Positions 1-19,484 of a DNA stretch of 19,484 nt are shown one piece after another. A program made the translations under genes and the position numbers. The DNA is from an uncultured Gammaproteobacteria bacterium. Its GTDB lineage: Bacteria; Patescibacteriota; Microgenomatia; Daviesbacterales; UBA10151. The stretch's first letter is position 1. Each line of letters opens with the position of its first letter. Below the pieces are notes generated by a model. That model was not told where the DNA came from and ran no database searches. It was given only the letters and a program-made list of their open reading frames with translations. The stretch is from assembly GCA_964360965.1 (NCBI GenBank), contig CAYHYM010000010.1, forward strand, positions 1 to 19,484, in the 5' to 3' direction.

Positions 1-2020
1 TCTTTTCAAAATCATCTTTGATTGAGTCTAAAACCTCAACAATCCTCCCTCTTCCCTGGGCGTCTTGAGTTCCAAATCCCTCATCAATGACTAAAAACTG
101 CAAGTTTGCCCCGGCCCGTCTGGTTAAAAGTTTAGAAAGGGCCACCCTAATGGCAAAATTAACTCTAAACTGTTCTCCTCCTGAATAATTTTCATAAGGT
201 CGCTCACCCATTTCATCAGAGATAACAATGTCAAGAGTTTCTATTATTCCTGGCTGGGTTTTTGATTCCCTTTGCGTATCTAATCTAACCTTCATTCTGC
301 CTTCTGTTAGCCTTTCCAGTAAATTATTGGCCTCTTGCTCAATTTCCGGGATAGCAGTTTCAATGATCATGGCCTGAATCCCCTTTTTACCAAAAGCCAA
401 ACTCAACTCCTCAAAAGCATTCTTTTCTTTTTGCAGTATTTCTTTTTCTGATAACTTTTCTTTTTGTAACTTGCCAAGTTGCTGTGCCCTGGAAATAAGT
501 TCTGCCACTTGTCCAAGTAAACTGCGCGATTCTTTTTCATTATTTTTTAAATTATTAAGCTCACTTTCAATTTGAGTAAGTTTAAGATTTAAAGGTGGCA
601 GTTTTTCAGAAACATTCGGCAACTCTTGTAATTCTTTTGCTAATTTATCAACCTGTGATTTTTTATTTGTAAAAAGTCCCCGCATTTCTATAATTACTTT
701 CTCTTCAGTATCAATGGTGGTTTTTATTTGGATTAGTCTTTCTTTATTTAATAACTTTCTTTGTAAATCCTGGTATTTTTGATTATCAAATTTTAAGAGC
801 TTAAGTTTTTCCTCAAAATTTTTTAAAGTTTTTTCTTCTTGGCTTGTATCTATTTTTTTTGATTTTTCCTTCAGTTGCCTTTTTTGTAAGTTTAAATTTT
901 GTTCGACTTGTCTTTTGTGTGTGGTACCAACTTCCTGTCCGCAGGTTGGACATTTTGCCCCCCTTTTTTTAAGATTGGATATTTTTTCTGCTATATCTCT
1001 AACTTGTGAATTAAGATTTTCCAGTTGTTGAGTTTTTAAATCTATCTGTGATTTTATCTGAGTGATTTTATTTTCTATTGTGAGTTTGTCTTCTTTTTTC
1101 TTTTCCAAATCGTCTTTTTGTTTTTGCAGAGTGGATAAATTTAGCAGATTTTTCTCGTCAATATTTAAATCTTGAACCTCTTTTTTAAAACTGTCTATTT
1201 TGTTTTTTCTGTTTACGCCCTGTTTTGTAATCTCTTCCAGCTCTTTTTTGGCCTCCAGGAAATTTTGTTGAAGTTTGGCCACCTGCTCACTTATTAAATT
1301 TAAAGCCTCTTTTTCTTCCCTGAAGATTTTTATTTTTTCTTCCAAACCCTTGATTTCTTTTTCTATTTTTTCAACTTGCTGCTCCGCCTGTTTCTTTTTT
1401 ATTTCACTGTCTTCCTTTTGGCTAAGTTCAGCCTCTATTTCTAATAGCTGGTATTCTAAAAGAGTCAATTTTATTTGAATTTCCTTTGTTTTTTCTTTAG
1501 CTTTTTCTTCTAACTGGTCATAATGTGATAATCCCAAAATATCTGCCAGAATTCTTTTTCTATCTGTTGGGCCTTTGGTGGTAAATTCATCAGCCTTTCC
1601 CTGACGGAGGAATGAGGAGTTGGTAAATGTTTCAAAGGTAAGACGCAGGGTATCAATAATTTTTTGTTGGGTGGCTTTGATGGTTCCTTCTGTCAGGTTA
1701 TTTTTCCCAGACCAAAATTCCAATGAAGTTGACCCGCCTCTTTTCAAAGACCTGCCTCTTTTAACTGCAAAATGGTGTTTATGAAGCTCAAATAAAAATT
1801 CCACCAACATATTGTCTGCCCCAAGATGGACCAGCTGATCAGATGAATCCCCGGCCCGGGATGAGCCCCACAAACACCAGGTAATGGCATCCAAAATAGA
1901 GGATTTACCAGCTCCATTAGGCCCGGAAATTGCAGCCAGATGAAACTTGCGAAAATCAAGTTCTGGCATTTCTTCCCCATAAGAGGTAAAATTGGATAAT
2001 TTGAGACTAATAGGAATCAT
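1..2020 (-). CDS. sbcC: SbcC/Rad50-family double-strand-break repair ATPase; C-terminal end cut by window edge
   Basis: Minus-strand frame is open from ATG at 2020-2018 to position 1 (673 codons). It is absent from the ORF track because no stop lies in the window. N-term [28 protein letters not shown] (Walker A). Long K/E/Q-rich coiled coil. Zinc hook CPTCGQ at about 935-952. Signature SGGE at 173-184 and Walker B LVIDEGFG at 71-94. Overlaps the sbcD stop by 14 nt. Confidence 0.9.
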   Translation of the reverse strand, partial: MIPISLKLSNFTSYGEEMPELDFRKFHLAAISGPNGAGKSSILDAITWCLWGSSRAGDSSDQLVHLGADNMLVEFLFELHKHHFAVKRGRSLKRGGSTSLEFWSGKNNLTEGTIKATQQKIIDTLRLTFETFTNSSFLRQGKADEFTTKGPTDRKRILADILGLSHYDQLEEKAKEKTKEIQIKLTLLEYQLLEIEAELSQKEDSEIKKKQAEQQVEKIEKEIKGLEEKIKIFREEKEALNLISEQVAKLQQNFLEAKKELEEITKQGVNRKNKIDSFKKEVQDLNIDEKNLLNLSTLQKQKDDLEKKKEDKLTIENKITQIKSQIDLKTQQLENLNSQVRDIAEKISNLKKRGAKCPTCGQEVGTTHKRQVEQNLNLQKRQLKEKSKKIDTSQEEKTLKNFEEKLKLLKFDNQKYQDLQRKLLNKERLIQIKTTIDTEEKVIIEMRGLFTNKKSQVDKLAKELQELPNVSEKLPPLNLKLTQIESELNNLKNNEKESRSLLGQVAELISRAQQLGKLQKEKLSEKEILQKEKNAFEELSLAFGKKGIQAMIIETAIPEIEQEANNLLERLTEGRMKVRLDTQRESKTQPGIIETLDIVISDEMGERPYENYSGGEQFRVNFAIRVALSKLLTRRAGANLQFLVIDEGFGTQDAQGRGRIVEVLDSIKDDFEK

Positions 2021-3227
2021 ATTTATTCCTTCCTTCTCTTGCCTCTGAAGTCCAGTCTTTAAGCTGAACCGCATATTTTTCCAGTTCTTTTATTTTTTGA
2101 GCAGAGTATTTTTTGGCCTGGAAATATTTATTGAGGGCTTCAATTGGGGAAAGCCTTTCAATTTCTTCTTGACCCTCAATTCTTATTCTTTCTTTTCTTT
2201 CTATATTTCTTTGGATACCGGCCATAAAATGAGCGTTATTCAGCACTCTTTTAATCTGGTCAATTTGTAAAACTTCATGCAGATCAGCCGGGATATTGAT
2301 AATCAATCGAATGATTTTATCTTTGATATCATACTCTTTGATTTTAGAAAGAATTGTTTGGGTGGGATTTGTATCATCCATCTTTAAATCAATAGTGATG
2401 GCTAGAAACTTCCTGGCATTGGTGGGGATAAACTGAAAAGAGCTGGTATATTTATGGTTCCCCGCCTTCGCGGGGACTTCGGGAGTAATTTCTACTAGAA
2501 TTACTCCCTTCGCTTCTTTTTCCTCGCCAAAATCAATTCTCTGAGGAGAGCCGGAATAAACAATCAGGGGATTTTTAGAAAGCACCTGGTGTTTATGAAT
2601 ATGTCCTAAAGCCACATAAGAAAGTCTTTTATCTTGTAATAAGGGAAGGGGGACTGTGACATCATTGGCAATAGCCAACCCTTTTTCTGATCCGTAGGAG
2701 GCGCCTTCCACCTCACAGTGTGATAAAAATATGGCAGGGGAGTTGGGGGTAATTTTTTCATACAAAAGATTTAATTTATCACCCACTGTTTTGTAATCAT
2801 TTTTATGAAGCCATGGTAAAGTGACAACTTGTAAGTTTCCTGATTTGGTGGGAATTGTTAAAAGCTCCGGTTTTCTTGAAACATAGACATTGTCAATCTC
2901 TAAAGCTGAATAAATATCCAAAGTATTAGCCTTGCCTTCTGCATTTGGGGTATCATGGTTTCCCACCACCAAAATAACCGGTATTTTTTTGGCCAAACTT
3001 TTAATTCTTTCTCCAAAGCCTCTTTGTTGTGTTGGGTTTGGATCACGGGTTCTGTAAGCATCTCCTGCGAAAACAACCGCATCAACATCATTCTTGAAAG
3101 CAGTTTCAATAATAAAATCAAAAGTTTTAAAAAAATCCAACAGCCTGGTAGAAAGGCCTGTTTCCGGGTCCAACTTGGCATAATTTTCCATGCCAATATG
3201 AAGATCAGAAAAATGCAGTAGTTTCAT
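2007..3227 (-). CDS. sbcD: SbcD/Mre11-family nuclease
   Basis: 406 aa. Calcineurin-like phosphoesterase motifs are present: [36 protein letters not shown]. Canonical sbcD-sbcC order with overlapping stop/start. Confidence 0.92.
2460..2508. repeat. Two adjacent hairpin-forming palindromes inside sbcD
   Basis: CCCCGC(2460-2465)-cttc-GCGGGG(2470-2475). Then GGGAGTAATT(2481-2490), an 8-nt loop, and AATTACTCCC(2499-2508), a perfect 10-bp inverted repeat. Flanked by CTTCG motifs. Encodes ..[20 protein letters not shown].. on the minus strand. Confidence 0.6.
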
Positions 3228-3243
3228 CGAATGGATTATACCA
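3228..3243 (-). promoter_or_regulatory. Extended -10 promoter for sbcD, predicted leaderless transcript
   Basis: Minus strand reads TGGTATAAT (3243-3235), then 7 nt (ccattcg), then ATG at 3227. No Shine-Dalgarno sequence. Confidence 0.5.
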
Positions 3244-3405
3244 TTGAAAATGGTTTTTTCTATAGAGCCGGGGATTTATATTCCGGCATTTGGAGGAGTA
3301 AGAATTGAGGATTTATTTGTATTACAAAAAGCCCTAAAGAATTATTTTCTATATAACCAAAAATCCTCTTCTTTTTTAAAAGGTTTCCAACTGGGGAAAT
3401 GGTAA
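3238..3405 (+). pseudogene. C-terminal relic of an M24-family Xaa-Pro peptidase
   Basis: Plus frame reads ..[32 protein letters not shown].. with stop at 3403-3405. EPGIY..GGVRIED is the hallmark C-terminal block of M24B peptidases. Only about 35-50 residues remain. The upstream part is replaced by the divergent sbcD start, and the tail overlaps the methyltransferase 3' end. Confidence 0.6.
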
Positions 3406-3851
3406 GTTTGGGTGATGGCTACTGAGCCCTTTTTTAATTCTTTTTTTAATTTTTCCTCTAATTTATTAACCCCTTTATGTAGCAGAAAAATGTATACAAT
3501 ATCAGCATCAGAATAATTTCTTGAAAAAATATTTCCATGATAAAATTGACAATTTCCCTCTATGGCGTCATTTTGTCTATAAGTTTTCCATCTGGAATAT
3601 AAAACTCTAATCCAGGATTGTTCGATGCCAATAGACTGTGCTCTAAGCCGACTGGCAGCAATAACTACCCGTCCATCACCGGATCCTAATTCATAAAATT
3701 TTTTTCCTTTTTTAACTCCTGCAAGCTTTAGAATTTTTCTTATATGATCCATTTTGGTTGGAATATATGGAGCATCAGATCCGGCAAACCATGACAGGGC
3801 AATTAAACATCCCAGTAAAATTCCAAAAGATATAATTAGCGTGAGATCCAT
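3342..3851 (-). CDS. Membrane-anchored class I (seven-beta-strand) SAM-dependent methyltransferase
   Basis: 169 aa. N-terminal TM helix ([18 protein letters not shown]), then APYIPT and SAM motif [12 protein letters not shown]. Layout resembles TM-anchored protein-lysine methyltransferases of the FAM173/ATPSCKMT type (from memory, not searched). 16-nt overlap with the upstream FemAB gene. Confidence 0.7.
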
Positions 3852-4843
3852 TTTAACAAGAATACTTTAAGTGGTGTCAGTTTATCTATGGCAGTAAATG
3901 CCCAATACAATGGCCAGTTAAAAACTAAATCATAAGTTCCAATATATTCAACTAATGTACCCCCATACCCTTGTTTGAATTTATGAAATCCAAACCAGGG
4001 ATCTTTTGGATTGGCATTTGGGCCTAATCCCCCCCACATGTCAAATTTTTTAAGTTTTAATTTTTTGCCAAGTTTTATTGCCTCCCAGGCTACTAAATTA
4101 TTGGCCATAACTTCTGGATGGTTTCTGGTAGAACCACCATAAGGATAGTAAATGGTGTCCTTAAAGTTTAGTAGCATCCAGGCGGTTAGAGGTTGGTTTC
4201 TATAGTAGGCAATAAGAAGGCGGGCCATGCCAGCATCTTTTAAAGTTTGCCAGACTTTTTTATGGTATTCTTCATTGTGGCCATGGTACCCTTGTCTATA
4301 AGTTGTTTCGAAATATAATTTTAAGTAAATCTCAAAAGCTTGATCATCTACTCTCTCTTCAACTTTAACTTGATATTTTTGGGCAACTTTGATGTTATAT
4401 CTGGTTTTCGAATGCATATTTTTTAACAGTTCTTCTTCAGATTTAGTTAAACTTAAGACAAAGTTATATTTGGTAAAAAGTGGCTTTGGGGATTTATGGA
4501 ATGAATTGTCAATTTTCAATTGTCCATTGGCAATTGTTATATCTGGCTCTATTTTGATAAAAGCACAATTATTTTCTTTGCCAATTTTTTTAAGCGCTTC
4601 TGCTAAATCTTTGTCTGGTAAGGGCCCTTTTGGCAAGTAACCTGCATACTGATTGGTGAAAGGAATTTTATGTAAAGTTAACTGAAAAACTTTTTTCAGT
4701 TTCTTATCTCGATAGAGGCCGTATCTTAAAAGTGCCAGACCCAAACTTTTTCTAAATTCTCCCCATTGCCAAGACTGGATAACATGGGTGGCTAGTTTAT
4801 TGTACAGGGTTTTTTGGGTAGGAATAATCGGCCGCAAATCCAT
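3836..4843 (-). CDS. FemAB-family peptidoglycan interpeptide-bridge aminoacyltransferase (FemX/MurM-like)
   Basis: 335 aa. N-term ..HVIQSWQWGEFRKSLG.. and ..YYPYGGS.. are typical of FemAB/lipid II aminoacyltransferases. Confidence 0.85.
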   Translation of the reverse strand: MDLRPIIPTQKTLYNKLATHVIQSWQWGEFRKSLGLALLRYGLYRDKKLKKVFQLTLHKIPFTNQYAGYLPKGPLPDKDLAEALKKIGKENNCAFIKIEPDITIANGQLKIDNSFHKSPKPLFTKYNFVLSLTKSEEELLKNMHSKTRYNIKVAQKYQVKVEERVDDQAFEIYLKLYFETTYRQGYHGHNEEYHKKVWQTLKDAGMARLLIAYYRNQPLTAWMLLNFKDTIYYPYGGSTRNHPEVMANNLVAWEAIKLGKKLKLKKFDMWGGLGPNANPKDPWFGFHKFKQGYGGTLVEYIGTYDLVFNWPLYWAFTAIDKLTPLKVFLLKWISR

Positions 4844-4858
4844 GCGACAAGTATATCA
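4844..4858 (-). promoter_or_regulatory. Extended -10 promoter for the FemAB gene, predicted leaderless
   Basis: Minus strand reads TGATATACT (4858-4850), then 6 nt (tgtcgc), then ATG at 4843. The TGA of the box is the stop codon of the upstream SurA-like gene. Confidence 0.45.
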
Positions 4859-5476
4859 AAAGATTTGAATTTTGGCTTTTGTTCTTAGTTCCTGGAATTT
4901 TTGATTAAAAATTTGAGAAAGCTTTTGATTTTTGATTGTATCGTATGCTTCTTTTTCCTGTTTTGCAGATTCTGTGGCTTGTAAACTACTTCTGTTTTGT
5001 TCTAAGAATTCAGCTACCTCATCCGCAGAAACTGTAGCTTCCTTGTCATAGAGTTTTGAGATGGCAAGTTGCACCCTTATTTGATTTTTCAAACTGATTC
5101 TGGTTTGTCCTTGCTGTGAAAGTATCAGGTCTAGAGGTTGTGCCCCACCGACATTGGTCTCTATTTCTGAGATTTTGCTTTGCACCTCTTTTTCATTGGG
5201 CATGGTTCCCATTTTTGCAGATTCTTGTAAAATTATTTTTTCATTGATTAGCTGATTTAGGGTTTGACTTCTGAATTGTTCATTAAGTTTCCCCAAAAGT
5301 TCAATTCCAGTGATAGGTTGGTTGTTAACTGTGGCAGCCACAAACCAAGACTTTTTATAAACTGCTAAAAGCAAAAGACCCGCAATTAAGATAATGAGAT
5401 AGAATTTTTTCGAGTTTCGGAAGTTTTTCAGAGTAGATAATCTTTTTAGCAAATCGTTTTTTTTACTTTGGGCCAT
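4856..5476 (-). CDS. SurA N-terminal-domain-like periplasmic/extracytoplasmic chaperone, no PPIase domain evident
   Basis: TM anchor (FYLIILIAGLLLLAVY) followed by ..VAATVNNQPITGIELLGKLNEQF..LNQLINEKIILQE.., as in SurA/PrsA N-terminal domains. The ORF track starts at TTG 5512. I prefer ATG 5476 (MAQSKK..) because an extended -10 box sits 6 nt upstream of it. Confidence 0.55.
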   Translation of the reverse strand: MAQSKKNDLLKRLSTLKNFRNSKKFYLIILIAGLLLLAVYKKSWFVAATVNNQPITGIELLGKLNEQFRSQTLNQLINEKIILQESAKMGTMPNEKEVQSKISEIETNVGGAQPLDLILSQQGQTRISLKNQIRVQLAISKLYDKEATVSADEVAEFLEQNRSSLQATESAKQEKEAYDTIKNQKLSQIFNQKFQELRTKAKIQIF

Positions 5477-5491
5477 TGCCAGATCATAACA
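5477..5491 (-). promoter_or_regulatory. Extended -10 promoter for the SurA-like gene, predicted leaderless
   Basis: Minus strand reads TGTTATGAT (5491-5483), then 6 nt (ctggca), then ATG at 5476. Confidence 0.45.
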
Positions 5492-5552
5492 AAATAAATT
5501 ATCTTTTGGCAAGCACTAAAACAAATAAATATCTACAAACTTTGCCCTCCAG

Positions 5553-5572
5553 CACTTCGACTTCACTCAGTG
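5553..5572 (+). repeat. Mini-repeat copy (cac-TTCGACTTCACTCA-gtg), intergenic, 3' of the G5/3D gene
   Basis: 14-nt core is 13/14 identical to the copy at 6326-6339. Flanked by a 3-bp complementary clamp. Confidence 0.7.
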
Positions 5573-5577
5573 TTTTC

Positions 5578-5620
5578 GCGCAAAATTCTTAAAGTAAATA
5601 AATGTCAATGAATTTTGCGC
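5578..5620 (-). terminator. 11-bp perfect inverted repeat enclosing the stop codon of the G5/3D gene (possible 3' stabiliser or terminator)
   Basis: GCGCAAAATTC (5578-5588) pairs with GAATTTTGCGC (5610-5620). The 21-nt loop contains the stop at 5589-5591. No U-tract follows on the minus strand, so this is not a canonical intrinsic terminator. Confidence 0.3.
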
Positions 5621-6323
5621 TCCAACCTGCAGTTCTAGCATCATCAAATCCTAGATCTATAATATTTCCTTTAATAGCTCCACCTGTATCTCCAGCTATT
5701 GCTATTCCATATCCAGGAATATAAACTCTTGATCTCAAAAGTATAACTTTTGGATCAACGGCTATCACGCCTTTACCTGCTCTCATACCAATAGCTGTCC
5801 ATTCATTACACCCTGCGCACTTTGAATCATAATGAGTGGCATAAACCCGTAATTTTTTCCAATATTGGATGGAACCAGCAGGTGTATCCAGAGTTCTCCA
5901 AACAATTTTAGTGCCCCGCAAGATTTGCTTATCTTTTGCCGGGAAGTTTTCGCTGGAGATAATTTCCCTGGAGTATTCCTCATCAGGACTCACCTCGAAG
6001 GAGTCGAAGCCCACCTTCGAGGTGTTTGCTCCTTTGTAGTAAGTAACTTTTATAATTTTTACTCTTTTACCATCTGCCCCTTCATCTAAAACTTCCTCAA
6101 TTCCTGCTTCTTCCTCCGGGTCATCCTGGTAAACTGTTTTTTTAGGAATAACTTCTGTTTCCTCCTGCAGCTTTTCTGTAAATGAGGATTCTGTTGTAAC
6201 TGGCTGGTTAGCTGGCAGGGTATTATCCGATATAGCCTCACCCAAAACAGAATTTGTAGGAAAAACTGTCCCTGCCAAAAAAGAAACAAGCATTATCAGC
6301 AATATCCCAAAATATCTTTCCAT
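5589..6323 (-). CDS. Secreted G5-domain plus 3D-domain (MltA/YabE-like) cell-wall protein
   Basis: Signal/TM MERYFGILLIMLVSFLAG. G5-like ..EGADGKRVKIIKVTYYKG... C-terminal 3D domain ..RVYATHYDSKCAGCNEWTAIGMRAGKGVIAVDP..IPGYGIAIAGDTGGAIKGNIIDLGFDD... The ORF track start is 6356. Its extra 11 residues (MPDYSGERSRT) are encoded by a mini-repeat copy, so ATG 6323 is preferred but not certain. Confidence 0.75.
   Translation of the reverse strand: MERYFGILLIMLVSFLAGTVFPTNSVLGEAISDNTLPANQPVTTESSFTEKLQEETEVIPKKTVYQDDPEEEAGIEEVLDEGADGKRVKIIKVTYYKGANTSKVGFDSFEVSPDEEYSREIISSENFPAKDKQILRGTKIVWRTLDTPAGSIQYWKKLRVYATHYDSKCAGCNEWTAIGMRAGKGVIAVDPKVILLRSRVYIPGYGIAIAGDTGGAIKGNIIDLGFDDARTAGWSAKFIDIYLL
5991..6024. 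repeat. Palindromic mini-repeat inside the G5/3D gene
   Basis: CACCTCGAAGG (5991-6001) and CCTTCGAGGTG (6014-6024) form a perfect 11-bp inverted repeat. The 12-nt loop contains another TCGAAG. In-frame, it encodes TSKVGFDSFEVS between the G5 and 3D domains. Confidence 0.7.
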
Positions 6324-6342
6324 GGTTCGACTTCGCTCACCA
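6323..6342 (+). repeat. Mini-repeat copy (tgg-TTCGACTTCGCTCA-cca) at the 5' end of the G5/3D gene
   Basis: Same orientation and near-identical core as 5553-5572. The clamp sequence differs but remains complementary. Confidence 0.7.
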
Positions 6343-6348
6343 CTATAG

Positions 6349-8220
6349 TCAGGCATTTAGCCAGTCGTCATTGTCTTTGCCTGTTTCCACATCATCTAAA
6401 AATTGATCTGAATCTTTAAAATGAGTATTTGAATTTATTAAATTTTGAGGAATATCTGACAAGAATCTGGAAACCAGATTATTAGATCTGGTGCCAAAAT
6501 ATAATCTTTGCCTGGTATAAGTTAAATAAAGTTTTTCTTTGGCCCTTGTTATTCCCACATAACAGAGTCTTCTTTCTTCCTCCAGCTCATTAGGGTCCAT
6601 CATACTTCTTGAATGAGGAAATAATCCCTCTTCCATTCCCACCATAAAAACAACCGGGAATTCCAAGCCTTTGGCGGAGTGAAGTGTCATTAAAGTTATG
6701 GCATTATTATTTTGTTCCTCACTCCTTTTCTTGTTAGGGATATATCCATTTTCCACCAAAGCCACATTTTCTAAAAAATCTGTCAGGTTTGGAAATTCCT
6801 CTGCCACAGATCGAAGTTCCTTAACATTTTCCACCCTACCTTTACCCTCTTGGGTCCCATCATCCAAATATGCAAGATAACCTGTTTTATCTAAAACTAA
6901 ATCTAGAAGCTCAAGGGTAGTATTGTCATTCGCAATGATGGACTGGAGCTCTAGTACCTTTTGTAACCTGCCCTTACCAATTTTCTCGGCCCGTTTCAAA
7001 GCAACTGAATCTTTGGGATTTTGTAGAAGTCTCAGGTAAGATAATACATCTTTAATTTCTTTTCTTTCATAGAAAGAAACCCCTCCTACCAATCTATAAG
7101 GCACACCAGCTTTTAAGAATTGTTCTTCTAAAGATCTTGATTGAGCGTTAGTTCTATAAAGGATAGCTACACCTCCCAAGGTTAAGCGCATTTTTTCACC
7201 TCGGAGGTGGTTGATGGTATTGATAATAAAAAGCGCTTCCTCTATTTCATTTCTTACTTCCACCACCTCAATTTTTTCACCACCATCTTTTTGGGTCCAA
7301 AGTTTTAAAATTGGATGAGTTTTATTTTTGGAAATAACAGCATGTGCTGCATCTAAAATATTTTGGGTGGATCTGTAGTTTTGTTCCAGATTAAAGATTT
7401 TTACATTAGGGTAATCTTTTTGGAAATTGACAATGTTTCTGAAATCTGCTCCCCTGAATGAGTAAATCGATTGTGCAGCGTCCCCAACTACACAGATATT
7501 TTTATGTCGATTTGCCAAATACTTAGAGATTAAATATTGAGCAGGATTGGTATCCTGGTATTCATCAATTAAAATGTATCTGAACTGAATTTGATAGCTG
7601 GTCAAAATGGTGGGTTCTGTTTGAAAAAGCTGGATTACTTTTAACAAAAGATCATCAAAGTCTAACGCGTGATTTTTCTGCAAAATTTTTTGATACTCCA
7701 GATAAATTTTGGCCACAGTTTCCTGGAAAAATCCTCTGGCATATTGAGGGTATTCCAAAGATGAGAGTAGCTCATTTTTGGCTCCTGAAATGGTAGCTCT
7801 AACTGCAGCGGGGGAAGTTTTTTGGGTAGGAATGTTTAAGTTTCCCATAGCCTCTTTAACAGCATCCAAAGCATCCCCTTCATCATAAATGGCAAATCCT
7901 GGAGGAAGACCTAAACTGCGACCGTCTCGACGTAATATCTTGGCGCAGAAACTATGGAATGTTCCCATCGCGGGCTGTGTCGGGAGCTGACCAATTAGTT
8001 TCTTAATTCGTTCGATCATCTCTCCCGAGGCTTTATTGGTAAATGTCATTACAAGAATATTTTCTGGGGGAATTTTTTTCCCGGATATTAAATAAGCCAC
8101 TCTATATGTAAGCACTCTGGTTTTTCCGGAACCTGCTCCAGCTAAAATTAAAACAGGACCTTCAGTGGCCTTAACAGCTTGTTGTTGTTGTGGATTTAAA
8201 TCATGTAGGAGATCAGACAT
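6349..8220 (-). CDS. uvrD: UvrD/PcrA-type superfamily 1 ATP-dependent DNA helicase
   Basis: 623 aa. LNPQQQQAV..GPVLILAGAGSGKTRVLTYRVAYLI (Q motif and Walker A), ILIDEYQDTN (motif II), VGDAAQSIYSFRGA, LEQNYRS, TLHSAKGLEFPVVF, RRLCYVGITRAK. Confidence 0.92.
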   Translation of the reverse strand: MSDLLHDLNPQQQQAVKATEGPVLILAGAGSGKTRVLTYRVAYLISGKKIPPENILVMTFTNKASGEMIERIKKLIGQLPTQPAMGTFHSFCAKILRRDGRSLGLPPGFAIYDEGDALDAVKEAMGNLNIPTQKTSPAAVRATISGAKNELLSSLEYPQYARGFFQETVAKIYLEYQKILQKNHALDFDDLLLKVIQLFQTEPTILTSYQIQFRYILIDEYQDTNPAQYLISKYLANRHKNICVVGDAAQSIYSFRGADFRNIVNFQKDYPNVKIFNLEQNYRSTQNILDAAHAVISKNKTHPILKLWTQKDGGEKIEVVEVRNEIEEALFIINTINHLRGEKMRLTLGGVAILYRTNAQSRSLEEQFLKAGVPYRLVGGVSFYERKEIKDVLSYLRLLQNPKDSVALKRAEKIGKGRLQKVLELQSIIANDNTTLELLDLVLDKTGYLAYLDDGTQEGKGRVENVKELRSVAEEFPNLTDFLENVALVENGYIPNKKRSEEQNNNAITLMTLHSAKGLEFPVVFMVGMEEGLFPHSRSMMDPNELEEERRLCYVGITRAKEKLYLTYTRQRLYFGTRSNNLVSRFLSDIPQNLINSNTHFKDSDQFLDDVETGKDNDDWLNA

Positions 8221-8236
8221 GCAAACAATCTTAGCA
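8221..8236 (-). promoter_or_regulatory. Extended -10 promoter for uvrD, predicted leaderless
   Basis: Minus strand reads TGCTAAGAT (8236-8228), then 7 nt (tgtttgc), then ATG at 8220. Confidence 0.45.
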
Positions 8237-8397
8237 TTTTCTATTAAATTGTGAAACTGTTTTAGATATAGGGTGTAAGATTTCAGTCAAAATTTAGGTG
8301 ATTTTGCAATATTTTGAAGCTAGTATATTGAAAGATAAGGTATAATAACATTGAAATCTTACATCTGATTTTAGTTGTAGACAATTTTGGGAAGGGT

Positions 8398-8406
8398 TGT
8401 TAATAT
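8398..8406 (+). promoter_or_regulatory. Extended -10 box upstream of the thioredoxin gene
   Basis: TGTTAATAT at 8398-8406, 10 nt before ATG 8417. No Shine-Dalgarno sequence in between. Confidence 0.35.
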
Positions 8407-8416
8407 TTAAATTCTT

Positions 8417-8677
8417 ATGGCAGTTAAACTTTTGGATTTTTGGGCTGAGTGGTGTTTCCCGTGCCGTACAATGGCCCCAGTTTTAGAAGAGCTTGAGAAA
8501 GAACTAGCTGGTAAAGTGGAGATTGAGAAAATAAATGTTGATGAAAATCAGGCCAAGGCTTCTGAGTATGGAGTAATGAGTATTCCTACCTATATCATAG
8601 AAAAAGATGGCAAAGAGGTGGGAAGAAAAATAGGAGTGACTGCCAAAGCGGAGCTTTTAAAACTTCTTCAGAGTTAG
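8417..8677 (+). CDS. trxA: Short thioredoxin with WCFPC active site
   Basis: 86 aa. DFWAEWCFPCRTMAPVLEEL.., ..MSIPTYII.. (cis-Pro region). An in-frame TAA at 8408-8410 excludes a longer N-terminus. Confidence 0.85.
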   Translation: MAVKLLDFWAEWCFPCRTMAPVLEELEKELAGKVEIEKINVDENQAKASEYGVMSIPTYIIEKDGKEVGRKIGVTAKAELLKLLQS

Positions 8678-8700
8678 ATTCTTCGCTAATCGCTCAGAAT
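8678..8700 (+). repeat. Mini-repeat copy (attc-TTCGCTAATCGCTCA-gaat) immediately after the trx stop
   Basis: Core shares TTCG..CGCTCA with the other copies. 4-bp complementary clamp ATTC/GAAT. Begins 1 nt after the TAG at 8675-8677. Confidence 0.6.
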
Positions 8701-8712
8701 GACGGGGTGGGT

Positions 8713-9033
8713 ATGAATTTCAAAGATCGTGTAATTGAGATTGTAAAAAAGATTCCATATGGCAGGGTTACCACTTATGGTACAGTTGCTATTTTGGCAG
8801 GTGTTCCAAGGGGTGCCAGACTGGTGGGAGGAGTGTTGCATTTTAATGAAGAAAAAGCGCCTTGGCATAGAGTGATTAACAGGCATGGTTTTATCTCCAC
8901 CAAATGTTTGGAACATCCCAAAGCTTTACAAAAAGTTTTGCTTGAACAAGAAGATATAGAGGTTTCCCGGGATTTCATGATAGACTTGGATAGATATGGA
9001 TGGTGGGGAGAAAAACATTTGGATCATAGCTAA
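8713..9033 (+). CDS. Alkyltransferase-like protein (MGMT-family DNA-binding domain lacking the acceptor cysteine)
   Basis: ..IPYGRVTTYGTVAILAGVPRGARLVGGVL..APWHRVINRHG... The PCHRV active-site motif is PWHRV here (Cys to Trp), as in ATL proteins. The ORF track start is GTG 8707; ATG 8713 is equally possible. Confidence 0.8.
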   Translation: MNFKDRVIEIVKKIPYGRVTTYGTVAILAGVPRGARLVGGVLHFNEEKAPWHRVINRHGFISTKCLEHPKALQKVLLEQEDIEVSRDFMIDLDRYGWWGEKHLDHS

Positions 9034-9697
9034 TTGGAAAAGCAACAAAACAATAAGCGAAGCGTTAGACTGGATTTCTAAAGTTGGACCTAATATTCCT
9101 AAAAAAGATCCTTCGACAAGCTCAGGATTAAAAGTGGTGGTTTGTCCCACTTTTGTAGATATTGAAGAGGTAAAAAAGTCAGTTTTGGTTGGTAATTTTC
9201 CTATTATGATTGGATCTCAAGATTTATCCCCATATCCTGAAGGTTCTTTCACCGGTGAAGAGGCAGCATCTATTTTAAAACAATTTGTCAGCTTGGCCAT
9301 TTTGGGGCATTCTGAACGCCGAACTAATTTTGGAGAAACAGATAAGATGGTAGCTTTAAAGGTTAAACAGGCTCTTGATCACAATATCATTCCTCTTGTT
9401 TGTGTTCAGGGTGATCAAACTCCGGTGCCAGAAGGGTGTACACTGGCCGCTTATGAGCCGATCTTTGCCATAGGTACAGGACATGCTGATACGCCACAAG
9501 ATGCAGAGATGGTTGCCGGGTCTTTGAAAAAAAAGTATGGAGAGAATTTGCGGGTTTTGTATGGAGGCAGTGTAACAGCGGAAAACATCAAAGGATATAT
9601 AAGTCGGCAGAACATAAGTGGAGTTTTAGTGGGGAGCGCTTCACTTAATCCATCAGAGTTTTTGGAAATAGTGGACAAGGCAGCTTTGACAATATGA
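8996..9697 (+). CDS. tpiA: Triosephosphate isomerase
   Basis: 233 aa. IIANWKSNKT, ILGHSERR, AAYEPIFAIGTG, LYGGSV, VLVGSASL. 38-nt overlap with the ATL gene and an ATGA overlap with the next gene. Confidence 0.9.
   Translation: MDGGEKNIWIIANWKSNKTISEALDWISKVGPNIPKKDPSTSSGLKVVVCPTFVDIEEVKKSVLVGNFPIMIGSQDLSPYPEGSFTGEEAASILKQFVSLAILGHSERRTNFGETDKMVALKVKQALDHNIIPLVCVQGDQTPVPEGCTLAAYEPIFAIGTGHADTPQDAEMVAGSLKKKYGENLRVLYGGSVTAENIKGYISRQNISGVLVGSASLNPSEFLEIVDKAALTI
9107..9129 (+). repeat. Mini-repeat copy in-frame inside tpiA
   Basis: g-ATCC-TTCGACAAGCTCA-GGAT-t, encoding ..DPSTSSGL.. in the loop after the first helix. Confidence 0.6.
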
Positions 9698-10878
9698 AAT
9701 ATATAAATCTTAAATCCCGCCCAAAAAGGTTCTTCCTTAAAAAATTTTTACCTGTTTTTATTTTGTCCACGATAATCATCATTGTCGCATTAATTGTGTC
9801 CTCTTTGTCCGGGCCAGGACAGGTTTTTCGTTATGTTTTTCAGAGCAGTTTACTTAAATCAACAAATGGAAATATTAATGTATTACTTTTGGGTAATGCG
9901 GGAGGGCTTCATCAGGGAGCGCATCTGACAGATACGGTAATGGTGGCCTCATACAATTTGAAAAAAGACCAGCTTTTTCTAATATCTTTGCCCCGTGATC
10001 TTTGGATAGATGCTGTTTCGGGAAAATTAAACACAGTTTATGAAATTGGAGAGAGTAAAGAGGGAGGTCTTATCTTTGCCAAAAAAGTTATCGGCGATGT
10101 TTTGGGGATATCAATTCATTATGGTTTAAGAATGGATTTTACAGGTTTTGTTAAAGCGATTGATCAGGTGGGTGGGGTGAATATAGGTGTTGAGAGAAAT
10201 TTTGATGATTTTTATTATCCTATTGAAGGTAGAGAAAATGATTTGTGTGGGTGGGAGGAGGAAGAGGTAGAGTTTGATGAAGGGGAAGCTAAAAAATTAA
10301 ATATTGAGGCTGGTAAAAGAAGAGTTCTTATCAAAGATGGTAAGATCGCCACAGATTCAGCTGAGGAGAGTAAGGGTTTTGAATATTTTTCCTGTCGTTT
10401 TGAACATATCTTCTTTAATCAAGGGGCAACTCATATGGATGGAGAAACAGCCCTCAAGTTTGTTCGTTCAAGACATGGAACTGATGGAGAAGGATCTGAT
10501 TTCTCAAGATCTAAAAGACAGCAAAAGGTAATTGAGGCATTTAAAAATAAAGTTTTATCGCTAGAAACACTGGTTAACACTCAAAAAATTGCGGCGCTTG
10601 CTCAAACTTTTGGTAAAAGTTTGGATACTGATATTCATATTCCGGAAATTTTAGAATTTTATAAATTTAGTAAAAAAATACAGTTATCGCAGAATTTTAT
10701 TCTTTCTTCATCAGGTAAGGATAGTTTACTGATAAATCCGCCTGTTAAAGATTATGGTGGGTCATATGTCTTAATTCCCCGGGAAGGGGATTTTAAAATG
10801 ATTAAAGATTATGTTAAAAAGATCATCAAAGGAGAGATAGAAAATGAAGCTTCTACTTCTGCACGGTCCGGCAACTAA
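9694..10878 (+). CDS. LCP (LytR-CpsA-Psr) family cell-wall glycopolymer transferase
   Basis: 394 aa. N-terminal TM, NVLLLGNAGG..HLTDTVMVASYN..LISLPRDLWI.., ..MDGETALKFVRSRHG..DFSRSKRQQKVIEAF... Confidence 0.85.
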   Translation: MKYINLKSRPKRFFLKKFLPVFILSTIIIIVALIVSSLSGPGQVFRYVFQSSLLKSTNGNINVLLLGNAGGLHQGAHLTDTVMVASYNLKKDQLFLISLPRDLWIDAVSGKLNTVYEIGESKEGGLIFAKKVIGDVLGISIHYGLRMDFTGFVKAIDQVGGVNIGVERNFDDFYYPIEGRENDLCGWEEEEVEFDEGEAKKLNIEAGKRRVLIKDGKIATDSAEESKGFEYFSCRFEHIFFNQGATHMDGETALKFVRSRHGTDGEGSDFSRSKRQQKVIEAFKNKVLSLETLVNTQKIAALAQTFGKSLDTDIHIPEILEFYKFSKKIQLSQNFILSSSGKDSLLINPPVKDYGGSYVLIPREGDFKMIKDYVKKIIKGEIENEASTSARSGN

Positions 10879-11518
10879 TAGTTCTCGTACTAAACTTTTG
10901 GAGATCAAGAAAAAATTTGACCCCGAAAATGTGATTGTTTTCGAAAAGGGGGCTGATCCTAAGAATATTTTAGATACATTGGTGGCAACACCACTTTTTG
11001 GTGAGAATAAGTTAGTGTTGATAGAGAATCCAGCAGAAGACTTACCTTTACCAACTACCATGAACCATTTACCATATACTATGGTATTGTGGTTTGACCA
11101 TGAAATTGATCCCAAAATAAAAGGTGAAGTTTTATTTTTCCCGGAGGCGAAGGAAGTTTCTATATTTCCATTTTTGGACTATTTAGGAAATCGTGATAAA
11201 AAAGCTTTTCTTCAGATGGATAAATTAAAAAAAGCCCCACTTCGCCCCTTCAACAAAGCTCAGGGCTTCGCAGGTCAAGGCAGTGATACTCAGTACATCA
11301 TAACAATGATTTTTTATTTATTAAGAAACCTGGTCTATACTCCAAAAAGTGCCAAAGATTTTGTCAAAAAGAAAAATGCCAAAATGCGGGCCAATTTTTC
11401 TCAACAAGAGTTGGTAGATTTATATAAATTTGTTCTGGAAACTGATTTTAAATTAAAATCAGGGCTGATGGAATCCGAGCAAGCTGAGTTTTCACTGGTT
11501 AATCTTTTTTGCAATTAA
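10844..11518 (+). CDS. holA: DNA polymerase III delta subunit-like (short form)
   Basis: 224 aa. N-term MKLLLLHGP..LATPLFGENKLVLIENP and a C-terminal helical region resemble HolA. The assignment is by pattern only. Confidence 0.55.
   Translation: MKLLLLHGPATNSSRTKLLEIKKKFDPENVIVFEKGADPKNILDTLVATPLFGENKLVLIENPAEDLPLPTTMNHLPYTMVLWFDHEIDPKIKGEVLFFPEAKEVSIFPFLDYLGNRDKKAFLQMDKLKKAPLRPFNKAQGFAGQGSDTQYIITMIFYLLRNLVYTPKSAKDFVKKKNAKMRANFSQQELVDLYKFVLETDFKLKSGLMESEQAEFSLVNLFCN
11234..11281 (+). repeat. GC-rich mini-repeat-like insert in-frame inside the holA-like gene
   Basis: gccccaCTTCGccCCTTCAACAAAGCTCAGGGCTTCGcaggtcaaggc, encoding PLRPFNKAQGFAGQG. Contains the CCTTC(G/A)AC-AA-GCTCAGG core seen in tpiA. 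Confidence 0.5.
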
Positions 11519-12421
11519 ATCAAGGTCTTTTTGGTCAACAACCCCATCTGAATTTAAATCTGCTCTTTTATCTTTGGGATTTTTGCCCGCCTCGCGAAGT
11601 GGGCCAAAATTTTTTAAAATTATGGCATGGTCAGCAGCGTTAATAAAATTATCTGAGTTTAGGTCAAATTGTTGCAGTTCTGAAGGAGCAGATGTTTGTT
11701 TTTGGGTCAGATCCAAATTTTGTCCGATGATAAGAGATGTTGGTATTTTACCATCTTCTGACAGCTCAATCATGGCCCCTGCCTCTCCCTGATCAGATAA
11801 AATTTGTATTTTGGCCAAAGTATCTTTCAAATCCTGTTCTCTCAACTTATTTATGGGAATTATAAAATTACCAAGCTGGGTAACAATTGCAGATTGAGTA
11901 TTAGCGCCTGAGATTAAAAGATATGCTACACCATCCCTAATTGGCTGATCATTTTGTATGACCTGCCCTATGATTGGTTTAAAGTTATTATTCAGTTCTG
12001 AGGGGGAAGCAGTGGTAAATTTTTGAATCTCAGAAGTATTTACCGGAAAAATTTTAAAGAAATAGCCGGTTTGAGGTTTTAATTTTTTTAATGTCACATG
12101 ATGGATTTTTCTGGGATTGGGCGATGTTTTATCTCTATCATCTAAAACAGTCTGTTCTGATCCGCTACTTTCTCCAAATGTGATAAAACCTAAAGTAGCG
12201 GTAGAAGTTTGCCAGGATATGCTGATGGTTTCATCTTGAATATTTGTCAAAATAATATTTTTTGGCAACAGATCCGGAGTTGCCCGAGTGATAAAAGTTT
12301 GATTTTGAATAGTCAGAAGAACACCGACAATCATTCCCGCAAAAATAACAGCCAGTCCCAACAGTGTAGGTATTTTAAATTTATTTATAGCTGAGAGTTT
12401 ATTTTTTATAAATTCAGTCAT
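11492..12421 (-). CDS. Membrane-anchored FN3-like plus dockerin-repeat protein
   Basis: 309 aa. N-terminal TM (IPTLLGLAVIFAGMIVGVLLTI). FN3/PAP-N-like ..ISISWQTSTATLGFITFGES..HHVTLKKLKPQTGYFFKI... C-terminal paired Ca-binding dockerin-type repeats DLNSDNFINAADHAIILKNFG and ADLNSDGVVDQKDLDLIAKKI. Confidence 0.65.
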   Translation of the reverse strand: MTEFIKNKLSAINKFKIPTLLGLAVIFAGMIVGVLLTIQNQTFITRATPDLLPKNIILTNIQDETISISWQTSTATLGFITFGESSGSEQTVLDDRDKTSPNPRKIHHVTLKKLKPQTGYFFKIFPVNTSEIQKFTTASPSELNNNFKPIIGQVIQNDQPIRDGVAYLLISGANTQSAIVTQLGNFIIPINKLREQDLKDTLAKIQILSDQGEAGAMIELSEDGKIPTSLIIGQNLDLTQKQTSAPSELQQFDLNSDNFINAADHAIILKNFGPLREAGKNPKDKRADLNSDGVVDQKDLDLIAKKINQ

Positions 12422-12594
12422 GGCAAAAGCTTGATTGCATCTGTATCAAAATTGGGGTTTATTGGTTCAATAATCTGTTGCCAGGATGGCAATATTTCTA
12501 CCTGTGATCTTTTGTGTAAAATATCAAAACTCACCCAGGATAAGAAGGTGATAAAAGTGATAATGGCAATAATAAAAAATTCTTTCCTGGTCAT
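12418..12594 (-). CDS. Unlisted 58-aa single-pass membrane protein, translationally coupled on both sides
   Basis: Hand translation gives MTRKEFFIIAIITFITFLSWVSFDILHKRSQVEILPSWQQIIEPINPNFDTDAIKLLP. Its ATG (12594-12592) overlaps the pilO-like TGA (12593-12591), and its TGA (12420-12418) overlaps the next ATG (12421-12419). It exactly fills the only gap in the operon and falls below the ORF-track length cutoff. Confidence 0.55.
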   Translation of the reverse strand: MTRKEFFIIAIITFITFLSWVSFDILHKRSQVEILPSWQQIIEPINPNFDTDAIKLLP

Positions 12595-13196
12595 TTTAAA
12601 TAGAATGCCTTACCTGATACTGACATCAAAATATTTGAGCTCTCCGGAATTTTATTAAAAATTAAGCTGTCCAGAGAAATTAACCTTTGGCTCATCTCCA
12701 CATCTTGCAAGATGTTTAGTAGTTTATCATAAGATCCTTCTAAATTATAGGTAAACGATACTTCAGAAAGCTTAATTTTGTTCTCTTTTGACGGTTGTTG
12801 AATAGTTACCGGTTGGATTTGCAAGGCGGATATGGAAGCGTCATTTAAAAGAGCGATATCTTCCAATATTTGGATAATACTGTTAAGTTCAATGGCGGTA
12901 GGAATGGAAGTTTGGATTTTGTCTTTCGTTGAAGACTCAAGGCTTAAATAATTCTTTTTTGCCTCTGATAAATCTTTTGCTTTCTGGTTTATTTTTATTA
13001 AAACTTGTTGATAATCAGTTAATTTTTTTTGCAATACCAGTATTGTTTCGACGGTGGGCTTGATGGCAAAAAGGATGAAAATAGTTAAGATAGTAATGGT
13101 AAAAATGGGCAAACCATAATTTTTAACTATTGGGATTTTAGTAAGTGGCGCAATATAATTGAAATATCTAAAATATCTGTGAGATGTAGGTGTCAT
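12591..13196 (-). CDS. pilO: PilO-like type IV pilus alignment protein
   Basis: 201 aa. Short cytoplasmic N-terminus, one TM (LPIFTITILTIFILFAI), a coiled coil, then an alpha/beta domain ..YNLEGSYDKLLNILQDVEMSQRLISLDSL... 4-nt overlap with the pilN-like gene. Confidence 0.55.
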   Translation of the reverse strand: MTPTSHRYFRYFNYIAPLTKIPIVKNYGLPIFTITILTIFILFAIKPTVETILVLQKKLTDYQQVLIKINQKAKDLSEAKKNYLSLESSTKDKIQTSIPTAIELNSIIQILEDIALLNDASISALQIQPVTIQQPSKENKIKLSEVSFTYNLEGSYDKLLNILQDVEMSQRLISLDSLIFNKIPESSNILMSVSGKAFYLK

Positions 13197-13744
13197 ATGT
13201 TTAGAGTAATGGTAAAATTGATCAATCCCTGTTCAAAACCGATATTCGCTAAATTAACATCAGTGAAATTTTTATATTCGCGCAAGCCTTGCATAAAGGC
13301 GGTTATATCACTGTGATTTGTAGCAGATCCTGAAAGTTTGACATTAATCTTTCCGGCATCTCTTGCTAAATTGATATTGGTAATTTTGGTAGTTTGTGGT
13401 ATTTGTGAGGATATATTTTTAATGATCCCCCCAAAATTGGGTGAATTTTGGCGGATATCCTTAATGGTCAAAAGTTGCATTTGGACCTGTCTTATCAAAT
13501 TTTCATCTTGTTTTTGGCTTTCTAAAAAGGGTATTTGTGATTCTATATTTTCTTTTACATAGGCAATGTCTGCATCTAATTTAAAGCGGCTGATGAATGC
13601 GGTAAGTACTATAAACTCGACGGCTATGAGGATGAACCTGCCGGTTGATAGTAGCCATTTTAGTACTCTGAAGTAAATTCTCTCACCGGCCACCTGCGAT
13701 TTTAAAAGATCTATATAAACGCCGATTCTTTTGGCTTTGGGCAT
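13193..13744 (-). CDS. pilN: PilN-like type IV pilus alignment protein
   Basis: 183 aa. N-terminal ..VYIDLLKSQ.. resembles the PilM-binding INLLP motif. One TM (FILIAVEFIVLTAFI), a coiled coil, and C-terminal ..INVKLSGSATNHSDITAFMQGLREYKNFTDVNL... Confidence 0.6.
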   Translation of the reverse strand: MPKAKRIGVYIDLLKSQVAGERIYFRVLKWLLSTGRFILIAVEFIVLTAFISRFKLDADIAYVKENIESQIPFLESQKQDENLIRQVQMQLLTIKDIRQNSPNFGGIIKNISSQIPQTTKITNINLARDAGKINVKLSGSATNHSDITAFMQGLREYKNFTDVNLANIGFEQGLINFTITLNI

Positions 13745-13759
13745 GGATACATTATACCA
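13745..13759 (-). promoter_or_regulatory. Extended -10 promoter for the pilN-like gene, predicted leaderless
   Basis: Minus strand reads TGGTATAAT (13759-13751), then 6 nt (gtatcc), then ATG at 13744. The 9-mer is identical to the one upstream of sbcD. Confidence 0.5.
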
Positions 13760-13810
13760 GCCCTTTTTATATTTGCTACAAACCCCCTGCTACTATGGAG
13801 TGGGAGTAAG

Positions 13811-14110
13811 CTATGATTTTTTAGTTTTTCTGACAATTTTTTTCTTAGAGGTTTTCTTAGCTGTTTTGCTAGTAGGGGTAGAAATGCCTTTTGCTAGTCT
13901 GGATTTTAATCTGGAGGCTTTGTTGGGATGGATCAGATGTACCTTGGCTGCTTTGTCCAGGGCCGAAAAAACAGCTTGTAAGTTGGCTGGAGTTTTTTGC
14001 AATCTGGCTTTTTTAATTAAAGTCTTAAGTTGGTCCTTTCGTTTTTTATTACGCAGAGTCCTCACCCGATCTTTCCTCATTTTTTTAATGGCTGACTTGA
14101 TGATAGGCAT
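13811..14110 (-). CDS. rpsT: 30S ribosomal protein S20
   Basis: MPIIKSAIKKMRKDRVRTLRNKKRKDQLKTLIKK..ALDKAAKVHLIHPNKASRLKSRLAK.. with a Lys-rich tail. The ORF track start 14131 adds MLTLPTY. A TGTTAACAT box (14130-14122) overlaps that ATG, which favours 14110. Confidence 0.85.
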   Translation of the reverse strand: MPIIKSAIKKMRKDRVRTLRNKKRKDQLKTLIKKARLQKTPANLQAVFSALDKAAKVHLIHPNKASRLKSRLAKGISTPTSKTAKKTSKKKIVRKTKKS

Positions 14111-14121
14111 ATATGTGGGTA

Positions 14122-14130
14122 ATGTTAACA
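14122..14130 (-). promoter_or_regulatory. Extended -10 box upstream of rpsT
   Basis: Minus strand reads TGTTAACAT, 11 nt before ATG 14110. Confidence 0.35.
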
Positions 14131-14160
14131 TAGTGTCTTCTCTTGCGCAATCTGTCAGTG

Positions 14161-14166
14161 TACAAT
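14161..14166 (+). promoter_or_regulatory. -10 box directly upstream of murJ, predicted leaderless
   Basis: TACAAT at 14161-14166, then 7 nt (ttgagct), then ATG at 14174. No Shine-Dalgarno sequence and no properly spaced -35. Confidence 0.35.
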
Positions 14167-14173
14167 TTGAGCT

Positions 14174-15811
14174 ATGGTTAAAAATATTTTTGAGTTGCTC
14201 TCTGCCAAACAGACCTCCATTCTTTCCGGCGCCGTGATTATCATGGCAACTGTTGTTGCCTCAAAGATACTGGGACTTACCAGGGACAGGTTGCTTGCTC
14301 ATCTTTTCTCACCTGATATAACGGAGATATTTTTTGCCTCCATCAGACTGCCTGATTTGATCTTTCAACTGACTGTTTTGGGTGCCCTGTCTATTGCATT
14401 TATCCCTGTATTTACAGATTACTGGCAAAATAAAGGTCAGGAAGAGGCATTTGATATGGCCAGGGCTGTTTTAGGGATTGCTCTTTTAGTATTCGTGGGG
14501 ATGATGATTCTAGTATATATTTTTGCTGATTTTCTGACTGCCCACTTTATAGTGCCGGGATTTTCTTTTGACAGGCAAACGCAAGTAGTTGCTTTAACCA
14601 GGATTATATTAATAGGACAGTTACTTTTGACTGTTGGATCATTTTTTATAGGTATCTTGCAATCATTTCAGCGTTTTATCATTCCTGCCCTTGCTTCTGT
14701 TTTTTATAATGTGGGAATTATTATCGGCATCCTTTTTCTGTCCGAATCTTTGGGGATTGCAGGTGCAGCCTATGGTGTGGTGATAGGAGCTGTTTTGCAT
14801 GGACTGGTGCAGCTGCCTTTGGTATTGTCTTTGGGTTTTCGCTTCAAATTACCAATACGGCTTTGGCATCCTGGAGTCAAAGAAATAACAAGACTGATGA
14901 GTGTGAGAACTTTCGGTTTGGCGGCAGAACAGATTAACGAAACAGTGGGACTGGCTCTGGCATCTTTAGCTTCAATTGGGTCTGTAACTTATCTTACTTT
15001 TGCTTCTCACCTGCAGGTTGTTCCCATTGGTCTTTTCGGGACAACTTTAGCGCAAGCTGCATTGCCGGTACTTTCATCGGAGAGGGCAAGAGGGAAAATA
15101 GAGGAGTTCAAAATAACCCTTATTACCACTATGCATCAGATACTTTTTTTGGCGCTTCCCGCAGCAGCTATTTTGATTGTGATAAGAATTCCCGTTGTTA
15201 GGCTTATTTTCGGAGCTTCTCAATTTGACTGGGAAGCAACGGTTTTAACAGGCGCGACACTGGCATATTTGGCAATTGGTCTTTCGGCTCAAGCTGTTTC
15301 TTTACTTTTGGTCAGAGGTTTTTATGCTCTAAAAGATACCCGCACTCCTGTTTTAGTATCTTTGATAGTGGTGACTTTAAATATCGTTTTAAGTGTTTAT
15401 TTTATTCTGTCTTTAAAACTTGATGTTTGGAGCATTGGACTTGCCAACTCCATTTCAGCAATATTATCATCAATCTTACTTTTTGGGTTTCTTCATCAAA
15501 AAGTGGGAAAGTTTAATTTAAAAGATGTGATAGCGCCTTTTCTAAAGATGGCTATGGCAACTGTTATTATGGGTGTTGCTTTATATGTTCCCATAAAGCT
15601 TTTGGATGCTGTTATTTTTGATACCACCAGAACTATCAATCTGTTGGTACTGACAGTCATATCATCTATGTTCGCCCTTTCAGTCTATGTACTGTTGGTT
15701 TGGTTTTTAAAAGTTAGGGAGCTGCAAACTTATGCGGACTTGATTAGGAGGGTTACCAAATTTCAAACTAAACTTCACCCTAAAGAGATTATTACTCCAG
15801 ATGAATATTAG
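14174..15811 (+). CDS. murJ: Lipid II flippase MurJ (MviN family)
   Basis: 545 aa polytopic membrane protein. N-term ..SGAVIIMATVVASKILGLTRDRLLAHLF.., ..RGFYALKDTRTPV... Confidence 0.9.
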   Translation: MVKNIFELLSAKQTSILSGAVIIMATVVASKILGLTRDRLLAHLFSPDITEIFFASIRLPDLIFQLTVLGALSIAFIPVFTDYWQNKGQEEAFDMARAVLGIALLVFVGMMILVYIFADFLTAHFIVPGFSFDRQTQVVALTRIILIGQLLLTVGSFFIGILQSFQRFIIPALASVFYNVGIIIGILFLSESLGIAGAAYGVVIGAVLHGLVQLPLVLSLGFRFKLPIRLWHPGVKEITRLMSVRTFGLAAEQINETVGLALASLASIGSVTYLTFASHLQVVPIGLFGTTLAQAALPVLSSERARGKIEEFKITLITTMHQILFLALPAAAILIVIRIPVVRLIFGASQFDWEATVLTGATLAYLAIGLSAQAVSLLLVRGFYALKDTRTPVLVSLIVVTLNIVLSVYFILSLKLDVWSIGLANSISAILSSILLFGFLHQKVGKFNLKDVIAPFLKMAMATVIMGVALYVPIKLLDAVIFDTTRTINLLVLTVISSMFALSVYVLLVWFLKVRELQTYADLIRRVTKFQTKLHPKEIITPDEY

Positions 15812-17555
15812 AAACTTTTGTATCATAAGCCATGTTGATCACGGGAAGTCTACACTTGCTGATCGGCTAATTGAAATAACAGGTACTGTGCCAAAGGATA
15901 AGTTAAAACCACAGTTACTGGATTCTCTGGCTCTGGAGCGAGAACGAGGTATCACCATAAAGCTTGCCCCAGTGCGCCTACGATATACCATAAACGATAT
16001 ACCATATACGCTTAACTTAATAGATACTCCCGGCCACGTTGATTTTTCTTATGAAGTTTCCAGAGCTCTAGCCGCGGTTGAGGGAGCGGTTTTACTAGTT
16101 GATGTAACACAGGGCGTACAAGCTCAAACTTTAGCTCATGGGTTGGCAGCATTGGAGCAGAATTTAACTTTAATTCCCGTTATAAACAAGATAGATCTTC
16201 CAAATGCTGATGTGGAAGGTGTTAAAAAGCAATTAATGGATATATTTGGTTTTGATAGCGGGGAGATTATGCTGGTTTCCGGAAAAACAGGGGCAGGGGT
16301 GGAAGAACTTTTACAAGCAGTTATAGCAAGGATTCCTGCTCCAAACTCTGAAGTTGAAAAGCCACTAAGAGCTTTGGTCTTTGATTCTTTCTTTGATTCT
16401 TATAAAGGAGTAGTGGCACAGGTAAGAGTAGTAGATGGTCAAGTACCTGAAGTGGGAGCAAAGATAAAGTTTATTGGGACCAAATCAGATGGTCAGGTAT
16501 TAGAGATGGGTTACTTTACCCCACAGTTGACACCCACCAGTACTTTAGTGGCTGGAGAAATAGGATATATTGCAACAGGAATTAAAGAGCCTGACTTGGT
16601 GAGAGTGGGAGATACCATCAGTTCCACATCGGACGTGGAAATACTATCGGGTTATAAAGAAGTCAAACCAATGGTATATGTGGGGCTTTATCCGATAGAA
16701 GCTGCCAAATATTTTGAATTAAAAGATGCTCTTTCTAAATTTAGATTAACAGATCCGGCTTTTTCTTATATTCCAGAACAATCCAAGGTTTTAGGATCAG
16801 GTTTTAGATGTGGGTTTTTAGGATTGCTACATGCAGAGGTGGTGCAGATGAGATTATGGCAAGAGTTTGGAGTAGATCTTTTAGCAACTACACCTTTAGT
16901 TGAATATCTGGTTAATGGTCAACCCTTGACTAACCCCTCGTCCCTATCCACTATTCCCTCTGATACTCGCGAGCCTTGGGTGGAGGTAAAGATTTTTACT
17001 CCACAACAGTTTATAGGAAATGTGATGGAACTGGTACAAGAAAAAAGAGGGAAATTATCTAATATGCAGTATTTTGGTACACAGGTAGAGATGATTCTTA
17101 CGATGCCACTTTCTGAAATGATCACTGATTTTTATGATAAATTAAAATCTATCTCATCCGGTTTTGCCTCTTTAGACTGGGAGTTTTTGGAATATAGGGA
17201 AGCAGATGTAGTTAGAGTTGATATTTTGGTGGCAGGGGAGAATGTAGATGCGCTGTCACAAATAGTGGTAAGGGAAAAAGCTGAGTCTGTCGGCAGGAAG
17301 ATGGTGGAAAAATTAAAAGAAGTTTTGCCAAGACAAAACTTTGCCATAGCCATCCAGGCTGTTATTGGAGGAAAAATTATTGCCAGAGAAACAGTTAGTC
17401 CTTTTAGAAAAGATGTCACAGCCAAACTTTATGGCGGAGATAGAACCAGAAAAGATAAACTTTTGGAAAAGCAGAAAAAAGGCAAGAAAAAAATGAAAAT
17501 GATAGGTCGGGTAGAGATTCCCCAAGAAGCATTTTTGAGTATATTAAAAAGTTGA
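15801..17555 (+). CDS. lepA: Translation elongation factor 4 (LepA)
   Basis: 584 aa. IRNFCIISHVDHGKSTLADRL, LIDTPGHVDFSYEV, VINKIDLP, and the C-terminal LepA domain ..AKLYGGDRTRKDKLLEKQKKGKKKMK... 11-nt overlap with murJ. Confidence 0.95.
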   Translation: MNIRNFCIISHVDHGKSTLADRLIEITGTVPKDKLKPQLLDSLALERERGITIKLAPVRLRYTINDIPYTLNLIDTPGHVDFSYEVSRALAAVEGAVLLVDVTQGVQAQTLAHGLAALEQNLTLIPVINKIDLPNADVEGVKKQLMDIFGFDSGEIMLVSGKTGAGVEELLQAVIARIPAPNSEVEKPLRALVFDSFFDSYKGVVAQVRVVDGQVPEVGAKIKFIGTKSDGQVLEMGYFTPQLTPTSTLVAGEIGYIATGIKEPDLVRVGDTISSTSDVEILSGYKEVKPMVYVGLYPIEAAKYFELKDALSKFRLTDPAFSYIPEQSKVLGSGFRCGFLGLLHAEVVQMRLWQEFGVDLLATTPLVEYLVNGQPLTNPSSLSTIPSDTREPWVEVKIFTPQQFIGNVMELVQEKRGKLSNMQYFGTQVEMILTMPLSEMITDFYDKLKSISSGFASLDWEFLEYREADVVRVDILVAGENVDALSQIVVREKAESVGRKMVEKLKEVLPRQNFAIAIQAVIGGKIIARETVSPFRKDVTAKLYGGDRTRKDKLLEKQKKGKKKMKMIGRVEIPQEAFLSILKS

Positions 17556-17581
17556 TATGAATAGAGTAGAGTTTGTTTAAC

Positions 17582-17606
17582 ATCCTCAAGGAGGCGTCGA
17601 AGAATC
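17582..17606 (-). repeat. Degenerate mini-repeat copy downstream of lepA
   Basis: Reverse complement reads GATTC-TTCGACGCCTCCTTGA-GGAT. It shares the TTCGAC start and a wobble-tolerant clamp. Confidence 0.4.
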
Positions 17607-17647
17607 AATATTGCTTTTAGGTTTAAAGAAACAGATAATTGCTCTAG

Positions 17648-18007
17648 ATGATTAAGAAGACCGCTGTGATTATTAAGGGGAACCCTAAATATGTGGAAGG
17701 AAATAAAGAGGCAGAGAGGTTTTATAATAGAATAAAAAAGTTTTTAGAGAGCTTGGGATATCAAGTTGTCTTTGATTCTGGTTTTTCACATACTTTGCCT
17801 CCTATGGCTGATTTATGGATTGGCCATTCTAGAGGAGCTGATAGATTAAGATTTGCTCCTAAGGGAGTAAAGACAATAGCTTTGGGAGTAAATTTACCAA
17901 GATCTATTAATCATCCTCAAGATCAAGTAGCTATATCAGATTGTTACCATTATATTTTTACTAAGGAGATGAAATATAAGATCAAAAAAGTACTGGAAAT
18001 TATTTAA
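17648..18007 (+). CDS. Hypothetical 119-aa protein with a GxSxG (GHSRG) elbow-like motif
   Basis: MIKKTAVIIKGNPKYVEG..DLWIGHSRGADRL..TIALGV... Beta-strand/GxSxG spacing is reminiscent of a minimal alpha/beta-hydrolase-like fold. No family recognised. GATAAT (17634-17639) lies 8 nt upstream of the ATG. Confidence 0.5.
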   Translation: MIKKTAVIIKGNPKYVEGNKEAERFYNRIKKFLESLGYQVVFDSGFSHTLPPMADLWIGHSRGADRLRFAPKGVKTIALGVNLPRSINHPQDQVAISDCYHYIFTKEMKYKIKKVLEII

Positions 18008-18084
18008 GTCAATTCTCCTCTTGATTTAAATTTCTATTTATGGTTACACTGGAATTGTAGCTTAAAGTGGAAGGGGGTGAGAGA

Positions 18085-18288
18085 ATGAAAGCATTGCATA
18101 TGGCAGCCTATCTATTGCTTTGGGTAGGCGGTATTAATTGGGGTTTAGTAGGACTTTTAAACATGAATTTGGTGGAGAGCATTTTGGGTATGGATCTGTC
18201 CAAATTGGTTTATGTAGTGGTTGGTGTAGCAACAGTTTATGTCATTGCCACTCACATGGGTGAGTGTAAGGTTTGTGGTAGTAAATGA
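18085..18288 (+). CDS. DUF378-family small membrane protein
   Basis: MKALHMAAYLLLWVGGINWGLVGLLNMNLVE..VVGVATVY.. (GGxNWGLVG is typical of DUF378). SD-like GGGGGTGA lies 5 nt upstream of ATG 18085. The ORF track start is GTG 18067. Confidence 0.75.
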   Translation: MKALHMAAYLLLWVGGINWGLVGLLNMNLVESILGMDLSKLVYVVVGVATVYVIATHMGECKVCGSK

Positions 18289-18299
18289 CGCTTTGCGTC

Positions 18300-18330
18300 A
18301 TCCTGAGGAGACATTAAGTCGACGAAGGAT
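18300..18330 (-). repeat. Mini-repeat copy downstream of the DUF378 gene
   Basis: ATCCT(18300-18304)..AGGAT(18326-18330) clamp. Reverse complement reads ATCCTTCGTCGAC..CTCCTCAGGAT. Preceded by palindrome TGACGC-ttt-GCGTCA (18286-18300), which includes the stop codon. Confidence 0.5.
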
Positions 18331-18346
18331 CTAAGGTTCTTATTTA

Positions 18347-18379
18347 AAAAATCTCGCCCTAAAAAGGGCGAGATTTTTG
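18347..18379 (+). terminator. Rho-independent terminator
   Basis: AAAAATCTCGCCC (18347-18359), a 6-nt loop, and GGGCGAGATTTTT (18366-18378): a GC core stem followed by a T-run. A-run/T-run symmetry makes it potentially bidirectional. Confidence 0.8.
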
Positions 18380-18393
18380 TGACTATTGAAGTA

Positions 18394-18422
18394 TTGACAT
18401 TTCTTAGCAGTCGTGGTAGATT
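18394..18422 (+). promoter_or_regulatory. Sigma-70-type promoter of the hrcA operon
   Basis: TTGACA (18394-18399), a 17-nt spacer, and TAGATT (18417-18422). The ATG lies 12 nt downstream with no Shine-Dalgarno sequence. Confidence 0.6.
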
Positions 18423-18430
18423 AGTGCTAA
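18404..18430 (+). promoter_or_regulatory. CIRCE operator (HrcA binding site)
   Basis: TTAGCAGTC-N9-TAGTGCTAA versus consensus TTAGCACTC-N9-GAGTGCTAA, with one mismatch per half-site. It overlaps the -10 box and predicted TSS directly upstream of hrcA. Confidence 0.85.
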
Positions 18431-18434
18431 TCTC

Positions 18435-19163
18435 ATGGTTGATTTATCTGATAGACAACAAGCACTTTTAAAAGCAATCATTGAGGAATATATAGAGAAT
18501 GCAGAGCCTGTTGGTTCAGAGGTAATCGAGAGAAAATATGATCTTGGAGTCTCGCCTGCCACTATCAGGATTGAAATGGTCAAATTAACCGATATGGGGT
18601 ATTTAAAACAACCCCATACCTCAGCAGGCAGGGTACCGACTTCTTTGGGCTTTAGGCTCTATATTCAGGATCTGATGAAGGAAAAGGAGCTTCCTGTCAC
18701 AGCCGAGGTTTCCATCAAGGAAAAACTTTGGCAGGAAAGATTTAGACGCGAGAGACTTCTTAAAGAGGCAGTGAAAGCTTTGGCAGATAGATGTGATATG
18801 TTGGGTTTGGCAACAGATAATGAGGGCCAACTCTACTGGGCGGGAGCTGCCAATATTTTGGACTGGCCTGAATTTTATGATATTGATGTGACCAGATTTG
18901 TTTTATCACTTTTTGATGAAAATCCTAGGTTAAAAGAGATTATAGGCAAGGCTGTTGGTTCTGACCCAATACATATACTTTTTGGTGAGGACATGGAATT
19001 TGAGTATTTGCGCCCAACCAGTTTTATTTTTACCAGATATGAGATGGATCTTGAGAAAGATGGGATTATTGGAGTAATTGGCCCTGCCAGAATGAATTTT
19101 GCGCTGGTTTTGCCTTATGTAAAATATGTGAGAAATTTATTAGTGGAAGCAGGCCACGTTTAG
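18435..19163 (+). CDS. hrcA: Heat-inducible transcription repressor HrcA (short form)
   Basis: 242 aa. LSDRQQALLKAIIEEYIENAEPVGSEVI..GVSPATIRIEMVKLTDMGYLKQPHTSAGRVPT.. (wHTH), and C-terminal ..GVIGPARMNF... Confidence 0.9.
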   Translation: MVDLSDRQQALLKAIIEEYIENAEPVGSEVIERKYDLGVSPATIRIEMVKLTDMGYLKQPHTSAGRVPTSLGFRLYIQDLMKEKELPVTAEVSIKEKLWQERFRRERLLKEAVKALADRCDMLGLATDNEGQLYWAGAANILDWPEFYDIDVTRFVLSLFDENPRLKEIIGKAVGSDPIHILFGEDMEFEYLRPTSFIFTRYEMDLEKDGIIGVIGPARMNFALVLPYVKYVRNLLVEAGHV

Positions 19164-19209
19164 TTTACATAAACGTGGCAGGCCACAATTAGTTTACATA
19201 ATTGCGGCA
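19152..19209 (+). repeat. Two tandem 29-nt hairpin units with identical 11-nt loops
   Basis: Unit 1 is GGCCACGTT-TAGTTTACATA-AACGTGGC-a (19152-19180). Unit 2 is GGCCACAAT-TAGTTTACATA-ATTGCGGC-a (19181-19209). The hrcA stop TAG (19161-19163) opens loop 1. Unit 2 ends 1 nt before the grpE SD GGGAGGA (19210-19216). Confidence 0.7.
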
Positions 19210-19226
19210 GGGAGGATTTAGGTCTT

Positions 19227-19484
19227 ATGGCAAAGAAACAAGATAAAGTTGCAGAATTAGAACAAAGAGTGGCAGAGCTGGAAGCACAACTAAAACGTGC
19301 CGTGGCTGATTATCAAAACTTAGAAAAAAGAATCAGTCAAGGTAGGTCAGAGTTAACAAGTTTTATGGGAGCGGAGTTGGTTAGGAAGTTGTTGCCAGTG
19401 GTTGACCACCTGGAGACTGTGATAAATGGGGGCCGACAGGTCCTGAGTGAGCAAAGCGAGTCGAAAGATTGGTTTAAAGGAGTA
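19227..19484 (+). CDS. grpE: Nucleotide exchange factor GrpE; N-terminal part, runs off the window
   Basis: MAKKQDKVAELEQRVAELEAQLKRAVADYQNLEKR..LLPVVDHLE... Canonical position after hrcA. 86 codons remain open to the window end. Confidence 0.85.
   Translation, partial: MAKKQDKVAELEQRVAELEAQLKRAVADYQNLEKRISQGRSELTSFMGAELVRKLLPVVDHLETVINGGRQVLSEQSESKDWFKGV
19440..19468 (-). repeat. Mini-repeat copy in-frame inside grpE
   Basis: Plus strand reads gTCCTGAGTGAGCAAAGCGAGTCGAAAGA, and the reverse complement is TCTTTCGACTCGCTTTGCTCACTCAGGAc. It encodes ..VLSEQSESKD... Confidence 0.5.

Follow-up and report, generated by a model that had tools for sequence, protein, structure and literature searches.

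The G5/3D cell-wall gene of a Candidatus Daviesbacteria genome (CPR/Patescibacteria; Hainich groundwater) has a short hairpin at either side, which raises the question of whether the two hairpins belong to a dispersed repeat family and whether they mark the ends of a single unit. The window (the whole 19,484-nt stretch of DNA analysed) was re-read at both sites. The two same-orientation copies noted in a first-pass annotation at 5553-5572 (forward strand, cacTTCGACTTCACTCAgtg) and 6323-6342 (forward strand, tggTTCGACTTCGCTCAcca) are present, and their cores match at 13 of 14 positions. Their clamps had been given as 3 bp; they are complementary despite differing letters, as claimed, but have a true length of 4 bp (CACT/AGTG and TGGT/ACCA).

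Syntenic Daviesbacteria loci of ~20 kb, related to the window but independent of it and totalling 459 kb, were scanned for loop-edge classes. Hairpins with GAG..CGA loop edges were observed 44 times against 3.1 expected (12-fold), and in an unbiased scan of all classes GAG/CGA ranked top, the next class being just 4-fold enriched. Hairpins were also enriched in independent loci (26 versus about 5) and in the window, where the pattern of a stem of at least 4, GAG..CGA and the matching stem gave 6 matches versus 0.28 in shuffles. A covariance model (R1), built only from other genomes with the window excluded, gave 40 matches in 440 kb of Daviesbacteria-like loci, against 6 in loci from other phyla (1.11 Mb), and detected three copies in the window at E ≤ 3e-4. 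A strict-pattern match at 19408-19441 is regarded as chance, because it lies in ordinary coding sequence and has no R1 match. The hairpin family is real; its stems covary, and it is dispersed between and inside genes. The earlier proposal of a dispersed family whose clamps covary and whose copies lie in either orientation, intergenic as well as in frame, is upheld, except that the copies it listed as one family join at least three palindrome types.

The main consensus reads YGTC, AT[TC]C[TC], GA, a short GC stem-loop, GA, [AG]G[AG]AT and CT[AC], and elements range from 20 to 45 nt. Among the 44 copies, tag positions -4 to -1 are T29/C12, G31, T36 and C31, stem position 1 is A in 38 and position 2 is T in 36 (27/28 and 23/28 in the 28-copy alignment A3), and the tail is C30 T31 A25/C13. 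The stem comprises 5 bp, an invariant G·A/A·G and then 2-4 bp, so that 2 of its 9-11 positions never form a Watson-Crick pair. G, A, G and C, G, A are invariant in 28 copies while the stems covary; the inner pair, which was not selected for, is paired in 23/28 copies (CG, GC, UG and UA types). The inner stem (2-4 bp of GC, with a loop of 3-5 nt or longer) is variable and at times holds nested hairpins. The GA..GA layout always falls on one strand. Copies often lie as inverted doublets, and six doublets with the tags outside were found (L006, 9296/9327 and 12509/12545; L102, 5199/5254 and 8761/8819; L089, 8570/8611; L112, 1888/1913). A tandem sheared G·A is predicted for ATTCTGAGCGATTAGCGAAGAAT, and an element in one relative (L083, cGTCATTCCTGCGAATGCAGGAATCCA) combines a perfect stem with the tail CCA. 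Readings of the hairpins as a tRNA-like T-arm, a hammerhead or a K-turn were dropped by eye (no bulge, no three-way junction), and the window holds no tRNA genes. Coordinates are collected in Table 1.

Table 1. Hairpins, insertions and gene-end copies in the window
Feature	Position	Strand	Description
Hairpin of another sub-type	2460..2478	-	GTC CCCCGC GAAG GCGGGG; variable SbcD loop (PEVPAKAGN); perfect stem
a-prime	5516..5551	-	Second copy of last 11 codons and stop (WRAKFVDIYLF-stop); out of frame with gene, directly 3' of focal copy 1
Focal copy 1	5553..5572	-	CACT GAGTGAAGTCGA AGTG; hairpin of the untagged GTCGAA sub-family; 17 nt past G5/3D stop codon
b	5578..5588	-	GAATTTTGCGC, perfect reverse complement of GCGCAAAATTC in a; stop codon in 21-nt loop
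a	5589..5624	-	Functional last 11 codons and stop of G5/3D (WSAKFIDIYLL-stop)
In-frame insertion in G5/3D	5984..6028	-	45 nt (ANTSKVGFDSFEVSP), +15 aa; carries palindrome 5991-6024
Focal copy 2	6323..6342	-	TGGT GAGCGAAGTCGA ACCA; between UvrD stop (6349-6351) and G5/3D ATG (6321-6323)
Segment missing at orthologous "empty" sites	6324..6348	-	25 nt; UvrD stop there abuts or overlaps G5/3D start
ATTGTCATTCGCAATGAT in UvrD	6922..6939	.	Encodes IIANDN
Canonical tagged element	8675..8704	-	cGTC ATTCT GA GCGATTAGC GA AGAAT CTA; between thioredoxin and ATL genes; R1 39.5 bits, E 1e-7
In-frame copy in triosephosphate isomerase (TIM)	9105..9132	-	Adds PSTSSG; R1 E 1e-4; in 1/19 orthologues (window genome)
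In-frame insertion in holA	11237..11278	-	42 nt (PLRPFNKAQGFAGQ), +14 aa; in 1/13, missing from 12 orthologues
Degenerate look-alike, after lepA	17582..17606	+	ATCCT caag GAGGCGTCGA AGAAT; one stem mismatch; not detected by R1
Canonical tagged element	18296..18333	+	cGTC ATCCT GAG..CGA AGGAT CTA, longer inner hairpin; between DUF378 gene and hrcA; R1 E 3e-4
Degenerate GAGYGA-[inner hairpin]-AGTCGA copy	19440..19468	+	In frame in gene after hrcA; encodes VLSEQSESK; absent from R1 list

Among the related copies named at first pass, R1 recovers those at 8675-8704, 9105-9132 and 18296-18333, and weakly a degenerate copy within the holA insertion (CCCT GAGCTTTGTTGA AGGG, with GCGAAG at both sides; 11242-11270, E 5.4); those at 17582 and 19440 are degenerate, and 2460-2478 is of another type. 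The 19440..19468 copy is close to copies in two relatives (L010 19138 and L003 16031), and its host gene, labelled by position, is presumably grpE-like. The SbcD loop at 2460..2478 holds other inserts in other genomes, and the ATTGTCATTCGCAATGAT segment of UvrD is probably what is left of an inverted doublet, which L006, L089 and L102 have intact at the same site. The palindrome in the 45-nt G5/3D insert is, as first described, a perfect 11-bp inverted repeat (5991-6001/6014-6024) with three CTTCGA/TCGAAG motifs (-21.4 kcal/mol, z -5.1). The insert occurs in 12/25 homologues, the closest ones lacking it; it is in frame, but it falls within the stretch assigned to G5 by Pfam (envelope, residues 52-139) and not cleanly between the G5 and 3D domains. 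Its proposed kinship with the focal hairpins was not borne out, as R1 does not detect the palindrome as a family member.

Elements come and go among relatives, and the presence/absence polymorphism that had been predicted for orthologous loci was found at several slots and genes. In-frame inserts relative to orthologues occur in TIM, holA, SbcD, G5/3D and UvrD (UvrD doublets in 3/9 orthologues: L006, L089 and L102), copies are also found in Fem and in the gene after hrcA, and the intergenic slots with presence/absence are Trx-ATL, UvrD-G5/3D and the 3' slot of G5/3D. The Trx-ATL insertion (8675..8704) is shared with L093 only, other genomes having an overlapping stop/start there; its 23-nt element and flanks are identical in the window and L093, while the neighbouring proteins are only 65-84% identical. 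The UvrD copies of L006, L089 and L102 keep their stem and GA positions, and their inner loops have diverged. Copy number is very uneven among sister species (9 in L102, 7 in L006 and 0 in many); L089 also counts among the rich genomes, and L008-L010 among the poor ones. No recent identical copies of elements were found and no transposase was seen in the ~20-kb syntenic loci. Target-site duplications, which had also been suggested, were not found either; direct repeats flanking an element exceeded chance in two cases only, the duplicated ends of the G5/3D gene and a tandem array. We infer mobility from between-species presence/absence; the UvrD copies and the window/L093 identity fit purifying selection (host function) as well as selfish spread.

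We consider it probable that this genome carries miniature palindromic repeats of the REP type, strongly enriched and gained or lost at orthologous slots, with the two focal copies being independent of each other. An element of the main class consists of an unpaired YGTC tag, a 5-bp stem whose first positions are A-T, the tandem G·A/A·G mismatch, a GC stem-loop and a CT[AC] tail, and many copies lie in frame within genes at loops that tolerate inserts. The elements would be spread or re-created as ssDNA hairpins, either by an enzyme encoded elsewhere (HUH-type or another kind) or through template switching at hairpins during replication. Protection of RNA 3' ends, an influence on translation at an adjacent start or stop, or any other effect on the host would be secondary.

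Some of these data could also indicate that the hairpin is a functional single-stranded RNA or DNA motif under selection, a stem that binds protein and carries a tandem sheared G·A platform, acts on the stability, processing or translation of mRNA and is dispersed because it is useful. The strict strand asymmetry, the invariant G, A, G/C, G, A amid covarying stems, the conserved stem and GA positions of the orthologous UvrD copies, the identity with L093 and the position of many copies 5-15 nt past stop codons are all consistent with such a motif. We nevertheless think it unlikely, as copy number is uneven among sisters, a property that Di Nocera et al. raise against a general function (PMC3733652). 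Moreover, both orientations relative to transcription are seen, ~40% of the copies lie inside coding sequence and add junk peptides, and no Rfam family matches at the hairpins (E ≤ 10). Nor do the elements resemble intrinsic terminators: there is no T-run, the tails are CTA/CTC, and the consensus scan calls no element on the transcribed strand.

CPR bacteria depend on DNA uptake, and the repeats might be uptake-type sequences of a naturally competent CPR bacterium, enriched like DUS/USS in inverted pairs and in genome-maintenance genes, given the inverted doublets, the coding copies in UvrD, SbcD and holA and the pilN/pilO-like ORFs in the window (labelled by eye from translations). However, uptake sequences are conserved letter by letter; because stem letters here covary (ATTCT, ATCCT, ATTCC, GTCCT, ACCCT and others) and loops vary, structure is indicated rather than an uptake word, and the same architecture occurs in unrelated phyla, making this reading very improbable.

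The focal copies lie at the edge of the repeat family described above. Their flanking letters (gaaaa before CACT and tatag before TGGT) hold no YGTC tag, and neither copy has the AT stem start. The core GAGNGNARTCGA occurs 8 times versus 0.6 expected; clamp letters differ among the 8 copies, with full pairing in 6 and pairing at 3/4 positions in the other 2. Both focal copies appear to belong to this small untagged sub-family, with the layout clamp-GAG(C/T)GAAGTCGA-clamp, of which the TTCGAC..GCTCAG core of the first-pass annotation is evidently the antisense reading. Focal copy 1 folds at -2.6 kcal/mol (z -0.6) and focal copy 2 at -2.4 kcal/mol (z -0.15), and because the hairpins are thermodynamically trivial, membership is judged by the 12-nt core and clamp pattern only. 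R1 gives focal copy 1 a marginal match (5548-5578, E 0.22), and focal copy 2 is absent from the R1 match list; on this evidence the two are best described as marginal members. The A of the G5/3D ATG is the last stem base of focal copy 2.

The gene order UvrD-G5/3D is kept in ~45 relatives with hairpins present or not, and SurA comes next after a variable gap. The upstream focal copy is confined to the window and L006, and in L006 the UvrD-G5/3D slot holds another, longer element; the downstream module is found in ~10 lineages, some of which have no upstream copy. The focal copies thus seem to be independent insertions or polymorphisms and not two ends of one unit, and the idea that they bracket the gene fails. 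Same-orientation copies at both sides of one gene, with a duplicated gene end adjoining the downstream copy, might recall the recombination sites of a mobile, integron-like G5/3D cassette, but the conserved synteny, the separate distribution of the two copies and the absence of an integrase and of any attC-like structure leave that reading with next to no credibility.

Alone, the focal pair is weak; a 14-mer pair of such likeness is expected by chance (at ≤3 mismatches the 14-mer core finds the focal two sites only in the window, and shuffles give 2.06). Chance likeness, with the family an artefact of GC-rich words in an AT-rich genome, would suit a 13/14 pair being expected many times in 19.5 kb, the unenriched mismatch search and two hairpins no more stable than shuffles, but it is largely refuted and barely tenable in view of the loop-edge scan, the independent loci, R1 built without the window and the excess of GAGNGNARTCGA.

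Beside focal copy 1 lies a duplicated gene end, which recurs in at least 10 relatives. In order 3' of Gly233, the module comprises a Trp codon, the C-terminus and stop, b paired back onto the coding sequence, a REP-like hairpin, a second Trp codon and a second C-terminus with stop. The stop is kept in 10/10 lineages, at spacings of 71, 72, 73 and 81 nt, and b co-varies with a in relatives. The displaced copy a-prime has a pN/pS of 0.17 versus 0.14-0.19 for functional ends, and it is saturated at synonymous sites relative to the resident a within one genome. The a-prime copies form no clade of their own, and on a UvrD tree of poor resolution the genomes with a cassette lie scattered. Every cassette has the matched UGG/UGG pair, the stem begins 1-3 nt after the UGG, and no stop follows the first UGG. 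The four spacings speak against read-through or frameshifting as a way to reach the second C-terminus, and the synonymous saturation against recent self-duplication; both were rejected. A DGR-like template/variable repeat pair was likewise discarded, since the differences show no restriction to adenine and, by eye, no reverse transcriptase lies nearby.

We regard it as improbable that the Gly233 module is a recoding or replacement device and not debris; in such a device some ribosomes would hop over the two hairpins from UGG to UGG, or a tiny site-specific cassette (C-terminus, b and hairpin) would replace the 3' end of the gene time and again. A hopped product would putatively end in ...TAGWRAKFVDIYLF, and the plain product ends in ...WSAKFIDIYLL. 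Programmed translational bypassing is known from phage T4 gene 60 and from the mitochondrial byp elements of Magnusiomyces. The module shares with it matched UGG codons around a 71-81-nt gap, a stem-loop 1-3 nt past the first codon and a hairpin abutting the second; it differs in having no stop directly past the take-off codon and in the content of its gap, a complete, conserved C-terminus that brings its own stop. Distant orphan C-terminal fragments were also seen in L010, L083, L085 and L094, beside toxin-antitoxin-like ORFs and MQKGF paralogues (by eye) and not beside an integrase island; segmental duplications or insertions probably left these fragments behind.

The hairpins appear to be a variant of the REP/RPE repeat type known from other bacteria, mostly ordinary save for the duplicated gene end, which with its coding-like conservation is a small, clean puzzle. 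Most catalogued REP-type repeats come from Proteobacteria, and the present elements show that the streamlined, ultra-small CPR genomes tolerate such DNA too; the copies are of several sub-types, and essential genes often contain them. A literature search on CPR/Patescibacteria with palindromes or REPs found no prior description, and one by the junk peptides and DNA words of the repeats found nothing relevant; the first-pass view that no such family had been described for these genomes therefore holds for CPR, but this kind of repeat is known in other phyla. The repeats account for a set of odd low-complexity stretches in predicted CPR proteins (VILSEAKDL..., ...SAQNDK, PSTSSG).

By size (20-45 nt), the elements fall outside MITEs (70-300 bp, with terminal inverted repeats and a target-site duplication). 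The very small mobile repeats of cyanobacteria (SDRs, ~20-30 nt) were reportedly described by Elhai et al. in 2008, a work cited in PMC3116915 and PMC2884548; the elements resemble them in size, in nesting in one another and in hairpin loops, and in intergenic and intragenic placement; sequences and hosts differ. With the Rickettsia palindromic elements, said to have been introduced by Ogata et al. in 2000 and summarised in PMC3733652, they share in-frame palindromic insertion at tolerated gene sites and presence or absence among orthologues, and they differ, by description, in size (RPE-1, reportedly ~100-150 bp). GTAG REPs and their RAYT transposases were reportedly treated by Nunvar in 2010. 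GTAG-tagged REPs/REPINs are mobilised by the RAYT transposase and form inverted doublets (Bertels & Rainey 2011, PMC3116915). Common to both systems are short imperfect palindromes with an unpaired tag, inverted doublets, a high and variable copy number and assumed ssDNA hairpins; the tag is YGTC here, not GTAG, and no RAYT gene was seen in the ~20-kb loci.

The nearest likeness, judged from the published text description, is to a superfamily of REPs tagged with CGTC (CGTC-1 to CGTC-4; Di Nocera, De Gregorio, Rocco 2013, PMC3733652). As described there, the superfamily includes Neisseria dRS3 and Rickettsia conorii RPE-4 and RPE-6, which makes the RPE analogy apt and agrees with the RPE/REP-like resemblance noted at first pass. 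Its members have a CGTC (or TGTC/CCTC) tag, an A,T stem start, a continuous 8-9-bp stem, a 4-5-nt loop and a CCA tail, and occur mostly as head-to-head dimers (tags outside), while some copies lie within genes, among them UvrD and further repair genes; the host list given names five phyla and does not include CPR, and the pipeline left out repeats with more than one mismatch. Both systems show an unpaired CGTC/TGTC tag, an A,T stem start, ~9 stem positions with a 3-5-nt loop, tags-outside dimers, near-stop copies, in-frame intragenic copies in UvrD/repair genes and very uneven copy number; a 3-nt unpaired tail may be a further shared trait, and no linked transposase is known for the superfamily or was seen in the ~20-kb loci. 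The Daviesbacteria elements differ in the conserved tandem G·A/A·G at stem positions 6-7, by which the length frame fits but the stem is not a continuous run of 8-9 pairs, in a CT[AC] rather than CCA tail, in variable and at times nested inner loops, in the CPR host and, for the focal copies, in lacking both tag and AT start. The invariant tandem G·A may offer a structural handle for finding the recogniser of CGTC-type repeats.

The two similar hairpins flanking the G5/3D cell-wall gene (cacTTCGACTTCACTCAgtg and tggTTCGACTTCGCTCAcca) lie where the first-pass annotation placed them, with complementary clamps as described there, although these are 4 bp long (CACT/AGTG and TGGT/ACCA), not 3 bp. 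By themselves the pair are not convincing: the 14-mer core, searched in the window with up to 3 mismatches, occurred at the two focal sites alone (about 2 in shuffles; no excess), and each hairpin folded at about -2.5 kcal/mol, not above shuffles. The proposed dispersed family does exist. A common form derived from the annotated copies on the opposite strand (stem, GAG...CGA, stem') occurred 6 times in the window versus 0.28 in shuffles, and 26 times versus about 5 expected in a first set of related loci. Because this pattern came from the window itself, an unbiased loop-edge scan was run on 459 kb of Daviesbacteria-like DNA, in which each pairing of the loop's first three and last three bases in all perfect hairpins (stem, ≥5; loop, 6 to 32) was compared with shuffles. 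GAG/CGA was the top class (44 observed, 3.1 expected; 12-fold, against 4-fold for the runner-up).

The consensus was YGTC, A-T-[TC]-C-[TC], G-A, inner stem-loop, G-A, [AG]-G-[AG]-A-T, C-T-[AC], with a G-C-rich inner stem (2 to 4 bp) and a loop of 3 to 5 nt. In an alignment of 28 copies (A3), the outer stem covaries, but pairing there was the selection criterion of the copy search; the next inner pair, unselected, is paired in 23 copies (CG, GC, UG, and UA), and all six bases of GAG and CGA are invariant. Two stems thus surround a 2×2 loop, 5'-GA/5'-GA, a tandem G·A mismatch in Y-GA-R context, and this geometry identifies the meaningful strand. Such mismatches are stable in RNA and DNA. Convergent doublets, tags outside and 10 to 40 nt apart, are frequent.

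A covariance model (R1) built from A3, window copies excluded, gave 40 matches in 440 kb of Daviesbacteria-like loci and 6 in 1.11 Mb of other phyla, chiefly Chloroflexota. Matches were spread very unevenly among related loci of about 20 kb (L-numbers): 9 in L102, 7 each in L006 and L089, and none in many. Within the window, R1 recovered the related copies annotated near 8675, 9105, and 18296; those at 17582 and 19440, and the focal copy at 6323-6342, were not listed.

The focal pair falls in a small sub-family with a 12-nt core, GAGNGNARTCGA (8 observed, 0.6 expected in 459 kb). Its clamps are fully paired (4 bp) in six of eight copies (TGGT/ACCA, CACT/AGTG twice, TACT/AGTA twice, and CCCT/AGGG) and pair at 3 of 4 positions in the other two; the earlier point that clamps are unlike yet complementary therefore holds for the family. 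Longer kin have an extra hairpin inserted between GAGCGA and AGTCGA. The focal copies, with neither YGTC tag nor AT stem start, are marginal, untagged members. The final base of the upstream one is the A of the G5/3D ATG, and a -10-like hexamer, TATAGT, immediately precedes it; either could alter expression.

Coordinates of hairpins, gene-end copies, and other features
Feature	Locus	Position	Strand	Detail
Focal copy 1	window	5553-5572	minus (gene strand)	CACT GAGTGAAGTCGA AGTG
Focal copy 2	window	6323-6342	minus (gene strand)	TGGT GAGCGAAGTCGA ACCA
Internal G5/3D palindrome	window	5991-6001/6014-6024		perfect 11-bp inverted repeat; fold -21.4 kcal/mol, z -5.1
R1 match	window	8675-8704		E 1e-7
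R1 match	window	9105-9132		E 1e-4
R1 match	window	18296-18333		E 3e-4
R1 weak match	window	5548-5578		E 0.22
R1 weak match	window	11242-11270		E 5.4
Longer GAGCGA-hairpin-AGTCGA relative	L003	16031
Longer GAGCGA-hairpin-AGTCGA relative	L010	19138
Longer GAGCGA-hairpin-AGTCGA relative	L006	9956
Longer GAGCGA-hairpin-AGTCGA relative	window	19440
a	window	5589-5624	minus	WSAKFIDIYLL*
b	window	5578-5588	minus	GAATTTTGCGC; perfectly complements 11 nt within a
a-prime	window	5516-5551	minus	WRAKFVDIYLF*; out of frame with G5/3D gene
Variable G5/3D-SurA region	L083	2247-4249
Variable G5/3D-SurA region	L085	6880-9600
Variable G5/3D-SurA region	L094	1177-3400
Variable G5/3D-SurA region	L010	10800-15500
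Variable G5/3D-SurA region	L103	5530-9700
Nested hairpins	L085	6776-6821
Nested hairpins	L103	7035-7076
33-bp tandem units	L005	10700-10850
GTCAT...ATC palindromes	L007	9920-10000
GTCAT...ATC palindromes	L091	~2372-2400
GTCAT...ATC palindromes	L102	Trx-TIM spacer
GTCAT...ATC palindromes	L109	~300-340
SbcD inverted repeat	window	2479-2506	minus	10 bp, perfect; GGGAGTAATT...AATTACTCCC
Promoter-like site	window	5476-5512	minus	TTGCCA-18-TATGAT, TG extension, 10/12
RF03531 match	window	6509-6607	minus	54 bits (gathering score, 65)
Orientation and GC-skew switch	window	~8220-8417		inverted repeat 8274-8312/8325-8363
Tandem 29-nt units	window	19149-19206		GCAGGCCACGTTTAGTTTACATAAACGTG and GCAGGCCACAATTAGTTTACATAATTGCG

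Other arrangements were seen in relatives. Elements nested in another's loop, in the same or opposite orientation, suggest that hairpin loops are preferred sites of insertion or formation. Immediately 3' of the G5/3D stop in L005 are at least four tandem units, each holding the hairpin ATTCC GAGTCTTCGA GGAAT, and hence a tandem array of an otherwise dispersed repeat. Other palindrome types with a GTCAT...ATC frame (GTCATTCTGAACTTGATTCAGAATCT; GTCATTGCGAG...GCAATCT), and a stop-rich cagtcatcag-type repeat in L007, indicate that several repeat sub-types coexist in these small genomes.

Window proteins matched Hainich groundwater contigs (ERZ1292627), and the G5/3D protein had hundreds of homologues named Candidatus Daviesbacteria by their sources; Pfam confirmed G5 and 3D, the SurA-like protein, TIM, holA, ATL, thioredoxin (Trx), and FemAB. 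Across about 48 related loci, gene order was kept (lepA-murJ-S20-pilN-pilO-...-holA-LCP-TIM-ATL-Trx, then UvrD-G5/3D-...-SurA-Fem-MT-SbcD), which made slot-by-slot comparison possible. Presence/absence polymorphism was found at orthologous loci; target-site duplications flanking copies were looked for and none was found. Between UvrD and G5/3D, stop abuts start in most genomes, leaving the spacer empty; the window has 25 nt there, and L006 has an element that is longer and unlike the window's. Trx and ATL overlap stop to start in most genomes; only the window and L093 have an element there, with a Shine-Dalgarno-like stretch (23 nt plus flanks identical). PSTSSG in TIM is peculiar to the window (1 of 19 orthologues), and L017 carries a different insert in that position; holA has a 14-amino-acid insert in the window alone (1 of 13), and one SbcD loop has different inserts in four genomes. 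UvrD carries in-frame doublets (VILSEAKDL...QNDK) at two sites in L006, L089, and L102; at one, the window retains ATCATTGCGAATGACAAT (IIANDN), apparently a doublet from which all but the two outer ends has been deleted. The 19440 copy is in frame within the next gene downstream of hrcA, judged grpE-like from its position alone, and about 40% of strict-pattern matches lie deep within long open reading frames. A 45-nt palindromic insert in G5/3D, whose 11-bp inverted repeat is perfect as annotated, is found in 12 of 25 homologues and missing from the closest ones; R1 had no match there, so it was left unassigned. The inverted repeat in conserved SbcD coding sequence (GVILVEITP), adjoining the inserted hairpin, may be chance (about 0.4 expected per window, a rough count).

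The G5/3D gene end is duplicated. After Gly233, the gene strand reads a (last 11 codons and stop), b (inverted partial copy), GAAAA, focal hairpin 1, C, and a-prime (second gene-end copy). The same a-b-hairpin-a-prime arrangement occurs in L008, L009/L095, L010, L016, L085, L086, and L088 (twice), with an orphan array in L083; L006, L083, and L085 have shortened third copies (VDIYLL*) after a second hairpin, and every inspected locus with b and hairpin had an a-prime. Compensatory changes show b following a, not a-prime (GCGCAAAATTC/GAATTTTGCGC; GTGCAAAATTC/GAATTTTGCAC; GTGCACG/CGTGCAC; ...AAAGTTC/GAACTT...), and in the predicted fold the coding sequence pairs with b, leaving the last codons and stop in the loop. 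Differences among a-prime copies fall mostly at third codon positions (102/57/267), and pN/pS was 0.17 versus 0.14 to 0.19 for functional ends, in a set collected by a peptide pattern favoring intact copies; a versus a-prime inside one genome is saturated at synonymous sites. The stop is kept in 10 of 10 full-length copies, at spacings of 71, 72, 73, or 81 nt, which rule out read-through or frameshifting into a-prime; the most novel, though improbable, reading would be that ribosomes hop from the first UGG codon to the second. The a-prime copies form no cluster of their own, and cassette-bearing genomes appear at dispersed places in a UvrD tree that is itself weak. Some a-prime copies carry substitutions at residues that never vary (A236T in L010; D240Y twice in L088) or hardly vary (L244F in the window) among functional proteins, which suggests mild decay. 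On the preferred reading, the REP-like hairpin would mark a hot spot of 3'-end duplication or replacement, the direct, inverted partial, direct layout being the expected trace of two template switches at the hairpin, and a-prime would be a displaced gene end despite its selected-looking substitutions. This duplication somewhat raises the interest of the finding.

The G5/3D-to-SurA-like gap is a variable region in relatives, absent from the window, holding opposite-strand 'MQKGF...' paralogues, orphan G5/3D C-termini (...YHDAxTAGW..DIYLL*), and toxin-antitoxin-like pairs (HicA/HicB-like, BrnT-like, and MNT/HEPN-like; by eye from translations only). The best promoter-like site in this part of the window ends 6 nt upstream of the SurA-like ATG, as in L003 and L004, a layout suggestive of a leaderless mRNA. 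The sub-threshold Rfam hit inside UvrD, RF03531 ('C. difficile sRNA included into helicase gene'), is most likely due to conservation of the helicase coding sequence, not to an RNA gene. Gene orientation (minus to the left, plus to the right) and cumulative GC skew switch together; the 196-nt divergent spacer there, in which two 39-nt arms form an imperfect inverted repeat, could be a replication landmark or the site of divergent promoters. The two tandem 29-nt units, which directly follow the hrcA stop and precede the next gene, each have an inverted repeat and may be an operator, though not one of the classical CIRCE consensus.

The hairpins are enriched, structured, and strand-asymmetric, are gained and lost between species, and are tolerated in frame at protein loops. 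Elements had no terminator-like T-run and no Rfam match, and their orientation relative to genes was mixed. They may propagate as single-stranded DNA hairpins, through an unlinked enzyme or template switching. Orthologous copies keep stem and GA positions while loops drift, and one identical copy is common to the window and L093, so host function or ongoing homogenization, instead of pure selfishness, is also possible.

No account of REPs in CPR/Patescibacteria turned up in literature searches. According to Di Nocera et al. 2013 (PMC3733652), CGTC-type REPs have 4- to 5-nt loops, a 3-nt tail, mainly head-to-head dimers (tags outside), and no known dedicated transposase; within genes they are in frame and concentrated in DNA synthesis/repair genes, including UvrD. 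Neisseria dRS3 and Rickettsia conorii RPE-4/RPE-6 belong to them, and the listed phyla are Proteobacteria, Chlorobi, Bacteroidetes, Spirochaetes, and Thermotogae. The pipeline of that study dropped any repeat whose stem held two or more mismatches, so a G·A variant would have escaped it. By that description, the main Daviesbacteria class shares the tag, AT start, overall length frame, tail position, dimer type, and intragenic habit, but differs by its invariant G·A/A·G at positions 6 and 7 of the stem, by its tail sequence, and by variable or nested loops; L083 also has an element whose stem is perfect and whose tail is CCA. The finding is genuine and best placed with the CGTC-type REP/RPE-like repeats, a known kind, as a variant from a phylum new to them.
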